A DNA stretch of 64,000 bases from a virus (taxonomy: Duplodnaviria > Caudoviricetes). This document shows positions 1-64,000 of this stretch, in pieces; positions within the stretch are counted from its first letter, which is position 1, and each line of letters starts with the position of its first letter. The position numbers and the translations under genes were made by a program. Location of the stretch: IMG/VR virus record IMGVR_UViG_3300037067_015270, positions 1 through 64,000 of that record; one strand, given 5' to 3'. The notes below the pieces were generated by a model. The model was not told where the DNA came from, did not search any database, and was given only the letters and a program-made list of their open reading frames with translations.

Positions 1-1
1 C

Positions 2-3000
2 ATCAATTCCGGTCGCACCGATTGAACCAGACGCTCCCTGAACACCTGTAGCACCGGATGCACCAGATGCTCCGTCAATACCAGTTGCACCGATTGAACC
101 AGACGCTCCCTGAACACCTGTAGCACCGGATGCGCCAGATGCTCCGTCAATACCAGTTGCACCAATGCCGCTAGCACCTTGTACACCTGTAGCACCAGAA
201 GCGCCACTAGCACCATCAATTCCAGTTGCGCCGGATGCTCCGGACGCTCCATCAATTCCTGTAGCACCAGTTAAACCAGACGCACCCTGAACGCCTGTTG
301 CACCAGAAGCACCGCTGGCTCCATCAATTCCAGTCGCACCAATTGAACCAGAAGCACCTTGCACACCAGTTGCACCAGAAGCACCAGATGCTCCATCAAT
401 ACCGATTAAACCAGACGCTCCCTGAACACCTGTTGCACCAGAAGCGCCGGATGCTCCATCGATACCAGTAGCACCATCAACACCTATAACTCCTGTTGCA
501 CCGATTTCACCAGTAGCACCAATTGAACCAGATGCTCCCTGAACACCTGTAGCACCAGATGCTCCGGATGCTCCGTCAATTCCCGTTGCACCTATACCAG
601 ACGCTCCCTGAACGCCTGTTGCACCAGAAGCACCAGACGCTCCATCGACACCGGTAGCTCCGGTTAAACCTGTTGCACCAGTTAAACCAGACGCCCCTTG
701 CACGCCTGTTGCACCAGAAGCGCCACTAGCGCCATCGATTCCAGTAGATCCTTGAACACCTGTTGCACCAGAAGCACCAGACGCACCATCAATTCCAGTA
801 GCACCAGTGGCACCAGTGTGACCAGTAGCACCACTAGCACCATCAATTCCAGTAGCACCAGTCGCACCAGTTAAACCAATAGGACCAGACGCACCGCCAG
901 TTTCACCCTGAATACCAGTAGCACCAGTGAATCCCGTGGCACCAGACGCCCCGTCAATTCCAGTTGCACCTATTCCGGAAGCACCTTGCACACCTGTTGC
1001 ACCAGATGCACCACTAGCACCGGTATGGCCTGTTGCACCTGTTGCACCGTATACTTGTGGATATTCAACGAATTTGATCTGACCGATAATAGCGTACCAA
1101 TACGCATCGCTATACCATATCGCATAATATGGATAAGTACATGCAGTAACGTCAATTCTGTAATATCGATACGCTACGCCATTGTTAAACGTAAAATAAG
1201 GAGTCCAAACATTTACTGCAGCAGGTGGTGCAATACCTGTTCTTGTATCAAGAATATCCCAGTTAATATCATCATTAGATCCAGACAACGTCCAATCACT
1301 TGGTAGTGCAGTATTAAGGTTTCTCGCATAGAATGCGTATTTATTTATGACCTTGTGATGACCATCACCGTAATCATATTCAATCCACATTGGGATAGCA
1401 AACGGATCGCCGGGAGACCAAGTGGGATCGCCACTGTTAATTTGCACACCCCAACCATTGGTTCGTGATCCACTCTGATCAAATGCGTACCAGCCGTGCA
1501 AAGTAACATTTGTAACTTCATGGTAAATCACGCCCTCTGAACTCACCGTCACGACATTTGGCGATGGAGTAACAAGTGACGTCATAGCAGCCGTGCTATA
1601 ATTGGTGCCTGGATTAAAGTAGCCATCTGCTATTCCTAATCCAGTTGCACCCGAAGCACCAGATGCGCCAGACGCTCCGCTAATACCTGTAGCGCCAGTA
1701 TAACCAGAAGCACCATCTATTCCCGTTGCACCAGTTGACCCGACAGGACCAGAAGCACCACCAGTCTCACCTTGGATACCTGTAGCACCAGTATAACCAG
1801 TAGCACCCTCTACGCCAGTAGAGCCAGTTGCACCAGATAAACCGATAGTACCCGCAACACCTGAAGCGCCAGATGCACCAGATGCACCAGATGCACCAGA
1901 ATATCCGCTAATACCAGAAGCACCAGTTAAACCAGTAGCACCATCAGCACCAGTGGATCCGGTTGCACCCGAAGGACCAGAAGCACCACCAGTTGGACCT
2001 TGGACGCCTGTAGCACCTGTAAATCCCGTAGCACCTGTCGCACCAGACGCTCCATCAACACCTATAAAGCCAGAAGCACCATTAATACCTGTAGCGCCGG
2101 TCAAACCAGAAGAACCCTGAACGCCTGTAGCGCCGGTTGGACCTGCTATACCTGTTGATCCTGTTGATCCAACAGGACCAGAAGCACCACCAGTTTCGCC
2201 CTGAATGCCTGTAGCACCTGTAAACCCTGTGGCTCCCGACGCACCAGACGCACCAGATGCACCTTTAGCACCGGATGCTCCCTGCACACCAGTAGCACCA
2301 GAAGCGCCGGTTATACCCTGTACACCAGAAGCACCAATACCAGAAGACCCCTGCACACCAGTTGAACCGGTTGCTCCGGAAGGACCGGAAGCACCACCAG
2401 TTGGGCCTTGGATACCTGTAGCACCTGTAAATCCTGTGGCTCCTGATGCACCAAGACCAGTAGCACCAATTGAGCCAGACGCACCAGTTAAACCAGTAGC
2501 ACCGGTCGCACCCTTTAATCCAGTTGCACCAGTTCCAGTTGCACCAGTCAAGCCAGTAGCACCAACCGCACCTGTCGAGCCAGTTGCACCGGAAGGACCA
2601 GAAGCACCACCGGTTTCACCCTGTATTCCTGTTGCACCTGTGAGTCCTGTAGCTCCTGACGCGCCTCGTATGCCTGTTGCACCAGTTAATCCTGTAGCAC
2701 CAGTCGATCCATCAGGACCAGAAGCACCACCAGTTGGACCCTGGATGCCTGTAGCACCTGTATAACCAGAAGCACCAGAAGCACCTCGTATACCAGTAGC
2801 ACCAAAAATACCCGTTGATCCTGTTGATCCAGCTATACCAGTTGATCCAGCTATGCCGGTTGATCCACCTGGGCCTGATGCTCCACCAGTTTCACCCTGT
2901 GGACCTGTCGAGCCCGTAAAACCAGTGGCACCGGAAGAACCTGTGGCACCAGCCATTCCAGGATTACCAGTCGGGCCAGTAGATCCAGTCGAACCACCAA

Positions 3001-4522
3001 CACCTGTTGCTCCGGGTTCTCCACCACTTGGTCCAGTTGCACCAGTACCAGTTGCACCGGTTAAACCTGTAGCACCGGTTAAGCCAGTAGCACCGGTTGC
3101 ACCTATACCTGTTGCACCAGAAGCACCAGAGGCTCCGGGCACACCATCAATACCAGTGGCACCTATACCACTAGAACCTTGAACACCGGTTGCACCAGAA
3201 GCACCGGGAGGCCCAGAAGCACCGCCGGTCTCACCTTGAATTCCAGTGGCACCAGTATAACCCGTGGCACCTGTAGTACCTTCAACACCTATAACACCAG
3301 ATGCTCCGGCAATTCCAGTAGCACCAGTTAAACCCGTTGCACCAGATGCACCAGATGCTCCTCGTATTCCCGTTGCACCGGTTAAACCAGTAGCACCACT
3401 AATACCAGTAGCACCAGTCGAGCCTGACGGGCCAGAAGCACCACCAGTTTCACCTTGGATACCTGTAGAACCAGTTAAACCCGTAGCACCCGAAGCACCT
3501 CGTATTCCTGTTGCACCAAAGAAGCCAGTTGCACCGGCGATACCTGTTGAACCGGTTGCCCCAGAAGGGCCCGAAGAACCACCAGTCGGGCCTTGAATAC
3601 CTGTAGAACCAGTATAGCCAGTAGCACCTGTAGCACCAGTAGGTCCTGTAGAACCAGTAGCACCATATACTTGTGGATACTCAATAAACTTAACTTGCCC
3701 AATAACAGCATACCAATATGCATCACTGAACCACACCGCATAATATGGATAAGTGCAGGCAGTAACGTCAATTCTATAATATCGATAAGCTACACCATTA
3801 CTAAATGTGAAATAAGGAGTCCAAACACCTATTGATGCTGGTGGATCTACTCCAACCCTCGTATCAAGTATAGTCCAAGTTGAACCGTCGTTAGACCCAG
3901 ATAATGTCCAATCTCTGGGTAATGAAGTGTTAAGCATCCTCGCATAGAATGCATATTTGTTGATAATCTTCTTCTGGCCGTCGCTAAAATCATATACAAT
4001 CCACATTGGGATGGCGAAAGGATCACCAGGAACCCAAGTAGGATCACCACTATTGATTTGAACACCCCAGCCATATTCACGTGATACACTCTGATCGAAA
4101 GCGTACCAACCATTCAAATAGGTATCAGTAACATCTCTATATATTACTCCAATAGAGCTCACTACCACAGCATCTGGCGCTGGCGTAGTCGCCGACGTCA
4201 TCGCGGCTGTGCAAGTTATAACTCCTGGGTTATAATAACCGTCTGCTGCACCTGGGCCGGTCGCACCCAACCCCGAAGACCCTTGCACACCAGTAGCGCC
4301 AGATGCTCCTGATGCTCCATCAATTCCAGTAGCGCCTGGACCAGTCGCACCTATTGAGCCAGAAGCTCCTTGTGTTCCTGTAGCACCAGATGCACCACTA
4401 GCACCCGATGCACCAATCGGACCAGTCGAACCTGTTGCACCAGTTGCACCGGAACCGGTGGCACCAATCGGACCAGTTGGGCCGGTTGTGCCAGGTATTA
4501 GTATAATATTGGTAGTAAACAT
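2..4522 (-). CDS. Collagen-like fibre protein with two discoidin (F5/8-type C)-like domains; 3' end runs off the window (>1500 aa)
   Basis: ATG at 4522 ([23 protein letters not shown]...). The same frame still reads G-A-T-G-I-D at positions 19-2. Long G-X-Y (GAT/GAS/GPT) tracts are interrupted by two ~200-aa globular domains (about 3660-4250 and 1050-1630) homologous to those in the 2060-aa neighbour. Missing from the ORF track, presumably because no stop codon lies in the window. Confidence 0.85.
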
Positions 4523-4617
4523 GCTGTACCTTTATAGGATGCTCTTTATCTTCGATTACAGAATGTACTAAAACCAATGTAGAAATCTAAAAATTATTTA
4601 CAAATTAGATAGACGTT

Positions 4618-7600
4618 CTATGTCTCTGCGGTCAATATGCCATCCGTGAATGTCAACATCCTTGTTGGACTACCACCGCTTGAATCTGAGACATAATAGG
4701 TCTTAGTGCCAGATAATCCACCAGTTGGACCTGTAGCACCAGTTGGACCTGTAGCACCAACAGGTCCGGATGCACCACCAGTATCTCCCTGTGGACCAGT
4801 TGCACCAGATGCACCGCTAGCACCATCAATTCCAGTAGCGCCGGTTAAGCCAGTTGCCCCAGAAGCTCCATCAACACCTGTTGCACCAGAAGCTCCATCG
4901 ATCCCTATAGGACCAGTAGCACCTGAAGCACCATCAATCCCTGTTGCACCAGTTGATCCGACAGGTCCTGATGCACCACCAGTATCACCTTGGATGCCAG
5001 TTGCACCAGTTAAACCAGTAGCTCCATCAATTCCTGTGGCACCGGTAAAACCAGTAGCGCCAGATGCACCGCTAGCCCCATCAATCCCTGTAGATCCGAT
5101 TAAGCCAGTAGCACCAGTAGCCCCGGACGCTCCATCAATTCCAGTTGCCCCGGTTAAGCCAGTAGCACCAGAAGCGCCGCTAGCTCCATATGGACCAGAA
5201 GCACCACCAGTTTCACCCTGGATGCCGGTTGCACCAGTGAATCCTGTAGCACCAGATGCTCCGTCGATTCCGGTTGCACCGGTTAAGCCAGTATCACCAG
5301 TGAATCCAGTGAATCCTGTAGCACCAGATGCTCCGTCGATTCCGGTTGCACCGGTTAAGCCAGTACCAGTTGCACCGGTTAAACCCGTTGCTCCTGAAGC
5401 CCCATCAACACCAGTGGCACCAGAAGCACCACTAGCTCCGTCAATTCCAGTCGCACCAGTGCCCGTGGCACCAGTAAGACCGGTGGAACCAGTAAGACCG
5501 GTATAACCAGTGAAACCGGTAGCGCCTGTTAAGCCAGTACCGGTAGCACCAATTGCACCAGACGCTCCCTGAACGCCCGTCGCACCAGAAGCACCGCTAG
5601 CTCCATCAATCCCAGTGGCTCCGGACGCTCCGGTTAAACCTGAAGCTCCATCAATTCCGGTCGCACCAGAAGCTCCGGATGCTCCATCAATACCAGTCGC
5701 ACCAGTTAAACCAGACGCACCTTGAACACCTGTAGCACCAGAAGCTCCGGATGCTCCATCAATGCCGGTCGCGCCAGTTAAACCAGACGCACCAGTTAAA
5801 CCAGATGCCCCCTGGATACCTGTAGCCCCAGACGCACCAGTATCACCAGTAGCACCAACTGGACCACCGTAAGGACCAGACGCACCCGTTAAACCCGTTG
5901 AACCAGTTAAACCTGTTGCACCCACGCCTGTCGAACCCGTAGGACCCGTAGCACCTATACCACTAGCACCAGCAGAGCCACTAGCGCCAGCAGAGCCAGT
6001 AGCACCGGAAGCACCAGAGGCTCCAGAAGCACCATTTATAGCGAGCCCGGTTGCACCAGTAGAGCCACCGACACCCGTTGAACCGGTAGCCCCGGTAGGA
6101 CCACCAGCAGGGCCAGTAGCACCCGAGGCACCGATGACGCTTACTCCTGTGGCACCAGTGGAACCTGCAGCCCCAGCAGTACCCGTAGCACCAGACGCAC
6201 CAAGACCGGTTGCTCCAATAGGACCACCACTTGGACCAGTAGCACCTGCAATACCTGTCGACCCAGTCGAACCAGCAGTACCAGTCAAACCGGTAGCACC
6301 AGTATATCCTATACCTGTTGCACCTGTCGCACCACCAGCTCCTGTTGTACCAGCTATACCAGTTGAGCCCGTCGAACCTGTCGGGCCAGAGGCACCTCCT
6401 GTCGGGCCGGTCGCACCAGCAGGACCACTAGGGCCAGTAGCTCCATCACCAAGTGGGCCAGATGCGCCAGTAGCACCAGTGGGACCAATGGGACCTGACG
6501 CACCGCCTGTATCACCTTGCAAGCCAGTAGCACCGGATGCTCCAATACCTGTGGCACCAGTTAGACCAATGCCTGTTGAACCGGTAGCACCAATAGGACC
6601 ACCGGCAGGACCTGTAGCACCAGTTAGGCCAATGCCTGTTGAACCTGTGGAACCTGTTGGACCACCAGAAGGACCAGTTGCACCAGATAAACCAGTAGCA
6701 CCAGTAGAACCGGTGAGGCCAGTGCCAGTAGCACCTCTTGGACCGCTAATACCAGTAGCACCAGTAGCGCCAACAGGACCGCCAGAAGGACCTGTGGCAC
6801 CTGTTTCTCCCGTAGCACCAGAAGCACCAAGGCCGGTCGCTCCAACGGGGCCGACAGGTCCGGTAGGGCCCTCAGAACCAGTTGAACCAGTAGCACCAGT
6901 CGGGCCACCACTAGGGCCGGTTGCACCTACTACACCAGCTGGGCCAGTTGCACCGTAAACGCCAGTTGAAGACCAAGACAAGTTTCTTAATCCATCAGTA
7001 ACTAAAACTTGTCCGATTGTTCCGTCTATATTCGGGAACTTCAAATTACTAATAATGACGTTCTTACCAGTGCCCCAAGCTGCAAGTAATAAATCTTGAT
7101 TTGTAGCCGAGTGTATCGAGTCGGTTTGTAGCCCATTAACATCGCTATATGTTAAGCCGGAACTGTCGGTTAAACGTCCGTTCGTAGTAGCAAAAGGAAT
7201 TCTATTTGGCGTTAATTTTGTCCCATCGTTTAAAACAAATCCCTTCCTGGCACCATCAGTCGTAATAGTAAAATAAAGGTCGTCAACTTTGAATTCAGTA
7301 ACACCTGGTTCCGGAACAGCTAGGACATCGCCAGTAGTTAGTTTAAATGGTCCTTTTCCAGCCTCAGAAGAGCCAGCTGGGATGTGTAGTCTTGCTGTCG
7401 GATTGTATTCTCCGATACCGACTTGTTCACCGTCAATTATGGTACCACCATCTCTGATCAGTGTCGCAACGTTATAAAAGTTTGTTAAGCGATAGGCATC
7501 ATAAATCGGTACTCCGGCACTGTCTGTTAAAGTAACAGTGCCAAGCCATCTATGCCCCTTATAAACACCAGACGCGGTATAAACTGGCACGCCATCTAGT

Positions 7601-10600
7601 GTTGCCAAGCCATCAGAATCAACCAAAATCCAATAACCATCTGCTAAATCGTCAGCAAAAACGCCGCTGGTGTGGCTTACAACACAAGCATAAACATACG
7701 TATTGCTAACACGAAGCCCAATAGTATATGCTGTTGCAGTAGCCCACGTATCAATACGACTTTCAGATATTGGAGTCCACTCTACAAATTTAAGCTCTCC
7801 AATAGTAGCAAACCAATAAGTGTTGACGCCATATATGTGTTGATACGGCATCGTGCATGCAGTGACATCAATCCTGTAATAACGATATGCAATGGCATTA
7901 TTGAATGTGAAGTACTGCGACCACACGCCTACGCCCGCTGGCGGATCAATATCAGTGCGTGTATCCAGTATTGACCAGTTAATATTATCATTAGACCCAG
8001 ATAGTGTAAAGTCTCTTGGTAGAGATGGGTAGTATGTTTTAGCTTGGAATGCATATTTATTGATAGCCTTCTTATTAAGTGCACCAAAGTCATACACAAT
8101 CCACATAGGTGTTTGAAATGGATCACCTGGCGTATATGTTCCATCGCCAACTTGAACTCCCCAGCCCACATCACCTGCATTTTGACTGAATGCATACCAA
8201 CCATACATATAAACATCAGACACGCCATATAACACACCAATAGAACTCACTACCACAGCGTTTGGTATCGGTGTAGTAGCTGACGTCATCGCTGTTGTGC
8301 ATGTAGTCGTACCAACATTATATTGTCCGTCTGATGGTACAAACTTCCAAGGAGCGAATTCTACACCAAATGATGTTGCTGTTAGATAGTATCCAAAAAT
8401 GTCGTAAGTTCTATTAGCTATCAGAGGAGTAGAGTCCATGTCGTTAGTGATATTCGATATGGACGGTGCTGTTGCCACTCTTACGACTTCCCAAGCAGAA
8501 GTCGTACTATTGTAGAGTTGAATTTCATTAGATTGAACGAAATTCCAGTCTAAACTCGTGGAACTCGACACTATCAGATTTCCACCAACTACATCTGAAC
8601 TCAATATGCCCGCGCCATTATTAGCCCAAGAAAGATATCCAGCTCCATCAGTAACTAACACTTGCCCAGATACACCGCCAGTTCTTGGGAAATCGAGCGT
8701 ACCTAATGAAATGTTGCCTATGCTGCCTTGCTCTATAGTGATATTGCCATTACTCTGATCCATTTCTACTGAATTGTAGAAGTTACTAATTAAGGAGTCG
8801 CTAAAATTAATTGTTCCTCCTTCCAAGTATAACGACACCATACCAAGCCATCTGTAACCAGTATAATCGCCAGAATTAGCATAAATTGGCACTCCATCTA
8901 AAACACCGAGTGCACTTTGCTCAACTAATACCCACATACCGCTAGCTAAATCGGTGGCAAAATCATCAGAAGTGTGATTAGCTATGCAAGCATACATATC
9001 TGTGTTTAGTACCCTATCGCCTATACGATAATTCGTAGCAGTAAGCCAGTAACCAGCTCTGGAATTTGCTGGAAGACCTCGAACTAACTTTATTTCGTTA
9101 ATTTCTACATACATCTGACCAGATCCAGCGTCTGCAGGACAGTCAGTGATGAGTTTGTAATATCGATAAGCTACACCGTTATCGAACGTGTAATATGGGC
9201 TCCACGTTAAATCACCAGGTCCGGTTATGCTAGATCTCGCATCCAATAACGTGTAAGTAACGGCGTTATTTGACCCATATAGCTGGAATGCTGTAGGAAA
9301 TGCAGCATTGTCGTTTGCTTGCAAAGCGTACTTGTTTACGATTATCGGTATGTTGAAATCGTACTGTATCCATGCAGATGTAGCTAGTGGTATCGGCGTT
9401 GATGACCAATATCTGCTAATATCACCACTAAAAGCACCCCATGCCCCAAGGAATTCACTGCTCGCACTCACCTTTTGAGGCGCTGGAGCAATATCAGAAG
9501 TCATGGTTGTAGTGCATGTCGTAGTGCCAGTGTTGCTACCGCCATGAGTTGATACTATTTTCCAGGGAGCAAAAACCAAATCAAATGAAGTTAAAGTTGA
9601 ATTATATTGTGCAAATACATCATAAATTAAATCTTGTATCAGAGCGTTGCCGCACATATCAACAGACGCATTTGAAGCTGTCGGTTCTGTTGCAACATCA
9701 ATTATTACCCAGGCCGATACATCAGCATTATATAAACGTATATGATTCGATGCATAAAAGCTCCAAGCAAGAGTAATACCATCATCCGCATTTAATCGGC
9801 CACCAACAACATCACTACTCTCTCCTCCAGGTGCAATTACACTATTGACGTACTTGATGGTTGCAACATCATATAGAAGAGATGGAGTTGGTATATGATT
9901 GTTAATGAAATCGTTATCAGTGCCAAGGTCAACAACTGGTATCCTATATGTGTTATGGTTAATTCTATTATCTGTACAAGCAGCGTCTAAAGTAATAGAA
10001 GAACCAACAGCTCTCTCTACGATATCATTGATTTCTATTATATTGTTTTGGCAATTGACAAGCTTAATAGCATCAAGATTGTCAGATAATCTATTGTGAT
10101 GGACTATACTTCCAGTGGAATTTTGTAAATAGAAACCAACGTTATTAGATGTCGAATAACTTTCTACAATATTGCAATCTGTAGCATAAACTAGAGAAAA
10201 TCCGGTATTAGTGTTCGAAGTAACTGTATTGTCTTCTTCAACGTTTCCAGTTGAGTTATAAACACCAATACCATCTGCATTCCCTGTAACATCGTTGTGT
10301 TCGATATGATTATTATCAGATGAATCACGAACCAATATGCCAAATTCACTATTGCCTGTAGATGTATTGTTGGTTATTATGTTGTTTGAGCTACCAATTA
10401 ACTCAATACCTGTTTTATTACTAGAGCAATTGCAGCTATCAATAGTGTAAATATCGTCGACACCAGAACTGTCCAAAAGGATTCCAGATTGATTTGGTGC
10501 AACTGCGGATATATTGAATTGTCTAAATGACCCAGAGATAGCAGTGATATGAACTGTAGGGGTTACACCGTCGCCAGTGATTGTCGTAGTACCAGTATCA

Positions 10601-10800
10601 TCAGTGTAGATGCTCAGCACTTTAGTGATGACAATATTTTCACTATAAGTGCCAGGCTTAACGTAAATGACATCTTTTGCTACTGCGGCATCGATAGCAG
10701 CTTGAATTGTTGCGTATTCTGAGTCGGTCGCACCGACACTAATGGTGTAATCTGCCGACGCTTTAGTAACAACCCTATCAATATTGCTTAGTACCATCAT
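4618..10800 (-). CDS. 2060-aa fibre/adhesin: parallel beta-helix (NosD/pectate-lyase-like), two discoidin-like domains, two CBM5/12-like motifs, C-terminal collagen
   Basis: [11 protein letters not shown]...[10 protein letters not shown] plus GIxL..S.NN.I..N beta-helix repeats; WIQYDF...GSNN...W..LD.R...YRYY discoidin motifs; W..AT.Y.IG.RV...Y.C...HTS; about 750 aa of G-X-Y. Confidence 0.85.
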
Positions 10801-11075
10801 TCTCCCTCTGCCGTTATGTGAACGACAACATCATTTACTGCGCATTCGCTGAAAAGCAAGTCGATAATGTTTGTTATCACCATTTTATAAACCTTGATGA
10901 CAACATAAGTGGATGTCAAACTGATAATTTTATGCGATAATGGATATATACTATCTGGCAATTCATCCAATTGAACTCCAACACTGATTACAGGAGGTTG
11001 GTCAAAAGGAGTATCAAAAGTCCATGTTACACCGCCAACTGTGTAATTTATCTTGGCATCAAGTATTGTACTCAT
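10797..11075 (-). CDS. 92-aa small beta-rich virion protein (H-type-lectin-like fibre module)
   Basis: [17 protein letters not shown] pattern; stop overlaps the start of the fibre gene; paralogous segment inside the 1418-aa protein. Confidence 0.65.
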
Positions 11076-11217
11076 TGTCGAGTAATCTCTCTATATCAAT
11101 CGTTCCGATACATTCACACTCTTATTTTTGCGGAATCTCCATTTGTAGATACTATAGTGAAAAAGAATCGCAAAGTGGTGAATGCGAACAATCAAATTTA
11201 GGATATAGGAGAGCGAA

Positions 11218-11472
11218 ATGGCAATACCAATTCACATAGCACGTATACAACTTATGCCAGTGAACTCAGCTGGTGTAGTCGTGAACAAGAATGAGGCCAC
11301 TATAGGCCAGATGATGCAGACATCATCCGAAGAGCGGGTTATAGCAGATACTCTAATTCCAAATTCTGCTACAAACCCAACGCCAAAAGCATATCTAGAA
11401 CTTGAGGCAAATGACGAATTTATTTTGAGACATATTGATCAGACATATATTATTACTTATTTGTTAATGTAG
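11218..11472 (+). CDS. hypothetical protein
   Basis: 84-aa ORF with AGGAG RBS, followed by a hairpin. Confidence 0.7.
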   Translation: MAIPIHIARIQLMPVNSAGVVVNKNEATIGQMMQTSSEERVIADTLIPNSATNPTPKAYLELEANDEFILRHIDQTYIITYLLM

Positions 11473-11485
11473 GTATTGCTTGGAT

Positions 11486-11524
11486 ACAACAATGGCGTAC
11501 CTAATAAGGGTACGCCATTGTTGT
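11486..11524. terminator. 16-bp perfect inverted repeat between convergent genes (bidirectional terminator candidate)
   Basis: ACAACAATGGCGTACC / GGTACGCCATTGTTGT. Confidence 0.7.
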
Positions 11525-11563
11525 GTAGTTTATGCTAGTCCCATAATCATCTGGTAACTAGTA

Positions 11564-12007
11564 TTACTTACCTGGTACTGGTGCTGGGCAAGTCGGAGCT
11601 GCGGCAGGGGCACAAGCAGCGGGAGCACAAGCAGCGGGAGCACAGGCACCCACTTCTTTGTGACGGCGCTGTGCAACCTTGCGTACTACCTTCACAATCT
11701 TGTGTTCCCTAGCTACCTTCGCAACCTTTTCGCACGCTGGAATAGCAGGTGCACAAGCGGCGGGAATAGCCGGAGCACATGTAGCCGGTGCGCAAGCGGC
11801 AGGAGCACAAGCATTAGCCTTACGCTTCTCTGCTCTTGCTTTGCGTGCGTCATGGCGTGCTTCATGTACCTTCACAACCGTAGCCACGATTTGGCGAACT
11901 GGTCGAATCGCATATTCGCGAGTCGTCTCAGTAGCACATGCGGGGGCACATGCTTCCGGTGTGCAAGGACCACCAAGAACCATCGAGATCAAAATAGCAC
12001 TGAACAT
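11564..12007 (-). CDS. Secreted Cys/Ala/Pro-rich protein with ACAPA repeats
   Basis: GGAGG RBS before ATG 12007; hydrophobic N-terminus MFSAILISMVLGG; repeated ACAPA units. Confidence 0.7.
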   Translation of the reverse strand: MFSAILISMVLGGPCTPEACAPACATETTREYAIRPVRQIVATVVKVHEARHDARKARAEKRKANACAPAACAPATCAPAIPAACAPAIPACEKVAKVAREHKIVKVVRKVAQRRHKEVGACAPAACAPAACAPAAAPTCPAPVPGK

Positions 12008-12144
12008 GTTATTCCTCCAAAGGTTACAACAAAAAATCGACCAACTACCATTAAAATACACAACGGCCTTGTGTACAATAATATACTATTTTTGTCAGGA
12101 CCTTCCATCAATTCAGAAATTACCTTTCGGTATTGTAAATCGCA

Positions 12145-12624
12145 ATGAACGTCATACTATCAGACATATATGGACAATCAGTCAAATTAAATTATCAAAA
12201 TATCTATGACACATTGAACCAACCATACGAGGGGGTAGCATATGTTTTCGCGCACGACCCCAAGATGGTCGTCATTGGTCGTATAAAAGAAAACGGCATT
12301 TGGAGCATAACAGTAGAGGAACTATACGACAACGACATCGAAGACACTCCTCTTCAATCGATATACGCTATTACATTTAAAGACGATGAAACAGACGCAG
12401 CAATAAAATTATTTATCTCTTTGATTAAATCGCAGCGTAAAGATTTTGTGCGACATATGCGCAAAAAGCTGGGCAAATACGTAATTCTAACTACACCCAT
12501 AATGCCGCCAAAAGGTGTAAATGTTCAAAAATATTTGTATGAGATACTTCATAACAATGTTAAACGCAGCATTAACAGAAGACGATTTCAATCTGCTTCC
12601 AGAAAAACAAAAACGAGCCGTTAA
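12145..12624 (+). CDS. hypothetical protein
   Basis: 159-aa ORF. Confidence 0.65.
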   Translation: MNVILSDIYGQSVKLNYQNIYDTLNQPYEGVAYVFAHDPKMVVIGRIKENGIWSITVEELYDNDIEDTPLQSIYAITFKDDETDAAIKLFISLIKSQRKDFVRHMRKKLGKYVILTTPIMPPKGVNVQKYLYEILHNNVKRSINRRRFQSASRKTKTSR

Positions 12625-12749
12625 AACAGCTGCCAAACTTGGTGTTGATAGATTAGACGATGAGGAACAAGCTGAAATCGAGAACGAATATTATGCGGAT
12701 AGATCTGATTAAGTGCCATTCAAAGCTATTATAACAGGAGAACTAAATT

Positions 12750-12992
12750 ATGAAGATACCAGTATACACACTTGGCAACAATTCACATCAACCAGTTAGC
12801 GTCAATTACCAAGCTGGTACTACTACCGCCGTTGGTGACGTAGCACAATCCGCACATGGTTTGTTGACTATCTCCCCAGGCAAGAAGGTTGTTATCGAAC
12901 AAAGTCGTGTGAATTATGGTCAGATTCACAATTTGTCTGCATCAAATTCGCTGACTGTAACTTCGAGCTACGTCACCTCGGGTACAGAGTAA
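12750..12992 (+). CDS. hypothetical protein
   Basis: 80-aa ORF with AGGAG RBS. Confidence 0.65.
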   Translation: MKIPVYTLGNNSHQPVSVNYQAGTTTAVGDVAQSAHGLLTISPGKKVVIEQSRVNYGQIHNLSASNSLTVTSSYVTSGTE

Positions 12993-13006
12993 AGATTGGC
13001 GGTACA

Positions 13007-13327
13007 ATGAGCCTAGATACTATCACAATCGTTCGAGAAATTCCAATTATTAATGGATATTGTTCGTTGGAAAACAACAATCCAGCGAACAAGACATCTG
13101 TGCCAGTAGCTGCTTTCATCGCGGCAACTGGCGGTGTTGTCAACAGACTATCACAAGCTAGTGGTACCGGCAGAAATGGACGCAGGCATGGTATACAGGA
13201 ATGGGTGGAGTTCTACGAAGAAGTAGCTTGTTGTCAGGGAGATGCAGCATTGGAAGCTGGTAAGACTTTATACCAAACCAATGAGCGTACCGACGAAGAG
13301 ATAGCGTGGAACACTAGTCGGCAGTAG
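13007..13327 (+). CDS. hypothetical protein
   Basis: 106-aa ORF directly after the previous gene. Confidence 0.6.
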   Translation: MSLDTITIVREIPIINGYCSLENNNPANKTSVPVAAFIAATGGVVNRLSQASGTGRNGRRHGIQEWVEFYEEVACCQGDAALEAGKTLYQTNERTDEEIAWNTSRQ

Positions 13328-13883
13328 TTTCTTTACCCTGTACAGCCTCGGTAGCAATATCAAATTGTTGCTTGATATATCTCGTCGCGAACACCAGTAG
13401 TGTATTGAGATTTAAAACGACCTTGTATTCGCTGTGTTCAAGATGAACTAATATTTCATCATTGATTTGATTATCACCAGATAACTCAACCGCGCCAACA
13501 GCATTATTCAGTACTCTGCCGTTAACGTGAGCAACGACACCGTGGCCGACTGGATCTACCCAATCATCAGATAAGCCAGTAATATCCATAAATGCCAGCA
13601 GTTTTTTACTTTCCGGAGATCTAGCTAAACTAGATGCCATACTTGAAGGCTGTGGCAATCTAACTGCTATGTCGCGTTCCACCGGCTCTTCGTCATCATC
13701 GAATTTCACAATCCATGTCTCGAATGGTCTAACAGCAGAATAACACTTCCGAACCAACTTCACTAAAGTGGCAACCCCTTCGCAAAGTGGTGGTCGATTT
13801 GTCAAGTCATCATTTGGAAATGTAATGGCGCTCCACAATTTGAAGATATTAACCTTCTGCCCAACTTTTAAAGCTGTTTTCAT
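13314..13883 (-). CDS. hypothetical protein (start probably MKTALK)
   Basis: ORF; ATG at 13883 is preceded by AGGGG, which is formed by the 3' end of an orphan CRISPR repeat. Confidence 0.65.
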   Translation of the reverse strand: MKTALKVGQKVNIFKLWSAITFPNDDLTNRPPLCEGVATLVKLVRKCYSAVRPFETWIVKFDDDEEPVERDIAVRLPQPSSMASSLARSPESKKLLAFMDITGLSDDWVDPVGHGVVAHVNGRVLNNAVGAVELSGDNQINDEILVHLEHSEYKVVLNLNTLLVFATRYIKQQFDIATEAVQGKETTAD

Positions 13884-13892
13884 TCTATACCC

Positions 13893-13928
13893 CCTGTAGC
13901 CACCTGGAAACAAGCAACGCGACAATAA
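13893..13928 (-). CRISPR. orphan degenerate CRISPR repeat
   Basis: CCTGTAGCCACCTGGAAAC matches array repeat CCTGTAGTCACCTGGAAAC at 18/19 positions. Confidence 0.75.
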
Positions 13929-13951
13929 TCTCCTTATTCTATATACTGTGG

Positions 13952-14479
13952 CTAAGCCATTTGCGGCCTTCTTTTCTTGAGCAGATCTCGTAAGTGATCG
14001 TTTTCGGCTTCGAGTTGTTTGATTCTTTCCATTAGTTCGTCAATAATAGCACTCATTCGTGCCTTTTCGCGACGAGCTACAGCATATGGATCTTCTCGTT
14101 TCTTTGGTGTTGTCGGCTGAGCGTTTTCAGCTTTGCTTGCTCTATTCTTGGCCTCATTATCGTCTAAGACCCTTTGTAACATTTGATATAACTTACCATT
14201 TGCCCATTGTTCCTCGTCCGGGAAATGGTCTAGAACAAGCTTCAATTCATAGAATGTTGCACAAAGGTCGTCGACGTATTCGTCAAGAATACTGAGCAAC
14301 TTATCGTCGTCGAACATGTTGTGATCGCTTCGAAAATCCTGATCATGGTAGACCTTCGTGAGCAACGTAATACGATGGTAAGCGTTACTGCCGCTCTGCT
14401 GTCGAAGTTCCTTGGCTTCCAACAATAAGCTTTTGTATGTCTTCGCGGACTCTTGATTCGTCTGTTTTGTCGATTTCAT
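13952..14479 (-). CDS. hypothetical coiled-coil protein downstream of CRISPR array 1
   Basis: 175-aa ORF with GGAG RBS. Confidence 0.7.
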   Translation of the reverse strand: MKSTKQTNQESAKTYKSLLLEAKELRQQSGSNAYHRITLLTKVYHDQDFRSDHNMFDDDKLLSILDEYVDDLCATFYELKLVLDHFPDEEQWANGKLYQMLQRVLDDNEAKNRASKAENAQPTTPKKREDPYAVARREKARMSAIIDELMERIKQLEAENDHLRDLLKKRRPQMA

Positions 14480-14630
14480 TAATAGTTCTCCTCAATCGTT
14501 TGTGGAAACCAGATAAATGGTAACATTCTCTACTACAATACTTCTGTTTGCCAGTCAATGGCATCTTACATATTGGACACAATTTACCTGAACGGGCAGC
14601 CATTTCTTCTGGCTCATATTCTGTAGTCAC
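14385..14630 (-). CDS. possible small Zn-ribbon protein
   Basis: CPIC...KYCSREC motif, but it overlaps the next gene by ~95 nt and its GTG start lies in a repeat fragment. Confidence 0.35.
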   Translation of the reverse strand: MTTEYEPEEMAARSGKLCPICKMPLTGKQKYCSRECYHLSGFHKRLRRTINEIDKTDESRVREDIQKLIVGSQGTSTAERQ

Positions 14631-14633
14631 CTG

Positions 14634-15145
14634 CCTGTAGTCACCTGGAAACGAACGCTATTTAACATTTCGCGTGTTTCTCGTCGTGTCCTGTAGTCAC
14701 CTGGGAACGAACGCTATTTAACATTCTAGCAGCCGAACAGAAATCCTGTAATCACCTGGGAACGAACGCAAATCGACACTGCTCTGTAGTCGATATTCAA
14801 TATTGACCAAGACCCCGAATTGCTGTATGGGAATAATCCCTGTAGTCACCTGGAAACGAACGCTATTTAACTTCAACCGGAAAACCGCAAGCGTTTTCGG
14901 CCTGTAGTCACCTGGAAACGAACGCTATTTAACATTTCAAAAAGACGACAGCGGTTTTTCCCGACCCTGTAGTCACCTGGAAACGAACGCTATTTAACAT
15001 TTGTCCTCTGGGAACGAACGCTATTTAACATTTCGCGTGTTTCTCGTTGTGTCCTGTAGTCACCTGGAAATGAACGCTATTTAACATTTGTTGCATCGCT
15101 CGTGTTTCTCCTGTAGTCACCTGGAAACGAACGCTATTTAACATT
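14634..15145 (-). CRISPR. CRISPR array 1 (36-nt repeat; 8 full-length copies, one degenerate, plus fragments)
   Basis: Plus-strand repeat CCTGTAGTCACCTGGAAACGAACGCTATTTAACATT at 14634, 14690, 14745 (degenerate), 14839, 14901, 14966, 15053 and 15110, with partial copies at ~14784 and ~15008. Clean spacers are 19-29 nt. The array starts 11 nt after the stop codon of the 401-aa gene. Confidence 0.95.
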
Positions 15146-15156
15146 ACGCTGATGGG

Positions 15157-16362
15157 TTATCCAGCCATCCTCTTACGCTTACACTCGCCGACACGCCGAA
15201 CAACAACATCAATATCGACCTTGTTGCAAGCCTTTTGAATCAGCGAACTCATTTGTTGCCAATCCCATCGAGTTGATTCCATATCGCAATCACGTACACG
15301 ACCGATTTTTTCCATGCATCGGTCGTCGCGTGTATCGCCAACAGGCTCAAATACCACAAGCCGACCTATACCTGCAAGACGGAGCCGCCTGACCATTTCG
15401 TTGGCGAGATGGATATTCCACGTCTTGACGAAATCTCGCCATCGCCGCGTCAACTTCTCTCGGCTACTGATCGCGACTTTCCGCTTCCTTTTGCCAGCAT
15501 TACAGACACGCTGGATTGTTAGAGACTTGCGAGTATAACCAATATCGTTACCACGGCGCAAACGAGTACTCGTTCTGCCATTAATGCGAAACAAAATCGG
15601 ACGTGCGAATCCGCCAGACAAGAAAGCCGTCTTATTCTTGTCGATTGGTAGCTTTACCTTTGGGATAGAATGGCAAATCTGAGCATACCATTTGCCGTCG
15701 CGTTCGAGTAAATCGACGCCCTTGATATCCCATTCTTTGGCAGCAATCTTCCAAAGCATATCACGAATGGAATGAAGACGATAATCTTTGGTCTTGATTT
15801 TGAAGACCATCACGGTATCATCTAGACACGCCTGTAACTTCCAATCACCATCGTCTGCGTCAGGTATGATGATGTGGCAGTCGCTTGTGTAAAACGGAAT
15901 TATACCGCGTTTAGAAGATTGTGGCAATTCACCAAGTCCGGATAGAACAATCATCCATCGAGGATAGGCCGACTTGATGCCGGACTTCCTGATCAGATTC
16001 TTCATCGCCTTGTTGATTGCCAATTGAATCTGCTTCGTGTCGTAGTCGGGATGCGATTCGGCGATAATGGCACGAAGCCGGTCGTTCATTTCAGGGCTAC
16101 ATGGATCGACAGGACATCGGGTACGGGGACCGACCCGACTGGCCGGGTCATATAACCATTGTCTATCGTGCGCCATCCATTCTCGGACGACCAAATGGTT
16201 GCCTGCTTCATAATGAAGACGGAGCCAAGTAGCTGCGAAATCATTCGTGCACTGCTGGATTTTGGTGGCGAGAGTAGACAGAAGCTTCTTTTCTGCTGCG
16301 AAGTCTCCGTCGCTACCAATTAAGTCAACCCTTTTGTTCTTGACGATTCGTTGTAATCCCAT
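15157..16362 (-). CDS. cas12f: Cas12f-like (type V-F/TnpB family) effector, predicted nuclease-dead, 401 aa
   Basis: Motifs IIPFY, LWKIAAKEWDIKGVDLL..GKWYAQICH, KTAFLSGG (RuvC-I Asp replaced by S249), GRLVVFEP, WDWQQM..LIQKAC. Ends before the Zn finger and RuvC-III. Flanked by an array and a tracrRNA-like gene. Confidence 0.85.
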   Translation of the reverse strand: MGLQRIVKNKRVDLIGSDGDFAAEKKLLSTLATKIQQCTNDFAATWLRLHYEAGNHLVVREWMAHDRQWLYDPASRVGPRTRCPVDPCSPEMNDRLRAIIAESHPDYDTKQIQLAINKAMKNLIRKSGIKSAYPRWMIVLSGLGELPQSSKRGIIPFYTSDCHIIIPDADDGDWKLQACLDDTVMVFKIKTKDYRLHSIRDMLWKIAAKEWDIKGVDLLERDGKWYAQICHSIPKVKLPIDKNKTAFLSGGFARPILFRINGRTSTRLRRGNDIGYTRKSLTIQRVCNAGKRKRKVAISSREKLTRRWRDFVKTWNIHLANEMVRRLRLAGIGRLVVFEPVGDTRDDRCMEKIGRVRDCDMESTRWDWQQMSSLIQKACNKVDIDVVVRRVGECKRKRMAG

Positions 16363-16374
16363 CTAGCTCTCTCC

Positions 16375-16473
16375 AAAATAAAGGTGACTCTGGCGAGGGC
16401 TAACACGGTACGAAATGCCCGCAGCTATTCTCGCCTTCGAGACGTACAGGACGCCTCTGGTTGAGTCTTGTTT
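16375..16473 (-). ncRNA. tracrRNA-like RNA, copy 1
   Basis: One of three near-identical elements. Upstream -10 TACAAT (16477-16482), hairpin with a CCUGU loop, GGCGAG/CUCGCC stem, 3' AGUCACCU then a U-run. Both anti-repeat parts are complementary to the repeat 3' end AGGUGACUACAGG. Confidence 0.8.
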
Positions 16474-16508
16474 CATATTGTAGTACGAAAAAGGAATTGG
16501 TTAATTGC

Positions 16509-16704
16509 CCTGTAATCGTTGCACAACGCCCTGTAATCACCTGGGAACAAGCAGAAGAACGAGGCCCTGTAGTCACATGGGAACGAGAGGTACTCTCCAT
16601 TTTCGACTTTTATTCGTGTAAGGTTCAAGTTCTGTAGTCACCTTGGAACGAACGGTACTCTCTATTAGACTCGACAAGAACGTATCGATGCCGCTCCTGT
16701 AGTC
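16509..16704 (-). CRISPR. degenerate mini-array downstream of tracrRNA copy 2
   Basis: Repeat variants at 16509 (fragment), 16530, 16566, 16631 and 16696 (3' 9 nt only); two 29-nt spacers (16602-16630, 16667-16695). Confidence 0.75.
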
Positions 16705-16797
16705 AGGTGACTCTGGCGAGGGCTAACACGGTATGCTAGATCCGCAGCTATTCTCGCCTTCGAGACGTACAGGACGCCTCTGATTGAGTCTTGTTTC
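16667..16797 (-). ncRNA. tracrRNA copy 2 fused to a repeat end and spacer (natural sgRNA candidate)
   Basis: Minus strand reads ...CTCGCCAG-AGTC-ACCT-GACT-ACAGG-[29-nt spacer]; own GTGCTACAAT promoter at 16801-16810. Confidence 0.7.
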
Positions 16798-16857
16798 ATA
16801 ATTGTAGCACGAGTTAACTTGCTGATATTCTTCCCGTCTGATACTTTCCGGAAACTT

Positions 16858-16989
16858 CCTATAATCACCTGGAAACGAGCGCTTGCTTGTGTGTTCGATG
16901 TCCTGTAGCCACCTGGGAACGAACGCTATTCTCCATCAGTTAAACAATTTACATTACGCTGGTAGGTCTATTTGGCCTGTAATCACCTA
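16858..16989 (-). CRISPR. degenerate repeats downstream of the 431-aa gene
   Basis: CCTATAATCACCTGGAAACG (16858), CCTGTAGCCACCTGGGAACGAACGCTATT (16902), CCTGTAATCACCTAG (16976), and a leader-like ACATTACGCTG at ~16951. Confidence 0.65.
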
Positions 16990-16992
16990 GTT

Positions 16993-18288
16993 CTATGCCG
17001 CTTTCAACTTCTTCTTCCGTTCACCAATCTTCCTGACCGTGACCTCGATACCAACAGCCTTGCAGGCTTGTTGTAATAAAAGCTGCATCTGATACCAGTC
17101 CCATCCGGTCGATTCCCTGAGTCCAGGAATCTTCCCAATTTTGGACAGGCATCTCGAATCACGCAAGTCCCCAGCGGGCTGATACACAACGACACGACCT
17201 GTCTTGGATTTGATACACCGTTGCACAACTTCTGCGGCCCATCGGCTATTGGTCGTCTTGACCATATCACGCCATTTCATCCTAATCTTATCGCGCCACT
17301 GTATCGACTTCCTACCGTGTCCTTTCCTGGCACTCGATGCGTATTTGTACGATTCATTCTTACCAAAACGTTGGTTAGTGAGCGACTGCCGTACACGTTC
17401 AATCTGCTTGCCATCGAGGAGGCTCATTAAGGTCCTATCACCGATTCGCAGCATCATACCATTGTGGTATCCCGCAGACACGAAAGCCGTCTTCATGCCG
17501 TCTAACACTGGCTTCTCGACATTTGTAATCTTGTAGCAAATATGGGCATACCACCGACCGTCACGAAGAACGAGTGAAGAAGTGTTAAAAATCCACTCTC
17601 CGGACGCAATCTTCCACAAAGCCTCGCGGATGGTCTTCAAATTGCGACCACCTGTTCGCATCTTGAAGACCATTGGACGTAACGTACGCGTTCCAATCCT
17701 CTTCTCGAAGCGAACTTCCAATTTCCATGGGTCTTTGATGGTCTTCGGAATTATGACGCTGGCGTTCGAAGTATAGAACGGAACCGGCGCTTGTTTTTGT
17801 GCTTGTGGGAATTCACCAAATCCGGAAAGAATCGTCATCCATCGCTTGTAAGCCGATTTCGACGATGGCATCTGAGTGAGAGTCTTCGCGGCAATTTGTG
17901 TGACGATACCGATTGGCTTCGTTCCGAGATTACCATGTTCCTCAGTCAGCAACTTGTAAAGCTGTCTCGACATTGCTGGATCACACGGATTGACAGGGCA
18001 TTTAATACGCGGCGGTGCTCCCTTCTTGCCTTTATAGGCTTTCGCCCATTCCTTATCCTTCTCGATCCATTCTCGAACGGCCAGATGATTTCCGGCTTGC
18101 TGATGCAACCGTAGCCATTGATTGGCGTAATCGTTCACAATCTGTTGCATTTGGATTGCTAATCCGGCGAGACATTTTTTATCTGCTGCGAAGTTGTCAT
18201 CACTACCGGTCAATTCAACGCGAATGATCTTCGTGATGCCATCGGGCTTCTTTTTACGTGGTTTCTTCGCTTCAACTAATTCACTCAT
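16993..18288 (-). CDS. cas12f: Cas12f-like effector, predicted nuclease-dead, 431 aa
   Basis: Colinear with Cas12f1-type motifs: IASGEW...WYAHICY, LDGMKTAFVSAG (D to S271), DGKQIERVRQ..KYASSARKGHGRK, KTTNSRWAAEVV, GRVVVYQP (no RuvC-II Glu), WDWYQMQ..ACKAVGIEV. No CxxC Zn finger or third catalytic Asp. Confidence 0.9.
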   Translation of the reverse strand: MSELVEAKKPRKKKPDGITKIIRVELTGSDDNFAADKKCLAGLAIQMQQIVNDYANQWLRLHQQAGNHLAVREWIEKDKEWAKAYKGKKGAPPRIKCPVNPCDPAMSRQLYKLLTEEHGNLGTKPIGIVTQIAAKTLTQMPSSKSAYKRWMTILSGFGEFPQAQKQAPVPFYTSNASVIIPKTIKDPWKLEVRFEKRIGTRTLRPMVFKMRTGGRNLKTIREALWKIASGEWIFNTSSLVLRDGRWYAHICYKITNVEKPVLDGMKTAFVSAGYHNGMMLRIGDRTLMSLLDGKQIERVRQSLTNQRFGKNESYKYASSARKGHGRKSIQWRDKIRMKWRDMVKTTNSRWAAEVVQRCIKSKTGRVVVYQPAGDLRDSRCLSKIGKIPGLRESTGWDWYQMQLLLQQACKAVGIEVTVRKIGERKKKLKAA

Positions 18289-18333
18289 TTCGTCTCCAAA
18301 ATCACTTTGGACGGTTATCCTCTATAATCATAT

Positions 18334-18428
18334 AAATAAAAGGTGACTCTGGCGAGGGCTAACACGGTATGCTAGATCCGCAGCTATTCTCGCCTTCGAG
18401 ACGTACAGGACGCCTCTGATTGAGTCTT
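18334..18428 (-). ncRNA. tracrRNA-like RNA, copy 3
   Basis: Same element as copies 1 and 2; TGTGCTACAAT extended -10 at 18433-18443; ends AGTCACCTTTTATTT. Confidence 0.8.
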
Positions 18429-18486
18429 CATAATTGTAGCACAAAAAAGGAATTGGTTAACTGGAATTCAATCTATTCATCGAGCC

Positions 18487-18990
18487 TCTGCAGTCACCTG
18501 GGAACGAACGCCATTTACAACCTTTCCGAGAACGAATCGACGATGCCCTGTAGTCCTGTAGTTACCTGGAACGAACACTATTCGGCTTACTTGATACTCG
18601 ATTGGGCAAGCCCTGTAGTCACCTGAGAACGAACACTATTTAACATTCTACTCACCTGTAGTCGCCTGGGAACGAGTGCTATTCAATATTTGGAATAGTT
18701 ACATTTGTAACGGTCTTAGCCCTGTAGTCACCTGGGAACGAGTGCTATTCAACATTTTGAACTAAAATGAACGATTTAGACAGTCTCCTGTAGTCACCTG
18801 GGAACGAGTGCTATTCAACATTCGCCGTGTTCTCCTGTAGTCACCTGGGAACGAGTGCTATTCAACATTCGCCTTTGCAGTTTAGCGCCCCTGTAGTCAC
18901 CTGGGAACGAGTGCTATTCAACATTCGATATCCGCATGACCCTTAAGTACGGCACCTGTAGTCACCTGGGAACGAGTGCTATTCAACATT
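18487..18990 (-). CRISPR. CRISPR array 2 (36-nt repeat; 7 good and 2-3 degenerate copies)
   Basis: CCTGTAGTCACCTGGGAACGAGTGCTATTCAACATT at 18721, 18787, 18834, 18890 and 18955, with variants at 18655, 18612, 18555 and 18487. Spacers are 29, 20, 11, 30, 30 and 7 nt from the leader end. Degeneration increases leftward, so the leader is on the right. Confidence 0.95.
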
Positions 18991-19095
18991 ACGCCAATGG
19001 GTGGTGTGTTGAATAGCACTCTGATTTGTTATAGCACAACAACGATGCTTATTAATTTAACAGGATATTAATTCTGTCCGGTGTCGTGCTATAAT
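18991..19095. promoter_or_regulatory. array-2 leader with anti-repeat and divergent extended -10 promoters
   Basis: TGTTGAATAGCACTC (19007-19021) is the reverse complement of repeat nt 20-34. Minus-strand TGTGCTATAAC at ~19027-19037; plus-strand GTGCTATAAT at 19086-19095. Confidence 0.65.
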
Positions 19096-19100
19096 TGAGT

Positions 19101-19799
19101 ATGAAGCTCAATAAGCGATACATCTATCCGCCCCGTCCAACTAAAAATGCCATTCCATTCTCCGAAATAGGGGTATACTCACAATACGGGTGGGTGGCAC
19201 AATTGAAGGTGAACGATCTTCGTACCGAATTCAGTATAGCTGGAGATGATGTCGAGTTCTTCAATCGCCACAACGGTAAGCATCAACCGAACCGTATCCC
19301 ACAATATATGGCAACAGAAGTCCTTGAGATCTGCAGAAAATTGGGCTTCGGTGTTGATGGATGGAATTATCTTGACGGTGGTCTAATGTGTTGTAAGAAT
19401 CGCCAGGTCTCAGGGATTGCAGCCATTTGGGATATTTTAGTGCTGCAGGGGGAGTGGCTCTTGGATACCACTTACCAATATCGCTATGACCTGATCGCTC
19501 AACAAAACTCAGAGCCGTTTATTATTACGGTCGGCGGCAAGGACTTTGATATTGGGCTCAAATTGAGTGAGCATATTTTTATTCCTCGACTATATGAGGA
19601 TTATAATATTCCGTGGCAACTAGCCAAAGACGTAAATGCCGCTGCCGGTTGGTCTGGTAAAGATGATGGTGAGAACATCTTGGAAGGCGTCGTCTTGAAG
19701 GACACAACCGGTATCTTGAAACCGGACAACGGTAAGGAAGCCAATAATACTTCTTGGGGGGCGCGTTCTAGATTCACCACGGGACGATCGCGCTTCTAA
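19101..19799 (+). CDS. ATP-dependent ligase/capping-enzyme-like nucleotidyltransferase (adenylation domain only)
   Basis: Motif I WVAQLKVNDLR (KxDGxR variant), FFNRH, YLDGGL, WDIL, motif IV EGVVLK; probably a leaderless transcript. Confidence 0.7.
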   Translation: MKLNKRYIYPPRPTKNAIPFSEIGVYSQYGWVAQLKVNDLRTEFSIAGDDVEFFNRHNGKHQPNRIPQYMATEVLEICRKLGFGVDGWNYLDGGLMCCKNRQVSGIAAIWDILVLQGEWLLDTTYQYRYDLIAQQNSEPFIITVGGKDFDIGLKLSEHIFIPRLYEDYNIPWQLAKDVNAAAGWSGKDDGENILEGVVLKDTTGILKPDNGKEANNTSWGARSRFTTGRSRF

Positions 19800-19886
19800 T
19801 TTTCAGCGTGTTTCTTCCGATGACAATTAGCACAAAGCAAATCGCTTAGGATAGTTTGGATTAATAGTAATACTTTGTGGTGCTAT

Positions 19887-20108
19887 ATGAGAGACAAAAC
19901 CAAAAAGATAGAAGAAATCGAACAAACAAATCTCCAACGATTTTGTTCAGAAGTGTTATGCTGTCTGATCTCGAAGGGCTCACGGATGCGTATTAGTCGC
20001 TGCCAATATCTCGAACGCCGTGGCAAAGAACCAGAGGAACTGACGACCAGCGAGAAGATAATCAAGCTAATCTTCTTGGATTGGTTGAAATGTCAACTCC
20101 GGTGGTGA
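19887..20108 (+). CDS. hypothetical protein
   Basis: short ORF (MRDKTK...) after GTGCTAT. Confidence 0.45.
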   Translation: MRDKTKKIEEIEQTNLQRFCSEVLCCLISKGSRMRISRCQYLERRGKEPEELTTSEKIIKLIFLDWLKCQLRW

Positions 20109-20489
20109 TCAACCAGATTGGGCTTTGTTGACGAGATGCCTCAACATCCACGTCGCCAGATTATCGCCCCTGTGCGACCGGTCCTCTAATGCTTTAGCGA
20201 ATTCTTTGTTATCTCTGTTATCTTCGCAGATTCTATCGTAGCACTTCTGGAACTCCGCAGCATTAGTTTCCGTCTTTAGAGCCTCGGCTTCATCGAATAG
20301 CTTATCTCTTTCCTCACCCTTAGCCTTGCCCGCACGATTATAGATCCTCTTCATCTCGTCGTAGAGCTTCTGACCACGCAGGCTCTTTCTAGGCTTTTCT
20401 TCCCGGACCTTATCTCCTATTTTCGCACCCACCTTCGAGGGGTCTATATTATCAAGTGCTTCGTATAATAGTCTATCGAAGTATCTCAT
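20109..20489 (-). CDS. hypothetical charged protein (candidate internal head protein)
   Basis: MRYFDRLLYEALD start; CAAATATA motif just upstream. Confidence 0.65.
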   Translation of the reverse strand: MRYFDRLLYEALDNIDPSKVGAKIGDKVREEKPRKSLRGQKLYDEMKRIYNRAGKAKGEERDKLFDEAEALKTETNAAEFQKCYDRICEDNRDNKEFAKALEDRSHRGDNLATWMLRHLVNKAQSG

Positions 20490-20506
20490 GTAATATATTT
20501 GATGCA

Positions 20507-20535
20507 TTGATAAAGATACGTTCTGGTGCTATAAT
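20507..20535 (+). promoter_or_regulatory. sigma70-type promoter
   Basis: TTGATA-17 nt-TATAAT with extended TG. Confidence 0.65.
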
Positions 20536-20550
20536 AAGTTGGAGGAGGTC

Positions 20551-20943
20551 ATGATGAGATTGTTATTGGAAATGGCATTCACGAGGAGTGCTTATAAAGA
20601 CCAATTAGAGCACAAACTGACCGGTGCTTTAATTCATTTCTACCAAATTGAATACGCAAGAACAAATGACAAACAGAAATGGATTAATCACTGGTCAACA
20701 GAATTGAAGCGGCTACTAGACGAGTTCCAGGCGCTTTTACTACACAGCATTAAGGGCAATTGGAATCGCGCCGTGGCTGCACGAGAAGTCATGATGGCGA
20801 TGCGCAAAAATAATAGTTATCGAATTGCCGCATACAACACAGTCTGCCGAGACTTCAAACAAAAATTCTCAAAAAGCCTTCCGGACCAATCTGCATCAAA
20901 ATTCTGGACCAAAGTAAACAACATCATATCAGATATAGGATAA
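20551..20943 (+). CDS. hypothetical protein (DUF29-like helical)
   Basis: GGAGG RBS; L.HF.....Y....W...W..EL pattern. Confidence 0.65.
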   Translation: MMRLLLEMAFTRSAYKDQLEHKLTGALIHFYQIEYARTNDKQKWINHWSTELKRLLDEFQALLLHSIKGNWNRAVAAREVMMAMRKNNSYRIAAYNTVCRDFKQKFSKSLPDQSASKFWTKVNNIISDIG

Positions 20944-20948
20944 GTAGT

Positions 20949-21146
20949 ATGCGTGTGCGTGATATTGCACCTACCGCCAAACTCATTCGAGACGATCGCA
21001 AAATTGTCGATGAACTTTGCGTATGCGGCTGTTTGAAATCGAATCACGATGGTCGCGATTGCGAACAGTTTGCGTGGGTTTCATTCAAATTGGAAGACGG
21101 AACTTTCTGGCCAGATCCATCGCCAATCGTACCAGAAACGAACTAG
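20949..21146 (+). CDS. hypothetical small Cys/His protein
   Basis: 65-aa ORF with CVCGCLKSNH. Confidence 0.55.
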   Translation: MRVRDIAPTAKLIRDDRKIVDELCVCGCLKSNHDGRDCEQFAWVSFKLEDGTFWPDPSPIVPETN

Positions 21147-21169
21147 AATGACCAACACGAAGAGAGATA

Positions 21170-21385
21170 ATGAGCCATCAAGCACTAACAGAATCGTATA
21201 AACGGGGATATAAAGATGGGTTAAACAAAGACTGCGCTGCTTGCAGCTACCCATGTGGGAAACCTTCCTGCTCATACTTTGATGGGTTTCACGATGGGTT
21301 GCGTAAGGCGAACCCCGATATGAGCGAAGAAGAATTCGCTGAATTATACAGATTTTTGACAAATCCATATCGCGGCATGAACTAG
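21170..21385 (+). CDS. hypothetical protein
   Basis: 71-aa ORF in a tight operon. Confidence 0.55.
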   Translation: MSHQALTESYKRGYKDGLNKDCAACSYPCGKPSCSYFDGFHDGLRKANPDMSEEEFAELYRFLTNPYRGMN

Positions 21386-21386
21386 A

Positions 21387-21854
21387 ATGACCAAACACGA
21401 AGAAAACCTAAAACAATATGTCGAACAAGTAGCTCAATTACAGCGCGGCCTACACGCTAGTAATTGGCTGTATCGTGGCGTCGAGGACATCGTATCGAAA
21501 ATTGGTAGGTTTGATATCACAAGATCGCTACCAACAGGTATTAAGCGTGGCAGGGCTAGATTGTGTTTCATGAATGCGTTTAGACTCATGAACAACAAAG
21601 GCTACACTTATGTCGAAGGTATAGCCATGCCAGCGAATACACTTTTCCCAGTACATCATGCTTGGTGCGTCGACGAGTTCAATCACGTCATCGACCCCAC
21701 ATGGATCGATGGTGCAGCATATTTCGGTGTACACTTAAATAAATCGTTCGTCTATCAAAGAGCATTGCGAAGCAAAAAGTATGGCATATTCGGTGACATT
21801 GATGCATTCGATTTATATGAAAATGGCTTACCACAAAACGCAATACAACCATGA
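21387..21854 (+). CDS. hypothetical protein with Cys-His-Asp (transglutaminase-like) triad
   Basis: CFMNA...YVEG.A...HHAWCVD....IDPTW. Confidence 0.6.
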   Translation: MTKHEENLKQYVEQVAQLQRGLHASNWLYRGVEDIVSKIGRFDITRSLPTGIKRGRARLCFMNAFRLMNNKGYTYVEGIAMPANTLFPVHHAWCVDEFNHVIDPTWIDGAAYFGVHLNKSFVYQRALRSKKYGIFGDIDAFDLYENGLPQNAIQP

Positions 21855-22117
21855 ACATCTATTTCGAAATCAGAATCAAAGCCGGTGTCTTTTCAGTGCA
21901 ATTCAATGGAGGAAACTTTTATTCATTCTTGCCGTTCTCCAAAAGATTCGGTGACGAAAAGTTAGCGAGAGAACTCTTGGCAGATCTGCAGATGAGACTA
22001 TCAGACCATCGCAGCCTGTTTGATTTCCTGCAAAAGAACTTTGGGTACGAAGAATTCGACGTTTGTAATCTGGGCATCGACGGTCTATTCAAAATCACAG
22101 AGGAGAAGTTGAAATAA
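21851..22117 (+). CDS. hypothetical protein
   Basis: 88-aa ORF with ATGA overlap. Confidence 0.6.
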   Translation: MNIYFEIRIKAGVFSVQFNGGNFYSFLPFSKRFGDEKLARELLADLQMRLSDHRSLFDFLQKNFGYEEFDVCNLGIDGLFKITEEKLK

Positions 22118-22320
22118 TGGACGACTTAATCACTGCGTTGACGATTTTCCGGAAGTATGGTAATCCGCAATACCCAACACACTGCAACCATGACGAACTA
22201 AACGTTGCAATTACACCGTCACTTGTGTCGCCAGAAGACCTCAAAAAGCTAGAAGAGTTGAGCTTCACACCAGATTCCTATGGCGATGGATTCTGCTCAA
22301 CACGATTCGGTTCTTGCTAA
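22117..22320 (+). CDS. hypothetical phage protein
   Basis: 67-aa ORF with TAATG overlap. Confidence 0.65.
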   Translation: MDDLITALTIFRKYGNPQYPTHCNHDELNVAITPSLVSPEDLKKLEELSFTPDSYGDGFCSTRFGSC

Positions 22321-22345
22321 TTGCTATGAAGAAGAGAAAGAAAAG

Positions 22346-23422
22346 ATGAAAGCTCTATTCGTTGTTGGAACATTCAATGATGTTGGTGGTTGGCCTTCGG
22401 CATATGGAGATGCGCTGATCGGCTACATCATCTCCAATGGACAGTTCGAAAGCCACAAGTCATTCAATGGTGGCAAATTCGACGATCTAGTCGGCATCGA
22501 TTTCACAAAATTCGATACCATTTTTTGGTTCGCTAACGTTCCGAACGATAAGCCGAAGTTGGTCAGAGAAATCAAGAAAATTAATCCGACCTGCATGTTG
22601 ATCACATCCAAGCGCAACGATGGGTATAAGTATAGTTGTTTAGAACTGATCGCCAGAGCGTTGCAGACGAAAAGTAATTTGTTGGTGGAGCTCATCATGC
22701 ATAACGAAGGCGTAGACGCTAACCTCCTCGATCCTCTTGGCAATTGCTTTATTAGAGCGGCCCATGACCCGAAACAATTAGCCTTAGCGATTTTGGGTAG
22801 GTTGAACCAACTTCGCAAATTCACAAGAAAACCAAGCATACAAATCGGCGAGGCAATACCGATTACTGGTCTAAATGAAGAAACCGAAGAGTTCATGGTA
22901 TTGGTTAAGATGCATGCTGCGAAGTTCCATCAGTTGATACACGCTCCGACTAGTAGATTCTTGGGTAATGCCTCATTTAGATGTGAGAGTGGATTTCCGT
23001 CATTTCGTGGCAAAGGCAAAATCTATGTCACGAGAAGGAATATCGATAAACGAAACCTCGGTATTAATAGCTTCGTTGCTGTCGAAGACACACCGGAACA
23101 CGTCAGTTATTATGGCGACGACAAGCCTTCTGTTGATACACCGATCCAGCTGGCCCTGTATAAAACCCTTCCCAGAATCAATTTTATGATTCACAGCCAC
23201 GCCTACATCTATGGTGCACCGATGACCAAGAAGATCATTCCGTGTGGTGTATTAGAAGAAATTGAAGAAATTCTTTGGGCGATTCCTGATGGCGATTTGA
23301 ACTGGTTTTTCGTAAATTTACTTGGACATGGTAGCATTTGTGCTGGTGTGCAGAGCCGTATGTTAGGGAATGTCAAATACTACGCGCGAGAAGTGCCGGA
23401 ATTGAACAGAATAGAAATATGA
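22346..23422 (+). CDS. protein with C-terminal class II aldolase/adducin-like domain
   Basis: KPSVDTPIQLALYKTLPRINFMIHSH...LLGHG. Confidence 0.7.
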   Translation: MKALFVVGTFNDVGGWPSAYGDALIGYIISNGQFESHKSFNGGKFDDLVGIDFTKFDTIFWFANVPNDKPKLVREIKKINPTCMLITSKRNDGYKYSCLELIARALQTKSNLLVELIMHNEGVDANLLDPLGNCFIRAAHDPKQLALAILGRLNQLRKFTRKPSIQIGEAIPITGLNEETEEFMVLVKMHAAKFHQLIHAPTSRFLGNASFRCESGFPSFRGKGKIYVTRRNIDKRNLGINSFVAVEDTPEHVSYYGDDKPSVDTPIQLALYKTLPRINFMIHSHAYIYGAPMTKKIIPCGVLEEIEEILWAIPDGDLNWFFVNLLGHGSICAGVQSRMLGNVKYYAREVPELNRIEI

Positions 23423-23493
23423 AATTATTTGCTCATATCACATTGCTATGACTGTTGGTGTGAATTTGATCAGGTTATTAACTACTTAAATTC

Positions 23494-23642
23494 GGGGTCG
23501 GCAGGTGCGACACGTCAATCGAAAGCTAACAGTATTGGTCCAGCCGTCCGCGCAACGGCCAGTGCAATACATGATCCGGTTTAGGCTAGGATTTTTAGGC
23601 ATACCGAAGGCGTGATTATGGGTTCGACTCCCATCGACTCCC
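23494..23642 (+). ncRNA. minimal tmRNA-like RNA (~149 nt)
   Basis: Acceptor stem GGGGTCG/CGACTCC with G3-U70; T-arm ATGGG-TTCGACT-CCCAT; 5' GG..CGAC motif; helix CACGTC/GGCGTG; internal frame GCT AAC...TAG. Confidence 0.65.
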
Positions 23643-23656
23643 GCTGTGACGACATA

Positions 23657-23986
23657 TTGCGAGATTGCGTAAAGTGCGGCTTTTGCTGCAAACAAGGGCC
23701 GTGTCCGTATGGTGAATGGGACGAAGAGAAACATCAGTGTGTTTTTCTGGAAGAACAACCTGATAGGACGTACTTGTGCAGCAGATATATAGAAATCGTC
23801 GCTCATGTAGAAAAGTTCGAAAATAAGAATGACTGCCCTGCTTTTGGTGGTGGCTGTAGCTCGACGCTGTTTAACAAGGACCGTAATGAAATTATTGCTA
23901 AGATTTTGGAATGTGCTACCACGCCAATGGTGGGTCAAAGAAGGTCATTGGTGCAAAACGACTTGGAAATACGTTCTGACAGGTAA
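23657..23986 (+). CDS. Cys-cluster protein (YkgJ/CxxCxxCC-like)
   Basis: CVKCGFCC...CVFL...CSRY; start codon uncertain. Confidence 0.55.
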   Translation: MRDCVKCGFCCKQGPCPYGEWDEEKHQCVFLEEQPDRTYLCSRYIEIVAHVEKFENKNDCPAFGGGCSSTLFNKDRNEIIAKILECATTPMVGQRRSLVQNDLEIRSDR

Positions 23987-24019
23987 ACACATAGGTCAAG
24001 CTATCAGGTTAGGTAGGTC

Positions 24020-24205
24020 ATGAGTAAGAGACGTCTGATATTGATTTACGCTCTTTGGGTCTTTATCGCATTTTGGGTGGTTGTGCGAATATCATTGCTT
24101 TTAGCAGTTTATCATTATGAAAATGGACTTCTGAAACTCGACAAACCACAAATAGTTGATAAGAAGTTAGTCGAACGAGTTAAGAAACACTATAATTTAC
24201 CATAA
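24020..24205 (+). CDS. small membrane protein
   Basis: N-terminal hydrophobic helix. Confidence 0.55.
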   Translation: MSKRRLILIYALWVFIAFWVVVRISLLLAVYHYENGLLKLDKPQIVDKKLVERVKKHYNLP

Positions 24206-24224
24206 AACATAGAGGATTAGAATC

Positions 24225-24656
24225 ATGCCATTATCAGTCGATCAACTCATATCCATATACATCAATAAAGCTGGTAGAGTAAATTCTCACTTTACCGTTG
24301 AATTCAAAAAAGCATCAGATGAAACCAAAAAAGCTGTGCTTGAAAGGATTCAACTTTTGGGTTTAAAATCATACCAGACGAGGCCAGATAAAAAGCGAGA
24401 GCCATCCAAAATAATGCTTCTTCGCACATTACTAAAACAGGTGGCGGATGATAAAGAAAAGGCACGTGTTTGGTTCGAAACCGTAAAATCTGCTGAGCGT
24501 TATTACCGCAAACAATTGGAAGCACTAGAAAACGCGGATAGATGTAGTTATCGTAGGAAGGTAGAGGAATTAAATACAGGTGCTGCAGGCCCAATCCAAA
24601 TTGCGGAGCACAATAATCTAGTAGCAGACAGCATAGAATCAAGGCTTAGCCACTAG
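24225..24656 (+). CDS. hypothetical protein
   Basis: 143-aa ORF with GAGG RBS. Confidence 0.6.
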   Translation: MPLSVDQLISIYINKAGRVNSHFTVEFKKASDETKKAVLERIQLLGLKSYQTRPDKKREPSKIMLLRTLLKQVADDKEKARVWFETVKSAERYYRKQLEALENADRCSYRRKVEELNTGAAGPIQIAEHNNLVADSIESRLSH

Positions 24657-24930
24657 ACACTTGCCATGATGTGCTGCACGGAGGACATCGCCGGAGACAA
24701 TCTTGAACGCATTCGCGGTCCGGTGGGCACGGACAGTCTTCGGTATGTAAATGGAAGTCCTGTTGTTTGCAATTAGTCCATGGGGACTGTCGATTGACAC
24801 ATCTGCCCTCTAATTGCACTTGCTCATTGATCGCCTGAACCCACGCTTGTTGAATCAAGGTTATAACTTCTGCAGACGAATACATTCTGCCGTCAACGAT
24901 ATATTCTTTGATGAATTGGTCATATGTCAT
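24646..24930 (-). CDS. hypothetical Cys-rich protein
   Basis: 94-aa ORF with AAGGA RBS. Confidence 0.55.
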   Translation of the reverse strand: MTYDQFIKEYIVDGRMYSSAEVITLIQQAWVQAINEQVQLEGRCVNRQSPWTNCKQQDFHLHTEDCPCPPDRECVQDCLRRCPPCSTSWQVSSG

Positions 24931-25015
24931 AATATCATCCTTTCATTAATTTTCGTCGGAGGTTGGTCAAGTATTTGATGAACAGTATCCATAAACACGA
25001 AATAGTAGGATTATA

Positions 25016-25240
25016 ATGATTCAGGACAATGGCGGGGATGTTAGTGTTAATTATGTCACGGCAAAAGCTAATATTCATGAAGCAGGTAGCTGGGATGAAA
25101 TGATGAAATTCATCATAGATAGCCGCCCGATTGTTGTTTATCAGTTCTGGATCGATACCATCGATAAAATAGACACTTATAAAATGCTCTTTAGTAAAGT
25201 GATACCAGCACCAGACAATTATATATCATCAGAGGTCTAA
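25016..25240 (+). CDS. hypothetical protein
   Basis: 74-aa ORF with AGGA RBS. Confidence 0.55.
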   Translation: MIQDNGGDVSVNYVTAKANIHEAGSWDEMMKFIIDSRPIVVYQFWIDTIDKIDTYKMLFSKVIPAPDNYISSEV

Positions 25241-25489
25241 CTCAGATTCCAATTCATCTAATGATATTGGAAGCCAACCATCTTCACTCTCTGTGAATAA
25301 ATATTCCTCATTGCTAGCCAGTATCTCTTCAAACATGTCTTCTGTGATGATGACGCCACGGTGCGAGCAATAATTTCTGAACCCATTTAACTTGATATTG
25401 TCAACGGACGCCACATAGTTATTGAACAATGTTTGTAACTGTATATCAGCATCCTCGCATATCGTGCTAGCTATTCTCGATATATCCAT
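25229..25489 (-). CDS. hypothetical acidic protein
   Basis: 86-aa ORF with GGAG RBS. Confidence 0.6.
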   Translation of the reverse strand: MDISRIASTICEDADIQLQTLFNNYVASVDNIKLNGFRNYCSHRGVIITEDMFEEILASNEEYLFTESEDGWLPISLDELESELDL

Positions 25490-25569
25490 TAAAATCTCCG
25501 TATCGGATCACAATATATTTGCTATGAAAGATACTAGGTTAGTACATACGTCGAAGGAAATAACCAAGT

Positions 25570-28500
25570 ATGCAAACGAATCCTCATATTCCGAGCTTTG
25601 TCCTGCTGCCCGTCAACAATAATCGTACAGCTTGGCGTAATTTTGGATTACCGATGATTTTGATGGAGACAGATCGCAGAGATTTGTCTGGTGCATCCAT
25701 AGCTAATTCCGAAGTAATTGTTCAAAATTGCGATTGTGGTAGTTGCACTGAATATGACTGTATGGGCGTTAAAACGACCACTTGTAATGAATATTGTAGT
25801 GGTGCTGCTATAAGGATCGTTATCGAGGACGTCCCACATAAAGCATTAGTTGTCGGACAAATACCTATAGGTCTTATGTCTCCGGACCACGAAATATTCG
25901 CCAAAAACATATCAATGTCAGAGATGATTAGTAGAATGATACATCCTGAGATGCAAACATTCTATACAATCACAGGAGTTGATAATAACGGTAATCAAAT
26001 ATTAACACCGATCGATTATGCCGATGCTGTCGGCGGTGATTTAATGCAGTATACGACAGCTTCTGGGTCTGTCGGAAACATAGCATATTATCCCACTGCC
26101 AACTATTACGATCTAAGTGATATCACAATCGAAACTGATCAACTTCCGCCCGACTGGTACAACTTAACTTATCAAGCAGAATATTATAGCAGAATTGAAA
26201 GCCAATCGACACCAGGACAATTAAATTGTATCGACATAACTAGAAAAGCCACTTCTGTTTATCGTTTCAGATTAAATCACCCCGGCCAGGTCATGGAGGA
26301 AACTGTTAGGTTGACTCCAGCACCATACCTGACAAGCAATAAGAAAAGTGAAGATACGACGATTGAATTTTATCGTCCTTTTACCGATATTCTCCAAGAC
26401 ATATTCGATGAACAATATTTATTAGGAAGTGTAAATTGGGTAGACTTCATTACTCCACAATATGTCCCTTATTTATGTTATCTACTTGGCCTAGACTTAC
26501 CATATTATCCTCAGAGCTTATATAGATTACGTAAGACTATGCTTCGGAATGTCGTACGTCTTCAACAGCTCAAGGGGTCAAGAAATGCTATTTATGATTT
26601 GTTCGAATTGTTTGGATATATCGTTTATGTTAATAAACTGTATTGGTCTGCTGATGGTAAGCGTTTGATACGACCGGGCGAAAAATTGCCACCAGCTTAC
26701 TCAGACCAAGAAATTGTAATTGAAGAGAAATGCCAAATCGAACCTGTTTTGGTCGGATATAATACGAGCGGATTCGGAGAATTGACAATACCTTTGCTTT
26801 ACCGCCCGATATATACAGAAGAGAATCAAGGGATAGTTAATATCGTACGTGGTGGTGATATCACATTAAACGCCTATCTAGTGAGAAAGAATGCCATCGG
26901 TGTTGGTACGGTATCAACGTATAACACAACAACACTCACTGGAATAGGAACAACATTTTTAACAGATTTTGTTGTTGGAGATACGATTACTGTTACTGGT
27001 GAAACATCGAGGATAATCTCGTCAATCGTCAGCGATACAACATTAGTCGTAACTTCTGCTTTCCAAAATACTACTATCAATACAACTTATACTCATATTA
27101 GCAAGACCTACAAAAAATTAGAAGAAATATCGTGCAGTATAGGTATAGCTACCACCAATTGCAATAACAACCCAGGTAATTATGCTGATTGCGAAATGCC
27201 AACTATACCAACCGATGGTTTAGATAGTTGGTCTCAGGTTGTGATTGATGAATCGACTAATACGGGAAACCCAGTTAAAGACTATTCAACGGGCAGCCAG
27301 CCTCCTTTTATATATAGTGGTGTTAGTATAGACAGGAAAGCCAACTTATTATATTTAACATTTAATGGTGCTATTCAATTTGATGACAAGTATGGCCTAC
27401 AAGGTACAAATGCGCCAGATAGTGAATTGTTATTGTACGCTTTCGCAACTTACAATCGCGAAAATCTAGTGGTACCAGATAAAATATCAAACCTATATAG
27501 CAACAGGTTTGATATTCAATTATTAACACAAAACGGAGAACAAATAGGTAGTGACGTTTTAGAGTTCTTAATCGATTATTTGTTCAAAATCAAGGCGTTT
27601 CATTCATTATTGAACGTTCTTATCTATCACGCCAATCTAAACGAAACTTACCAAGTTACTCCGTTTTGCGTTGGTGGCGATGTAGAACAACGGTATGATG
27701 TTGATGCTGGTAAGCTACAGGTCCCGCCAGCAATTATTCCACACATACCTGTTAATGACTGTTCTATTGATCCATCTGATCTTGGTTATAAACCAGAGGA
27801 TATAGCATTACGCAAGAAGATATTAGATAATCTTCCAGAAGAATTCCAAGCTTGGGTTAATACAACACAATATATGCAGCAGAAAGCTGTAATTGGAGCA
27901 ACAGGTCCAGTATATATCGATCGAGATGTCACACAAATTGGTGATGAACGATTAGCTCCAACTTTACCATCTGATGATACAGATTGTAAATTTACATATC
28001 GCGGTCAAAATCGCTTAGTACCCGGCACCGATACAGAAAATGGTGATGTGGTATATGATCCAACACCTTTTTCTAATGCTGAAAGCATAGCTAGTCAATC
28101 TAACACTGACTTATCACCAATTACTGATGGCGTGCACGGCGTTTTTTACCCTACTGGTGCTGGTGCGTCTTCAAATAATGATAGTTCTGAGTACGGCCCT
28201 TTTAGTAGAGAATATTCTACACCACCAAGTAATTTTTGTAAATTAGATGGAATATCCGATTATTGCTATAAAGGACGTGTAGAAGATGAACTGTTACGCA
28301 AAATGACTCTGGTGAGTTCAGAACAATATCAAGCTACAATGTGTAAACTCAGCTTCGGAAATGGCATTTATTACGCATTTCCGGCGACTTCTGAGCTGAC
28401 AAATTCCATACAAGGACCAGCGTTAACGCAACCATACCAATCGCCGCTAGTTCCAGCAAACAACAGTTTTCTAGGTAGATTGTTGAGAGCGTATGATACT

Positions 28501-29826
28501 GTTCAAGGTGAAAACATCCATTTCACAAATCGGTCATACTTAACAAATGGCATTTCTGGTGAGAAGAATTTATTAGCACTACAAAGGTCGAGTTTGGGAA
28601 TTCAAGTTCCGTTAATGCATTTTCCTGGAACGAGGTTCGCCACACTCAATAAATTAGAGTTAGATTTTACCCACCCACAATGGAACGCAAAGCCGTGGGA
28701 TGACAAATACAGTACCAATTGTGGACCATATAATCAACCGTGTGGCCATCCAACCTATCTAAATGCAATACTGGTAAGCGATACTAATGGCAACCAACAT
28801 CTAATATTCGATGATGCACCTTTCACGATAACCGCTAATGGATTGCAACCTGATATCCCTAGTTTCGGTTCTCATATCTTAGGAACAAATAGCGTTTTTA
28901 GTGATAGCGATGTAGTACATGCCATTTATTCAAATCAACAAAATGGCAATCCAGCCATAACATTGGAGTCAATGACGCCACCACCAAGAACAACCACTTC
29001 ACATGCCGAGGATTACGTTCTTGGTGGTATAACTTGGGCTTACGATTACACTTTCAATTCGATACCAACCATAACTATCGGTATCGAATTGAAAACGTTG
29101 GCTGACAATATCTATACTCTATCTGCTAAGATTATTACAGTAACAGAAACGTCTGTTGTAGTCAAAGTCTACAAATCTGTTCTCGATGGGCCGGCTGACG
29201 TATTATTTAGTGAGTGTGCAACAGATGATGTCGTGGTTCATCTCAAAGCATGTGCAGCTGATAGCATAATAAGTGTAGCAGACAATCCTCTCTTCTCGAC
29301 TGCTAGTCTATGTCATTCTACAGCACCATATTATATTGATTATATTGATGGGTACCCGTCGTCATTTGGGTATCAACCGTACATCCAATATGATTTTGAT
29401 AGGTCTGGAACTAGGACAGAACTATTCGATGCCCTAGGAATAGACCGATCTGTCCCTACTGGTACAGACATATTATTCTACTTCATTAGTGGAATATCAT
29501 ACCAAACAGGATATAGAGCAGATTGTGGTTGTTCAGCTTTGGTATGCAATCAAGAAATAACAGCCACGACAATCGATATTCTTCAATGCTCGCTTGATAA
29601 TTATAAAAATGGTGCCCTTCCATTCACGTTTACCGATGGTGTAACAAGATATGGTTATGATTATAACCCAGACAAAGTATCAACAGACATCACGCTATAC
29701 GCCGAAGAAAAGATTGGAGTGTGCGATATTGCTTTTGACGGACAACTTGTTTGGGACGAACAACAACAATCCTATCGCCAAATGAACACATTTGAGCTTT
29801 GCGCTGGCTTCCCTACATGTTCATAA
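25570..29826 (+). CDS. 1418-aa baseplate wedge/tail protein (P2 gpI-like domain)
   Basis: PYLCYLLGLDL...RNVVRLQQLKGSRNAIYDLFELFG...IKAFH signature of baseplate wedge proteins. Confidence 0.7.
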   Translation: MQTNPHIPSFVLLPVNNNRTAWRNFGLPMILMETDRRDLSGASIANSEVIVQNCDCGSCTEYDCMGVKTTTCNEYCSGAAIRIVIEDVPHKALVVGQIPIGLMSPDHEIFAKNISMSEMISRMIHPEMQTFYTITGVDNNGNQILTPIDYADAVGGDLMQYTTASGSVGNIAYYPTANYYDLSDITIETDQLPPDWYNLTYQAEYYSRIESQSTPGQLNCIDITRKATSVYRFRLNHPGQVMEETVRLTPAPYLTSNKKSEDTTIEFYRPFTDILQDIFDEQYLLGSVNWVDFITPQYVPYLCYLLGLDLPYYPQSLYRLRKTMLRNVVRLQQLKGSRNAIYDLFELFGYIVYVNKLYWSADGKRLIRPGEKLPPAYSDQEIVIEEKCQIEPVLVGYNTSGFGELTIPLLYRPIYTEENQGIVNIVRGGDITLNAYLVRKNAIGVGTVSTYNTTTLTGIGTTFLTDFVVGDTITVTGETSRIISSIVSDTTLVVTSAFQNTTINTTYTHISKTYKKLEEISCSIGIATTNCNNNPGNYADCEMPTIPTDGLDSWSQVVIDESTNTGNPVKDYSTGSQPPFIYSGVSIDRKANLLYLTFNGAIQFDDKYGLQGTNAPDSELLLYAFATYNRENLVVPDKISNLYSNRFDIQLLTQNGEQIGSDVLEFLIDYLFKIKAFHSLLNVLIYHANLNETYQVTPFCVGGDVEQRYDVDAGKLQVPPAIIPHIPVNDCSIDPSDLGYKPEDIALRKKILDNLPEEFQAWVNTTQYMQQKAVIGATGPVYIDRDVTQIGDERLAPTLPSDDTDCKFTYRGQNRLVPGTDTENGDVVYDPTPFSNAESIASQSNTDLSPITDGVHGVFYPTGAGASSNNDSSEYGPFSREYSTPPSNFCKLDGISDYCYKGRVEDELLRKMTLVSSEQYQATMCKLSFGNGIYYAFPATSELTNSIQGPALTQPYQSPLVPANNSFLGRLLRAYDTVQGENIHFTNRSYLTNGISGEKNLLALQRSSLGIQVPLMHFPGTRFATLNKLELDFTHPQWNAKPWDDKYSTNCGPYNQPCGHPTYLNAILVSDTNGNQHLIFDDAPFTITANGLQPDIPSFGSHILGTNSVFSDSDVVHAIYSNQQNGNPAITLESMTPPPRTTTSHAEDYVLGGITWAYDYTFNSIPTITIGIELKTLADNIYTLSAKIITVTETSVVVKVYKSVLDGPADVLFSECATDDVVVHLKACAADSIISVADNPLFSTASLCHSTAPYYIDYIDGYPSSFGYQPYIQYDFDRSGTRTELFDALGIDRSVPTGTDILFYFISGISYQTGYRADCGCSALVCNQEITATTIDILQCSLDNYKNGALPFTFTDGVTRYGYDYNPDKVSTDITLYAEEKIGVCDIAFDGQLVWDEQQQSYRQMNTFELCAGFPTCS

Positions 29827-29873
29827 TTAGGAACTAATAGTGTAATCAAATTTACAGTATTGGAGGACATCAC

Positions 29874-30353
29874 ATGGCAGCGGCTAATAGTGTAGTTGGT
29901 TTTCTTTCTGGGGTGGTCGCTTACGCGAATAACGACATTGGTAACTTTCATTGCCAAATCGAATCTCCAGACCTCGTAAATGTTTTAGTTTGGAGCGTCG
30001 ATGAAGATAACAGTCGTATCGCTACCGGCGACATGTATAATATAGAATGGTATTATCCGCTCGCCAACCTCATCGCTGGAATTGGATTATCCGAGGGATT
30101 TACCTGGATAAGTGTTGCACCAGCTGTTGCCAAAGAAATCAATGATGTTGTGATACATCTGAATCTTACTTTCACACTGGACGATAACACAACAGTTCCG
30201 ATTTCAATAACGTACGAGCGAGACACAACAACCAGTCATTCCACGACTACGCCATTGACAAGCCTGCCGACTAACATTGAAACTATGATATCGGCTTTGA
30301 CGCTGATGATTGACAAAGCAGTATTAGCTTGCACTTTCCATCCGCTCACCTAA
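29874..30353 (+). CDS. hypothetical (likely virion) protein
   Basis: 159-aa ORF with GGAGG RBS. Confidence 0.65.
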   Translation: MAAANSVVGFLSGVVAYANNDIGNFHCQIESPDLVNVLVWSVDEDNSRIATGDMYNIEWYYPLANLIAGIGLSEGFTWISVAPAVAKEINDVVIHLNLTFTLDDNTTVPISITYERDTTTSHSTTTPLTSLPTNIETMISALTLMIDKAVLACTFHPLT

Positions 30354-30359
30354 TCTGAA

Positions 30360-30403
30360 ACCGAAAGAGCCAGGGCGAAAAATATCGACCTGGCTCTTTC
30401 GGT
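30360..30403. terminator. 15-bp inverted repeat between convergent genes
   Basis: ACCGAAAGAGCCAGG / CCTGGCTCTTTCGGT. Confidence 0.7.
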
Positions 30404-30412
30404 ATTATCCTA

Positions 30413-30688
30413 TCAAATCAACAACCCATGGAGGTCGCAAATGGGCCGTATGATTTTCAAATCACGTATGTCGAATGGGTAACGGCCATGCTCGTCGATC
30501 TTAACTTCTGATAACCCTGGTATTGATACTATTCGGCTAATCGATAGAAATGGGGCTTCGCCAACAACATGGATCAGATAATAACTATCACTGAAAACTT
30601 TTCTGTGATCATTGCCCACATCGACCGCTAGGTATACCCCAAACCTTAATTCTTCGATGTCGCTCTGAATAGTGTTTCCAAGTAGCAT
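30413..30688 (-). CDS. hypothetical protein
   Basis: 91-aa ORF with AAGGA RBS. Confidence 0.6.
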   Translation of the reverse strand: MLLGNTIQSDIEELRFGVYLAVDVGNDHRKVFSDSYYLIHVVGEAPFLSISRIVSIPGLSEVKIDEHGRYPFDIRDLKIIRPICDLHGLLI

Positions 30689-30709
30689 ATTATCCTTTCA
30701 GCAATCCAG

Positions 30710-31117
30710 TTAAACCCTAACTCGGATCACATTGACGTCGTGACACCCGCCCTTCAACACAATCTTCGCACCGCTACCACCATCGTCGGTGATTTCGCAG
30801 ATCGAATTGACGAAATCAAGGACCTCTTTCTCGAAATCAATATCAGTGTTCATCTTGCCATTGCGAAGTGGTACAACGAAATGCGGATGCCCAGGATGGA
30901 GTGTGCCCATGAGTGAAGCCACAATATCACGGACTTCATTCGGTGGAAGATTACCTGTTTCCACATACATTACTGTTCTGATTGGAACGCTCATATTATC
31001 GGCTTCTGCGGACCGAGATAACGCCTGAGTCGCTATCACTGGCGTTTCAACCTTCGATTCCTCATCCTTTATCGCTGGCGGCACACTGCAGCCACACTCA
31101 CATTTGCACTTATCCAT
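30710..31117 (-). CDS. hypothetical protein
   Basis: 135-aa ORF with GGAG RBS. Confidence 0.65.
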   Translation of the reverse strand: MDKCKCECGCSVPPAIKDEESKVETPVIATQALSRSAEADNMSVPIRTVMYVETGNLPPNEVRDIVASLMGTLHPGHPHFVVPLRNGKMNTDIDFEKEVLDFVNSICEITDDGGSGAKIVLKGGCHDVNVIRVRV

Positions 31118-31287
31118 GATCTACTCCATGTTTAGAAAATTCTCTGTAGTCGCCTAGTTATAAAATACATAATGTATTTTACTATCAGAGCTCAACAAAT
31201 CAACGCATAGGTGCTATTATCGCAACTACAACACAATTCCCAATCAATCTTGTTATTCCATTAGCTTCTGAAGAAGAGTGTCAGTAT

Positions 31288-31596
31288 ATGGAATTACTTA
31301 TAGCAGATTTAGTTGGGCGTGAACGCCCAGGAGAACAAAAAGACGATTGTGAACACACAGCGTTTCTTGACAAGGCATATTATGAAAATCCAGATGAAAC
31401 GCAACGCGCAAGACTTCTAATCAATGGTGAGGAAGTCAGAAGGGGCACTACAGAACAAATGAAGGATGCTTTCAAATTACAAGTTGGCATCAACCAGAAG
31501 GCAAATTTTGCTGTTCAAGAATGGCAAAGGCGTCCGCTATCTGGTAAACCGGCTGGTTTTGTTACTATATTATCTAGATCGGTACGGGCAGTTTAG
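31288..31596 (+). CDS. hypothetical protein
   Basis: 102-aa ORF. Confidence 0.6.
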   Translation: MELLIADLVGRERPGEQKDDCEHTAFLDKAYYENPDETQRARLLINGEEVRRGTTEQMKDAFKLQVGINQKANFAVQEWQRRPLSGKPAGFVTILSRSVRAV

Positions 31597-34394
31597 GTGA
31601 TTGTGAACGACGTAGCGCCAAATCCGTAAGTTGCGGTGCTACCATTCCAAATATATCCGCCAATGTAATATATTCCTGGTGGCACTCCGGTCGTATCCCA
31701 ATTCCAACTAGCAGTTCCATTTACTGCCGTAATCTCGCCAACAGAAATCCAATATTCAGTCCCGCTTGTGTTTGGTTGGGTTGCGTAACACAGATTAACT
31801 GTATATCCAGACTGAATACCATATGCTGTCCAATTTACTGGGACAATTGCACCAGCAACATAACTCCCAGAAAGCGGATTAGTCATAGTTAAAGAAATAT
31901 CTGGCACAGGATTACCAGCTGTCTGCGAATGCCAGACATTAGATATGCCTCCGGATGGTGCCACACCTTGCAGACCGACCCAGGCTGTTACCCACTGGCC
32001 ACTTCCAGCCTTTCTTGCTACTGCCGGATTCGTTTGGTCACCAAGACCTCTGTGTGCTAGACTAGGATTATTAACTATATATTCTGATGTTGTAGCAATA
32101 CCAGATGCATTATATTGCCGAGCAACAATTCCTATATTATTGCTATCAATCGGATCATCTGGTTGATGATATGACTGCCAAACAATTACAAAATTACCAT
32201 CTCGATCACAACCGACATCGGGATATAAATGAGAATATGTTGCGTCAAGGTTTACTACAAATTCTGACCCAGCTTTTACACCAGCCGCAGTATAACGTTG
32301 GCCATAAATATTATGGGTGCCATATACGTGCCATGTTACTACAAATGTACCACTTGGAGCGAATGAGACTCTCGAATGCATATAATAAGTGCCACCACCG
32401 CCACCAGATGTAGTATTAACTTGAAATTCGGAGCCGAGTTTTGTGCCTGAATAATTAAGCCGTTGACCATATACATTCTGAGTTGCTGTAGAAGGTCCTT
32501 CGTAAGTATAAACTACAACATAATCACCATTATCTGCTACGTCGATATCAGTAGTTCTGTGTTGTCCGTCTCCACCGGTGCTGATTTTGAAGTTTGTAGA
32601 TCCAACTTTAACACCATCGGCGCTAAATCTCTGACCATAAATATCACTATCAGTTATGCTAATATCTAGGTATAGCTCGCTCCACACGACCATGAAAGCT
32701 TTTGTAGTCGGGTTTATTGCTATCGCTGGATCATAATAATATGAATTTGCAAGTGCATTAACTCTGAATTGATCTCCTAACGGAACACCAGTTGCACTAT
32801 ACATTCTGGCATGAATACCTCTCTCAAAATCCAGGTCTGGCCCACTCCAGGTTATAATAAAAGTACCATCGTCTGCTATGGCTACATCTGGTTCTATTGA
32901 ATATGGATCGCCATATGACGGTACGGTAAATTGCGCTGTTGTAGGATTACCATCTGATGCGAACACCTGCGCCATTACGACCGGTGTAGCGGGAACATCG
33001 TAATTTGCCCAAGTAATCACAAATCTGCCATCAACTGCATCAGCAACACGAGGAGTGCGATAATCTCCGGTGATAAGCTCCGGCGATGATGATGGCGATG
33101 GCGACAACGAAGGCGACAGAGAGGGCGACAGAGAGGGCGACAGTAATGAAGCTGATGGTGAAGGCGACAATGACGGCGATAACGAAGGCGAAGGCGATAG
33201 AGAGGGTGACGCTGAAATAGATGGTGATAATATCGACGGTGATGGCGACAATGATGGTGATAATATCGACAACGACGGTGATGGAGACTGTGATAGCGAT
33301 GGCGATAATGACGGAGACAACAGAGAATGTGAAGGAGATAATGATAATGAAGGCGACAACGATAACGATGGAGAATATGACGCTGATGGCGAGCTACTCA
33401 AAGATGGTGACAATATTGATGGCGATTGCGACCTCGACAGCCATGAAGATACGGATGGTGTCGGTGATAATGATACTGACAACGAAGGCGACAATGAATG
33501 TGATAACGACAATGATGGCGAGTGCGACGGTGATAAACTGGGAGATACTGACAAACTAGGAGACGGTGAAAGCGACACAGATAGTGATAGGCTAAGAGAT
33601 GGAGACGGTGATAGACTGAGAGATGGCGACAAACTAAGAGATGGCGACAATGACGGCGACAAACTAAGAGATGGCGACAATGACGGCGAAAGTGATGGAG
33701 ATAAGCACGGTAATTGTGAAGGTAAAAAATCTGGCCCCCATACATCTACAAACCAAAAAGATTCTTTATCACATACCGGTACTACTGTTCCATCTGCTAA
33801 AACCCATTGAAAAACTAACTCTGTACCTACACTTTCTGGATCTATAAAACGCGGCCCCAATGTTACAGGCGCAGATTCGATACCGGATACAGCATTGTCA
33901 AAGTGATACTTGAATTGGTCTATTGGCCCAGTACCACAATTGAAGCTGGTTTGAAAATAACATGTAGATTGTGAGTTGTTCTCCGTAATTATATATCCGA
34001 CATATCCAAGAGAGCTTGGTTCAATAATTTGTCGCTCAATAGTGCAAATTCCACGCCTATACACATTCTTCGTGTCTCCGTCAACACGACCATAATCTAT
34101 TCCAAGATTTACCTCCACAACAGAAATAATAGTGACTGTGAGATTACTATATCTATTACTAATTATTTGCTCAGCGGCATCAGCATCTGATGCCTGCACT
34201 CTAACAACACCACACGCCCCATTAACACAAAACCTAACATCCCACGTTCGCATCTCGCCCCAAACAATAGGCATTTTGGTAATAGTAGTATAATCTATCA
34301 CACTTACGCCATCTACATCTATTGTCTCCCATTGAGTCCAATATAATGTTCCATAGTCATCTCTGAAAAATATCGACCCTGTGGCTGGCGTCAT
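31593..34394 (-). CDS. 933-aa surface/virion protein: Ser-Pro-Leu linker, repeated 'EFxVN..P.VA...G.FVVTW' beta-propeller-like units, C-terminal Ig-like domain
   Basis: ~210-aa SPSL low-complexity tract; about 6 repeats of F.VN..Q/Y.P.VA...G.FV..W; terminal WNWDTTGVPPGIYYIGGY. Confidence 0.75.
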   Translation of the reverse strand: MTPATGSIFFRDDYGTLYWTQWETIDVDGVSVIDYTTITKMPIVWGEMRTWDVRFCVNGACGVVRVQASDADAAEQIISNRYSNLTVTIISVVEVNLGIDYGRVDGDTKNVYRRGICTIERQIIEPSSLGYVGYIITENNSQSTCYFQTSFNCGTGPIDQFKYHFDNAVSGIESAPVTLGPRFIDPESVGTELVFQWVLADGTVVPVCDKESFWFVDVWGPDFLPSQLPCLSPSLSPSLSPSLSLSPSLSPSLSLSPSLSLSPSPSLSLSLSVSLSPSPSLSVSPSLSPSHSPSLSLSHSLSPSLSVSLSPTPSVSSWLSRSQSPSILSPSLSSSPSASYSPSLSLSPSLSLSPSHSLLSPSLSPSLSQSPSPSLSILSPSLSPSPSILSPSISASPSLSPSPSLSPSLSPSPSASLLSPSLSPSLSPSLSPSPSSSPELITGDYRTPRVADAVDGRFVITWANYDVPATPVVMAQVFASDGNPTTAQFTVPSYGDPYSIEPDVAIADDGTFIITWSGPDLDFERGIHARMYSATGVPLGDQFRVNALANSYYYDPAIAINPTTKAFMVVWSELYLDISITDSDIYGQRFSADGVKVGSTNFKISTGGDGQHRTTDIDVADNGDYVVVYTYEGPSTATQNVYGQRLNYSGTKLGSEFQVNTTSGGGGGTYYMHSRVSFAPSGTFVVTWHVYGTHNIYGQRYTAAGVKAGSEFVVNLDATYSHLYPDVGCDRDGNFVIVWQSYHQPDDPIDSNNIGIVARQYNASGIATTSEYIVNNPSLAHRGLGDQTNPAVARKAGSGQWVTAWVGLQGVAPSGGISNVWHSQTAGNPVPDISLTMTNPLSGSYVAGAIVPVNWTAYGIQSGYTVNLCYATQPNTSGTEYWISVGEITAVNGTASWNWDTTGVPPGIYYIGGYIWNGSTATYGFGATSFTIT

Positions 34395-34566
34395 TTAATA
34401 GCTCACTATTCAGGATAATTCAATTCATTGAACAACTCTCACCAGTCAACAAGAAGGCATAAAGTATATTTGCAATAATCTAGCAAATATGGCTCACTCT
34501 TTTACTCCAATTACAGGTGTTTAATCCGGACCTTTGGATCGAAGTCTCTCAATCTTAATATTCCAC

Positions 34567-34809
34567 TCAATCGTTTGTCGTCCTGCACGCATCAATGAAC
34601 TCATCAAATGTAGATCCGAACGCCTCAGATAGAGTAGAATCAAGTGGTGGCATTGGCTTATATATTGATTTATGAGACTTCGAATCGCCAGCCACTTTAT
34701 CATGGTAGTCTGCCATTAATCTGAGAGCATCAGATGTACTTCCAGAGAAATCATCAGGTAATCTAAAATAAGCCATGTACAAGGTGAGTATCTTCATTTT
34801 ACCTACCAT
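34567..34809 (-). CDS. hypothetical protein
   Basis: 80-aa ORF. Confidence 0.5.
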   Translation of the reverse strand: MVGKMKILTLYMAYFRLPDDFSGSTSDALRLMADYHDKVAGDSKSHKSIYKPMPPLDSTLSEAFGSTFDEFIDACRTTND

Positions 34810-35906
34810 AAGAGGAAATAATTAGATTCACGCAGTAATTTCGATTCTACAGCATGGTCATACAATTGTAAAACATTGGTCGGATTATGTTGTTCTATTA
34901 ATTTCAATTTGTCATCTCTTGAAGCATAACATATCATCCGTTGTGTACAATTTAGCACGTCATTGCTTGGCATGTGAAAGCCATCTAAATTATTGTCGGA
35001 AATGAGTAATTCTACATTTTGATTTTCAAACCACCCAAAATCAGCTCGTAAGAAACTAGCAAATCCTAAATCTAAAGCCCTCTGAAACCTGTCATCTTTA
35101 ATGGTCAAGTACGGCAGGCCCATCATGGCACACGCTAAAGCTTTAGAACCGAATCCTGGATGCAGATCAGCAACAACACCAGTTACGTTCAGTGATTTAA
35201 ATAAAGCGCAATATACTAATGGATTTATAACCCTGCGGCGGGTGAACCATCTAGTAACTTTCCGAATGTTCGAAGAACTTATACGAACCTTCTTTTTATC
35301 GCACACAGTTCTTAACGCAGTCCATAGTACCTTACCTGTTTGGTTGGCACCGGGATTAAAGAAATGCTCTAATATTCGAAAATATGGAGGAATACGTCCC
35401 CTAGGAAAACAGGTAATCGCACCATTTATCAGATGCTTATCAGAGTTTGCGTTCTGCAATTGCTCCCAATCTTTTTCAAGTATCTCCTCGGGATACCAAT
35501 CTGGCTCTGGCTTTGTTTTAAGAATCTCACGGAGCAGATGGTGCATGGCTATGCGCCGCTCCATTAGCGTGGCTTCGTTGAATTGGTTGCGATTAATACA
35601 CCAATGATATGTGGGAGATTCATCTAGCGGGTCATAGCGGTATTCTTTGAATACCTGTAGTTCCTGTCTTATCGCAGCTAATTTTGGATTAACAACGAAA
35701 GTATTATCATGTCGCTTTTTCTTGCGCTTTTTAACCTTGAAATAATATAATTCTCTTATCCCGGTCTTGTATACTGCTTGAATTGTTGTCGGACGTAGGT
35801 ATGCAGTTTTTATTATGTCAGTCTGTTCTAGTTGGGACGCTAGTAACTTCACCCACAGTGGTGTCGTCCCAGGTCGTACGCGTCGACGACGAAACCTTTG
35901 GTGCAT
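34803..35906 (-). CDS. protein with degenerate SAM-dependent methyltransferase-like C-terminus
   Basis: VVADLHPGFGSKALACA resembles motif I (D..xGxG). Confidence 0.5.
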   Translation of the reverse strand: MHQRFRRRRVRPGTTPLWVKLLASQLEQTDIIKTAYLRPTTIQAVYKTGIRELYYFKVKKRKKKRHDNTFVVNPKLAAIRQELQVFKEYRYDPLDESPTYHWCINRNQFNEATLMERRIAMHHLLREILKTKPEPDWYPEEILEKDWEQLQNANSDKHLINGAITCFPRGRIPPYFRILEHFFNPGANQTGKVLWTALRTVCDKKKVRISSSNIRKVTRWFTRRRVINPLVYCALFKSLNVTGVVADLHPGFGSKALACAMMGLPYLTIKDDRFQRALDLGFASFLRADFGWFENQNVELLISDNNLDGFHMPSNDVLNCTQRMICYASRDDKLKLIEQHNPTNVLQLYDHAVESKLLRESNYFLLW

Positions 35907-36471
35907 ATCTAGTTCTTACCTGAATTTTAAACTTATTCAACCAAGTGGATATTGAATCTTTTGAGACACCTGCAATTTTCCCACACATAGCCAAAGTTTG
36001 ACCTAATTCCACATAATGTTTGTACAACCATTCATAATTATTACATGGATTAGTTGTATGTTTAGATCTCCTAGGCATTGTTGGTATATTGTATTTACGC
36101 AGACGCTTGGTAACAGTCCTCCTGTTTAGGTGTGTTATTCTAGATAAAGTGCGTATACCATAGAGTTGATAATAATGTCTCCACCATTCTGCACAATCCC
36201 AACCGGGTTCTAGTTTTATATCTGGAACAATATAAACACACTTAGGTACTGGGCTTGGACGCTTGGTTCTAATTAGATCAGTGCCATCAGTTCTTGTTTT
36301 TAGCATCCTGATATATCTAGAGCCAAACGACAAGACTTGCGACAAGTCATTAGTACTGAAGAATTTATAGCGTAGAAAGAAATTTTTTAGCTGCTCTGGG
36401 TCATATTTATTAAGCAGCTTAAACTCATCACGCATTATCTGGCAATGGTCATCATTAACTAAACAGGGCAT
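35818..36471 (-). CDS. multi-HTH DNA-binding protein
   Basis: IRTLSRITHLNRRTVTKRLRKYNI and WLYKHYVELGQTLAMCGKIAGVSKDSISTWLNKFKI. Confidence 0.65.
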   Translation of the reverse strand: MPCLVNDDHCQIMRDEFKLLNKYDPEQLKNFFLRYKFFSTNDLSQVLSFGSRYIRMLKTRTDGTDLIRTKRPSPVPKCVYIVPDIKLEPGWDCAEWWRHYYQLYGIRTLSRITHLNRRTVTKRLRKYNIPTMPRRSKHTTNPCNNYEWLYKHYVELGQTLAMCGKIAGVSKDSISTWLNKFKIQVRTRYAPKVSSSTRTTWDDTTVGEVTSVPTRTD

Positions 36472-36670
36472 CGTTCAACTGCTGGTCGAAAGACTCTTTC
36501 TTGACATGTTTAGGAAGGCCCTTCGTTTTCGTCGAGGCGAAATCTTTGGCTGCCTTGTCAGTCATACCCTTAGCGGCTTTCTTGACTGCTGGAGATGCCT
36601 TTCCGCCCTCTTCCTTGTGTTTATGCACCATACCCATAAATTGTTGCTGTGCTTTACTTACTGCTGGCAT
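36455..36670 (-). CDS. DUF3008-like small protein
   Basis: MPAVSKAQQ.FMG...M..K..KDFASTKTKGLP. Confidence 0.65.
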   Translation of the reverse strand: MPAVSKAQQQFMGMVHKHKEEGGKASPAVKKAAKGMTDKAAKDFASTKTKGLPKHVKKESFDQQLNDALFS

Positions 36671-36739
36671 AGAAATCTCCTTTTCGTATAATTTTGATTA
36701 ACAGAAATCCTGCAATCACCTAGTTATAAATACAATATC

Positions 36740-37222
36740 TCAGGCAGACTCTAATTCCATGTAGTAGGCAGAATGGTCTGGTGCATAATAGTTGCGAACC
36801 ACATTTTTCGCAACAAAACCATTACTACGTAGAAATAATTGTGCTGGTAGATTCCGTTCACTGATATGAACAGAAATATAATCTTTCTTTTCCAAGTTGA
36901 GCTTTATCTTTAGCATATCAATAATGAGAGATGCTATTTTTCGCCTTCTGTGATAACGCTCAACTGCAAGATTACATAATTCTATATGGTCTTGATGATA
37001 CTTTATTATGACGTACGCAGCAATAAAACCATCATGCTCCACAACATAACACTTGTCTCCACATAATGTGGAATGAAAATCGAAGCTGCTGTGTTCTATG
37101 GCTGTGATTTGTTCAAAATCACGTTTAGAAACAAAGCGAATATTGGCTGGTATTGAGTGTGTGAGATTTTTATATCTTAAGAAATAAACTTGACTAGCAT
37201 CTCGCATAAGCTCTTTATTCAT
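36740..37222 (-). CDS. RimI-like GNAT acetyltransferase
   Basis: IEHSSF...NLAVERYHRRRKIA...SERNLPAQLFLRSNGF...RNYY..DHSAYYM. Confidence 0.75.
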   Translation of the reverse strand: MNKELMRDASQVYFLRYKNLTHSIPANIRFVSKRDFEQITAIEHSSFDFHSTLCGDKCYVVEHDGFIAAYVIIKYHQDHIELCNLAVERYHRRRKIASLIIDMLKIKLNLEKKDYISVHISERNLPAQLFLRSNGFVAKNVVRNYYAPDHSAYYMELESA

Positions 37223-37296
37223 CAGTTCCCTCTATGAACAAGTGCTGTTGATTTCGCATATGCGTATTAAAACACAGCTTTTCCTTCCTTGCAATA

Positions 37297-38334
37297 TTAA
37301 TTCATTATAATCGACCAACGTACGACAATCATAAAGTCAGAACTCTTCTTGAATGGCACTTTGAGAATGCGCTGTGAGAACAGTCGTAGTGAATCTCTGA
37401 AAATTCCAATAGCACCTGTGATGTTGTTTCCGTCAGAATCAACAGGAGTTCTGTCCAAACCAATATCACTACCACCAACCAATTTGGATGTCACTAAATA
37501 GTACTCATTAATCTGCGATAAGGTTGTGCCATCTACATTGGTAATCTTTATTTGGTCGCCTTCACTAATCACATCGACATATGCAATATCTGCAATATCT
37601 ATTGATATAGTGGCAGTACCCGTTGCTGTCGCTATTATCGGAGTACCGTCAGCTTTACCTTCTAAGAAAATCGTCTTCGGGTCGCACTCACATTGACCTA
37701 CTTCACCAAGTTCTTTACCACCAGCCAGAGCAACCTCGGTGATTGTGAAATAATCAGAATCAGTCAACCCAAAACCATTGTATTCATCTTTAGTTAATGT
37801 TGTTTCGAATACAACAATGTTGTTCATCGCACGGACATCGTCTTGCATCAACGGTGTGCCCGCTGGTTGATATGTCGGTTGATAATATATTGATTCAACT
37901 CTCTTTAATGGTCTCCCAGGCTCTGAAATAGGAATCGCATTAATCAAACCACCGTCATATTCTGCGCCGACACCCAAAGTGATTGGTATAGTTAATCCTG
38001 TAATTGGATCGGTTGTGTAATAACGCGGATCTGTGGTATCTAAAGCAGCACCGGTATCTGGATCAAAAGAAGCACCGAATAAGATGTATTTCGGTGCGTA
38101 GTCTGCAGCATTTAAACCACTCGCAACCCAGGCACCAGCGCCGCTACTAGCGTTAGGGTCCCAAATCTTCTCGTATGGTAATCTGTGTGCTAATATCTCC
38201 TTAGCACCAATTTTAACAATGTTATGTTGGCGATTATGTTCTAACACACGGCCATGTATGTCTTTGATGATAATTTCAATCTCACCATCACATGTATGGC
38301 TGAGTGATTCATTTAGATTTAAGACATTATCCAT
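37297..38334 (-). CDS. virion structural protein (tail/baseplate-associated)
   Basis: GEIEI...HNIV..G...ITEVAL...LFSQRI...FKKSSDF...VRWSI pattern typical of tail-collar/baseplate proteins. Confidence 0.6.
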   Translation of the reverse strand: MDNVLNLNESLSHTCDGEIEIIIKDIHGRVLEHNRQHNIVKIGAKEILAHRLPYEKIWDPNASSGAGAWVASGLNAADYAPKYILFGASFDPDTGAALDTTDPRYYTTDPITGLTIPITLGVGAEYDGGLINAIPISEPGRPLKRVESIYYQPTYQPAGTPLMQDDVRAMNNIVVFETTLTKDEYNGFGLTDSDYFTITEVALAGGKELGEVGQCECDPKTIFLEGKADGTPIIATATGTATISIDIADIAYVDVISEGDQIKITNVDGTTLSQINEYYLVTSKLVGGSDIGLDRTPVDSDGNNITGAIGIFRDSLRLFSQRILKVPFKKSSDFMIVVRWSIIMN

Positions 38335-38346
38335 ATTCGCAAATCC

Positions 38347-38976
38347 TTATTTGTTGAAATCCTTAAACATCCAATTCGACATCGCCTGCGAAATACGACT
38401 CAGAATTTGCAGGTTGAGCAATTCTTCAAAAATCCAAATAATAGGCTTGCGAACACAAACCCATAAAACATTCCATGGCCAAAGAATTGCCCATGTTAGC
38501 AGCCGTGCTTTGTTATCACGATATTGTGGCGGAACAAGAATGCCACCATCACTAACATGCATACCGTTATATCGACCGATATCATAAGCACGAGCACACC
38601 ATTGACGAAATAGTGTATGGCTTGGTGTAATCGAATCGCCACTAGCAAAACCACCGCTATTTAATATTTCTTCTTTAACTCTCTTTAATTGTCTATATAA
38701 ACCATATAAGTATAATGGCCAACGCATGAAAATTGAATAAATGCAACCAATAATGAAATAACAACCAATGTATAATGTTGCAGCCCATGGATTGGTCCAA
38801 GCTGCTGGACCGACTTCTGTGAAAAGCACAGCTAATGCCAATGATATAAGTAGAACGACACTTGAACCCTGTGGGCTGGGTTCGTCAATAGCAGATAAAA
38901 CGATAAAAATAATGCTGAGTATAGCCAACACAACAAAGAATGTGATGCCATCGATCGCTAATAATATTGTAATCAT
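38347..38976 (-). CDS. membrane protein
   Basis: 3-4 hydrophobic helices. Confidence 0.7.
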   Translation of the reverse strand: MITILLAIDGITFFVVLAILSIIFIVLSAIDEPSPQGSSVVLLISLALAVLFTEVGPAAWTNPWAATLYIGCYFIIGCIYSIFMRWPLYLYGLYRQLKRVKEEILNSGGFASGDSITPSHTLFRQWCARAYDIGRYNGMHVSDGGILVPPQYRDNKARLLTWAILWPWNVLWVCVRKPIIWIFEELLNLQILSRISQAMSNWMFKDFNK

Positions 38977-39626
38977 TAAATTACTACGTCCGGGATTGAG
39001 AAATTATTTGGTAATATATTCATAATGACAACAGTAAATGTGTCATCTTTAACGAGTGTTGTACTATTCAACAATTTAATCGTTGTAGCGGTATAATATT
39101 CACAGTTGCGTGGATCTATTAACAAACCATTGATATAAACGAATGGCCTTGTTTTAATCAGATCAATTTCACCTTGTAGCGTTACTGGAACTGGGATTTC
39201 TGTCGCCGAAGTAGATGCGACATAACCACCAAAAGTCGTTACAGGAGCAGCTCCGGATAATTTGCTGTTTGTACTAGTATACCACGCACTCAACGTTACT
39301 GGAATTGTAGTTATTGTTTCTAATTCGATAACGCTAGCAAGACTCATCCAAGAACCAGTGATGTTTTCAAGACTGCTACGCCAGATTTTGAGTGTCAAAT
39401 CATTCAAGTCGAACCATAACGTTCCATCGCGGTATTGAGTTGGTTCATCGTAAGACGATTGATTTGCTAAAAGGCTAATGTACCATAACAATAACCAATC
39501 CCATCTAGGTTGTGCATCAGGATAAGGAAATCTTTCATGGTCTTGCCCAGACAAACCAACATCAGATGCAAAATCAATCAGTGGCGCTGGAAATCGTAGT
39601 CTATTGTCTGGAAGCATATTCTTCAA
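38976..39626 (-). CDS. putative virion structural protein
   Basis: 216-aa ORF; GTLWFD...LKIW and VYINGLL motifs common in fibre modules. Confidence 0.6.
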   Translation of the reverse strand: MKNMLPDNRLRFPAPLIDFASDVGLSGQDHERFPYPDAQPRWDWLLLWYISLLANQSSYDEPTQYRDGTLWFDLNDLTLKIWRSSLENITGSWMSLASVIELETITTIPVTLSAWYTSTNSKLSGAAPVTTFGGYVASTSATEIPVPVTLQGEIDLIKTRPFVYINGLLIDPRNCEYYTATTIKLLNSTTLVKDDTFTVVIMNILPNNFSIPDVVI

Positions 39627-39632
39627 TCCTAT

Positions 39633-40526
39633 TTATTTGGAAGCGACAGCTGTTTCTTGTTCTGGCGCTGGCGGTGCATACTTGCCAGTAATTTGGTCTA
39701 CCAACCCAGAAATTTCTTTTTGGTGGTCGCTTAATTCTTTCGCACGCTGTTTAGCAGCTTCGCGTTCAAGTTCTTTAGCGTTTGGTGATTTGCCTAATGC
39801 GACAGACCAAAGAGCCTCCATAGTGTCTTCAAATACTTTCTTATCGGAAAGTGTCATTGGCTCAACACGCCATTTCTCATCACCGCTCTTGCCCTTAAAA
39901 ACGATAACGTGTGAACCTGGCTCAGCTACATGCCAAGTGATACCTTGCTTCTTTAGAGCATTCTTTAGCGTGATGCCAGATTTGGTCTTTGCATCTAACG
40001 CTTGTTGGAGCATTTCGACCCCAACCTTAGGTTGTGCAGCACCATCAGGGACAGCAATACCATCTAATGCTTCGTCGATAGCCTTGTTCAGCATTATCTT
40101 TCTATCTTCGAAGAAGCGATCCTTAGCACGTGGCGGCTCGTCCTCGTCCGGCTCCCAATCTTTCTTTTTCTCGTCCGGCTTATCTTCTTTCTCGTCCTTC
40201 TTCTCCCATGGTTTGTCGAAAGCCTCGTTAAGATTCTTGTAGAACTTGCCGAATTTATTATCAGCCGAATTAATAATTGATGATACACTAATCTTCGGAT
40301 CCGAAGTAATAACAACCATTGTTCCAGCCGAAACCCTCTTCGTTTCAGCAATAATATTATTAGCTATAGCAGATCTTTGTAATCTTTTAGCTATTGTTGA
40401 TAATGGCTGCTTAGTTAGAATTACTTTGAGATTGTCCTCACTAATGAGCAATTCTGTCTGGATACCAGCTATTGAGCATGCTTGGTTGAAGAATTTATGT
40501 ACAGTATAAAGATTGTTCACGGTCAA
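39633..40526 (-). CDS. hypothetical protein (candidate internal head protein)
   Basis: 297-aa ORF (GTG start, GGAG RBS); LNEA and IDEA motifs. Confidence 0.65.
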   Translation of the reverse strand: MTVNNLYTVHKFFNQACSIAGIQTELLISEDNLKVILTKQPLSTIAKRLQRSAIANNIIAETKRVSAGTMVVITSDPKISVSSIINSADNKFGKFYKNLNEAFDKPWEKKDEKEDKPDEKKKDWEPDEDEPPRAKDRFFEDRKIMLNKAIDEALDGIAVPDGAAQPKVGVEMLQQALDAKTKSGITLKNALKKQGITWHVAEPGSHVIVFKGKSGDEKWRVEPMTLSDKKVFEDTMEALWSVALGKSPNAKELEREAAKQRAKELSDHQKEISGLVDQITGKYAPPAPEQETAVASK

Positions 40527-40709
40527 CTCCTTGGCAGCCCAAATGTATTATACTTAACTTCCTGAGTATCTTTGACAAATTAAGATTATCATTTAAAACT
40601 ATTATATGGTACGTTATCTCATAGGTGAGGTAAACATTAAAGGCTCTCATATGGCAGCTACTAAAAGATTTGACAACGGTTTGTTTACTGCCTCAAAAGT
40701 AAATAGGAT

Positions 40710-43106
40710 ATGCTAATAGACAGACTTACAGGCGAATTAGCCAATCAATTTATAGATTGCAATTTACCTATATCAGAAAAGCATTTTGTTGAAGTATCAT
40801 GCTCTTGTGGCACTATAGTAAAGTTAAGCACAAGAGCTCTATCGCGAAAATGGGGAGCTAAAGGTTATTATTTGTGTAAAAGCTGTTCTGTTAAATCATA
40901 CATAGACAATCCAGAGCGTCTTGAAAAATGGCAGCAGTCGTTTACAAAGACCGCAGCGACATTAGAGCATAAGGCAAGATGTTCCAAAGCAGCAAAAAAA
41001 CTATGGAATACTCCTGAATTGCGGCAACGAGTAACAGAATCAGTTAGGCAAGATAATAAGACTAACCCCAAGAAAGCTACATCAAGAGCAATCGCACTAA
41101 AGGCACTAAAGGATAAGTCTTGGTTTAAAGATCACATGGCCAAGATAAGAATACTGGCACATAGAGCTATTAAGATAAGCCTAGATAATGATTCTGATAA
41201 ATGGCGAGATCTAGCTAAAAACTTTCACTTTGAACGACCAGAGGTAAAAGAAAAACACAAAGCATCAGCGAATAATGGAAATAAAAGACAACAAAGACAG
41301 CAAATTATATGTAGAAGTTATGAAGAGTTAGACGACGACATTAAGAATAGTAGCGACTACCAAAATAATATTATTACTATTCTTGACCACGAAAGACGTA
41401 AAGCAGAATTAGCATCTATACAAATTCCGCCAAAGCGTAAAAGAGCTAAACATAACAGTATAGAGCATAAGACGAAATTGTCAGAAGCATCGAAAATACG
41501 ATGGAAAAACGAGGAATATAGAGCCAAGATAAGAAATATTGTTAATAGTGAAAAGTATAAGACAAAGATGGCAGAATATCGCGATACCGAATATAGAGAA
41601 AGAATGAGATTTGTGGCTATAGCTCAATGGAGTGATCCTCTTTACTTAGAAAAAATGAGGAAATTATGGGAAGATCGAGAATATAAAGAAATGATGAGAA
41701 CTATATCAAAAGCGCAATGGGAGGATAAAGAATATAGAGAGAAAATGATATCTATTTTTAATAGTGAAGAATATAGAGAGAAAATTAAAATTGTTTGGAA
41801 TGACCCAACCTACAGAGAGAAAATAATAACTGCAATTAAATCGCAATGGAATAATCCAGAATATAGAAAGAAAATAAAAGCAATACAAAATGACCCAGCT
41901 TTCAAGAAAAAAGTAGCATCTGCAGCCAAAGTGCAATGGAAGAATCCAGAATATAGAAAGAAGATGCATCAGATATTTTCTTCTCCTGAAATCAGAGAGA
42001 AAATATCTGATGCATCTAAGATACGATGGGAAAAAAAAGAATTTAGAGAAAAAATAGAAGCAATAGTCAAATTACAATGGTCGAATAAAAAACGATTAGA
42101 AAAAGCATCCATAAACTCTAAGATACTATGGCAAAATGAAGAATATAAAGATAGACATAAGAAAGCTATGGCTTCTCCTGAGGTCAGAGAAAAACAGGCT
42201 ATAGCCAGGGCTGCACAATCAGGACAGATTTCATCCATACAAAAAACACTATATTCTTATTTGGATGGACTTAAAGTAGAATACTATAAAGAAAGCGAGC
42301 AAACGCGAGTCGGATTTTATGTTTTTGATTGTTTGGTTGTCAATGGTGATAAAAAATTATTGATTGAATGCCAAGGAGACTATTGGCATTCATTAGAAAA
42401 TGCAGAACGAAATGATCGGTCTAAATTTACTTATATTTCTAGATATTTCCCAGAATACGAAATAATGTATGTCTGGGAGCACGAATTTTATTGTAAAGAT
42501 AGAGTATTAGATCGGTTAAAATTGAAATTGGGAATTGATATAGATACTGTCGATTTTAATTTTTCCGATTTAACAATAAGAGAAATTAATAGCACAGAAA
42601 CCAAAACGTTCTTAGATCTTTATCATTATCTAGGTAAAGATCGCGGCGGTAAAACAATAGGTGTCTTCAATGGTGACTTGTTAATCGCTGCTATTGTTTT
42701 TAGTCCTCCACTACGGCAAAATACAGCTGGTCAATTCGATTTGGCTGATGATGAAGTCAGAGAATTATCTAGATTATGTATACATCCTTCCTATCACAAG
42801 AAGAACTTCGCTAGTTGGTTTATCAAACGAGCACTTAAACTGACAGATTGTAAGCTTGTTGTAGCTTATGCCGATACAACTGTTGGACATGATGGTGGAA
42901 TTTACAAAGCAAGCAATTTTAAGTTACATCACACTGTACCAGCAGACTACTGGTATGTAGACAATTCTGGCTATGTGATGCACAAAAGAACACTCTACGG
43001 GCGTGCAGTAAAACAGAAAATGACAGAATCAGAGTTTGCAGAAGCAAAAGGTTATATCCGTAAATATGGTGGTGAAAAATTATGTTTTGTATATAATCAA
43101 AAATAA
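40710..43106 (+). CDS. 798-aa fusion: Zn ribbon, W..xEYR.K helical repeats (NUMOD3-like), Vsr/DUF559 endonuclease, Mom-like GNAT
   Basis: FYVFDC...LIECQGDYWH...NDRSK...VWE; FLDLYHYLG...ELSRLC...SWFI...VVAYADTTVGHDGGIYKASNF. Confidence 0.75.
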   Translation: MLIDRLTGELANQFIDCNLPISEKHFVEVSCSCGTIVKLSTRALSRKWGAKGYYLCKSCSVKSYIDNPERLEKWQQSFTKTAATLEHKARCSKAAKKLWNTPELRQRVTESVRQDNKTNPKKATSRAIALKALKDKSWFKDHMAKIRILAHRAIKISLDNDSDKWRDLAKNFHFERPEVKEKHKASANNGNKRQQRQQIICRSYEELDDDIKNSSDYQNNIITILDHERRKAELASIQIPPKRKRAKHNSIEHKTKLSEASKIRWKNEEYRAKIRNIVNSEKYKTKMAEYRDTEYRERMRFVAIAQWSDPLYLEKMRKLWEDREYKEMMRTISKAQWEDKEYREKMISIFNSEEYREKIKIVWNDPTYREKIITAIKSQWNNPEYRKKIKAIQNDPAFKKKVASAAKVQWKNPEYRKKMHQIFSSPEIREKISDASKIRWEKKEFREKIEAIVKLQWSNKKRLEKASINSKILWQNEEYKDRHKKAMASPEVREKQAIARAAQSGQISSIQKTLYSYLDGLKVEYYKESEQTRVGFYVFDCLVVNGDKKLLIECQGDYWHSLENAERNDRSKFTYISRYFPEYEIMYVWEHEFYCKDRVLDRLKLKLGIDIDTVDFNFSDLTIREINSTETKTFLDLYHYLGKDRGGKTIGVFNGDLLIAAIVFSPPLRQNTAGQFDLADDEVRELSRLCIHPSYHKKNFASWFIKRALKLTDCKLVVAYADTTVGHDGGIYKASNFKLHHTVPADYWYVDNSGYVMHKRTLYGRAVKQKMTESEFAEAKGYIRKYGGEKLCFVYNQK

Positions 43107-43129
43107 GGTATTCAAATTGGAGAGAATGC

Positions 43130-44860
43130 ATGCCCACTATTAATCCGAGTCTGGTGCCAACAGTCGCACCAGGCAATCTATTCCAGGAACTTACTACTGA
43201 TTCGACGCTCAATGTACGCTGGATTACGCCAACGGACCCTGTGTACTACGAAGCAATGAATCGGCCATTGGCCGATATTGTTCTCCGACAATTAATATTA
43301 GCCAAGACGCTCGATATGCTTAGCGTCAGTATTGGTCATGAGGCTATTTTCCCATTTCTCATACAAGCAAAAGTTATCAACTCGACAACATATGCCCAAC
43401 TTCCGAACGGATGGATTTGGGATTTACATATGTCTACCCCCTCCAAGTGGCAAGACTTCAGGTTGGCAAAAATTAAACGCCTGGATGGCACAAATTCTGG
43501 TACAACTGGCGTTTATACTGGTACACTACGACTCATATTCACAGCAACTCAGATAAGCTCAACAATTGAAACAGCGTTATTTGTAGCAGACTATACTATT
43601 GATAGTACATTAACATATCAACGAGCTAGGCTTGTAGTTTGCACATCGGCAGAAGAAGCTGTTAGTATCGATACTGGTGAGGCCGAAACCGTAAAAGGTT
43701 TTATTACTTTTCGAACACTACCGCAAGATGACGCAACAGTGCAAGCGTTTTATGATTTGGTTGCACCAACCGTGGGTTTAGTAACTGTATACCAAATTGC
43801 TAATACTGGTGCGGCACCTACCGAAATTGATAGTTACTCTGATGCAGTAGTCAATCATGGCACCGGAATGTTAGTAGATAGCTGTAATAATGCAATTCCC
43901 AGCCTTGAAAGCGATGCATCATCGTGGTTGAACGCTTTCAATTATCCTTTCGACGCCGATGCTTCTAGAGCGTCTACTGGAACATTCTCCGTTACCATTC
44001 CTTCGAGCATATTTCGTGAATTCAATATTGTGGCACCAGCTGGCGATGAACCTACCGGAGATACGAGCGGCACATATTTTCCAGTATGGATTAGCAGAAT
44101 CCAGCCGATTGGCACATCAAATAATCAACTTCGTTTCTACTTCGCAACACATAATGTCACCAGACTGAGTCCTTCACCAGATCCAGTCGAATTTGCTAGA
44201 TTAGATCTATTGCGAACAATGGTTACTGGTGATATTATCGCAATAGAACCAATCAGTGATTTATTATTGCATACAGGCACCGATGACGAATTATACTACC
44301 AGGACTTTGGAAGGGGGCATGTAGTATTAAGCAGCGAATGGGGTGCAACATCTACAACGATAGACGATTTCTTTGATGCATTCGCATCGTTGTTATCAAC
44401 ACAATACGCTAGCTTCCTACAAACCGCCACAAGAATAAGCTCTTTTGGTGTTAGTCGTGTACCTAAATTTACTCCTACGGATGGCCAGTGTAGAGCGATG
44501 GCAGGGACGACATCAAGCTTAACTGTGCCAATACCTCCATCAGAGGATAATAGGTTTGTTACCGAGCTAGACCAAGGGCTCGGAAATACGATTGACCTTA
44601 ATGCACAGACTGGAATAGTAGCGGTAGATGGAATCAGCAGATATGGCAATACTGGTGGCCTAGTAAGAAGGACTGTTCAACTTTGTATTGATTATACAAA
44701 GTTACCAGATGATACAGATACGACGGCTAATGCTTTTTACGAAGAATATGTCTTGCCGCGACTAATCATATTACTCGGCAGAAGCCCTCTCTGGGGAGAT
44801 GAATGGTATAACGGAACAACATTCCTCCGATACAACGGGGACACTTGGCAAAGCATATAA
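43130..44860 (+). CDS. putative virion structural protein
   Basis: 576-aa Thr/Ser-rich ORF; DPVYYEAMNRPL motif; CAAAAATA upstream. Confidence 0.65.
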   Translation: MPTINPSLVPTVAPGNLFQELTTDSTLNVRWITPTDPVYYEAMNRPLADIVLRQLILAKTLDMLSVSIGHEAIFPFLIQAKVINSTTYAQLPNGWIWDLHMSTPSKWQDFRLAKIKRLDGTNSGTTGVYTGTLRLIFTATQISSTIETALFVADYTIDSTLTYQRARLVVCTSAEEAVSIDTGEAETVKGFITFRTLPQDDATVQAFYDLVAPTVGLVTVYQIANTGAAPTEIDSYSDAVVNHGTGMLVDSCNNAIPSLESDASSWLNAFNYPFDADASRASTGTFSVTIPSSIFREFNIVAPAGDEPTGDTSGTYFPVWISRIQPIGTSNNQLRFYFATHNVTRLSPSPDPVEFARLDLLRTMVTGDIIAIEPISDLLLHTGTDDELYYQDFGRGHVVLSSEWGATSTTIDDFFDAFASLLSTQYASFLQTATRISSFGVSRVPKFTPTDGQCRAMAGTTSSLTVPIPPSEDNRFVTELDQGLGNTIDLNAQTGIVAVDGISRYGNTGGLVRRTVQLCIDYTKLPDDTDTTANAFYEEYVLPRLIILLGRSPLWGDEWYNGTTFLRYNGDTWQSI

Positions 44861-44936
44861 TCTGATTCAACGCATAATCGATTATCTATTGTTGTGACAC
44901 TTCAACAAATATTAAGTAGAAGTGTGAGGTGTCACA

Positions 44937-45173
44937 ATGATACCAGTAGATATCTTACAAAATCATTTAATATTAATCTCCCATCATATAGAAGATGGCT
45001 TAGAGGCGTTAGAAAACGGTGATGATTCAATCATCGAAGCAAGCCTCACAGATATAAATGAGATAGTCGACGAGTTGAAGGATTATTTGCCAAAAGAACT
45101 AGCAACAGAAGTGGAAGCAAAAGAGATGGGAATGAGTTCGAGAGTGGAAGAAATCGCTAAGGACGTTTGGTGA
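44937..45173 (+). CDS. small acidic protein
   Basis: 78-aa ORF; GAGG RBS lies inside a hairpin. Confidence 0.6.
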   Translation: MIPVDILQNHLILISHHIEDGLEALENGDDSIIEASLTDINEIVDELKDYLPKELATEVEAKEMGMSSRVEEIAKDVW

Positions 45174-45281
45174 TGTATTTCACTTAGTAGATAAATTTAT
45201 CGTTGCGGATACGATGCTGCTTGTAGTGGCAAAATCCGAGTAGAGAGTAGTAGTAGAGTAGTAGAGAGAAGGAGGTGTCTT

Positions 45282-46160
45282 ATGACACTCAATAGCAAGC
45301 TCGCCGGTGCACGTGCCATTCTTGAGGCACATAACAATTCTTCAAGCACCAAATCCGTGGACGTCGAGGCGTTCTTCACCAATCTAGCCAATATGGGCGG
45401 GTCGTCAGAGGATACTCTGTCTGCTGCTAGTTGGGAGGACCTCGAAGAATGTGGTGCCCCGCGAATCTTGGCTCGCCGTATCGCCACGCTTTTCCGTGGA
45501 GAGCAGCCACAAACGCAAAGCGTCCAGAAGGTCATTTTGGAAGACAATGACCCCGACAAACTGGCGAAGGCAATGACGCCAGCCCAACTGCTCGATGCTT
45601 ATGATCCGAAGCAGTTGAAAACACCGGTCGCCGAGCGTCTAAAGTTCCATTCAGAAGGTAAAAAGTTCATCGTTTTCAATGATGACGGTACCATTGATAA
45701 GGAAGTCTCTCTTAAACTTTTGAACGAACTTGACGACCATGGTGAAATGTTGACGTACGTCGAAGACAACGACAACATAAGAACTGTCTATGCTGTTGGA
45801 GAACGCCCAGATCAAGTAGCAAGCGAGCACCCACTCTTCCCAGGTATCGCATTACGAAATGGTATTTCTTCTATTGGATGTGACTGGAACCAGATAAGTT
45901 GGAAAATCAAGAAAACCTTATACCTTGCCGTCACCCAAACAGGCGAAATCGATATGGGCAAGATTCATGAACTAGAAGTTTATAATCTTGCGACCGCTGG
46001 CATGATAGACCGACGTTGTATCGAGGCAGCCAAGCTATATAAAGAGCGTGAAGCACTCGAAAATCTTCCTAGCTTACGCGTGAAGCTTGGATCAGTAAAA
46101 ACCGGGAAGGAACAGAAAGGCAACAATCCTTTCAATCTCGGCAAGAATCGTAGCATCTAA
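45282..46160 (+). CDS. hypothetical protein
   Basis: 292-aa ORF with AAGGAGGT RBS. Confidence 0.75.
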   Translation: MTLNSKLAGARAILEAHNNSSSTKSVDVEAFFTNLANMGGSSEDTLSAASWEDLEECGAPRILARRIATLFRGEQPQTQSVQKVILEDNDPDKLAKAMTPAQLLDAYDPKQLKTPVAERLKFHSEGKKFIVFNDDGTIDKEVSLKLLNELDDHGEMLTYVEDNDNIRTVYAVGERPDQVASEHPLFPGIALRNGISSIGCDWNQISWKIKKTLYLAVTQTGEIDMGKIHELEVYNLATAGMIDRRCIEAAKLYKEREALENLPSLRVKLGSVKTGKEQKGNNPFNLGKNRSI

Positions 46161-46168
46161 CCACAACC

Positions 46169-46200
46169 GTACGAGAAGCCTCGAAAGTGGCTTCTCGTAC
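46169..46200 (+). terminator. 12-bp hairpin between co-oriented genes
   Basis: GTACGAGAAGCC / GGCTTCTCGTAC. Confidence 0.55.
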
Positions 46201-46218
46201 CTTCTATCGGAGGTCATT

Positions 46219-47367
46219 ATGAGTACGAGAATGGAAATTAACGGTCTGTACGCAGAGATCAATATGCCACCAGCGTTATCTGGCGACGGGCTGAACGCCT
46301 TACCGCCGCATTGCAAGGTTCAAGCCTTCCCAGTAGATGAGTTTCCGGCCTGCCCGAACAATTGGATGCATGGGTCTGGTAAAGCAAGCTCATATTTCGT
46401 CATGGCTACCGTCGATCGTGGTATGTGGTTCGATTTCACCATGAACTCTGGCCATAGATATGATTTAGCAATCGTGGTGAGTGTTCAAGGTATCAATCCC
46501 GTCACCGGCAAGAAAGTGACACAACTCAATCTTGAACAATATCGAGAAAAATGCCCGGTGCATAACGTCGCTTTCCAGCAAGATCGTTTCTGCCCTGAAT
46601 GCAACTACAATTGGCCAACACAGAATTATATCTCCACAACGACTGGTCAGATGTTGTGGATCGATGGCTTCCGCAATGAAAAGGGAGAAGTCAGACAGTA
46701 TATTATCACCGAGGACAACACACGTGGTGTTGCTGCACAGGTGATTGGCGATGACCGCGTGTGGGCTATCGGATTTGCTTTCTATTTGAGCAAGGAACCA
46801 CGCAAGCTAGGACCTTATTTGGGCCTGCCGAGCTTGGGTGCGAAGTCGTTAACGATGTCTGACGAATATTCCAAATCGATCTCATCAGGATCACTTCCGG
46901 AATATGATGCCAACATGACTGATGTCGATTATTTTATGCCAATACATCCAGACGTCAACGGACCATCTGGACCATCGGGGTCAGCTGGAACATATGGTCC
47001 TTGTGGCGACGGCGGCAGCAAGTTCAACATGGCAAGCACGCAACACGTCAACTGTTCTTGCTCGAAGGGTGCCATGCATCGTAGTCTCAAAACTGGCGGT
47101 GGCATCATTCGTGCTCAATCGATGATGGCACCACGAGCCATCACAGCACCAATGACACAGCAGAAAATGCTCGAAATTGGTGCAGGTGCTAGAATCGACC
47201 AGGAGATCGGGGTTGACCCGAATCCGATTGATTACTGGCAAGCGGAGCCAATTGGTCTGATCTATTGCAACTACGTTGATGGTACAATGTTCAGACAGAT
47301 ATTAAAGGCCGGGCAACGCCAAGTGAAGAAGGAGGGACCACTTGCCGGGCTGAAAATCGGGAACTGA
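46219..47367 (+). CDS. hypothetical protein with Zn-ribbon insert
   Basis: 382-aa ORF with GGAGG RBS; CPVH...FCPEC; WIDGF.....VRQY. Confidence 0.75.
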   Translation: MSTRMEINGLYAEINMPPALSGDGLNALPPHCKVQAFPVDEFPACPNNWMHGSGKASSYFVMATVDRGMWFDFTMNSGHRYDLAIVVSVQGINPVTGKKVTQLNLEQYREKCPVHNVAFQQDRFCPECNYNWPTQNYISTTTGQMLWIDGFRNEKGEVRQYIITEDNTRGVAAQVIGDDRVWAIGFAFYLSKEPRKLGPYLGLPSLGAKSLTMSDEYSKSISSGSLPEYDANMTDVDYFMPIHPDVNGPSGPSGSAGTYGPCGDGGSKFNMASTQHVNCSCSKGAMHRSLKTGGGIIRAQSMMAPRAITAPMTQQKMLEIGAGARIDQEIGVDPNPIDYWQAEPIGLIYCNYVDGTMFRQILKAGQRQVKKEGPLAGLKIGN

Positions 47368-47368
47368 T

Positions 47369-49756
47369 TTAACCGTAGATCATTTTTGTAGCACCGGGCA
47401 CTGCGTCCTCTACCACCATTTGGCATAGTAATTGGTGAAATTCAGCGACCATTTTGTATTCTACTGAATCGACTCCAAAGCTTTCGCCCATTACTTCTTT
47501 GATGCGCTTAGCCACAGCAGTGAATTTGGCGTTAGCTCTATTCTTTTGATGTGAGATATTGGCACTGGAAGTAGACGGAACATGTCTTCCATCTTCATCT
47601 ACAGTATCGAAGACATCCGTCCAGATGTGTATGTCGCTAGGTTGTGACCCAGTAACAGCTGGATACCCTGCTTCTGCCCATCTGGACAATTCACCACGTT
47701 CATCTATCTCTGGATCTTCTGGTGTTCCTCGTTCAGGATAATTATCGATACCATACAATCTAAGCAACAGTCTATACTGTTGTATAGACATTACGTCTTC
47801 TGGCGACCTGATTTTCTTGTTCTGTTTTGCGATTTGTCGTAAATCTGCAATTTCTTGCTGGGCACCAGAAAAACCGGAACCAATCCTTATCGCTCCCAAT
47901 ATTTGGTCGAGTAATTGCGTTAGCTCTGACTCCCACTCACCAAGACTTGAGTCAATATCCCTAGAAATAGCAATCAAGTCTCGTTTGGCCTTTGTCGTAT
48001 CGACATCTTCTGATTCCGCTTCCATATATTCATTGAGAGCGTTATTAATTGCGGCCAAAATTGCAGCCGCTTCAATGGAATTCTTCTTTTGCTCTGATGA
48101 ACTATCTTGATATGGTGAAACTCTCGTCAAGGCTTTTTGCATTATTTCCTGATTGGCGGCGCTGCGTAGATAATCACCTTTACGACCTGGATGAGCGAAA
48201 TTCATACGCTCCGTTTCCTTACCGGTGTCGCTACGGGTAGTTAAACCGGTCGCTGTGATACTCCTAGCGTTTACCTCTTCTCTTATTCTTAAAGCTGCTT
48301 GTTCTTCGTCGCTCATTTTAATGAATTCTTCTAATTTAGATATATCTCTTGATTGTAAGGCCGCATCCAGCATCCGTTTTATCGCCGCTAATCCGATAAA
48401 TCCTTTCGAACCCGGTAGATCTTCCTGCTTTTGCTCGTATGGTGAAACATACCCACGCTTCTTATCTTCGTCTTTCTCTTCTGCTTCTTTTACTGCTTTC
48501 TTCTTCGCCCAACTCTTCGATGTTGTCTTCCGGAATTTAGTTACTAAATCTTTTGATGCTTCAAGTAGCTTTTCTACCTCTACCGCTTCGCCCTTCTTCA
48601 ATTTATTAATAGTGTCCTGGGCCAGATCACGCTGCCATTTGAGTAGTTTAGCGGCCTTATTAAAGGCTATTAAAGTACCCTGCTCTCTGGATTTTTTACC
48701 CACAGCCCCTTGGGTGGTTATGCCTGGAGTGGAAAATGTTTCCTCGTCTTCGGCGATTTCATCGAATTTTTTGTCAGCTATATCTATTGCACGCCGTACA
48801 GCGCTTTCATCCTCTGACGTTATAGCACGATGAAGCTCGTCTTGTATCTCATATAATTTAGAAGCTACATTACCATATTCACTCTTAGGTCCAGGTTCTG
48901 TAGTTTTCTTGCCGTCGCATCGTGGGCATACCATTTTTACATTTTTATCTCTCGGGTTTACGACTTCGCCAGTGCCCTTACATCTGGGGCAAATAGCAAT
49001 CTTTTCGAATTCCCTATCAATGGCTTCAATATCTCCCTCCAAAGGCAAGCCATTCATAACGTGATTAAGTGCAGTTTTAATCAATGGGGTTAATGTTCTC
49101 TTAAAACCCCTAGCTTTACGATATTCATTACCATATCCAGCTGGAACACCGGCTTTCATGGCTTGCTGTATTGCTGAACCGACGAAATTGGTAAATCTTA
49201 CACCATCTCGAACTTCGTCATTCGGTAATTCGAGCAAAACAGCAGAAGCACCTCGCATCACAGCGTCTTCAATATCAGTCTCATCATACTTGCCATGCGT
49301 GGCTCTAGCGGCTCTTTCGATTACGCCTTTTTTAGCAACCGCATATAAAGTTCCTCTAGCTTCTTCATCATCACTGCTGTACATCATAGTCATTAGTACT
49401 TCACCACGAGCCCATGGGCGAACTCCGCCATATTTCACACTAAACGGGTTCGGTTCTAAAGATATATGCTCTCCTTCTTTTGGCGAAGTAATTCCTGTCC
49501 TACCAGTATCCTTGGGTCCATATGGTCGTGTAGAACCCACTCTGAACAACATCGGTGGTCTATAATCTTTACCAGCAGCATAATCATCCCATCCAACACA
49601 TGGGCCTTTACAATTCTTCAATGCACGCATTTTTGCAATCTGATCATCCATATCCACTATCATTGCTGGGCCGACCTTATCTGGAAGCTCGGCCTCAGCC
49701 TCAACAAGTATTTTTGGATTATTTAAGGCAAAATCTATTCTTCCTAGAATATTCAT
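47369..49756 (-). CDS. 795-aa sigma70-like protein with DnaJ-type Zn finger and large insertions
   Basis: Region 2-like EDAVMRGASAVL...DGVRFTNFVGSAIQQAM; CPRCKGTG..CPRCDG; region 4-like MSIQQYRLLLRLYGI...SSANISHQKNRANAKF. Confidence 0.55.
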   Translation of the reverse strand: MNILGRIDFALNNPKILVEAEAELPDKVGPAMIVDMDDQIAKMRALKNCKGPCVGWDDYAAGKDYRPPMLFRVGSTRPYGPKDTGRTGITSPKEGEHISLEPNPFSVKYGGVRPWARGEVLMTMMYSSDDEEARGTLYAVAKKGVIERAARATHGKYDETDIEDAVMRGASAVLLELPNDEVRDGVRFTNFVGSAIQQAMKAGVPAGYGNEYRKARGFKRTLTPLIKTALNHVMNGLPLEGDIEAIDREFEKIAICPRCKGTGEVVNPRDKNVKMVCPRCDGKKTTEPGPKSEYGNVASKLYEIQDELHRAITSEDESAVRRAIDIADKKFDEIAEDEETFSTPGITTQGAVGKKSREQGTLIAFNKAAKLLKWQRDLAQDTINKLKKGEAVEVEKLLEASKDLVTKFRKTTSKSWAKKKAVKEAEEKDEDKKRGYVSPYEQKQEDLPGSKGFIGLAAIKRMLDAALQSRDISKLEEFIKMSDEEQAALRIREEVNARSITATGLTTRSDTGKETERMNFAHPGRKGDYLRSAANQEIMQKALTRVSPYQDSSSEQKKNSIEAAAILAAINNALNEYMEAESEDVDTTKAKRDLIAISRDIDSSLGEWESELTQLLDQILGAIRIGSGFSGAQQEIADLRQIAKQNKKIRSPEDVMSIQQYRLLLRLYGIDNYPERGTPEDPEIDERGELSRWAEAGYPAVTGSQPSDIHIWTDVFDTVDEDGRHVPSTSSANISHQKNRANAKFTAVAKRIKEVMGESFGVDSVEYKMVAEFHQLLCQMVVEDAVPGATKMIYG

Positions 49757-49871
49757 ATATCACTCCGAGCTGGCTGGCCAGTAATTTACCATGTTATTTT
49801 TGGATGGAACTGCTGACGGTATTTTATAATACTACTAAGATATTTTCAACTATCCCTCATAAATCCATATA

Positions 49872-50783
49872 ATGTACACAGAATCTCACAGACATTTAGC
49901 TGGTTCAATAAGTCCAGAAAGCATTTGGAATGTGATTAGATATTCATGCAATCTCAGTGCTGCAAAATCTCTTGATGATGTGCGGCGACAAGTGCGTCTA
50001 ATGCACGACAATTGCAACTTTGATTATTTCTGCACAAGATTCGATATTCTTAATAAAATAGAATGGCATAGTCAAGATGTATACTATGTAGCGAAACAAG
50101 TTTTCTCAGACATGAAAGATGAACATATCGAGCACGCTACACTCACAGTATCATTAAATAAATTCGTGAAATCTGATGACTTGGTTATTGCTGGCTATCG
50201 CGTGTTCGGAATATTAGATTTAGCATCTGAGTCTAATATGGATGTTAATTATTTATTGTCGGTGAGTTATGATTGGCCGCTTGAGTTACAATTACAAACT
50301 ATAGGGCTCATCAAGCCGTTGGAAAAATTCGTAGCTGGCATAGATTTTGTTGGTCGAGAATCTGCTGCGAATTGGGCTGCTTATGAAGAACCTCTGAAAC
50401 TATGGAAGCAAGAAGGAAAAACCATACGTGCACATGTCGGTGAAAGACCGGGGACGAGTGATAATATCGATTTGGCCATGAAATATATGGGTATTACTCG
50501 AATCGCTCACGGAATTTATGCAACAAAGGAACAACAAGAAGAAGCAATTCGACGTGGAATTGTGTTTGATATGTCAATACACAGCAATATTTATACGCAT
50601 GCAATCGAATTAACTAAACACCCAATAAAACAAATGCAAGAAGCGGGATGTAAGATTACTCTTGGCACCGATGATCCGGTACAATTCAACTGTACTCTGC
50701 GAGATGAATATATTGTAGCTGAGGCTCTTGGTGTCGATATTAAGGCTCTCCGCCAAATGTCTTTTGAACACAGGATAAAATAA
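49872..50783 (+). CDS. add: adenosine/AMP deaminase family protein
   Basis: HRHLAGS, GIDFVG.E, AHVGE, RIAHG, SN, HPI, GTDDP. Confidence 0.85.
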   Translation: MYTESHRHLAGSISPESIWNVIRYSCNLSAAKSLDDVRRQVRLMHDNCNFDYFCTRFDILNKIEWHSQDVYYVAKQVFSDMKDEHIEHATLTVSLNKFVKSDDLVIAGYRVFGILDLASESNMDVNYLLSVSYDWPLELQLQTIGLIKPLEKFVAGIDFVGRESAANWAAYEEPLKLWKQEGKTIRAHVGERPGTSDNIDLAMKYMGITRIAHGIYATKEQQEEAIRRGIVFDMSIHSNIYTHAIELTKHPIKQMQEAGCKITLGTDDPVQFNCTLRDEYIVAEALGVDIKALRQMSFEHRIK

Positions 50784-51005
50784 ATGAAGCTCAAAGACTT
50801 AATTGAACAATTACATCAATACAACCAAGAAGCCGAAGTATCAGTAATAGTCCATAATAAGCATGAAGATTTTTCGTTGGTGTTTGGTAATAGTGAAGGG
50901 GTCACAAAAGAAACGTGTGAAAATATCAACTTTTATGTTGATAGACTAAACGACGATGACGAAGAATACGGAGAAGGGGATTTTACGGACTTCGACCCAA
51001 TATGA
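50784..51005 (+). CDS. hypothetical phage protein
   Basis: MKLKDLIEQL...EV pattern. Confidence 0.65.
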   Translation: MKLKDLIEQLHQYNQEAEVSVIVHNKHEDFSLVFGNSEGVTKETCENINFYVDRLNDDDEEYGEGDFTDFDPI

Positions 51006-51214
51006 GTACTGACAAAGAAAAGTTCTGCGGCAAGTTTGAAATCCCTAAAGAGGCTTTCAGAACTGATATAATCTCATCGGAAGGTAGAAAGTTGAATGGT
51101 ATTTGGACCAGTTATATTGCGCCTTCATTATGGCATTGGAGCCTTCATATAGGTTATTTCAAAATCAAATTGTGGCACTATCTGCTTCCGCCGTGGTTTC
51201 CACCAAGAGATTAG
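51002..51214 (+). CDS. hypothetical protein
   Basis: 70-aa ORF with ATGA overlap. Confidence 0.5.
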   Translation: MSTDKEKFCGKFEIPKEAFRTDIISSEGRKLNGIWTSYIAPSLWHWSLHIGYFKIKLWHYLLPPWFPPRD

Positions 51215-51225
51215 AGAGGAATAGA

Positions 51226-51525
51226 ATGAACCGACGCAGCCTATTTAAATCTGCCGTAGCCGGGCTAGCTACTTTAACAGTACCGCAAATGACCCAACCA
51301 GAAACTCCTGAATCAGAAATGGTCTACAGACCAATCTGGCGTCTAGAGAACGGCACTTACGTAAGAGTTCGCATGCGTGATCTGAAGCCGAATGACATCG
51401 TCAAGGTCGTCTTCGACACCACCGGTGCCCCGGTAATCAACAAGTATGTCGTCATATCGACACCAAATCAGATAGACGACCTTGATGGTCATGAGAATTG
51501 GGCTGTAGGTCTGAAAATGGTCTAA
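51226..51525 (+). CDS. small protein with twin-arginine-like signal
   Basis: MNRRSLFKSAVAGLATL after a GAGGA RBS. Confidence 0.6.
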   Translation: MNRRSLFKSAVAGLATLTVPQMTQPETPESEMVYRPIWRLENGTYVRVRMRDLKPNDIVKVVFDTTGAPVINKYVVISTPNQIDDLDGHENWAVGLKMV

Positions 51526-51935
51526 TATCGGCGCTTGGCTCTCTCTATTAAATCAAGCACATTTCTATACAACTTTAGACCTTTCATCTCTTTGATAGTG
51601 AAAAATCCTAAAGAAGCGAATTCGTGATTCGGCTTCAATGTCTTGAAATCAGTAGTATTAGTACTACAAGGCACAAAAGCGACAAAACCCTTCCGCTTAT
51701 CTTTAATAGGCCCAGAAATAGACCGGCATTTAACACCTGTCTCTTCTCTAGTCTCTCTAACAGCTGCTTTTTCTGGCGTCTCGCCGGATTTAATACCACC
51801 TCCTGGAAAGACCCAAAGTCCATTTCGGTCATCATCTGATTTCGACAGTCCCAATAGCCATTTATTGTGACATCGGACTATACCGACAGCAGCCGTAAAT
51901 TCTTCCAATCCCTCAGTCAACAGTCTAAGTTTCAT
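51522..51935 (-). CDS. NUDIX hydrolase
   Basis: GGGIKSGETPEKAAVRETREETG Nudix box. Confidence 0.9.
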   Translation of the reverse strand: MKLRLLTEGLEEFTAAVGIVRCHNKWLLGLSKSDDDRNGLWVFPGGGIKSGETPEKAAVRETREETGVKCRSISGPIKDKRKGFVAFVPCSTNTTDFKTLKPNHEFASLGFFTIKEMKGLKLYRNVLDLIERAKRRY

Positions 51936-51937
51936 AT

Positions 51938-52249
51938 TTATTGCGATTTCTTTAAGATTGTGATGTCAAATATTTCAGACCGTGGGTACGGAACTCCATC
52001 AATAACTACAAATTCATAGACAAGTGGTGCAGACATAGCACCGGTGTCATAAATCCCACGTAATTCTATAGTTATAGTTGTATTGTCAGATATCTGTAAA
52101 CCAGTTACCTTAGTTTGTCCGATGTCAGAGGCGTTTATTGTCCTAAATAATACTCCATCAACTAAAACTTGCATTTCGCGAGTAATAATATCAGATTTTT
52201 TGAGAGAATCAGGAATAACTATTATTAAGTCGATTTTTCCATTCATCAT
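51938..52249 (-). CDS. hypothetical beta-rich protein
   Basis: ORF of ~103 aa with GGAG RBS. Confidence 0.55.
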   Translation of the reverse strand: MMNGKIDLIIVIPDSLKKSDIITREMQVLVDGVLFRTINASDIGQTKVTGLQISDNTTITIELRGIYDTGAMSAPLVYEFVVIDGVPYPRSEIFDITILKKSQ

Positions 52250-52342
52250 TATCTCCAATGAATAGTATCTATATAGTCAGCCATCATTATATTTTTGAAA
52301 GATAGACTCTCTAACTAGTCAAAATTATTATTGGAGTAAGCA

Positions 52343-53755
52343 ATGGTTCCATTAAATCTAGTGAAAAGTAAAAAGCGTAAATCTAAAAAAGAGACTCCAT
52401 GGGAGCCAGAGTATCGCACAGCAAAGCGTGATCTAAGCAGCGTAATAAGTGCGAATGAGCCCGGACTTCCAGGAATACACAGTGTAAAGAAAACATCAAC
52501 CTTACCCAAGGAATTATCCTGGGGCCACATGCGAGAGGACAAAATAATGGCATCTCAAACCATAGAAAACAAATTAAATAAAGCTCTTGAACCATTAATA
52601 ACTAACGCTAGATTTAACGATGATAATACTCAAATCGCGCTAGAAGAGATGATGCGCATTACAGCGTCCCCAAGACGATTTGATGATAAGAATCAATTTT
52701 CACAATTTCTTACAGAAGGTGTTGTGTTAAATATCAATAGATTAGTATCACAAAGTATAGGAATTCCACAGGGCGAATATGTCTTATATAATATTACAGC
52801 AGAAAAAGCTATGCTCGTCCCAACAGCCGAAGTCACTGTCCAAGAAACTGATTTCACTAAGTCGCCAAAAATATTCGAAATCCACACCAAAAAATTGCTT
52901 GGTTGCTGGAATAAGATCGAAGGCACAATAACAGAAGATGAGAATATCGAGCAGACAAATAGACCACCAAAACGCTTTGGTCGCAAAGAAATAGAGCAAA
53001 CAGCTAAATCAAAATATCAGAGCGTACCAGAGGTTGTGTCAGCCCTTGAAAAGGCAGGCAAAACACAGGAAGAGGTAGCAGATGAAATTGGTGTTCATCC
53101 ATCTACAGTTAGCAGATATAAACGTGCTACTAGTAAAAAGGGTGGTCGTATCCCAAGTCTCGGTGCCGCCTTAAAGCTTGCTGATGCTACTGGCGGTGAT
53201 ATTGAAGCCATGTTTGGCAATGTTGAGCAGCCAACAAAACATAGAGCCACGAGCGGTAGTGGCGGTGGCCATAATCCTACATTTAGACAAGGTAATGTAG
53301 GTGAATCAATAGTGCGCGAATCGACAAATGACCAAGAATTCTCAATCGAACGCGCAGAAGCTGCGGTAGCTCGTGCAGAAGCAGCTGCGGCTTCTGCGGG
53401 TAGATGGCATCAAGGAAGCGGAATTCACGCCGATGAAATGCTTGGTCTAGCAGAAACGCATGCTGAATTAGCAATGTCGGCGGATGCAATGATCGCAGCA
53501 CAGCATGCCGACGCCGCAGAGAAAGCCGCAGTTGCAGCGGAAGCTGAAGCAGAATTCTTACGTGATTGCAGTGGTGAAGGCTTTGGTGACGAAGCTTATG
53601 AATCATGGAAACAATCAAAATCAGGAATAGCCACACAAATTGCCATAGAAGCGAGTAGAGCATTAGGTGTAGATATGTCAGATTTTGATGATATTGATGA
53701 CGAGTCAGATTTTGATGATATTGATGACGAGTCAGATTTTGATGACTTAATATAA
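52343..53755 (+). CDS. XRE-type HTH-containing protein with Ala-rich and acidic tail
   Basis: GKTQEEVADEIGVHPSTVSRYKR...PSLGAALKLADA; tandem 27-nt repeat (SDFDDIDDE) at ~53678-53745. Confidence 0.7.
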   Translation: MVPLNLVKSKKRKSKKETPWEPEYRTAKRDLSSVISANEPGLPGIHSVKKTSTLPKELSWGHMREDKIMASQTIENKLNKALEPLITNARFNDDNTQIALEEMMRITASPRRFDDKNQFSQFLTEGVVLNINRLVSQSIGIPQGEYVLYNITAEKAMLVPTAEVTVQETDFTKSPKIFEIHTKKLLGCWNKIEGTITEDENIEQTNRPPKRFGRKEIEQTAKSKYQSVPEVVSALEKAGKTQEEVADEIGVHPSTVSRYKRATSKKGGRIPSLGAALKLADATGGDIEAMFGNVEQPTKHRATSGSGGGHNPTFRQGNVGESIVRESTNDQEFSIERAEAAVARAEAAAASAGRWHQGSGIHADEMLGLAETHAELAMSADAMIAAQHADAAEKAAVAAEAEAEFLRDCSGEGFGDEAYESWKQSKSGIATQIAIEASRALGVDMSDFDDIDDESDFDDIDDESDFDDLI

Positions 53756-53832
53756 GCGATCTGACAAACTCATATCAAATATACTGGTTCTAATTACTTA
53801 ATTTTGCATCCGAATAGTAAATAATATATTTC

Positions 53833-54276
53833 GTGCAACAACCGGAGTATATTATGTATATAGAGCCAGTACCAATTGGCGGCACTTACGATAAATCTTG
53901 CACTGTCTTCGAAATCAAATTATACGACCACCTCAATCACATAAATCCAACTGACTTTGGGTTATCGGATATACCGAGTCTTAATCCAGAAATGTACTAT
54001 GTTACGAGTGGTGATGCAATATGTAAAACAATACAACTACAAAAAGACTTGTGGATATTAATCGGCAAAATACGACAGATAGCTAACAAAAAATCGACTA
54101 AAAAACTATCTGCATATCTCAAAGCCCTCTATAGCTGTGCCTCGAAATCCCAGGTACTTATCAACAAGCTAAAAATAGCAAAAGGTGATGCAGTTTTTCT
54201 TGAAACAGAGTGGCGAGATAGATGCGTGATATGCGTTGCGAAGAATCCGCGCCCCAAATTAAAGAATATAGAATAA
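53833..54276 (+). CDS. hypothetical protein
   Basis: 147-aa ORF. Confidence 0.55.
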   Translation: MQQPEYIMYIEPVPIGGTYDKSCTVFEIKLYDHLNHINPTDFGLSDIPSLNPEMYYVTSGDAICKTIQLQKDLWILIGKIRQIANKKSTKKLSAYLKALYSCASKSQVLINKLKIAKGDAVFLETEWRDRCVICVAKNPRPKLKNIE

Positions 54277-54483
54277 AGATATACTATGAAGTTGTGCGAG
54301 AACAATCTCGAAAGCGACGAATCTAATAATCGCAGTGCTAACGATCTTGATAAAGAACTAGAGAAATTGCTTATTGATTTAGACAGATTACGTATTCTGC
54401 ACAATCAATCTGTCGATATATAGAATAAAACATCTTTGCGAGTGTATTTAATGGATATACATCAACGAACCTAGGGAAATAAA

Positions 54484-55197
54484 ATGCATCAAGGATTATA
54501 TATCGTTTTCGAGGGCATGGACTATAGTGGTAAGTCTACTCTTGCTCATATGGTTATGGAGGAATTGCGAAATATAGAACCAAATTGTGTTCTAACCAGC
54601 CATCCTGGTGCAACTCCGCTCGGCAAGCATATCCGCAAATTGGTAAAAACACCAGAAGCATTCAACATTCCTGGTGAAGAACCAATCGCCGTCGATAGTA
54701 TGTCAGCACAAATGATGATGATGGTTGACCACAGTTGCTTCGTCAATACGAAGCTGATACCTCATCTTGAGGAAGGTGGTACAATGCTCGCAGACCGTTC
54801 AAACTACATCAGTTGCATCGTGTATGGTGTGGCCGAAGGTTTGAAATTGACAGAAATTAATAAATTACTTGGTCTTGTGCAATCACCTGTTCCAGATAGA
54901 GTGTTTATCATTTCAAATCGATGGGAAACGATTGTCGAGCGAATGAAAAAATCTGACAATCGTGCCAAAACAGATAGATTCGACAGTAATGTAGAGTTAC
55001 TGCGAAAGGTTGGCGAATTGTACGATAATCTTCTTTCATTAAACCCAGAAGCACTAATAATGCTGTCAAGATATGTCCCGCTTGAACATATCAAGTATCT
55101 TAATGGCGACACACCAGCCATAGAAATGGCAAAATCAATAGTACAACAAATAGTGCGACTTTCCAACGAGAAGCTGGCGAATAGGCTCGCCCAGTAA
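54484..55197 (+). CDS. tmk: thymidylate kinase
   Basis: IVFEGMDYSGKST P-loop, HPG.TPLG..IR, DRS..S..VYG. Confidence 0.9.
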   Translation: MHQGLYIVFEGMDYSGKSTLAHMVMEELRNIEPNCVLTSHPGATPLGKHIRKLVKTPEAFNIPGEEPIAVDSMSAQMMMMVDHSCFVNTKLIPHLEEGGTMLADRSNYISCIVYGVAEGLKLTEINKLLGLVQSPVPDRVFIISNRWETIVERMKKSDNRAKTDRFDSNVELLRKVGELYDNLLSLNPEALIMLSRYVPLEHIKYLNGDTPAIEMAKSIVQQIVRLSNEKLANRLAQ

Positions 55198-55459
55198 GTC
55201 CACGTAAACGCTCCCTACGTTGTGCTTTCAGATGCATTAACTTTTCTGCTGCCAGAACTTCTTCCTCAGTAATTGGTTTAGCTTCTACAAAGCGTAGACC
55301 TTTACTGTGCAAATTGTGCCTTATCTTATTGAATTCTATATAGACATTATCTGGTCCTATCTTAACTACAAAAGTCTGTATTTTATCACTGTGGTCAACC
55401 GCAACACATCGCCACCAACGTAGTTGCGACACATCAAAATTATCATTCATATCGCTCAT
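55100..55459 (-). CDS. hypothetical protein with C-terminal TM helix
   Basis: ORF ending VALFVVLLILPFLWLV; start codon uncertain. Confidence 0.5.
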   Translation of the reverse strand: MSDMNDNFDVSQLRWWRCVAVDHSDKIQTFVVKIGPDNVYIEFNKIRHNLHSKGLRFVEAKPITEEEVLAAEKLMHLKAQRRERLRGLTGRAYSPASRWKVALFVVLLILPFLWLVCRH

Positions 55460-55475
55460 AGGAATTGAAATACAA

Positions 55476-55967
55476 ATGGACCCAACACTGGTATTTCCTC
55501 TCGCTGACAAAACAATAATGCATCAATGGCCTATTGATTACGTACGTCTTGAATATAAGTTAATACATAAAGATGCGCGAATACCATGCCGCAAAAGATT
55601 AACGGATGCGGGTTATGATGTCGCGTCGATTGAAGATGTTATTATAAAACCACATAATACAATGAACATCAAGACTGGGATTATTGTGGTGTGTCCGCCC
55701 GGTTTCTATATCACGATTGACGGAAGATCTGGGATGTGGACCAATGGCGTCACGCCTTTTCGTGCTATTATCGACGGCACATATACTGGAGAAATGATGG
55801 TACGGCTCATGAATATCTCAGATAAGGAATATCATGTCAAGAAATATGATAGAATAGCACAAATGATTATACATGAAGTTATTAATGCAGCTTTTGATGA
55901 AGTCAAGGAATTCAGTGCAGAATACAATCAAAGAGGAGAGGCAGGGTTTGGAAGCTCCGGTAGATAA
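55476..55967 (+). CDS. dut: trimeric dUTPase
   Basis: DAGYDV, GRSG, IIDGTYTGE, DRIAQ, RGEAGFGSSG. Confidence 0.95.
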   Translation: MDPTLVFPLADKTIMHQWPIDYVRLEYKLIHKDARIPCRKRLTDAGYDVASIEDVIIKPHNTMNIKTGIIVVCPPGFYITIDGRSGMWTNGVTPFRAIIDGTYTGEMMVRLMNISDKEYHVKKYDRIAQMIIHEVINAAFDEVKEFSAEYNQRGEAGFGSSGR

Positions 55968-56037
55968 ATATCCAAATCCCAACGTCCCAAAAAGTAATTG
56001 TATTGTGACTAACTAACAGAGCAAAATAATTAACATC

Positions 56038-56334
56038 ATGCTTGTAGTGATTTACGGTAAAGCAATAGATGATAAAGAATTAGGAATTTATATTGAGGGT
56101 GTGTTTTTTGGTGGTATAGCGAGCACCCCAGAAGAAGCAGACCAACTAGCAAAAGACTGTGTAAACCATACGATAGGAGGCGTGGCGATACCGAGAATAA
56201 TTCCAATCGGCAATAAAAATTTACATGAAATCTTCCGCGAAGCTAAAATTCGTTTCGATAAAATTGAAAGAGAGATGGTGGAAACGGAAGACATCTTATT
56301 AGCTAATCAGCAGCGATATAAAAACAAAAAATAG
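56038..56334 (+). CDS. hypothetical protein
   Basis: 98-aa ORF. Confidence 0.6.
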   Translation: MLVVIYGKAIDDKELGIYIEGVFFGGIASTPEEADQLAKDCVNHTIGGVAIPRIIPIGNKNLHEIFREAKIRFDKIEREMVETEDILLANQQRYKNKK

Positions 56335-56422
56335 CCTTTCCAGTTTCTCCTTTGTTTTCCTTTAAGTATTGATTATCTCAGCGTCTTTCTAGAGTGGTTT
56401 GAAAATAAGACGCAAAAAGATG

Positions 56423-56740
56423 CTACACAGACTTTCTAAGATACTTATAGTAGATAATCATCGTTAACCATATAGTATTGGCGACGGCTAATACGAATCC
56501 ACCGATAAAAGAAATAAATTGCCCGAGATATGAGTAATAATACAAATTCCAATATCCCCAAACAACGAAGAATGATATAGCAGGCCAAGAAATACCTTTT
56601 ACTGCTTTGTCTTTATAAAGAGTTTGAATATGCAAGAACACAAACCAACCACCAAGAAACTCAAACAATCCATTAATTATATCTGGCACTCTAGACTTTC
56701 CTATGACATATTGTCTGCTTAGTATAATACTCTGGATCAC
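56423..56740 (-). CDS. PQ-loop/SemiSWEET-like 3-TM membrane protein
   Basis: LYKDKAVKGISW...WG.WNLYYY; three hydrophobic helices; true start probably GTG ~56689. Confidence 0.55.
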   Translation of the reverse strand: MIQSIILSRQYVIGKSRVPDIINGLFEFLGGWFVFLHIQTLYKDKAVKGISWPAISFFVVWGYWNLYYYSYLGQFISFIGGFVLAVANTIWLTMIIYYKYLRKSV

Positions 56741-58211
56741 GCCATTTAGCTTTCATTGCACAGCTATGGCAGCGGTATGGAAGCTTCAGTGATTTTCTCT
56801 TAATGCGTTTCTTAGTACCGCACTCACATATCACATCGACATATTCTTCCATATTAGTGTCTATTCTTTTCGGCTTATTTTTATATATGCCGTTTTCCCA
56901 ACATTTCGAAATACTGCAAGAGTGGCATATATATGCGCCATGACGTTGTACAGATTTTGCTAATGCTTTCTTAGAAACGAGAAATTCGCAACCACATTTT
57001 GAACATACAGTGCTGAATTGTGTGATTTTCTCGACAACTTGCACATCTGTTTTACGCATCCAGAATATGAATCTATTTTTAGGTTCTGTGTCGACACGCG
57101 CCAAATTACGCTGTTCTGCATATTTTTTCTCTGTCAACCCAAATTTTCTAGAATAATCCCACACTACCTTTTTATGAATCAAACCCCCATTTACATCTCT
57201 ATAATAGTAACTAGGCTTTGTCTTTCCATCACAAATCCAGTTACTAGCTGTATAAATTGTACCATCATGCCCAAAATGTGTATCGGCAAAAGAAACAACC
57301 AATGATATTTCTGGTTTATTTATTTTAAGCATCTTCAAGCATCGACTTATTGTCCAGCTCGCCAAATTTTTAACGTGATATGAATCATGTAATACAAATC
57401 TGGATAATTCGACCACTTTAGATGCCGGAACACCATGTCTGTTAACGACCGAATTATAGCTTGGTTGCGCAAATATCGCAGCCCCGATTAATTTAATATT
57501 ATGATATAGCCCGATACATATCTTTGTGTTTTTACGAAAGTTCGGCAGATAATGATAACTGTTTAAAAATTCAATGGCTGTATCTTGCTTGATAATATCT
57601 AACCTCAACTCACTAAAATTCACATCTATTGTTTCGATTTCAATGCCAATAATTGATCGAATGATAGACGCAATACATCCCTTTGATATTGTATCGCATT
57701 CTTGTATATATCTTAATTGCAGATCTTGATAGTTATGCTCAATAAAAGACGCCTTTGATAAATCATTAGCAATATTATTTGGTAGTGAGTGCCAATACTC
57801 ACCTTGCACTTCTAATAATATTTTAAAATCAGGCAAATAAAAGTCGAATGTATAAGGACCAAAAACTTGTTGTTTTATGAATCTTACTTTGATCGAATCC
57901 AATACTGCTGCTACCGCTAGCTCTGGCTTAGTATCATATTTTTTAATTTGTGCTGGTAGCTCACCAGATTTTCTTCTTTTAGCAACGTTTAAAGCATTTT
58001 CACGTGCTCTAGATTTATGCAACTCAGAATTAAAATATACGGAGCGTTTTGCTTTAGCTGAATCCGTTTGTAGCCTATCGACTTTCTTGGAAGCGGCCAC
58101 CATGGCTGGGGTGGGATTTTTACATCGTTCCTTGATATATCTAGATATTTTACAAGCTAAACAATCTGGATCAGACCCTTTTATGTGACCGTATTTACAA
58201 TACTTTGACAT
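56691..58211 (-). CDS. 506-aa Vsr/DUF559 endonuclease and Mom-like GNAT fusion with Zn ribbons
   Basis: DTKPE...YTFDFYL...LEVQGEYWH...ND..K; FLNSYHYL...ELSRF...SWTI...VVSFADTHFGHDGTIYTASNW; CxxC motifs. Confidence 0.75.
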   Translation of the reverse strand: MSKYCKYGHIKGSDPDCLACKISRYIKERCKNPTPAMVAASKKVDRLQTDSAKAKRSVYFNSELHKSRARENALNVAKRRKSGELPAQIKKYDTKPELAVAAVLDSIKVRFIKQQVFGPYTFDFYLPDFKILLEVQGEYWHSLPNNIANDLSKASFIEHNYQDLQLRYIQECDTISKGCIASIIRSIIGIEIETIDVNFSELRLDIIKQDTAIEFLNSYHYLPNFRKNTKICIGLYHNIKLIGAAIFAQPSYNSVVNRHGVPASKVVELSRFVLHDSYHVKNLASWTISRCLKMLKINKPEISLVVSFADTHFGHDGTIYTASNWICDGKTKPSYYYRDVNGGLIHKKVVWDYSRKFGLTEKKYAEQRNLARVDTEPKNRFIFWMRKTDVQVVEKITQFSTVCSKCGCEFLVSKKALAKSVQRHGAYICHSCSISKCWENGIYKNKPKRIDTNMEEYVDVICECGTKKRIKRKSLKLPYRCHSCAMKAKWRDPEYYTKQTICHRKV

Positions 58212-58247
58212 GGTGAGTTTTATCTTTATTTACTCACCGCTAATTCT

Positions 58248-60677
58248 CTACGCTAATTCCAATTGCCCGTGTTGGTATTCTGAGTATGCTCTGTCATATC
58301 CTCGAAGAACAATACGGCGCAATTTGCATCCTGGGAACATACGCATGCCGAATTTTCCCATAGGTGTTTCTCTAGTAATCGGAAAATACGGAGTAGAAAT
58401 TGCGACTGGTGTAGGTAGTATTCCGCTAGCATCAGTACTTGGTGGAATCAATAAACCATTCCACCATATCCAGACCTGACTACCGCGTTGCATAATTTCT
58501 AATTCATTCCAATATTCAACATTACCAGTCGTATCGGGCGACAAACCATATCCACCATCATAAACGATGAAACCGGGTACATTTACCACTGGTAGTGTTC
58601 CACTACCATTATAAGTGGCGTCTTGAATATATGTGCCGCTTACTGCATATCCAGCAGCAAGACCACGCACAAAATCGTCATCAGATGATATTGTTGCCCC
58701 TTCATAGTCAATACCAACGTCAAGAGTGCCGACCTTGAAGTACAATTCAACTTTACCATCGGACGTCAAGTTGAAATTAAGCCTTACACAAGGACAGCTA
58801 TATTCTTGATGAAGAATTTGTGCTATCTCAGTAACGAGCCCAACAAATGGAGTTGACCCTATGAGTGCTACTACGTCTTCGGCGTGCAACGAGCACATCG
58901 CCTTATAATCAAAATGCCAAGTAGTACCAGCATTCAAACCAGTAAGCAATCTCAGTGTACCATTTTGTGGCAATTCTTGAAAACTAGATCCACGCAGAAG
59001 AACATAATATCCAGTACCACTAGCGAGCGGACCGGTTTCAACAACATTCAAAAAATACTCTTCATTACTATCGATCGGTGCATTTAGTAATATATCATAT
59101 GGTGGATAGACACCCGTTTCTGATGGTCTACCCATTTCAATATTAGCTAAACAAGAAGATCCGATATGTCTGTTCCAAAGACATACAGGCCGCTGTCGAT
59201 AGCTATCTGTCGATGACTGCCTATCGACACGTAAACCTGGAAGAGTAATATCAATATTGGCGATATACTGGTCGTTGACATCGAATATCATGATCTCCGA
59301 GCCAGAAGTTCCACCAGATGCCGTATCTGTAGTTTCAGTTAATAGATATGGTGGATCGATGCCTGTCATACCCCATATTTTATGTTCGAAATTACGAACA
59401 TCATTAACTAATTCATAATCAAAAGTCGCCGTTGGCGTTGTTGGTTCAGTTCTGGCAGTTAACTGGGTACCAAATTCAACACCACCAACCTCAGACCAAA
59501 CATTTGCTGCATCTAAACTCGGTTTGCAATTGAAAACATATTGACGAATCGGTACATCGTTCACTGATCCGACTTGGAAAAACCACATATCAACAATTGT
59601 ACCGACCGGTAAGACTCCAATCGTCTTGTCTAGTACTAATGCTTTACTATTCACACCACCTTCGGGATAGCTATATTGCCAAACGTTTGTCGCAGTGAAT
59701 GACGTATTATCTGCGACAGTAGCGCCATGTACATCCCACCATTTACAAACATATTGATTGGTTGATAGTACCTGAGTAGTGTAGTCTGTGATAACAGCAG
59801 AGCGTTTTGTTAATAGATTACCATTATAAAGCAGTCCACCCAAAATCCCTGGGGTTGCTTCCATATCGAGATCAAAGCGAATCTGATCTCCATTGCTATC
59901 ACTTCCCATAAACCATACACATTCGGGAGTAGCACCAGCGCCGGGCGTAAATGCCCATCCAACATTAGTTTGTGTATTATTAGAAGTTGCACGTTTCAAT
60001 ACCAGCTCAAATTCACCGACGCCAGGAGCAACGGAATCATCATAACGCTTAAAAATCAATGAAGGATATGAAGTTTTCTTGTTAAGTGACGTAGCTGGAT
60101 CAGATGTGTCTACAATCATAGATTCTGGCATAAGGTAGACCTTCATCTCACCATATGTGCTTGTTCCTGGTAATTTCCCAGCACATGATGGTGGTCTAAT
60201 AGATGACGTCTCTGTTTCATCCTGAACCCAGTAAATTGAAGCACAAGTTTCGACGTTGCAACTTAATGGAATTGGTGAATCTACAGTCCACCGAATAACA
60301 TTACCGAATCTCTCAATGGAGACGAATTCACTACCCGCAGCTAAAATAACGTCACCCTGTAGCCAGCCACCATCGTCAGGGAAGCCTCCACCCTGAAACC
60401 CAACAATGCCTAGTCTCATCTGTGTAAGTGCATCAAGCTTACATTTGTCATCTGCTGCCATCAAGCCCATCGTATCGCATGTAGCGACAGGGACGGGGTC
60501 AGATGAGATGTGGCTAGTACCGTGAATACCTATTTGGCTGATTTGGCTATCGCGACCCCACAAAGATCGTGTCTCAGCGTCATAAGCGAATCCGCTAATA
60601 ATATCGTCAGGACCGCTAACCTGTATCCATTGTTTATCGACTAACGATGAATGCAGGGGTATTTTTGTCAATGGCAT
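58248..60677 (-). CDS. 809-aa putative virion structural protein
   Basis: HGTSH...DPVPVAT....GLMAADDKCKLD (fibre-type motif); CAAAGATA upstream. Confidence 0.65.
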   Translation of the reverse strand: MPLTKIPLHSSLVDKQWIQVSGPDDIISGFAYDAETRSLWGRDSQISQIGIHGTSHISSDPVPVATCDTMGLMAADDKCKLDALTQMRLGIVGFQGGGFPDDGGWLQGDVILAAGSEFVSIERFGNVIRWTVDSPIPLSCNVETCASIYWVQDETETSSIRPPSCAGKLPGTSTYGEMKVYLMPESMIVDTSDPATSLNKKTSYPSLIFKRYDDSVAPGVGEFELVLKRATSNNTQTNVGWAFTPGAGATPECVWFMGSDSNGDQIRFDLDMEATPGILGGLLYNGNLLTKRSAVITDYTTQVLSTNQYVCKWWDVHGATVADNTSFTATNVWQYSYPEGGVNSKALVLDKTIGVLPVGTIVDMWFFQVGSVNDVPIRQYVFNCKPSLDAANVWSEVGGVEFGTQLTARTEPTTPTATFDYELVNDVRNFEHKIWGMTGIDPPYLLTETTDTASGGTSGSEIMIFDVNDQYIANIDITLPGLRVDRQSSTDSYRQRPVCLWNRHIGSSCLANIEMGRPSETGVYPPYDILLNAPIDSNEEYFLNVVETGPLASGTGYYVLLRGSSFQELPQNGTLRLLTGLNAGTTWHFDYKAMCSLHAEDVVALIGSTPFVGLVTEIAQILHQEYSCPCVRLNFNLTSDGKVELYFKVGTLDVGIDYEGATISSDDDFVRGLAAGYAVSGTYIQDATYNGSGTLPVVNVPGFIVYDGGYGLSPDTTGNVEYWNELEIMQRGSQVWIWWNGLLIPPSTDASGILPTPVAISTPYFPITRETPMGKFGMRMFPGCKLRRIVLRGYDRAYSEYQHGQLELA

Positions 60678-60721
60678 GCTTGTATCTCCAAAATTTCATT
60701 TGTATCTTTGGATGGTGGCGA

Positions 60722-61972
60722 TTATTCTTCGGGCCAAGGCTTTCCACAGCGATTGCAAATACCATCATCCCCACGTTCTAACCTTGCTCCACAATGAGGA
60801 CAACATTCCTCTGGATGCTCTGGATCATAACTTGGATCTTTCTTTCTGGATTCAAGTAATACATTCTTCACAGCATGTTTTCTAAAATCCGCAACAGCCT
60901 CCCTAATAACATCATCAGAGCAATCTGATTTTACGACCAACTCATTACCTACAGCTTCAAACAAAACTGTATGATCATAATCCCAACCAGCATCAAAGAG
61001 CATCTCTGCATGATTTATGGCTGAATCGATAATGAATTGCTTCGAAAAAATGTCATAAATTGCCAATAATGGATGTTTGTTTGATTCGATAAGCAATTGT
61101 TTGCCGACCGTGTGATGTTTAATATATGAGTCTGTAGAGTCCCAGATATAACCTATTTCTGGTGAATAATTATACCCCTCATATCCCAAATCATCTAAAT
61201 GATATTCAGGGCCATAGTCGCCAGTTCTACGCCGACGTCTATCCTCTGGTTTCTCGGGCTCTTCTGGTTCCTCGGGCTCAGGCCGTCTGGATAATTCAGC
61301 TTGTCTACGAAGCTCCTTCGAGATTTCCAACTGACGCTCCATCTCTTTGAGCTTCTTCCTATCCCTTACATATCTAGCTGCTTTCGCCTTCTTCGCTGCT
61401 TTGCTACCAGCTATTCCGACTCTTTCAGGAGAAGTTCGTCGCCTCTGTTTTTCTGGCTCATAAAGACGACGTTTGAGTCTCCATGCCTCCCTATCTAAAT
61501 CATCAACACGCTCATCCGTGTCTTTTTCTGGCTCTATAGTTTTTGTCGCCTTGCTAATATCTGATGTCGTCTTGACCTTTTCATCTTTCGAACTTGGTTT
61601 TGTTTTGATATATGAATCTAGCTCATTATGTTCTATGCCTTTTATATATCTAGAATCATATGTCCTATAGAACATAGCAATATCTGGTAAGATAGATTTC
61701 AGATATCTGTATCGTGCACGTAAACTATCTCTACTAAATATTCTCTTTGACGCTTTGCGTAGTTTAAGTAGCTGACCGCTTGAAAGATAATTTAAGTTTA
61801 CGCCAGCAAGCAAATTATTTCTGGTTGTTGGGTTTTTCCATGTGCCAAGAACCAATACATCTGGGTGGCTATCAGTGTCATAATTTAAATAACCGAAACT
61901 ATCCCTAGGAAACTTATTCTTGCCTAGTCGCTTGCTACCAGTTTTTCTTAACTTACGCTCAAATAATTTCAT
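60722..61972 (-). CDS. 416-aa protein; N-terminus resembles T4 gp2 DNA end protector
   Basis: D.HP.VLVLG...LAGVNLNYL...FYRTY; C-terminal CPHCG..CNRCG ribbon. Confidence 0.5.
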   Translation of the reverse strand: MKLFERKLRKTGSKRLGKNKFPRDSFGYLNYDTDSHPDVLVLGTWKNPTTRNNLLAGVNLNYLSSGQLLKLRKASKRIFSRDSLRARYRYLKSILPDIAMFYRTYDSRYIKGIEHNELDSYIKTKPSSKDEKVKTTSDISKATKTIEPEKDTDERVDDLDREAWRLKRRLYEPEKQRRRTSPERVGIAGSKAAKKAKAARYVRDRKKLKEMERQLEISKELRRQAELSRRPEPEEPEEPEKPEDRRRRRTGDYGPEYHLDDLGYEGYNYSPEIGYIWDSTDSYIKHHTVGKQLLIESNKHPLLAIYDIFSKQFIIDSAINHAEMLFDAGWDYDHTVLFEAVGNELVVKSDCSDDVIREAVADFRKHAVKNVLLESRKKDPSYDPEHPEECCPHCGARLERGDDGICNRCGKPWPEE

Positions 61973-62256
61973 TGAACCGATTGCATCAATATTCTATTGC
62001 CTGTGAAGTAAGTTTCAGCCCCTTTAATTTTCACCTCACCAAATCCACGCGATTCGAGCGTATACAGCAGCTTTTCGATTTCTGGTGTCGTCCCAAACAT
62101 ATTCAAATTTCTAATATCATTTAATGATATGATTCCATTATCAGATGCTCTGGCTATCACAACAAATAATTTCTTCGCCACAAATGGTAATTTGCTAAAG
62201 AGCTTGGCTTGCGCTCCAAGTTTGCTCTCGACAATTGGTATCTTGATTGTTCTCAT
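61969..62256 (-). CDS. small winged-helix-like hypothetical protein
   Basis: MRTIKIPIVESKL...LYTLESRGFGEV; stop overlaps the next start. Confidence 0.5.
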   Translation of the reverse strand: MRTIKIPIVESKLGAQAKLFSKLPFVAKKLFVVIARASDNGIISLNDIRNLNMFGTTPEIEKLLYTLESRGFGEVKIKGAETYFTGNRILMQSVQ

Positions 62257-62277
62257 AGCATTATCTACCAGATACGA

Positions 62278-62322
62278 CAAAGGCGACAGTATACGAGTAT
62301 CAGTCGTTATCTGTCGCCTTTG
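62278..62322 (-). terminator. 12-bp hairpin after the large acidic gene
   Basis: CAAAGGCGACAG / CTGTCGCCTTTG. Confidence 0.5.
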
Positions 62323-62332
62323 GCGCGGTCGA

Positions 62333-64000
62333 TTATACTCGTCGTGGAATCGGTCTTCGAACAGGTTCTGGTTGATCGAAGTCGAAATTGTCGATTTCGT
62401 CATCACCTCTAACGCCAAGATCTAGCTCGGGCGACACAGCAGATCTCATATGGCCACAGCCATAACACTGACCTTTCTCATCAGGCGATTCCGATGAGCC
62501 GCAATTTGGACACATACTGCCTTCTGGGTCGATAGATCCAGGAGATTCAGCATTATATTCTGGTTCATCGTCACCAAATTCATCAACTGTATCTGCTTCA
62601 CCCCCCATACCATAATCATCTATACTACGTCTATCTGGGTCAAATCCACGATAAAATGCTTCACGTTCCGGAGTGTGAATTGAGGTACCCCACGCCTCGG
62701 ACATCGTTTGGAAAGCCCTTTGGGCGACCGGCCAGCTAAATGGCCCAACAACCGCAGCACCCCAGTTATGGTTCTTGACACGGCAAGCAACACCCTCAGA
62801 GACTACGCGATCAGCAAAGGCATTCGCAACTTTCCCGGTCTTGAACAGAATCTTGCCTTCACAAGCGATAGGGTCACGTTTCTTCATCTTGGCTAACGGT
62901 AAGCGATGGCGGTAAATGATTGTCTTCTGATGGGGCATTGTATATAGAGCCTCAAGAACAATCTTGCTATTACCACATGCTTGCGATAATTCTTCAACAA
63001 CCGCTAATGCATCCGTTAGTGCAGAGAAAGTAGCTGATGCCCCTTCCGTTTTCACGCCAAAATGGACAGTATATTTCCCGGCACGGCCAATTTTCTTCGC
63101 ACCATTAGCAATTGCTTCTTTCGCAACGCGAGACAGCTTTAGGATATTCTCCTTCATGGTCCCGCTACCGCCTTTAAAAGCAGCTTGACCACCCGTATTC
63201 TTCATCTTGGGTTTCAATGGAGTCTGCTTGCCTGGGACTTCGCTAGTTATACCATCAGATGCTGTACCAGACGTGCTCTCACAAGTTTCTTGTGGAGGAA
63301 TAGCAGTCCCCAGCTCTCCCTGACCACTCTTCGTCTTGTCTGTTGTGTAGAAACCATCCTTATTGGCTTTGGCGTCTTCACCATTCATTCCGCCAAGTTC
63401 ATCACTTTCACGCAGGAAATCACAAAGCATACAACCGTTCGCATCCAAGGTTGTACCACAGTGTTTGCATCGCCCTTCTTTTACTACGCGACCACGACGT
63501 CGCGACTCAGTCTTAACGACTTCCTTTGATGGATCTATCGCATTCTTTTCATCATCTTCGCGGCCCTTCATAGCAACAGACGTTGCTTTCCCTTTGACAG
63601 CAGACCCGATCTGCTTCATCATATTGCCGCTTTCCGGCGATCCGGTTTCATCACCAATCTCAGAATCTTCACAGACCTCTTCTGTTTCTTCTTCGCCGCC
63701 CTCTTCACCTTCTCCATCAAAAGGGAGGTCACCCTCTGCTGCTTCGTCTTCTGGGGTTTCGGTTGATTCATCATGCCCAGCGATCAAATTAGCAGCTCTT
63801 CCAAAATCAACACTTATCGCTTGAAACACATCAGCAAGATCATCAGAAGCAGGTTCAACTTCGATACCTTGTTCAAATTCACCAGGTATCTCGGCAACTC
63901 CTTGTTCTGGTGATCCACCCTGTTCTATGTCTTGCTCTGGAACTTCTGGCGGTATCTCGTCATCTTCCTCGACTGGGACGTCGGCAACCGCACCAGATCC
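62333..64000 (-). CDS. large acidic protein (candidate head/core protein); 5' end outside the window
   Basis: Frame stays open from 63829 to 64000; many [VLM]-x-E motifs and two CxxC ribbons. Confidence 0.7.
   Translation of the reverse strand, partial: GSGAVADVPVEEDDEIPPEVPEQDIEQGGSPEQGVAEIPGEFEQGIEVEPASDDLADVFQAISVDFGRAANLIAGHDESTETPEDEAAEGDLPFDGEGEEGGEEETEEVCEDSEIGDETGSPESGNMMKQIGSAVKGKATSVAMKGREDDEKNAIDPSKEVVKTESRRRGRVVKEGRCKHCGTTLDANGCMLCDFLRESDELGGMNGEDAKANKDGFYTTDKTKSGQGELGTAIPPQETCESTSGTASDGITSEVPGKQTPLKPKMKNTGGQAAFKGGSGTMKENILKLSRVAKEAIANGAKKIGRAGKYTVHFGVKTEGASATFSALTDALAVVEELSQACGNSKIVLEALYTMPHQKTIIYRHRLPLAKMKKRDPIACEGKILFKTGKVANAFADRVVSEGVACRVKNHNWGAAVVGPFSWPVAQRAFQTMSEAWGTSIHTPEREAFYRGFDPDRRSIDDYGMGGEADTVDEFGDDEPEYNAESPGSIDPEGSMCPNCGSSESPDEKGQCYGCGHMRSAVSPELDLGVRGDDEIDNFDFDQPEPVRRPIPRRV

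Follow-up and report, generated by a model that had tools for sequence, protein, structure and literature searches.

The window, a 64,000-nt stretch of viral DNA (positions 1 to 64,000 of IMG/VR record IMGVR_UViG_3300037067_015270), carries a dCas12f-CRISPR locus at 14631-18995 on the minus strand, with two paralogous effector genes, three tracrRNA genes and four repeat arrays. In the reading we favour, at a probability of about 0.55, a jumbo phage carries a pared-down CRISPR system without adaptation genes, derived from type V-F, in which a nuclease-dead and truncated Cas12f would bind DNA and keep its targets from being transcribed or replicated.

Organization of the locus and its phage setting

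As the preliminary description had stated, ORFs of 401 and 431 aa stand in tandem together with tracrRNA-like genes and repeat arrays, and all of these elements, every array included, lie on the minus strand. The two proteins are 44% identical to each other (E = 4e-118), and each effector gene is preceded by a tracrRNA gene of ~95 nt with its own predicted promoter. In descending order of coordinates, the features are as follows.

18484-18995, minus strand: CRISPR array 3, with 10 repeat copies, the distal ones degenerate; a conserved leader-repeat junction lies ahead of it; spacers of 8-31 nt
18433-18460, minus strand: predicted sigma-70-like promoter of tracrRNA copy 3 (TTAACC-16-TACAAT plus a TG extension), conserved in copy 1
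18328-18432, minus strand: tracrRNA copy 3 (~95-nt element at 18341-18436), with two stem-loops, an anti-repeat 3' tail and a U-run; ends ~40 nt before the 431-aa start codon
16993-18288, minus strand: dCas12f paralogue A, 431 aa, with the whole WED-REC-RuvC fold, S271 at RuvC-I and most likely Q370 at RuvC-II, without zinc finger or RuvC-III
16855-16943, minus strand: mini-array of 2 repeat copies just past the paralogue A stop codon, with the same leader junction as array 3
16692-16800, minus strand: tracrRNA copy 2 (~95-nt element at 16705-16800), without a U-run; its tail continues directly into a repeat's final 9 nt and a spacer-like stretch
16527-16670, minus strand: mini-array of 3 degenerate repeats
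16477-16504, minus strand: predicted sigma-70-like promoter of tracrRNA copy 1 (TTAACC-16-TACAAT)
16369-16473, minus strand: tracrRNA copy 1 (~95-nt element at 16382-16477), ending ~20 nt before the 401-aa start codon
15157-16362, minus strand: dCas12f paralogue B, 401 aa, with Ser at RuvC-I
14631-15152, minus strand: CRISPR array 1, with 9 repeat copies, starting 5 nt past the paralogue B stop codon; spacers of 20-35 nt, two of them near-identical
13893-13911, minus strand: lone 3' end of a repeat, with 1 mismatch over 15 nt, located 9 nt ahead of the ATG of the next downstream gene; its membership in the system is uncertain

The locus is set in an IMG/VR viral contig of 122.5 kb. Since this contig is rated 34% complete at that length, a tail-fibre gene lies at 4618-10800 of the window, and the same gene pair is also found in a complete relative of 363,885 bp, the jumbo phage proposed in the preliminary description is supported.

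Effector fold and loss of the nuclease site

A phmmer search against the PDB found AsCas12f at 9e-11. The family profile matched AsCas12f at E = 1.7e-31 (positions 113-413) and the sigmaE-system dCas12f at E = 1.2e-8 (13% identity), and the PADLOC Cas12f and Cas12u3 profiles matched at 1e-22. AF2 models of the two proteins had pLDDT values of 86 and 88, and Foldseek returned matches at E = 1e-20 with TM values of 0.61-0.64. In the comparison with AsCas12f that had been called for, VIA-align gave Z 24.4 for the 431-aa model (rmsd 4.4, 335 residues aligned) and Z 21.3 for the 401-aa model (rmsd 6.6, 312 aligned). The 431-aa model matched dCas12f 9n9c, whose entire 365-residue chain was aligned, at Z 24.5; AsCas12f and 9n9c therefore tie as its best structural match (Z 24.4-24.5), and TnpB is farther away (Z ~17 vs Z 24 for Cas12f). 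With sequence homology over the WED-REC-RuvC core and a Cas12f/TnpB fold predicted for both proteins (Z 21-24), their description as Cas12f-derived effectors is borne out. Assignment to TldR was rejected because the nearest relatives are Cas12f rather than TnpB, the scaffold is encoded 5' of the gene and the locus has arrays.

The replacement of the RuvC-I Asp by Ser, noticed earlier in both proteins, holds: in the HMMER alignment, S271 of the 431-aa protein stands opposite the Asp of AsCas12f (FVSAG vs GIDLG), and among 157 relatives the commonest residues in this column are R, S, V, H, T, W, I, F and L, none being Asp. The aromatic residue that had been placed at the RuvC-II Glu position is off by one, as it precedes Q370 in the 431-aa and E339 in the 401-aa protein, which by this alignment most likely face the Glu. 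Q occupies the RuvC-II column in 116/157 relatives, followed by a near-invariant Pro, and E339 is not conserved, being Q or A in its orthologues. The C-terminal truncation was confirmed as well. Residues 18-428 of the 431-aa model align to AsCas12f 1-381 of 422, the PADLOC Cas12f profiles matched only up to position ~340 of 398, no CxxC occurs in the C-terminal tail of any of the 157 relatives, and the proteins gave no match to Pfam Cas12f1-like_TNB. Since the chain stops where AsCas12f ~381 of 422 aligns, the zinc finger (TNB domain) and RuvC-III are absent. The D-E-D triad is accordingly not intact, with Ser at RuvC-I, Gln (431-aa) or a non-conserved Glu (401-aa) at RuvC-II and no RuvC-III region, and the 157 aligned relatives display the same loss of the nuclease site. 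The effectors most likely bind DNA without cutting it.

It is very unlikely that the system is nonetheless effectively a nuclease, in that a recruited nuclease or an unrecognised active site damages the target once the complex has found it, or that the target is RNA. Binding-only Cas12 modules are indeed tied to other enzymes, as with Cas12k and transposases or the Cas12m-Cas3 association (PMC10910872), and a WDW motif contains a mostly conserved Asp (109/157 relatives). However, this Asp is Pro in 26 relatives, the common RuvC-I residues include no acidic one, and no conserved neighbour gene was seen across the phage loci.

The family comprises 212 clusters at 50% identity, and its truncated architecture is common to more than 150 diverged clusters. 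Against their orthologues in the 364-kb relative, the two paralogues gave dN/dS values of 0.089 and 0.093, so that by this sequence comparison both are under strong purifying selection. Together with the family-wide conservation, this supports the earlier argument for selection instead of decay; a ratio near 1, which had been named as the mark of pseudogenes, was not seen. One of the nearest ESM-Atlas clusters is for the most part Bacteroidota, and a profile search of genome contigs with the protein alignment matched only two small MAG contigs.

tracrRNAs, repeats and spacers

Comparative evidence establishes the tracrRNA as real. It lies directly upstream (5') of the effector gene in 26/26 loci with upstream DNA present; in a covariance-model alignment of 31 copies, 98.3% of cells are paired, and compensatory changes occur in 11/19 pairs, a level reached in 0/500 shuffles, with slid controls far lower. 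Its 3' tail and first-hairpin loop co-vary with the repeat 3' end across 7 repeat classes, and out of 5040 permutations of the tracrRNA-repeat assignment the cognate one comes out best. In every repeat, the final 13-15 nt pair with the tail (8-11 bp) and the first-hairpin loop (5 bp), and cofolding predicts an 8-bp duplex between tail and repeat; arrays and a tracrRNA with anti-repeat pairing, as expected of Cas12f, are thus both present. Because the repeat 3' end pairs with the tail and hairpin loop, the guide falls on the 3' side of the scaffold, the arrangement also seen in Cas12f and TnpB. A single chimeric guide without tracrRNA does not describe this locus, where the scaffold RNA is encoded apart from the arrays and base-pairs with their repeats. 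Only copy 2 looks fused, and from its sequence this copy, with the repeat end and spacer-like stretch that follow, may be a natural fused guide.

A dead Cas12f with a tracrRNA could instead sequester host type V-F crRNAs or poison Cas12f dimers and so shield the phage, as proposed for a phage Cas9 of impaired nuclease activity whose tracrRNA corresponds to host repeats (PMC10910872). Since Cas12f functions as a dimer, a dead subunit could be dominant-negative, and the locus is without adaptation genes. We consider such anti-CRISPR mimicry quite unlikely, however, as the phage family has arrays of its own, in which leader junctions are conserved and the spacers are diverse and 29-32 nt long, and the phage's tracrRNA and repeats co-vary with each other.

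The repeats measure 35-36 nt in all four arrays, in line with the preliminary description, but the picture of the arrays needs correction: the spacers are irregular (8-35 nt) and include two near-duplicates, unlike the regular 29-32 nt of relatives. Since several spacers have 8-12 nt, too short to guide alone, and distal repeats are degenerate, part of the locus may be decaying. That the whole is a functionless remnant of a formerly active phage type V-F system is hardly credible. The irregular spacers, degenerate distal repeats and truncated mini-arrays of the window would fit such a remnant, whereas the dN/dS of ~0.09 for both paralogues, a truncated architecture shared across the diverged clusters, a tracrRNA conserved through compensatory changes and a gene pair intact in three phage genomes all argue against it.

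The lack of cas1, cas2 and cas4 noticed in the window extends to the 122.5-kb contig and the complete 364-kb relative. The spacers would have had to be acquired in trans or inherited. Their irregular and partly duplicated state suggests that the arrays here now change by recombination rather than adaptation. No protospacers, and hence no PAM or target class, were found in the phage's own contig, the complete relative, related loci or isolated phage genomes, and self-targets did not exceed chance level. As none lies in the phage genome, the targets would most likely be host genes or competing mobile elements. Since no spacer target was found, the repression or activation of host or competitor genes put forward earlier is something we infer as plausible.

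Mode of action and relation to known systems

Under the favoured reading, the ribonucleoprotein would probably be dimeric, in this phage possibly a heterodimer of both paralogues. It would bind complementary DNA beside a PAM, remain there and block transcription or replication in a CRISPRi-like manner. Missing from paralogue B are the basic N-terminal tail, the conserved ...YxxASSARKGHGR motif and a portion of a WED hairpin; as modelled, it adopts a conformation similar to that of the second protomer in Cas12f dimers. The conserved pair may form a heterodimer. As a counterpoint to the repressor reading, the closest solved nuclease-dead relative is an activator that works with a sigma factor.

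An activator, in which dCas12f and its guide recruit a host or phage sigma factor and RNA polymerase to guide-specified sites like the Bacteroidota dCas12f-sigmaE, is unlikely here. The joint best match of the 431-aa model to the full sigmaE-system chain points towards it. So do two chromosomal relatives, 35% identical to the 401-aa protein, which lie directly downstream of an ECF-type sigma-70 gene and possess a scaffold RNA and no array; this sigma-linked clade is nested among array-linked phage members, and weak sigma-like matches occur elsewhere in the phage. These matches, however, lie far from the locus and under Pfam cut-offs, and neither the window nor any of 29 surveyed array-type loci has a sigma gene next to the effectors, the operonic rpoE being present only in the two chromosomal relatives. 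In addition, multi-spacer arrays and a separate tracrRNA are kept, in contrast to the single chimeric guides of sigmaE-linked dCas12f (PMC13472631).

Beyond the blocking reading, we tentatively entertain a wider proposal that falls well short of probable. The large, mostly-phage clade of tracrRNA-dependent, adaptation-less dCas12f would be the array-linked stock that gave rise, one or more times, to sigma-coupled RNA-guided transcription. Within this lineage of jumbo phages, duplication would have turned the effector into an obligate heterodimer, with the 431-aa protein as the target-engaging protomer of the asymmetric Cas12f dimer and its trimmed 401-aa partner in the scaffold-only position, acting as a multi-guide natural CRISPRi that reprograms host or rival-phage transcription.

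C-terminally truncated dCas12f, including a CRISPR-linked cluster, has already been published (Hoffmann et al., Nature 2026, PMC13472631); with such a cluster known beside CRISPR arrays and 9n9c tying as the best structural match, the novelty claimed in the preliminary description was overstated. The rpoE-dcas12f systems of Bacteroidota (PMC13472631; PDB 9n9c, 9n9m) share with the present proteins the features that define dCas12f, namely a retained Cas12f fold, substitutions that inactivate RuvC, and a truncated C-terminus with which part of the active site is lost. They also have the guide 3' of a structured scaffold, and the family here contains a sigma-linked subclade. The present locus differs in being phage-borne and in having multi-spacer arrays with a separate tracrRNA and two tandem paralogues, whereas for rpoE-dcas12f tracrRNA-like species were not found and the guides are single chimeras of scaffold and 14-16-nt guide (PMC13472631). 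Those systems have an operonic ECF-type sigma gene (rpoE), often with an HTH gene, and neither is adjacent here. The CRISPR-linked dCas12f cluster (Hoffmann et al.; Chitinophagaceae MAG example) may overlap with the family described here, given the nearby ESM-Atlas cluster made up mostly of Bacteroidota, the two being compared by description only. It, too, is nuclease-dead and truncated, has a conserved structured RNA ahead of the gene, and is proposed to act as a repressor. In contrast to the phage locus, it is bacterial, known bioinformatically only, and has a target upstream of an efflux operon; phage association, tracrRNA-repeat pairing and a paralogue pair were not reported for it.

By sequence, the closest system is AsCas12f of type V-F1 (formerly V-U3), with shared domain order, size, tracrRNA dependence and 36-nt repeats, but AsCas12f has an intact triad, a zinc finger and DNA cleavage, and the proteins here stop ~40 residues earlier. 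TldR, Cas12m and sigmaE-linked dCas12f, named earlier as analogues, were apt choices. In Cas12m (type V-M), type IV-A and Cas12k, too, an RNA guide directs DNA binding while the target stays uncut, whether to counter mobile elements or in recruitment; they come from separate lineages, either Cas12 or class 1. The RuvC site of Cas12m is modified but retained, and this effector matures its crRNA by itself, with no tracrRNA. TldR, including the prophage fliC-associated form, is also phage-carried and nuclease-dead with a C-terminally truncated RuvC, and its guide-RNA-directed DNA binding represses host genes (bioRxiv 10.1101/2023.11.30.569447); it descends directly from TnpB, however, and has one omega-type guide beside the gene, without CRISPR array or tracrRNA. 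The phage dead Cas9 with tracrRNA ('biomimicry' anti-CRISPR; Altae-Tran et al. 2023, PMC10910872) is similarly an impaired phage-encoded Cas effector, but it has no arrays and its tracrRNA fits host repeats, whereas here the phage's own arrays co-vary with its own tracrRNA. What is new here is the phage carriage, the dual-RNA format, the conserved paralogue pair and a sigma-linked branch lying inside the family, and the locus represents a dual-RNA form, carried by a phage, of the dCas12f regulators published recently.

Cas12f ancestry and loss of the nuclease

The 431-aa and 401-aa proteins are 44% identical to each other; neither had a match in Pfam or NCBIfam, and PHROGs returned only matches with E > 0.01. 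Plain phmmer against the PDB matched AsCas12f, an active type V-F effector, at E 9e-11, a profile built from 24 relatives matched it at 1.7e-31 over positions 113-413, and the PADLOC Cas12f and Cas12u3 profiles matched at 1e-22, reaching only profile position ~340 of 398. AlphaFold2 models of the two paralogues (pLDDT 86 and 88) matched Cas12f structures along their whole length (Foldseek E 1e-20, TM 0.61-0.64), and the 431-aa model gave Z scores of 24.4 to AsCas12f and 24.5 to 9n9c, the solved nuclease-dead dCas12f of sigmaE systems (VIA-align). The derivation from Cas12f, proposed in the preliminary description from the order of motifs, is borne out by these comparisons.

The 431-aa model stops opposite residue ~381 of the 422 residues of AsCas12f and covers dCas12f 9n9c over all 365 residues, indicating that the zinc-finger (TNB) domain and RuvC-III are absent, as they are from published dCas12f. 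[quoted passage not shown] In the HMMER alignment, S271 of the 431-aa protein faces the RuvC-I Asp of AsCas12f and Q370 most likely faces its RuvC-II Glu. Hence the Ser at RuvC-I was read correctly in the preliminary description, and its RuvC-II position was placed one residue too early. The 401-aa protein has a Glu at the RuvC-II position, which is not conserved, since its orthologues carry Gln or Ala. Across the 157 clusters, the commonest residues in the RuvC-I column were R, S, V and H, with no Asp among those listed, and RuvC-II was Q in 116 of 157, followed by Pro in 150 of 157. The reading of both proteins as nuclease-dead Cas12f derivatives is supported by the structural comparison. 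They have been maintained by selection rather than left to decay, as had been argued from the two intact genes: compared with the orthologues in the 364-kb relative, the 431-aa and 401-aa types have dN/dS values of 0.089 and 0.093, far from the value near 1 that would indicate pseudogenes.

The locus and its dual-RNA elements

The window covers the initial 64 kb of an IMG/VR viral contig of 122,508 bp, for which CheckV estimates 34% completeness, and the same locus is found in a related 363,885-bp contig rated 100% complete; 'jumbo phage' is therefore a fair description. Every part of the CRISPR locus lies on the minus strand, as listed here.

Parts of the CRISPR locus in order of transcription (window positions)
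18995-18484 (-), array 3
18432-18328 (-), tracr copy 3
18288-16993 (-), 431-aa gene
16943-16855 (-), two-repeat mini-array
16800-16692 (-), tracr copy 2
16670-16527 (-), three-repeat degenerate mini-array
16473-16369 (-), tracr copy 1
16362-15157 (-), 401-aa gene
15152-14631 (-), array 1

The repeats are 35-36 nt long, with the final 19 nt as the conserved portion, and a short leader-repeat junction is identical at the start of each array. The absence of cas1, cas2 and cas4 from the window holds more widely, as no match to Cas1, Cas2 or Cas4 was obtained in the 122,508-bp contig, the complete 364-kb relative or three further relatives. No sigma factor, HTH or nuclease partner was found among the genes neighbouring the window's locus.

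An 81-aa Zn-ribbon ORF (14385-14630, -; CPxC...CSxxC) has its start within the final repeat of array 1 and shares sequence with the beginning of ORF 13952-14479, and perhaps only one of the two is real. It was considered as a carrier of the missing zinc finger and RuvC-III in trans and rejected: its zf-C6H2 match was weak and below cut-off, and no RuvC-III-like motif was seen. The ORF at 11564-12061 (-), full of repeated Cys-Ala-Pro-Ala units and overlapping ORFs on the opposite strand, may be a low-complexity repeat region and not a gene. Other window genes encode a collagen-like tail fibre of 2,060 aa and Mom-like DNA-modification functions. Two large proteins (40710-43106, +; 56691-58211, -) each match both Mom-like DNA-modification and HNH/homing-endonuclease PHROGs, suggesting that this phage hypermodifies DNA. 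Beyond the window (119992-120066, -, of the contig), a conserved ORF of ~350 aa gives a weak, below-cut-off Sigma70_r2 match in this contig and likewise in the related jumbo-phage contigs G001 and G002, and may encode a divergent phage sigma factor.

The scaffold element of ~95 nt consists of two stem-loops and a U-run, and matched no Rfam family. A sigma-70-like promoter (TTAACC-16-TACAAT) is predicted from sequence at tracr copies 1 and 3; copy 2 lacks the U-run and runs on into the repeat's last 9 nt and a spacer-like stretch. With nhmmer and a covariance model, the scaffold RNA was located directly 5' of the dCas12f gene on the same strand in 26/26 loci with upstream DNA, including loci whose proteins are just 27-34% identical to the window's paralogues. 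In a 31-copy alignment, which was fitted to the covariance model and is biased toward the structure, pairing holds in 98.3% of cells, and both partners change in 11 of 19 pairs. None of 500 shuffles reached these values, and structures slid by 1-3 columns gave 33-51% pairing. The compensatory stem was already present in an independent MAFFT/RNAalifold run.

The 3' tail of the tracrRNA pairs with the repeat, an 8-bp duplex being predicted by cofolding, and the loop of the first hairpin pairs with the repeat's last 5 nt. Covariation between loci is seen in each of these helices: the tail/repeat pairing is GGTGACT/AGTCACC in the window, GGTAACT/AGTTACC in the family loci L004, L008 and L037, and GGCAAGT/ACTTGCC in L006, with further combinations in L007, L010, L044, L045 and L047, among them a change of the loop pairing from CCUGU/ACAGG to UUGGA/UCCAA. 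When all 5040 permutations of tracr and repeat were compared for seven repeat classes, the lowest summed duplex energy belonged to the cognate assignment; as related sequences share labels, this is a measure of maintained complementarity, not of seven independent events. Judged by this complementarity, the locus encodes a true dual-RNA system in which the guide is predicted to lie 3' of the scaffold. The observation of two nuclease-dead Cas12f paralogs accompanied by tracrRNAs and arrays is confirmed.

Arrays and the search for targets

The arrays of relatives are regular, with a period of 65-67 and spacers of 29-32 nt, indicating that spacers once entered by ordinary acquisition, presumably in trans. 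Spacers in the window range from 8 to 35 nt and include two near-duplicates, and identical 30-nt spacers occur within one array in L008 (three copies, 9249-9482) and L037 (two copies, 5270-5431). This irregularity and duplication points to arrays that are now changing by recombination. Repeated identical spacers of the kind in L008 and L037 are unusual for adaptation-built arrays.

Several spacers start with a duplicate of the repeat's last 8 nt (ACTACAGG); this slip recurs at repeat-spacer junctions and is seen in L004 (3311, 3903, 7342-7478), in the window (18554) and in G001 (197819). Orphan repeat 3' ends were also found outside arrays, in the window at 13893-13911 (-) and 36700-36740 (-) and in G001 at 197819, 137404-137466 and 9943; five had at most 2 mismatches in 15 nt, against roughly 0.7 expected. 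Two orphan ends lie 8-9 nt ahead of the ATG of the gene immediately downstream of the locus. The one at 36709 precedes a small gene by 38 nt, and the 9 nt that follow it are identical to the start of one array-1 spacer.

The 122.5-kb contig and the complete 364-kb relative were searched with 16-nt spacer prefixes (up to 2 mismatches) and for longest exact matches; the 12-15 nt matches obtained did not exceed chance level, the best being a 13-nt prefix match at 87578. Spacer 10-mers were not enriched in the phage genomes, and 107 spacers from 29 loci matched nothing in all the DNA collected beyond the arrays themselves. When the locus and two regular arrays were compared by BLAST with 50,697 genomes of isolated phages, no credible protospacer emerged, the sole matches being 28/31 nt in Gordonia phage tail genes (E 0.3), and an exact scan of IMG/VR with one window spacer gave no match. 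On these searches, self-regulation by full-length guides is unlikely. We infer that the targets would be host or competitor genes, as initially proposed; if they are host promoters or rival phages, the system would add a new mode to the conflicts between phage and host or between phages.

The wider family and known dCas12f systems

In an exhaustive HMMER search with clustering at 50% identity, the family comprised 212 clusters at E <= 1e-3 and 154 clusters at E <= 1e-10, with lengths almost always of 400-490 aa. Wherever the gene neighbourhood was legible it was phage or prophage-like in character, encoding integrase, ParB, terminase and numerous small ORFs. Viral sequences make up 78% and 64% of the closest ESM-Atlas clusters. 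A single conserved motif, scanned once against species-representative prokaryote genomes, matched only two small MAG contigs; a broad 60-sequence alignment contained no stretch conserved enough as a metagenome-scan motif. The locus suggests that a large, mostly viral family of at least 212 clusters retains the dCas12f design in the ancestral CRISPR format of tracrRNA and multi-spacer arrays, and that programmable DNA binders are routinely carried by phages.

The 431-aa/401-aa pair is conserved in three phage genomes and forms one 16-leaf clade (support 0.99) with the 401-aa type sister to the 431-aa type. The 401-aa type lacks the N-terminal basic tail, part of a WED hairpin and the family's conserved ...YxxASSARKGHGR motif. 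The 431-aa AlphaFold2 model fits the A chains of Cas12f dimers best, at rmsd 4-5 compared with 16 for B chains, and the best matches of the 401-aa model were the B chains in nine of the listed Cas12f dimer entries (rmsd 6.6-8.2; A chains 13.5-14.1). These predicted conformations, the only basis for the idea, hint that each paralogue may have become specialised for one position of the asymmetric Cas12f dimer, and the pair offers a test case for whether the asymmetric Cas12f homodimer is able to become a heterodimer through evolution. Being small (~400 aa), predicted to be bind-only and guided by dual RNA, the effectors could serve as compact CRISPRi or base-editor scaffolds.

One family cluster, 35% identical to the 401-aa protein, is chromosomal in bacteria, where it directly follows an ECF-type sigma-70 gene, with the scaffold RNA present and the CRISPR array absent.

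Sigma-linked chromosomal loci
L030, 8791-11341 (1.7-Mb chromosome)
L031, 8783-11248 (0.6-Mb chromosome)

One member of this cluster comes from a Bryobacteraceae MAG, outside Bacteroidota. In a FastTree phylogeny of 182 members, midpoint-rooted, built from a fast alignment of family members only, without an active-Cas12f outgroup, and used solely for nesting, the sigma-linked clade is nested among array-linked members. The branching of this form from within an array-bearing family would provide a concrete evolutionary intermediate.

A role as transcription regulators has been recognised only lately for naturally nuclease-dead RNA-guided proteins (TldR, dCas12f-sigmaE, Cas12m). C-terminally truncated dCas12f recruits sigmaE for RNA-guided transcription, and CRISPR-linked dCas12f, possibly acting as a repressor, is mentioned as a "distinct cluster" (Hoffmann et al., Nature 2026, PMC13472631); this kind of system is therefore already known. 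In that report no tracrRNA is given for sigmaE-type dCas12f and phages are not mentioned. A phage-borne, tracrRNA-dependent, array-bearing dCas12f seems undescribed in the literature searched, which did not include Al-Shayeb et al. 2022. The truncated, nuclease-dead design is shared with the dCas12f of Hoffmann et al.; carriage by a phage, the tracrRNA and the arrays set the window's system apart from their sigmaE-linked type.

Follow-up and report, generated by a model that had tools for sequence, protein, structure and literature searches.

Compact putative tracrRNAs with a split anti-repeat beside two predicted nuclease-dead Cas12f paralogues in a phage genome

Effector genes, arrays and repeated elements at the locus

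The window analysed here, a 64,000-nt stretch of a 122.5-kb virus record, carries on its minus strand two neighbouring genes for proteins of 401 aa (paralogue A, P0002, 15157..16362) and 431 aa (paralogue B, P0001, 16993..18288). Judged from their sequences, both are Cas12f homologues without the RuvC triad and are predicted to be catalytically dead. Pfam returned no match for either effector. The profile of their family matched AsCas12f with an E-value of 5e-38, and in Foldseek comparisons a predicted structure (pLDDT 92) matched AsCas12f at 1e-20 and the dCas12f structure 9n9c at 3e-16, versus 2e-10 for TnpB. Paralogue B shows the Cas12f fold with the triad absent and the C-terminus truncated. 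Neither an intact RuvC D-E-D triad nor the C-terminal zinc-finger/RuvC-III segment was found: the RuvC-I position is occupied by R, S, W, V, T or H, 39 of 45 sequences have Q at the RuvC-II position, acidic residues reach 85% in no column, and members retaining the WDW motif end 27-63 residues (typically ~36) beyond it. The family comprises 291 clusters at 50% identity, and the five relatives with neighbouring gene calls all lie in phage-like contexts; this large size, together with such contexts, suggests that phages use RNA-guided DNA binding widely. Phage GenBank records held no near match to the locus.

Three CRISPR arrays accompany these genes on the same strand, namely array A (14634..15145; eight repeats of 36 nt), array B (16530..16988; degenerate and interrupted by the second copy of the element described below) and array C (18487..18990; nine repeats). 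The arrays of the window are degenerate, with irregular spacers of 11-30 nt. With one mismatch at most, the last 13 nt of the repeat are found 23 times, in every case on the minus strand; 0.03 occurrences would be expected. The initial annotation considered this 3' part the best conserved of the repeat, and over 22 repeats it was indeed 96% conserved versus 80% for the 5' 23 nt; however, positions 16-23 also reach 90-100%, which a model needing only 13 nt leaves unexplained. An orphan copy of the 13-nt handle lies at 13893-13905. Two remote copies, at 31143 and 36709, have two mismatches each and were not counted, because about 2.7 such matches are expected by chance in the record. Searches for spacer targets in the phage's own 122.5-kb record gave three weak matches, against 0-6 in shuffles, and those with the spacers of two related arrays (loci L005 and L023) in cultured phages gave noise at E = 0.3 or nothing.

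Between the arrays and the effector genes, as in 13 related systems, the element of interest is found. Repeat finding delimited a single family of three 96-nt copies, 86-93% identical (16382-16477, 16705-16800 and 18341-18436), and a DNA search of the whole record returned the same three only. These had been described initially as near-identical minus-strand elements, each with a -10 box, two hairpins and a tail, and this description was borne out by repeat search, minus-strand alignment and folding. As also noted initially, the alignment places most of the divergence of copy 1 from the other two in the apical loop of hairpin 2 and shows that copies 1 and 3 terminate in a U-run. The promoter-like -10 box reads GTACTACAAT in copy 1 and GTGCTACAAT in copies 2 and 3, with the motif TTAACC 16 nt upstream of it in copies 1 and 3.

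Copy 1 (16375..16504, delimited by alignment, folding and covariance model) comprises a predicted promoter (-35 at 16499-16504, -10 at 16477-16482), hairpin 1 (16439-16457, loop 16446-16450), hairpin 2 (16392-16435), the anti-repeat tail (16382-16389) and the U-run (16375-16381), with the 401-aa gene opening at a start codon 19 nt beyond the tail. Copy 3 (18334..18460, on the same evidence) has a predicted promoter with the -35 at 18455-18460 and a TG-extended -10 at 18433-18442, its loop at 18405-18409 and its tail at 18341-18348, followed by the U-run; here the start codon of the 431-aa gene lies 52 nt from the tail. Copy 2 (16667..16818; alignment, covariance model and co-folding), with an extended -10 at 16801-16810, loop at 16769-16773 and tail at 16705-16712, is devoid of a U-run; its tail is followed directly by 9 nt from the 3' end of a repeat (16696-16704) and then by a spacer, which makes it a single-guide-like unit.

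The predicted promoters and terminators suggest a discrete transcript of ~95 nt. In the clade of the window the U-run has no terminator hairpin beside it; distant relatives present a canonical one immediately 3' of the tail, and in locus L023 a near-consensus promoter ends at the first base of the element. Translation signals (ribosome-binding site and start codon) are met within the next 19-52 nt, so that a large share of the RNA may be present as leader of the effector mRNA or of the array transcript.

Fold of the element and its complementarity to the repeat

Folding of the minus strand of the element gave both hairpins (z = -3.3, -1.9 and -3.2), which sequence comparison showed to be joined by conserved single-stranded linkers, whereas the plus strand yields no such fold (z = -1.1 and -0.5). 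A covariance model (R1), proposed with the initial annotation as a check, was built from the relatives and detected the element wherever a related locus had flanking DNA (22 matches, E-values from 6e-34 to 1e-4), always on the strand of the gene and upstream of a dcas12f gene or array. Both hairpins covary, with 97% of cells paired and 14 of 21 pairs altered on both sides; this level was reached by none of 500 shuffles, and slid controls were 25-48% paired. The frequent G.U pairs in the hairpins identify the minus strand as the RNA sense. The 19-nt sequence of hairpin 1 is identical between loci whose proteins are just 50-52% identical. In representative prokaryote genomes a degenerate core pattern retrieved 44 stretches, none of which scored with the model, and no Rfam family matched positions 13000-21000 at E-values up to 1.

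The tail had been proposed to be complementary to the 8-nt repeat segment preceding the last 5 nt, and across relatives it was found to covary with the repeat. Thirteen systems had both element and repeat in hand. In an anchored test, in 12 of them the tail paired without interruption with the repeat of the same locus over 8-18 bp, and these helices stopped 5-6 nt short of the repeat 3' end. The remaining system (L029) reached just 5 bp at that position because its helix lies at offset 7, where 9 bp including one G.U can be paired by hand. The helices have 11 distinct sequences. Their mean length was 10.5 bp within loci versus 4.2 bp across loci, a sum reached in none of 20000 permutations, although permutation counts overstate independence given that the compared systems are related. 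G.U pairs also occur within these helices (for example 5 of 18 in L024), which argues for RNA pairing over a DNA inverted repeat. A long repeat:anti-repeat stem is present in a short version, with 8 bp in the window and a family range of 8-18 bp.

Complementarity between the loop of hairpin 1 (CCUGU) and the end of the repeat (ACAGG) was equally confirmed, and across relatives changes in this loop are matched by changes in the final 5-6 nt of the repeat; together, tail and loop would pair with the 3' end of repeats such as those of array A. Beyond the window, four loci (L020, L023, L024 and L026) present compensated loop-repeat variants; for L020, tail and loop served to predict the repeat end, which was later found as a solo repeat at the stop of the gene. 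The hairpin loop has 4-5 nt, so that full pairing requires the closing pair to open, and this is the least conserved pair of hairpin 1. If it forms, the short loop:repeat duplex would make a pseudoknot next to the guide.

When copy 3 was co-folded with a repeat of array C, the 8-bp duplex formed and both hairpins were kept (-44.3 versus -39.2 kcal/mol for the separate molecules). In the minimum-energy fold of the free RNA part of the tail is locked in a 5-bp outer stem, which was retained on co-folding with an array-A unit. As a conserved feature this outer stem was rejected (70% paired, with 417 of 500 shuffles equally high). The 15-nt anti-repeat at 19007-19021, a possible tracrRNA in place of the element, was discarded because only this phage has it and relatives show no recurrence; besides those of the element, no same-strand anti-repeat of at least 10 nt recurs in the loci.

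Proposed function and competing explanations

We favour, with a probability of about 0.8, the interpretation that the three elements are compact tracrRNAs (~90-95 nt) serving the two neighbouring nuclease-dead Cas12f paralogues and docking twice on the repeat end. The initial proposal of an anti-repeat split between loop and tail is therefore supported, mainly by comparative evidence. The element would be transcribed from the minus strand under its own promoter, and the RNA would either end at the U-run or be excised from a longer transcript running into the dcas12f gene or the array. The tracrRNA would then anneal to each repeat of the pre-crRNA, the tail and the repeat segment ending 5 nt before the spacer making up a shortened long repeat:anti-repeat duplex, while the hairpin-1 loop and its closing pair would bind the last 5-6 nt of the repeat, immediately 5' of the spacer, as the short one. 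The composite scaffold would be bound by dCas12f, which the spacer 3' of the repeat would guide to matching DNA without cutting, the most likely outcome being a block of transcription.

A quite improbable alternative is that the element acts exclusively in cis, as a leader at the 5' end of the dcas12f mRNA or of an array transcript, with no separate trans-acting RNA, either controlling translation (for instance through protein bound near the ribosome-binding site) or folding onto the first repeat of the same transcript. Copy 1 stops so close to its start codon that no space is left for another promoter, the copies of L004 and L007 directly precede arrays with just a U-run between, and one L004 copy (5261-5355) begins at the stop codon of the upstream gene without a promoter of its own. 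However, distant relatives place a strong terminator between tail and gene, and there are arrays with up to 16 repeats per element, all retaining the complementary end, as well as arrays as far as 1.3 kb downstream of the gene. Both views can, moreover, be true together, as a leader can be processed into a tracrRNA.

It is very unlikely that the working form is a contiguous single guide joining scaffold and guide, as in copy 2 and in sigmaE-linked dCas12f systems, which use single guides (PMC13472631), with the arrays as decaying remnants. Such a view would account for the degeneracy and irregular spacers of the window arrays and for the fusion of copy 2 to a repeat end and spacer, where a 4-bp stem and a 4-nt loop replace the 8-bp duplex. 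Nevertheless, only one of the three copies is fused in this way, none of 19 other model matches in relatives has a repeat end at the tail, the tail of copies 1 and 3 leads to a ribosome-binding site and not to the loop-binding motif, and the regular arrays of L005, L023 and L026 (11-16 repeats) have ends that match the tail perfectly. Finally, a DNA-level module without structured RNA function (duplicated promoter or leader, or recombination site) would fit the promoter-like box and its duplication along with the gene, but is practically dismissed by the compensated pairs with their strand-specific G.U, the invariance of hairpin 1 amid diverged proteins and the covariation of tail with repeat, G.U pairs included.

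If the elements are indeed tracrRNAs requiring only 13 nt of repeat, and if the scaffold of this clade is also the 5' leader of dcas12f mRNAs and arrays, a self-wiring mode of regulation may follow, an idea that we regard as speculative and rather doubtful. In this scenario, a repeat end or dCas12f would bind the leader as it emerges, 19 nt away from the start codon, and so tie translation of the effector to the supply of guides, and any phage or host transcript carrying the 13-nt handle could be captured as a guide, the orphan handle and the fused copy 2 being candidates; engineered tracrRNA reprogramming would have here a counterpart in nature. In more practical terms, covariation defines a minimal natural scaffold (a ~80-nt core, an 8-bp duplex and a 5-6-bp loop pairing) for a putative non-cutting DNA binder of 400-430 aa, a ready starting point for small CRISPRi-type tools.

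Relation to known systems

The published design shared by Cas12b, Cas12f1, Cas12g and Cas12l combines a long repeat:anti-repeat with a pseudoknotted short one of 5-7 bp, and Cas12f1 requires a tracrRNA with exactly the two-part pairing proposed here (PMC11246509). The initial annotation attributed two duplexes, one of them pseudoknotted, to both Cas12f and Cas12k; this holds for Cas12f1, whereas Cas12k has a triple helix and no pseudoknot. The split anti-repeat itself is therefore already published; the novelty lies in its miniature format, a dead effector and the occurrence in a phage.

The type V-F1 Cas12f1 nucleases (AsCas12f, SpCas12f1, Un1Cas12f1 and CnCas12f1) are the best profile and fold match, and share with the present system the guide 3' of the repeat and the long stem; they also have a pseudoknotted short duplex of 5-7 bp by the guide (PMC11246509, PMC12255294), a putative counterpart of which is predicted here from complementarity and covariation. 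In contrast, the tracrRNA of SpCas12f1 has 156 nt within a ~200-nt sgRNA (PMC12255294), against a ~80-nt, two-hairpin core and a long duplex of 8 bp (8-18 bp in the family) in our case. The effectors described here lack the three RuvC catalytic residues and the C-terminal zinc-finger/RuvC-III part and reside in phage genomes, with a multi-copy tracr gene placed upstream of effector gene or array.

The sigmaE-linked dCas12f proteins (Hoffmann et al., Nature 2026, PMC13472631; PDB 9n9c) are similarly nuclease-dead and C-terminally truncated, use a small scaffold and probably control transcription, and copy 2 resembles a collapsed version of their single guide. In that guide, base pairs 77-79/87-89 lie within a 14-nt 3' guide (10.1101/2025.06.10.658880), a numbering from which a core of roughly 75 nt can be derived; the scaffold reported here, initially called very compact, is thus a miniature of a known design, but its compactness is not unprecedented. 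Those systems were found without tracrRNA and mostly without arrays (PMC13472631), while here the scaffold is separate from the repeat-spacer units, except in copy 2. They also match the family profile less well (2e-15 versus 5e-38 for AsCas12f), and their rpoE operon (an ECF sigma factor with a C-terminal extension) has no equivalent among the seven ORFs around our locus, in which no sigma-factor Pfam domain was detected. The same paper mentions, in two sentences and a figure legend, a CRISPR-linked dCas12f cluster (PMC13472631, Extended Data Fig. 1a,b), with dead Cas12f beside arrays and a covarying intergenic putative guide-RNA element, exemplified by a Chitinophagaceae MAG with a guide against an efflux promoter; its members come from bacterial MAGs, and the text of that paper reports neither a two-part anti-repeat nor a phage context for them.

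TranC systems (Jin et al., Cell 2025, as presented in 10.64898/2026.03.27.714800) also combine a TnpB-sized effector with a scaffold split between tracrRNA and repeat, and some are phage-borne; according to the same source they are active nucleases nearer to TnpB, unlike the dead, Cas12f-closest family studied here. TldR proteins (10.1101/2023.11.30.569447) are phage-encoded, RuvC-dead and C-terminally truncated RNA-guided DNA-binding repressors, with a single omega-RNA-type guide as in TnpB-type systems and neither arrays nor tracrRNA. With separate and fused forms of the scaffold side by side in one window, the present system would bridge the dual-RNA Cas12f nucleases and the single-guide dCas12f transcription factors.

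Locus layout and the element as a structured RNA

The locus occupies 14.6-19.1 kb on the minus strand, in the order array C (18487-18990), copy 3 of the putative tracrRNA element (18334-18460), a 431-aa gene (16993-18288), the degenerate array B (16530-16988) split by copy 2 (16667-16818), copy 1 (16375-16504), a 401-aa gene (15157-16362) and array A (14634-15145). The three copies are 86-93% identical across 96 nt, and the whole 122.5-kb parent IMG/VR virus record (estimated completeness 34%), whose first 64 kb make up the window, contains no further copy. All coordinates and motifs that the initial annotation had reported for the element were verified; promoter-like boxes (TTAACC, 16-nt spacer, TACAAT) precede copies 1 and 3, and copies 2 and 3 have a TG-extended -10 box. 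Another promoter-like sequence, TCGCCA-17-TATGAT (18327-18355, minus strand), overlaps the 3' end of copy 3 and could give the 431-aa gene a promoter separate from that of the tracr copy.

For the minus strand of the element, folding is clearly more stable than in shuffled controls; for the plus strand it is not. A covariance model of the kind suggested by the initial annotation, seeded with the window copies and two related phage contigs, gave 22 matches from 16 sources, with the element found at every related locus that had flanking DNA; a weak extra match, in related locus L024, was verified by eye. In the 22-sequence alignment 97% of the cells are paired and both partners have changed in 14 of 21 pairs, the observed pairing being approached by none of 500 shuffles and by no slid register. 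G.U pairs are frequent among them; read from the opposite strand they would become A.C mismatches, and this settles the minus strand as sense. On this comparative sequence evidence, the element is a structured RNA read in the minus-strand sense. The 5-bp outer stem that joins the 5' end to the tail in the minimum-energy fold was rejected as a conserved feature (70% paired, equalled by shuffles), meaning that the tail is constrained by something other than an intramolecular helix.

Probable pairing of the tail and loop with the repeat

The split anti-repeat first noticed in the window was confirmed as an observation, and its interpretation as loop and tail pairing with the repeat 3' end is supported by covariation of both parts in relatives; we place the probability that the element is a scaffold RNA docking in this manner at roughly 0.8. 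Thirteen systems with both element and repeat were collected from IMG/VR, JGI metagenomes and ENA/Logan contigs. In an anchored test, the stretch directly 3' of hairpin 2 formed a contiguous 8-18 bp helix with its own repeat in 12 of the 13, always ending 5-6 nt from the repeat 3' end. The L029 tail scored only 5 bp because its helix lies at offset 7, where manual alignment gives 9 bp including one G.U. Mean helix length was 10.5 bp within loci versus 4.2 bp for mismatched loci, and none of 20000 permutations reached the observed sum. The helix exists in 11 sequence variants, such as AGUCACCU with AGGUGACU in the window, ACUUGCCU with AGGCAAGU in L009 and UCGUUCUUUG with CAAAGAACGA in L026. 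The G.U pairs present in several tail helices (5 of 18 in L024) fit pairing at the RNA level rather than a DNA inverted repeat.

The hairpin-1 loop is complementary to the final 5-6 nt of the repeat, with compensated variants in L020 (CCUAC with GUAGG), L023 (CUUGU with ACAAG), L024 (CUGCG with CGCAG) and L026 (UUGCA with UGCAA). The L020 repeat end was predicted from tail and loop beforehand, and a matching solo repeat was then found at the gene's stop codon. Kissing complexes such as TAR-TAR* pair 6-7-nt loops in full; here the 4-5-nt loop could be fully paired only if the closing pair opened, this being the least conserved pair of hairpin 1. The 8-bp tail-repeat duplex is worth -11.3 kcal/mol versus -5.0 for the outer stem. 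Co-folding yielded this duplex with both hairpins intact for copy 3 and an array-C repeat; the co-fold of an array-A unit retained the outer stem.

Beyond the element, the loci compared contained no recurrent same-strand anti-repeat of at least 10 nt. A perfect 15-nt same-strand candidate at 19007-19021, within the array C leader, complements array-C repeat positions 3-17; none of the related loci examined contains it, which places it outside the conserved system. In L026, an 11-nt same-strand complement of the repeat 3' end (1120-1130), 1.7 kb upstream of the element, may reflect chance or a second docking RNA.

Repeat positions 16-23 (UCGUUCCC), which border the 13 nt paired with the tracr element on their 5' side, are 90-100% conserved in the window arrays; the element contains no complement of this block, whose conservation the 13-nt pairing leaves unexplained. 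The final 8 repeat nt are duplicated in tandem at several repeat ends (window 18545-18569; L007 1770-1818, 2362-2410 and 5801-5985), and such units are thus predicted to carry two consecutive loop-binding sites. A conserved 12-nt minus-strand motif (ACCC..GGCGU type) stands immediately before the first repeat of each array (15138-15157, 16948-16967, 18983-19002), as also in L004 and L007, and could be an array leader or processing signal. Spacers in arrays A and C are irregular (11-30 nt), some being near-duplicates (e.g., after 14690 and 15053). Spacers are a regular 30 nt in relatives L005 and L023. In the array of another relative (L028, 4249-4478), one 30-nt spacer occurs in three copies, an odd feature if the array is a record of immunity.

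Possible release of the RNA and its probable partner protein

Distant relatives have a canonical terminator hairpin immediately 3' of the tail, and the L023 promoter (TTGACT-16-TATAGT) ends at the element's first base; these signals mark such elements as probable small-RNA genes in their own right. Within the clade of the window, just a U-run follows the tail, and the distance to the start codon with its ribosome-binding site is 19 nt for copy 1 and 52 nt for copy 3; in L004 and L007 the element lies directly upstream of arrays. This arrangement suggests that partial termination or leader processing may release the window RNA. That the element acts in this phage as a separate ~95-nt trans RNA is moderately probable, less so than its docking on the repeat end.

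The 401-aa and 431-aa genes are paralogues (44% identical), neither with a Pfam match. An exhaustive search gave relatives in 291 clusters, most of the 150 listed being ~400-510 aa. A 45-member profile matched AsCas12f (E 5e-38) and a published nuclease-deactivated Cas12f (9n9c; E 2e-15), and an AlphaFold model (pLDDT 92) matched AsCas12f in Foldseek (E 1e-20). The RuvC-I aspartate has been lost to other residues, Q stands in place of the RuvC-II glutamate in 39 of the 45 sequences, no acidic column is conserved among them, and in members keeping the WDW motif the chain typically stops ~36 residues beyond, before the zinc-finger/RuvC-III part, which together identify the effector as a dead Cas12f. 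Phage-type neighbours (portal, capsid, integrase, ParB, recombinase) lie beside the five relatives for which gene calls were returned.

Comparison with known systems

No published description of this phage dCas12f family or its tracrRNA was found in the literature outside subscription journals. The element is very probably a new, miniaturised Cas12f tracrRNA variant serving a dead effector in phages. The initial annotation had likened it to both Cas12f and Cas12k scaffolds, with two duplexes, one of them a pseudoknot; the published Cas12f design has this two-part pairing, and Cas12k uses a triple helix in place of the pseudoknot (PMC11246509). The RNA core conserved between Cas12f and TnpB comprises a pseudoknot between stem 1 and stem 2 in the order of parts (PMC12255294), so that the split anti-repeat represents the family design in miniature and not a new principle. 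According to Hoffmann et al., dCas12f linked to sigmaE uses single guides without a tracrRNA; the authors also mention in brief another dCas12f cluster, linked to CRISPR, whose putative guide elements covary (PMC13472631). Unlike the sigmaE-associated proteins, the family described here retains arrays and a separate scaffold gene, and no sigma factor was found among the seven ORFs around the window locus. In copy 2, scaffold, truncated repeat and spacer are naturally fused, giving an intermediate of the kind postulated by Hoffmann et al. (PMC13472631).

Follow-up and report, generated by a model that had tools for sequence, protein, structure and literature searches.

The question raised by this locus is whether a phage with a dual-RNA CRISPR system also carries a natural single-guide RNA, that is, a tracrRNA running without a break into a repeat end and a spacer. 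The window, as the whole stretch of DNA analyzed here is called, comprises 64,000 nucleotides, and its source record, with a length of 122 kb and a completeness of 34%, is part of a large phage. The locus, with a 2060-aa tail-fibre gene nearby, reads in the order array A, tracrRNA copy 3, 431-aa gene, mini-array B, fused tracrRNA copy 2, array C, tracrRNA copy 1, 401-aa gene, array D and a small zinc-finger open reading frame (ORF). Apart from copy 2 and the small ORF, its features are:

18486..19020, minus strand: array A, 36-nt repeats, spacers of 7-30 nt
18341..18460, minus strand: tracrRNA copy 3 (scaffold 18341-18436), with promoter and U-run, upstream of the 431-aa gene
16993..18288, minus strand: 431-aa Cas12f-like protein, predicted to be nuclease-dead (AsCas12f 8J12/7WJU, E ~1e-10)
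16857..16990, minus strand: mini-array B, two degenerate repeats and a solo mini-repeat, the latter just past the 431-aa stop codon, located upstream of copy 2
16510..16666, minus strand: degenerate array C, two 36-nt repeats followed by partial repeats ending in GATTACAGG
16382..16504, minus strand: tracrRNA copy 1 (scaffold 16382-16477), with a TTAACC-16-TACAAT promoter and a U-run, followed by the Shine-Dalgarno sequence and ATG of the 401-aa gene
15157..16362, minus strand: 401-aa paralogue of the 431-aa protein, 44% identical to it
14620..15150, minus strand: array D, 36-nt repeats, running into the small zinc-finger ORF

The tracrRNA with its anti-repeat, present in three copies, and the repeats placed 5' of the spacers in four arrays agree with a type V-F system. 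Copies 1 and 3 finish with ...AGUCACCU and then UUUAUUUU or UUUUAUUU, a U-run, and conventional tracrRNA-plus-array units therefore coexist with the fused one, as the original prediction had it. A megablast search of the locus against GenBank phages gave no match, an Rfam E-value scan of 14000-20000 found no family, and Cas1 (PF01867) had no match in the 122-kb record, which is 34% complete.

To define the fused unit, the minus strand was read from 16810 to 16631. It consists of a -10 box, a short 5' leader, hairpin 1, hairpin 2, AG, the junction, the spacer and a repeat:

16801..16810, minus strand: extended -10 box gTGcTACAAT of tracrRNA copy 2, with no -35 at canonical spacing
16705..16800, minus strand: scaffold of tracrRNA copy 2 (family D4), with hairpin 1, hairpin 2 and tail anti-repeat
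16780-16762, minus strand: hairpin 1, GAGGCGU-CCUGU-ACGUCUC, loop CCUGU at 16773-16769
16758-16715, minus strand: hairpin 2 of the copy 2 scaffold, GGCGAG...CUCGCC
16712-16705, minus strand: tail anti-repeat AGUCACCU of copy 2, AGUC (16712-16709) and ACCU (16708-16705)
16696..16704, minus strand: last 9 nt of the CRISPR repeat, GACUACAGG, abutting the tracrRNA tail, GACU (16704-16701) and ACAGG (16700-16696)
16667..16695, minus strand: 29-nt spacer (guide) of the fused unit
16666-16631, minus strand: degenerate 36-nt repeat, the first of array C

Copy 2 has no U-run, and its scaffold continues uninterrupted through GACUACAGG and the spacer into more degenerate repeats, exactly in the predicted order AGUC-ACCU-GACU-ACAGG and 29-nt spacer. 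Scaffold, repeat handle and guide are thus contiguous on one strand with no terminator between them, which is the arrangement of a single guide. GACU is complementary to AGUC, and the minimum-energy fold of 16795-16667 (z = -3.4) contains both hairpins and the proposed AGUC/ACCU/GACU stem-loop of 4 bp with a 4-nt loop. ACAGG, the partner of the CCUGU loop, is kept immediately before the spacer. The architecture of an engineered sgRNA claimed for the unit was accordingly recognized in a covalently attached tracrRNA, a truncated repeat and a spacer, with pseudoknot partner and short repeat:anti-repeat hairpin both retained. Three occurrences of the 16-nt tail motif were counted in the window, compared with 0.23 expected by chance. 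Two further pairings were set aside. A helix P1 between the tracrRNA 5' end (GACUC) and the tail (GAGUC) appeared in single-sequence folds, was absent from the consensus fold and was given no weight, and the pairing of the last 6 nt of the spacer with the tracrRNA 5' end AGACUC in the fold was taken as a probable coincidence.

The pairing scheme was compared across six related lineages at 34-89% protein identity (L088/L009, L001, L006/L012, L013, L002/L010 and L091), which together contain at least 14 further tracrRNA copies. The repeat ends in ...AGGUGACUACAGG, of which AGGUGACU is complementary to the tracrRNA tail AGUCACCU and ACAGG to the hairpin 1 loop CCUGU. The tail duplex covaries, being AGUCACCU:AGGUGACU in the window, AGUUACC:GGUAACU in L006, where the tail is AGUUACC and GGUAACU is found in many repeats, and GUCAUACCCC:GGGGUGUGAU in L091, where the tail GUCAUACCCC pairs with GGGGUGUGAU at 34% protein identity. 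CCUGU and ACAGG are invariant down to this most distant lineage, while the hairpin 1 stem changes by compensation. The predicted split anti-repeat, formed by the tail and the hairpin 1 loop, has comparative support. The fused unit preserves CCUGU, ACAGG and, from the tail duplex, the four pairs nearest the guide (AGUC:GACU); in place of the four distal pairs it has a loop consisting of ACCU from the anti-repeat itself. Taken alone, the 4-bp AGUC:GACU hairpin is weak. The 22-nt core of hairpin 1 was also found, without change, upstream of a different gene in L011 and L014 (Ga0157378 and Ga0134121), two unrelated-looking GC-rich contigs.

The two effector genes were compared with known families. 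In phmmer searches against PDB sequences, the 431-aa protein matched AsCas12f (8J3R/7WJU/8J12) with E-values of 9e-11 to 6e-10 and Cas12f1 (9I8Y) with 4.5e-9, and the 401-aa paralogue matched 9I8Y with 0.0037; these matches place the effectors with Cas12f. Pfam, NCBIfam and PHROGs returned no family for either protein, and there was no Pfam OrfB/TnpB match. The RuvC Asp-Glu-Asp triad was not found. The RuvC-I Asp aligns to Ser (AFVSAGY), and no member of the family of ~22 clusters has an Asp at this position in the alignment. At RuvC-II the 431-aa protein has Gln, as do at least 90% of 20 aligned members of the family, and only the 401-aa paralogue has Glu. Both chains stop ~28 residues past the last aligned block, and RuvC-III and the Zn ribbon are therefore missing; likewise, no CxxC pair of a C-terminal Zn ribbon (TNB) is present in the C-terminus. 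Judged from these motifs, both Cas12f-like effectors are predicted to be unable to cut. Paired paralogues are found in the window, L001, L006 and L088 and single genes in L002 and L091, and a heterodimer of the paired paralogues is possible. No sigma-factor Pfam match was obtained among the five neighbouring ORFs tested.

In every family locus the final repeat of the terminal array contains, or is immediately followed by, the start of a small ORF with a CxxC...YC..C zinc finger:

14385-14630 of the window, minus strand: small zinc-finger ORF
~7270-7400 of L001: small zinc-finger ORF
~6110-6230 of L002: small zinc-finger ORF
~8810-8940 of L006: small zinc-finger ORF
~4770-4880 of L091: small zinc-finger ORF

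Its only Pfam matches were sub-threshold ones to zinc fingers, and it may be an effector partner or a split-off domain.

The arrays of the locus differ in their state of preservation. Arrays B and C are the most degenerate, with 70-78% identity to the repeat consensus, and their repeat type (GGAGAxTAxC) is that found after the tracrRNA genes in L001 and L088 and differs from that of arrays A and D. The final 8 nt of the repeat commonly occur as a tandem duplication (…ACTACAGGACTACAGG…), as at 18548-18565 of the window (minus strand), and are duplicated up to three times in L006 (13122-13141, 12531-12550, 9090-9110, 9030-9046 and 8950-8975); the 'spacers' at these places therefore start with a second ACUACAGG. 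Several short spacers share the motif GAGAAACACG(C/A)G (window 14670-15109 and 18823-18833, minus strand), and two spacers, with guides starting at 15052 and 14689, are near-duplicates. With lengths of 7-30 nt, a shared motif and near-duplicates, the array spacers do not look like an acquisition record, and those sharing the motif had no target in the phage's own 122 kb. Outside the arrays, solo 15-nt mini-repeats CYAGGYGAYTRCAGR were found on the minus strand at 13893-13907, 16976-16990, 31143-31157 and 36709-36723. Those at 31143 and 36709 directly follow a TATAA box, the one at 16976-16990 lies just past the stop codon of the 431-aa gene, and the one at 13893-13907 is located 9 nt before an ATG (13883). 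A mini-repeat handle could form the start of transcripts, giving phage mRNA 5' ends that pair with the tracrRNA.

For the 29-nt spacer of the fused unit, no match with up to three mismatches was found in the phage's own 122 kb, and none in the relatives G001 and G002 (364-kb and 185-kb records). An 18-mer scan of public collections yielded one viral and 72 genome matches, which were rejected as targets and treated as chance, because none of them extended beyond 24 of the 29 bases.

We then considered how the unit might be transcribed. The consensus promoter scan called TTAACC-16-TACAAT promoters for copies 1 and 3 only, and not for copy 2, in which TTAAC stands 5 nt from the -10 instead of 16, while the extended -10 (TGn-TACAAT) is kept. 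The claim that the fused unit has its own promoter is thus only partly supported: the extended -10 at 16810-16801 is present, but the -35 has been lost, with TTAAC at the wrong spacing. Expression by read-through from the upstream 431-aa gene is possible. A terminator scan of 16300-19150 found none, so that copies 1 and 3 are only presumed to terminate at their U-runs.

The fusion junction was found in a second genome. A look-up of the 401-aa protein led to L090, a 5.8-kb contig from a different assembly (ENA ERZ27247363, k141_436989), which is 99.64% identical to positions 18734-12964 of the window. The two differ by six SNPs and one 15-nt indel, all outside the RNA region: two SNPs and the indel lie within the 431-aa gene, and four SNPs near 13100. 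The RNA region itself, including the fusion junction, is identical. The indel is in frame (window 17150, L090 1585-1599), gives proteins of 431 and 436 aa, respectively, and separates otherwise near-identical phage variants. The exact 21-nt junction was absent from collections of viral and metagenome contigs, which may lack the window's record and its near relatives.

In more distant relatives the result was different. None of the at least 14 tracrRNA copies in the six lineages is fused; 13 of 14 end in the tail and a U-run, and the remaining one, the second copy of L013, is cut by the contig end. The U-run is followed either by the Shine-Dalgarno sequence and ATG of an effector gene or by a short conserved leader (...GCGTAATG...) and a complete first repeat. 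The common module of the relatives accordingly consists of promoter, tracrRNA, U-run, a leader of ~20-35 nt ending in ...GCGTAATG, and the first array repeat. Between the effector genes, L088 (89% identity) has only a mini-array, a homologue of mini-array B, and one tracrRNA, and L001 (79%) has only a tracrRNA; neither has a fused unit. Within the window, copies 2 and 3 have the same scaffold sequence through the apical loop GGAUCUAGCAUACC, whereas copy 1 and all relatives have other loop sequences; the identity of copies 2 and 3 speaks for a recent event. A blastn-short search of the relatives for a homologous spacer or an ancestral module returned only repeat matches. In L088 the promoter upstream of the 435-aa gene is present (4960-5010) and the tracrRNA behind it is missing, a tracrRNA-leader-array module being located further upstream of this gene instead. 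Tracr genes are gained and lost quickly in the clade of L088 and the window phage.

These results make it very probable that the fused unit is real and arose as a derived deletion fusion. The simplest history that appears to fit the compared sequences is the formation of a lineage-specific tracrRNA-leader-array module followed by a deletion. By estimate from the homologues in L088 and L001, about 41-61 nt would have been lost in the lineage of the window phage, from just after ACCU to just before GACUACAGG, a stretch comprising the U-run, the leader and 27 nt from the start of repeat 1. Such a deletion, whose mechanism we infer, would join the tracrRNA tail ...AGUCACCU to GACUACAGG and the spacer.

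How far this reading holds depends on four other explanations. The region is repeat-dense and the record is a metagenome assembly, so a junction misassembled at repeated sequence had to be considered. This is very unlikely, because L090, from another assembly and with SNPs elsewhere, has the identical junction; moreover, the joined parts share only an 8-nt inverted match, too short to mislead an assembly with k=141. Scarcely more credible is that the unit is a retained ancestral single guide of the ωRNA type, an intermediate on the way from TnpB to dual-RNA Cas12f. The order of scaffold and then guide does resemble an ωRNA, and the repeat shows loose colinearity with the fused scaffold in its 3' half (GAAUAGC, CUCG, CCAG and GACUACAGG). 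However, the relatives down to 34% protein identity all have separate tracrRNAs and arrays, the nearest of them lack the unit, copy 2 equals copy 3, and the unit does not overlap the 3' end of an effector gene. Of the two histories offered by the original prediction, the retained intermediate is therefore not supported, while a reversion from dual to single RNA agrees with the data in the form of a secondary collapse.

The more serious contender, although we consider it doubtful, is a neutral deletion scar: the module would be a decaying spare one in which the fusion has no role, copy 2 being poorly transcribed or its RNA unused, and the work would be done by copies 1 and 3 and arrays A and D. 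The loss of the -35 is in line with this, and the degeneracy of the flanking arrays B and C, with their partial repeats, fits a decaying module. Other repeat ends in these loci are irregularly truncated or duplicated (GATTACAGG alone, ACTACAGG doubled), no target of the spacer was found in the 122 kb, the relatives or public collections, and the relatives manage without a fused unit. Since the fusion is known from only two genomes, 99.6% identical, its persistence says little about selection. Against a scar, and in support of a working guide, the scaffold is intact and identical to that of copy 3 and the extended -10 is kept; the deletion begins and ends so that no element of recognized importance for Cas12f guides is out of register, and the unit could still be expressed by transcripts reading through from the upstream gene. 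Alternatively, the selected effect might be transcriptional, the loss of the terminator letting the tracrRNA promoter drive array C while the first unit is processed away. In the relatives, arrays directly follow tracrRNA genes, and the short leader between them shows no promoter of its own, so that tracrRNA and array are probably co-transcribed already. This explanation is improbable, as array C has only two full, degenerate repeats and nothing indicates a processing site between ACCU and GACU.

On balance, we lean towards a real, recently derived fusion gene giving one RNA that should load on the dead Cas12f-like proteins and direct binding. One RNA with a full tracrRNA scaffold would arise, either by transcription from the extended -10 that has been kept or by read-through of the 431-aa gene. 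In this RNA AGUC:GACU would be closed by the ACCU loop, ACAGG could still pair with CCUGU and the 29-nt guide would come next; processing at the following repeat would probably define the 3' end. No separate crRNA should be needed for this RNA to load onto the Cas12f-like proteins, and the complex would be expected to bind, and perhaps repress, one fixed target rather than to cut it. That the unit is a used guide has a little less than an even chance. We only tentatively suggest that it is an expressed and selected natural sgRNA, in which tracrRNA and crRNA of an otherwise dual-RNA family have collapsed in a live system. If so, one target would be hard-wired for a phage-encoded, DNA-binding pair of dCas12f-like proteins, and the unit would be direct evidence for the dual-to-single step proposed for dCas12f guides.

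Covalent tracrRNA-crRNA guides are standard in the engineering of Cas12f. Like the sgRNAs engineered for Un1Cas12f (ge3.0-4.1; Kim et al., 2021, PMC8763643) and AsCas12f (PDB 8J12/7WJU), the window unit links tracrRNA scaffold, repeat 3' end and guide covalently, replaces the distal repeat:anti-repeat duplex by a 4-nt loop and keeps the guide-adjacent pairing. In Un1Cas12f sgRNAs, activity was kept or raised even when the whole tracrRNA-crRNA complementary region was truncated (PMC8763643). In contrast to these designs, the window unit is natural and apparently stems from a genomic deletion, its loop is the anti-repeat's own ACCU and not GAAA, its effector lacks nuclease motifs, and its activity as a guide is putative.

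Natural single guides have been published for the dCas12f-σE systems of RNA-guided transcription, for which Hoffmann et al. (Nature 2026, PMC13472631) proposed that an ωRNA was split into crRNA and tracrRNA and then collapsed again to chimeric single guides; one of their loci has both full-length gRNAs and arrays, and no tracrRNA was found (PMC13472631). The window system resembles these in its apparently nuclease-dead Cas12f homologues and in having both guide forms in one locus. Unlike them, it shows no adjacent ECF sigma factor (rpoE), with no sigma-factor match in five tested neighbours, has a bona fide tracrRNA in three copies, is phage-borne and still encodes most of its guides in arrays. 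TnpB ωRNAs, TldR guide RNAs and the TranC intermediates, for which RNA splitting has been described (Wiegand 2024; Jin et al., Cell 2025, as cited in PMC13565253), share with the window unit one RNA with a 5' scaffold and a 3' guide and a compact RuvC-type protein, and TldRs are also nuclease-dead and partly phage-borne. The window unit differs in being derived from tracrRNA and repeat rather than ancestral, and its proteins match Cas12f and not TnpB families; rather than overlapping the effector 3' end as a TnpB ωRNA does, it lies ~190 nt past the 431-aa stop codon, behind the mini-array and with a -10 box of its own. As summarized in PMC13472631, the long-form tracrRNA of S. pyogenes Cas9 (Workman et al., Cell 2021) is likewise a natural single guide beside a dual-RNA pathway that directs binding and not cutting. 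It belongs to type II, however, carries its guide in the tracrRNA 5' end and targets the cas9 promoter, whereas the window spacer has no match to the phage's own locus. The window unit is set apart from published single guides by being phage-borne, by the lack of a sigma factor in the tested neighbours, by the multicopy tracrRNA and by the parental and collapsed forms standing side by side.

Even if it is nothing more than a scar, the fusion is an example of recombination, as opposed to Cas1-Cas2 acquisition, altering the arrays of these phages. If it is functional, one small deletion turns a dual-RNA type V system into a single-guide one in nature, a step that has been proposed for the origin of dCas12f single guides and not observed in progress. 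Since the parental state (the unfused copies 1 and 3) and the derived state are found in one genome, they can be compared directly, and the fused unit offers a natural minimal linker, 4 bp and ACCU, for guide design in this compact DNA-binding family.

What the first reader, a model, noticed from the sequence alone, without database searches (positions are those of the whole stretch)
36700..36735. Remote mini-repeat 20 kb from the locus carries the same seed as an array spacer
Seen: intergenic AACAGAAATCCTGCAATCACCT (36700-36721) matches the spacer2/repeat3 junction of array 1, AACAGAAATCCTGTAATCACCT (14736-14757), at 21/22 positions. On the minus strand it reads TGTATTTATAACT-AGGTGATTGCAGG-ATTTCTGTT. 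That is a recurrent upstream motif, then only the 13 tracr-pairing nucleotides (both changes keep pairing through G-U), then the same first 9 guide nucleotides. It lies in the 5' region of the DUF3008-like gene. Inference: a stand-alone minimal crRNA, or an mRNA leader used as a guide, expressed at a different infection stage. This would also imply that only about 9 nt of guide matter.
Basis: partly seen in the sequence, partly recalled or inferred. Interest (0 to 1): 0.8.

Follow-up and report, generated by a model that had tools for sequence, protein, structure and literature searches.

The report
Promoter-fused minimal crRNA handle in phage
A 13-base copy of the end of this huge phage's own CRISPR repeat sits directly behind a phage promoter in front of a small gene. 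It is one of at least ten such "promoter plus handle" units in the phage family, and they probably let ordinary transcripts dock onto the phage's non-cutting Cas12f and its helper RNA.

Summary
36700-36721 matches 14736-14757 at 21/22 positions, with 0 expected by chance.

The site is not a lone oddity. The "recurrent upstream motif" is a promoter-like box common in this phage family. In 6 of 165 copies across four genomes (0.02 expected), and in three further contigs, the box is followed at fixed spacing by the 13 nt of the CRISPR repeat that pair with the tracrRNA. The window holds two such units (36709-36734 and 31143-31169).

The handle tracks the tracrRNA. A relative whose tracr tail carries C-to-U has G-to-A in its arrays and in all five of its remote handles. 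One relative has a stand-alone version: box, handle, about 14-19 nt, then a strong terminator. Four units, including this one, are mRNA leaders.

The units are not conserved at orthologous genes. In one case the "guide" is simply the native leader.

The effectors are Cas12f homologs without a working RuvC site.

So "minimal crRNA / leader used as guide" is plausible as a class, but expression and binding are untested. The claim that about 9 nt of guide suffice is not supported, because seed sharing is unique to this pair.

Earlier notes of this scan report scattered mini-guides in other phages. I did not check those notes.

The parts
36722..36734 (-). Promoter-like box (reads TGTATTTATAACT on the minus strand), one copy of the family-wide GTATTT(T)A-type box
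   Evidence: The same box lies directly before the second remote handle at 31156-31169. The box class is 37-58% intergenic where only 7-10% of the DNA is non-coding, and most intergenic copies lie within 100 nt upstream of a same-strand start codon. The sigma-70 scan finds nothing on this strand here.
36709..36721 (-). 13-nt minimal repeat ('handle', AGGTGATTGCAGG), equal to the tracr-pairing 3' end of the CRISPR repeat with two transitions
   Evidence: pattern scans. (complementary to tracr tail AGUCACCU and hairpin loop CCUGU; tail duplex -10.8 against -13.1 kcal/mol for the canonical handle).
36679..36708 (-). Sequence in guide position, which is also the 5' leader of the DUF3008-like mRNA. 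The first 9 nt (36708-36700) are identical to the start of the array spacer at 14744-14736. The Shine-Dalgarno sequence is at 36682-36677 and the ATG at 36670-36668.
   Evidence: The leader has no unusual structure (z -0.18).
36455..36670 (-). DUF3008-like gene (71 aa) downstream of the unit
   Evidence: An identical gene and intergenic region occur in a second sample (L064).
31143..31169 (-). Sister unit: box plus handle (two mismatches, neither wobble-compatible), 25 nt before the ATG of a 135-aa gene (30710-31117)
14726..14757 (-). Array-1 unit that shares the 22-mer: 5'-truncated repeat ending in the handle variant with C7T, followed by a 19-nt spacer
13893..18994 (-). CRISPR locus: three irregular arrays (spacers 7-30 nt), further solitary handles (13905, 14632, 16988), two effector genes (15157-16362 and 16993-18288), and three tracrRNA copies (about 16380-16504, 16705-16818, 18339-18460)

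Best explanation
The element at 36709-36734 is one copy of a dispersed 'promoter plus minimal crRNA handle' unit used by this huge-phage family together with its nuclease-dead Cas12f and tracrRNA. A phage promoter-like box places the start of the DUF3008-like mRNA at, or a few bases into, the 13 nt that are the only part of the CRISPR repeat able to pair with the tracrRNA (8 bp with its 3' tail, 5 bp with a hairpin loop). The leader can therefore dock on tracrRNA and dCas12f without any processing, with the next 14-20 nt held in the guide position.

Shown: the unit is a non-random, recurrent architecture; it covaries with the tracrRNA; and stand-alone and leader forms both exist.

Inferred: the transcription start, binding to the effector, and the outcome. 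My preferred outcome is regulatory rather than immune. In a relative the 'guide' is simply the native leader, so the captured RNA most likely marks its own gene for control. That could work by occluding the leader, or by guiding the complex back to its own promoter-proximal DNA. The array unit at 14726-14757, probably a copy of this unit, would give a second RNA with the same 9-nt seed acting in trans.
For: (1) In four genomes, 6 of 165 boxes are followed at fixed spacing by a handle with at most 2 mismatches, against 0.02 expected. Further copies occur in L062, L115 and L118.
(2) The box behaves like a promoter: it is enriched 5-6 fold in intergenic DNA and mostly lies within 100 nt upstream of same-strand starts.
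(3) Covariation: in G003 both tracr tails have C-to-U, most array repeats have G-to-A at handle position 5, and all five remote handles have A there. The window, G001 and L062 have the C/G state.
(4) Only the last 13 nt of the repeat are constant across arrays whose 5' parts differ or are truncated.
(5) L118 7784-7690 (-) is a complete small gene: box, handle, about 14-19 nt, then a 14-bp hairpin with a U-run (-31.8 kcal/mol, z -4.0).
(6) tracr copy 2 is naturally fused to a 9-nt remnant of the handle plus a spacer, so a very short handle is used within the locus itself.
(7) G002, which lacks both effector and tracr, has the orthologous promoter of the L062 unit without the handle.
(8) The effectors are Cas12f homologs (E about 1e-31 to AsCas12f structures). 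RuvC-I Asp is replaced and the C-terminal zinc finger and RuvC-III are missing.
Against: The site is absent from the orthologous DUF3008 upstream region in G001, G003 and six other relatives, so it is young or dispensable. The sister handle at 31155 has two mismatches that do not pair with the tracr (tail duplex -8.6 kcal/mol, within the range of shuffled handles). If the -10-like part of the box is the hexamer just before the handle, transcription would start about 5-6 nt inside the handle and leave only about 8-9 nt of it. No DNA target was found for any remote guide or array spacer. G002 has two solitary 13-mers although it lacks the system, so such motifs can persist without function.
Confidence: 0.5

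Rival explanations
1. The leader is a regulated target only. The tracrRNA, with or without dCas12f, pairs with the handle in the mRNA leader and changes translation or stability of the downstream gene. The RNA never serves as a guide for DNA.
For: Four of ten units sit 23-38 nt before a Shine-Dalgarno sequence and start codon. At other solitary handles (13905 in the window, 197831 in G001) the start codon lies within 10 nt of the handle, inside the segment the effector would hold. The sequence after the handle in L062 is the native leader also present in G002.
Against: The stand-alone unit with a terminator and the units with no ORF behind them, or antisense to genes (G003 14304, 3405, 12808; L115), have nothing to regulate in cis. 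In this site the ribosome-binding site is 27 nt past the handle, beyond a 20-nt guide segment.
Confidence: 0.17
2. The site is a DNA operator. The crRNA from the array unit at 14726-14757 binds promoter-proximal DNA of the DUF3008-like gene through its 9-nt seed and represses it, as CreR, CreA and tracr-L do with about 11 bp. The flanking handle similarity would be incidental to the promoter unit.
For: The 9-nt identity starts exactly at the guide's first base, with chance about 1e-3 or lower for 52 unit pairs. The same spacer also has a 10-nt match 156 nt upstream in the GNAT gene (36877-36868). The guide of the L118 stand-alone unit has a 10-nt match just upstream of its own box. Published dCas12f guides depend mainly on a short TAM-proximal seed, and one homolog needs only a 5'-G (PMC13472631).
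Against: The motif next to the target would be the repeat end itself, so every crRNA would also bind its own array. The three candidate seed matches have no common flank (GG, AT, TT). The seed 9-mer occurs 6 times in the genome against 1.7 expected, which shows no clear enrichment. The idea does not explain the other nine or more units.
Confidence: 0.1
3. The site is a non-functional by-product. The handle-like sequence spread to promoters by recombination or gene conversion with the arrays, or as a small mobile cassette. It persists neutrally, and the 22-nt identity is a scar of such an event.
For: The window's arrays are visibly reshuffled, with spacers of 7-30 nt, truncated repeats and duplicated units. 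Units are not conserved at orthologous positions. One unit is flanked by a 9-nt direct repeat, like an insertion. G002 keeps solitary 13-mers without the system.
Against: The identical spacing to the box in all copies, the restriction to the 13 tracr-pairing nucleotides, the covariation with the tracr in G003, and the terminator-closed unit are hard to get from neutral scars.
Confidence: 0.2

Closest known systems
crRNA-like regulatory RNAs from stand-alone repeats and mini-arrays (CreA/CreR; survey by Shmakov et al. 2023, bioRxiv 10.1101/2023.03.03.530964; Liu et al. 2023, bioRxiv 10.1101/2023.03.10.532045)
   Same: A repeat-derived sequence outside the array that would load a short or partially matching guide into the system's own effector, for regulation rather than cleavage.
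   Different: The known cases are types I and V-A. They lie inside the cas locus, mostly have two repeat-like sequences, were detected with a 16-bp threshold, and target cas or toxin promoters. Here there is a single 13-nt handle that depends on a tracrRNA. It lies 18-22 kb from the locus, is fused to a promoter, often forms an mRNA leader, and belongs to a phage with a dead Cas12f.
Nuclease-dead Cas12f systems (Hoffmann et al., Nature 2026, PMC13472631)
   Same: Cas12f homologs with C-terminal truncations that remove part of RuvC. The paper notes a CRISPR-array-associated dCas12f cluster thought to repress transcription, short guides (14-16 nt) and seed-dominated binding.
   Different: The characterised systems use single chimeric guide RNAs, have no tracrRNA and work with a sigma-E partner. 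Here there are clear tracrRNA genes, arrays and dispersed handles, and no sigma-like neighbour was detected. The paper describes no remote handles.
tracr-L natural single guide of Streptococcus pyogenes Cas9 (as summarised)
   Same: A non-canonical guide made from system RNA parts that represses a promoter through about 11 bp of pairing.
   Different: It belongs to type II and is one fixed RNA that targets the cas9 promoter. It is not a dispersed promoter-fused handle.
RNA anti-CRISPRs (Racr, solitary repeat units in phages; Camara-Wilpert et al. 2023, PMC10651486)
   Same: Solitary repeat units encoded in phage genomes.
   Different: Racrs mimic the host's repeats to poison host Cas proteins (abstract). 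Here the handle matches the phage's own arrays and covaries with the phage's own tracrRNA.
Processing-independent crRNAs of type II-C arrays, with promoters inside each repeat (from my own memory, not checked here)
   Same: The 5' end of the guide RNA is set by transcription initiation rather than by processing.
   Different: There the promoter lies inside every full repeat of an array. Here a general phage promoter box is fused to a truncated repeat far from the array.

Membership tests
Type V-F CRISPR-Cas12f system (the system the handle belongs to) | Effector homologous to Cas12f | tested here: met
   The profile of 21 family members hits AsCas12f structures 8dzj, 8j12 and 7wju at E about 2e-31 over about 300 residues, and other Cas12f chains. 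The AF2 model has pLDDT 86.5.
Type V-F CRISPR-Cas12f system (the system the handle belongs to) | Intact RuvC catalytic triad (DNA cleavage) | tested here: not met
   The RuvC-I Asp column holds S, A or G. RuvC-II Glu is Gln in most members (Glu is kept in the 401-aa paralog). The proteins end before the zinc finger and RuvC-III.
Type V-F CRISPR-Cas12f system (the system the handle belongs to) | tracrRNA with an anti-repeat that pairs with the repeat | tested here: met
   Three copies in the window are about 80 nt invariant with G001. The tail and loop are complementary to the last 13 nt of the repeat. There is a compensatory change in G003: tail C-to-U with repeat G-to-A.
Type V-F CRISPR-Cas12f system (the system the handle belongs to) | Adaptation genes (cas1, cas2, cas4) | not tested
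   None was seen among the ORFs next to the locus, but the genome was not searched for them.
crRNA-like regulatory elements (CreR, CreA, mini-arrays) | Repeat-like sequence outside the array | tested here: met
crRNA-like regulatory elements (CreR, CreA, mini-arrays) | Located within the CRISPR-cas locus, with repeat similarity of 16 bp or more, usually as two repeats flanking a spacer | tested here: not met
   The site is a single 13-nt handle 17.7 kb from the nearest array.
crRNA-like regulatory elements (CreR, CreA, mini-arrays) | Spacer partially complementary to a promoter of cas or cargo genes | tested here: inconclusive
   No match of the guide to the locus or elsewhere beyond itself. 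The 9-nt relation is an identity with another guide, which makes this site a possible target of that guide.
crRNA-like regulatory elements (CreR, CreA, mini-arrays) | RNA is expressed and bound by the effector | not testable with these tools
dCas12f-sigmaE RNA-guided transcription | Adjacent ECF sigma factor gene and a single chimeric guide RNA without tracrRNA | tested here: not met
   No Pfam or PHROG family was found for the neighbours of the locus. tracrRNA genes are present.
RNA anti-CRISPR (Racr) | The solitary repeat mimics the host's CRISPR repeat | tested here: not met
   The handle equals the phage's own repeat end and follows the phage's own tracr variant. The host is unknown.

The most novel reading that the evidence does not exclude
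In this huge-phage family a 27-nt 'promoter plus 13-nt handle' cassette turns the 5' end of any transcript into a guide for a dead Cas12f-tracrRNA complex. Guides would then be made without arrays or processing, timed by a phage promoter class. Each tagged gene supplies the RNA that brings the repressor back to itself, and array-borne copies of the same seed act in trans. This would be a phage gene-regulation network built from CRISPR parts.
Probability: 0.25. Interest if true: 0.85.

Novelty: new variant of a known kind. Interest (0 to 1): 0.65.

Why it matters
Three things follow if the handles are functional.

- crRNA-like regulatory RNAs extend to tracrRNA-dependent, nuclease-dead type V-F systems of phages, and to sites far from the cas locus.
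- Guide production can be coupled to any promoter, with no array, leader or processing. An mRNA leader can then double as a guide or as a tag for RNA-guided control.
- Published surveys that require 16 bp or more of repeat similarity inside cas loci would miss such 13-nt handles, so the phenomenon may be under-counted. Earlier notes of this scan report scattered mini-guides in other phages.

A natural 9-13-nt minimal handle is also useful information for designing compact Cas12f guides.

Tried and rejected
- Conservation of the exact 22-mer: no hit in viral or metagenome contigs.
- Conservation at the orthologous site: the GNAT/DUF3008 intergenic region of G001, G003, G002 and five metagenome relatives has only an AT-rich box and no handle. 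The same holds for the 135-aa gene. L064 is 100% identical to the window, so it is the same phage and uninformative.
- The record behind L062 could not be searched, and P0002 had no contig on record.
- Targets: no protospacer for any spacer or remote guide in the window's genome or in three related genomes. Two long spacers gave no hit in IMG/VR. No conserved target was found for the remote guide.
- No sigma-70-type promoter on the minus strand at the site.
- No Rfam family or tRNA in the window.
- The leader structure is not exceptional.
- Seed sharing as a general rule is rejected: no other remote unit shares 7 nt or more with an array spacer in G001, G003 or L062.
- The wobble argument is weakened: the sister site has C-A and A-C mismatches, and two transitions are both wobble-compatible one time in four by chance.
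- The upstream box as a T4-type late promoter on the plus strand was considered and dropped. Only the minus-strand reading puts a gene start downstream at both window sites.
- The similarity of the remote guide to the G001 array spacer at 199384 (14 of 17 ungapped, 15 of 17 columns with one gap) is only borderline: score 22 against a null 95th percentile of 21.

Full report
**Observation.** The window is the first 64 kb of a 122.5-kb virus record, estimated at about one third of a huge-phage genome. The 22-mer at 36700-36721 matches 14736-14757 with one mismatch and nothing else in the window; none is expected by chance. On the minus strand the site reads as follows:
- a 13-nt AT-rich box (36734-36722);
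- the 13-nt "handle" AGGTGATTGCAGG (36721-36709);
- 9 nt (36708-36700) identical to the first 9 nt of a 19-nt array spacer;
- 29 nt of leader with a Shine-Dalgarno sequence;
- the ATG of a 71-aa DUF3008-like gene.

Its position in the gap between the GNAT gene and the DUF3008-like gene is confirmed.

**The system it belongs to.** Between 13.9 and 19.0 kb, all on the minus strand, lie these parts:
- Two paralogous proteins of 401 and 431 aa, 44% identical to each other.
- Three irregular arrays of a 36-nt repeat, with spacers of 7 to 30 nt and several truncated repeats.
- Three copies of an RNA gene of about 90 nt with sigma-70-like promoters.

A profile of the protein family matches solved Cas12f structures at E about 1e-31. 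In the family alignment the RuvC-I aspartate is replaced, the RuvC-II glutamate is mostly glutamine, and the proteins stop before the zinc finger and RuvC-III. These are therefore nuclease-dead Cas12f homologs, a kind noted by Hoffmann et al. (PMC13472631).

The RNA gene folds into a hairpin with loop CCUGU, a second hairpin, and a tail AGUCACCU. Together the loop and tail are complementary to exactly the last 13 nt of the repeat. Across arrays the first 23 nt of the repeat vary or are truncated, but the last 13 nt stay constant.

**The upstream motif is a promoter-like box.** GTATTT(T)A-type boxes occur 19, 67, 45 and 34 times in the window's genome and in three related genomes fetched whole. 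Between 37% and 58% are intergenic, although only 7-10% of the DNA is non-coding. Most intergenic copies lie within 100 nt upstream of a start codon on the same strand. The orthologous promoter of the 135-aa gene carries the box in all three relatives.

**The composite unit recurs.** In the whole 122.5-kb record the array-derived handle pattern occurs outside the locus only twice, at 36721 and 31155. Both copies are preceded by the same box at the same spacing, and both lie before a gene. Other copies:
- The close relative L062 (effector 89% identical) has one, with a perfect handle, 33 nt before a 62-aa gene.
- G003 has five.
- A scan of IMG/VR for box plus handle found further copies in L115 and L118, besides chance hits in unrelated contigs.

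In the four whole genomes, 6 of 165 boxes are followed by a handle, against 0.02 expected.

**Covariation.** In G003 both tracr copies have a U where the others have C in the tail. Most array repeats have the matching A at handle position 5, and all five remote handles carry that A. In the window, G001 and L062 the tail has C and the handles have G. This is a single evolutionary event, so it is suggestive rather than statistical. It does tie the remote handles to the tracrRNA, or at least to continued exchange with the arrays.

**Forms of the unit.** Four of ten units, including both in the window, are followed within 23-38 nt by a Shine-Dalgarno sequence and an ORF. They would therefore be mRNA leaders. 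Others have no ORF behind them or lie antisense to genes.

One unit, L118 7784-7690 (-), is a complete small gene. It has the box, the handle, about 14-19 nt, and then a 14-bp hairpin followed by a U-run (-31.8 kcal/mol, z -4.0). The terminator scan missed this hairpin, probably because its loop is 9 nt.

Within the window's locus, tracr copy 2 runs directly into a 9-nt remnant of the handle and a spacer. A handle shorter than 13 nt is thus used naturally. If the box's -10-like hexamer is the one just before the handle, transcription would begin about 5-6 nt inside it and leave about this remnant. That start position is inferred, not shown.

**Turnover.** The unit is not conserved at orthologous genes. 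The DUF3008 and 135-aa gene promoters of relatives lack the handle.

The 62-aa gene of L062 has a 90% identical ortholog in G002, a 99%-complete genome that lacks both effector and tracr. There the box and the leader are present but the handle is not, and the sequence after the handle in L062 is the native leader. The "guides" of leader-type units are therefore not acquired foreign sequences. This points to regulation of the phage's own genes rather than immunity.

G001 instead carries a remote mini-array (a full repeat, about 31 nt, then a 13-nt handle) in the 3' region of the ortholog of the window's 135-aa gene. G003 has a remote array about 86 kb from its locus.

**The 9-nt identity.** With 2 remote units and 26 array units, an identical 9-nt start has a chance of about 1e-3 or less, so it is real. 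It is also unique: no other remote unit in G001, G003 or L062 shares 7 nt or more with an array spacer.

The matching array unit has a 5'-truncated repeat and an unusually short spacer, and it sits next to an aberrant 69-nt interval. This fits a recombination event between two handle-bearing units.

Three weak hints that a short seed may matter:
- The same spacer has a 10-nt match 156 nt upstream in the GNAT gene.
- A G001 array spacer resembles the remote guide over 17 nt, at borderline significance.
- The L118 stand-alone guide has a 10-nt match just upstream of its own box.

The flanks of these matches share no motif, and the seed 9-mer is not clearly enriched.

**Mechanism.** I put the core claim at 0.5: the handle makes this leader a ligand of the tracrRNA and dCas12f. 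Among its consequences I favour control of the tagged gene itself, by leader occlusion or by return of the complex to its own DNA. I favour this over action on a distant target because the guide is native leader sequence.

Rivals are a purely RNA-level regulatory leader (0.17), a DNA operator for the array crRNA with the 9-nt seed (0.10), and a neutral recombination or cassette scar (0.20).

**Comparison with known systems.** The closest kinds are listed below.
- crRNA-like regulators from stand-alone repeats (CreR/CreA, Shmakov et al.). The unit works like these. It fails their operational definition on length, number of repeats and location, and it needs a tracrRNA.
- tracr-L of Cas9.
- dCas12f systems.
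- Racr RNAs. The unit is unlike these because the repeat is the phage's own.

I found no description of promoter-fused 13-nt handles for Cas12f in the papers searched. Earlier unchecked notes of this scan report scattered handle-plus-guide units in other phages.

**Limits.** Every functional step rests on sequence comparison. The host, the PAM, the transcription starts and the timing of expression are unknown.

Noticed in passing
window 16690-16830 (-): tracrRNA copy 2 has no U-run. It continues directly into a 9-nt remnant of the repeat end and a 29-nt spacer, so it is a natural single-guide fusion.
   Followed up: partly
G001 137404-137490 (-), in L027/L060: Remote mini-array (full repeat, about 31-nt spacer, 13-nt handle) about 60 kb from the G001 CRISPR locus. 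It sits in the convergent gap just after the ortholog of window gene 30710-31117.
   Followed up: partly
G003 about 123680-124050 (-): Remote array of about five repeats, about 86 kb from the G003 effector genes. G003 also has an extra array block at 31.7-33.8 kb.
   Followed up: no
L118 7745-7812 (-): The box-plus-handle cassette is flanked by a 9-nt direct repeat (GGCCTAGAT). This could be a target-site duplication, or a guide with a 10-nt match just upstream of its own promoter.
   Followed up: no
G002 16636 (+) and 43027 (-): A genome without effector or tracrRNA still has two solitary handle-like 13-mers. One is orthologous to the G001 mini-repeat at 197831, after a glycine-rich TPM-like gene. 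The other overlaps the stop codon of a dUTPase-like gene. They may be relics of a lost system.
   Followed up: partly
window 18547-18567; G001 197811-197831; several G003 units: In many units the last 8 nt of the handle (ACTACAGG) are duplicated in tandem right after the repeat.
   Followed up: no
window 14670-14689, 15033-15052, 15089-15109, 18823-18833: Array spacers that are near-duplicates of each other or overlap. All contain a common core around GAAACACG, as if several guides tile one target. One 13-nt match lies at 103989-104001 of the genome.
   Followed up: partly
window 36664-36692 (+): A 10/12 sigma-70-like promoter on the plus strand would start an RNA near 36699. That RNA would be antisense to the handle, so it would look like an anti-repeat. 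This may be chance: 3.5 such hits are expected per kb.
   Followed up: no
window 1-7000 (-) and 33060-33700: Very long collagen-like (Gly-X-Y) coding repeats fill the first 7 kb. A 933-aa protein (31593-34394, -) has a long Ser/Pro/Leu-rich stalk.
   Followed up: no
window 13893-13905 and 14620-14632 (-): Solitary handles at the edge of the locus lie 3-10 nt before likely start codons of the next genes. If the effector complex bound them, it would cover the ribosome-binding site.
   Followed up: no
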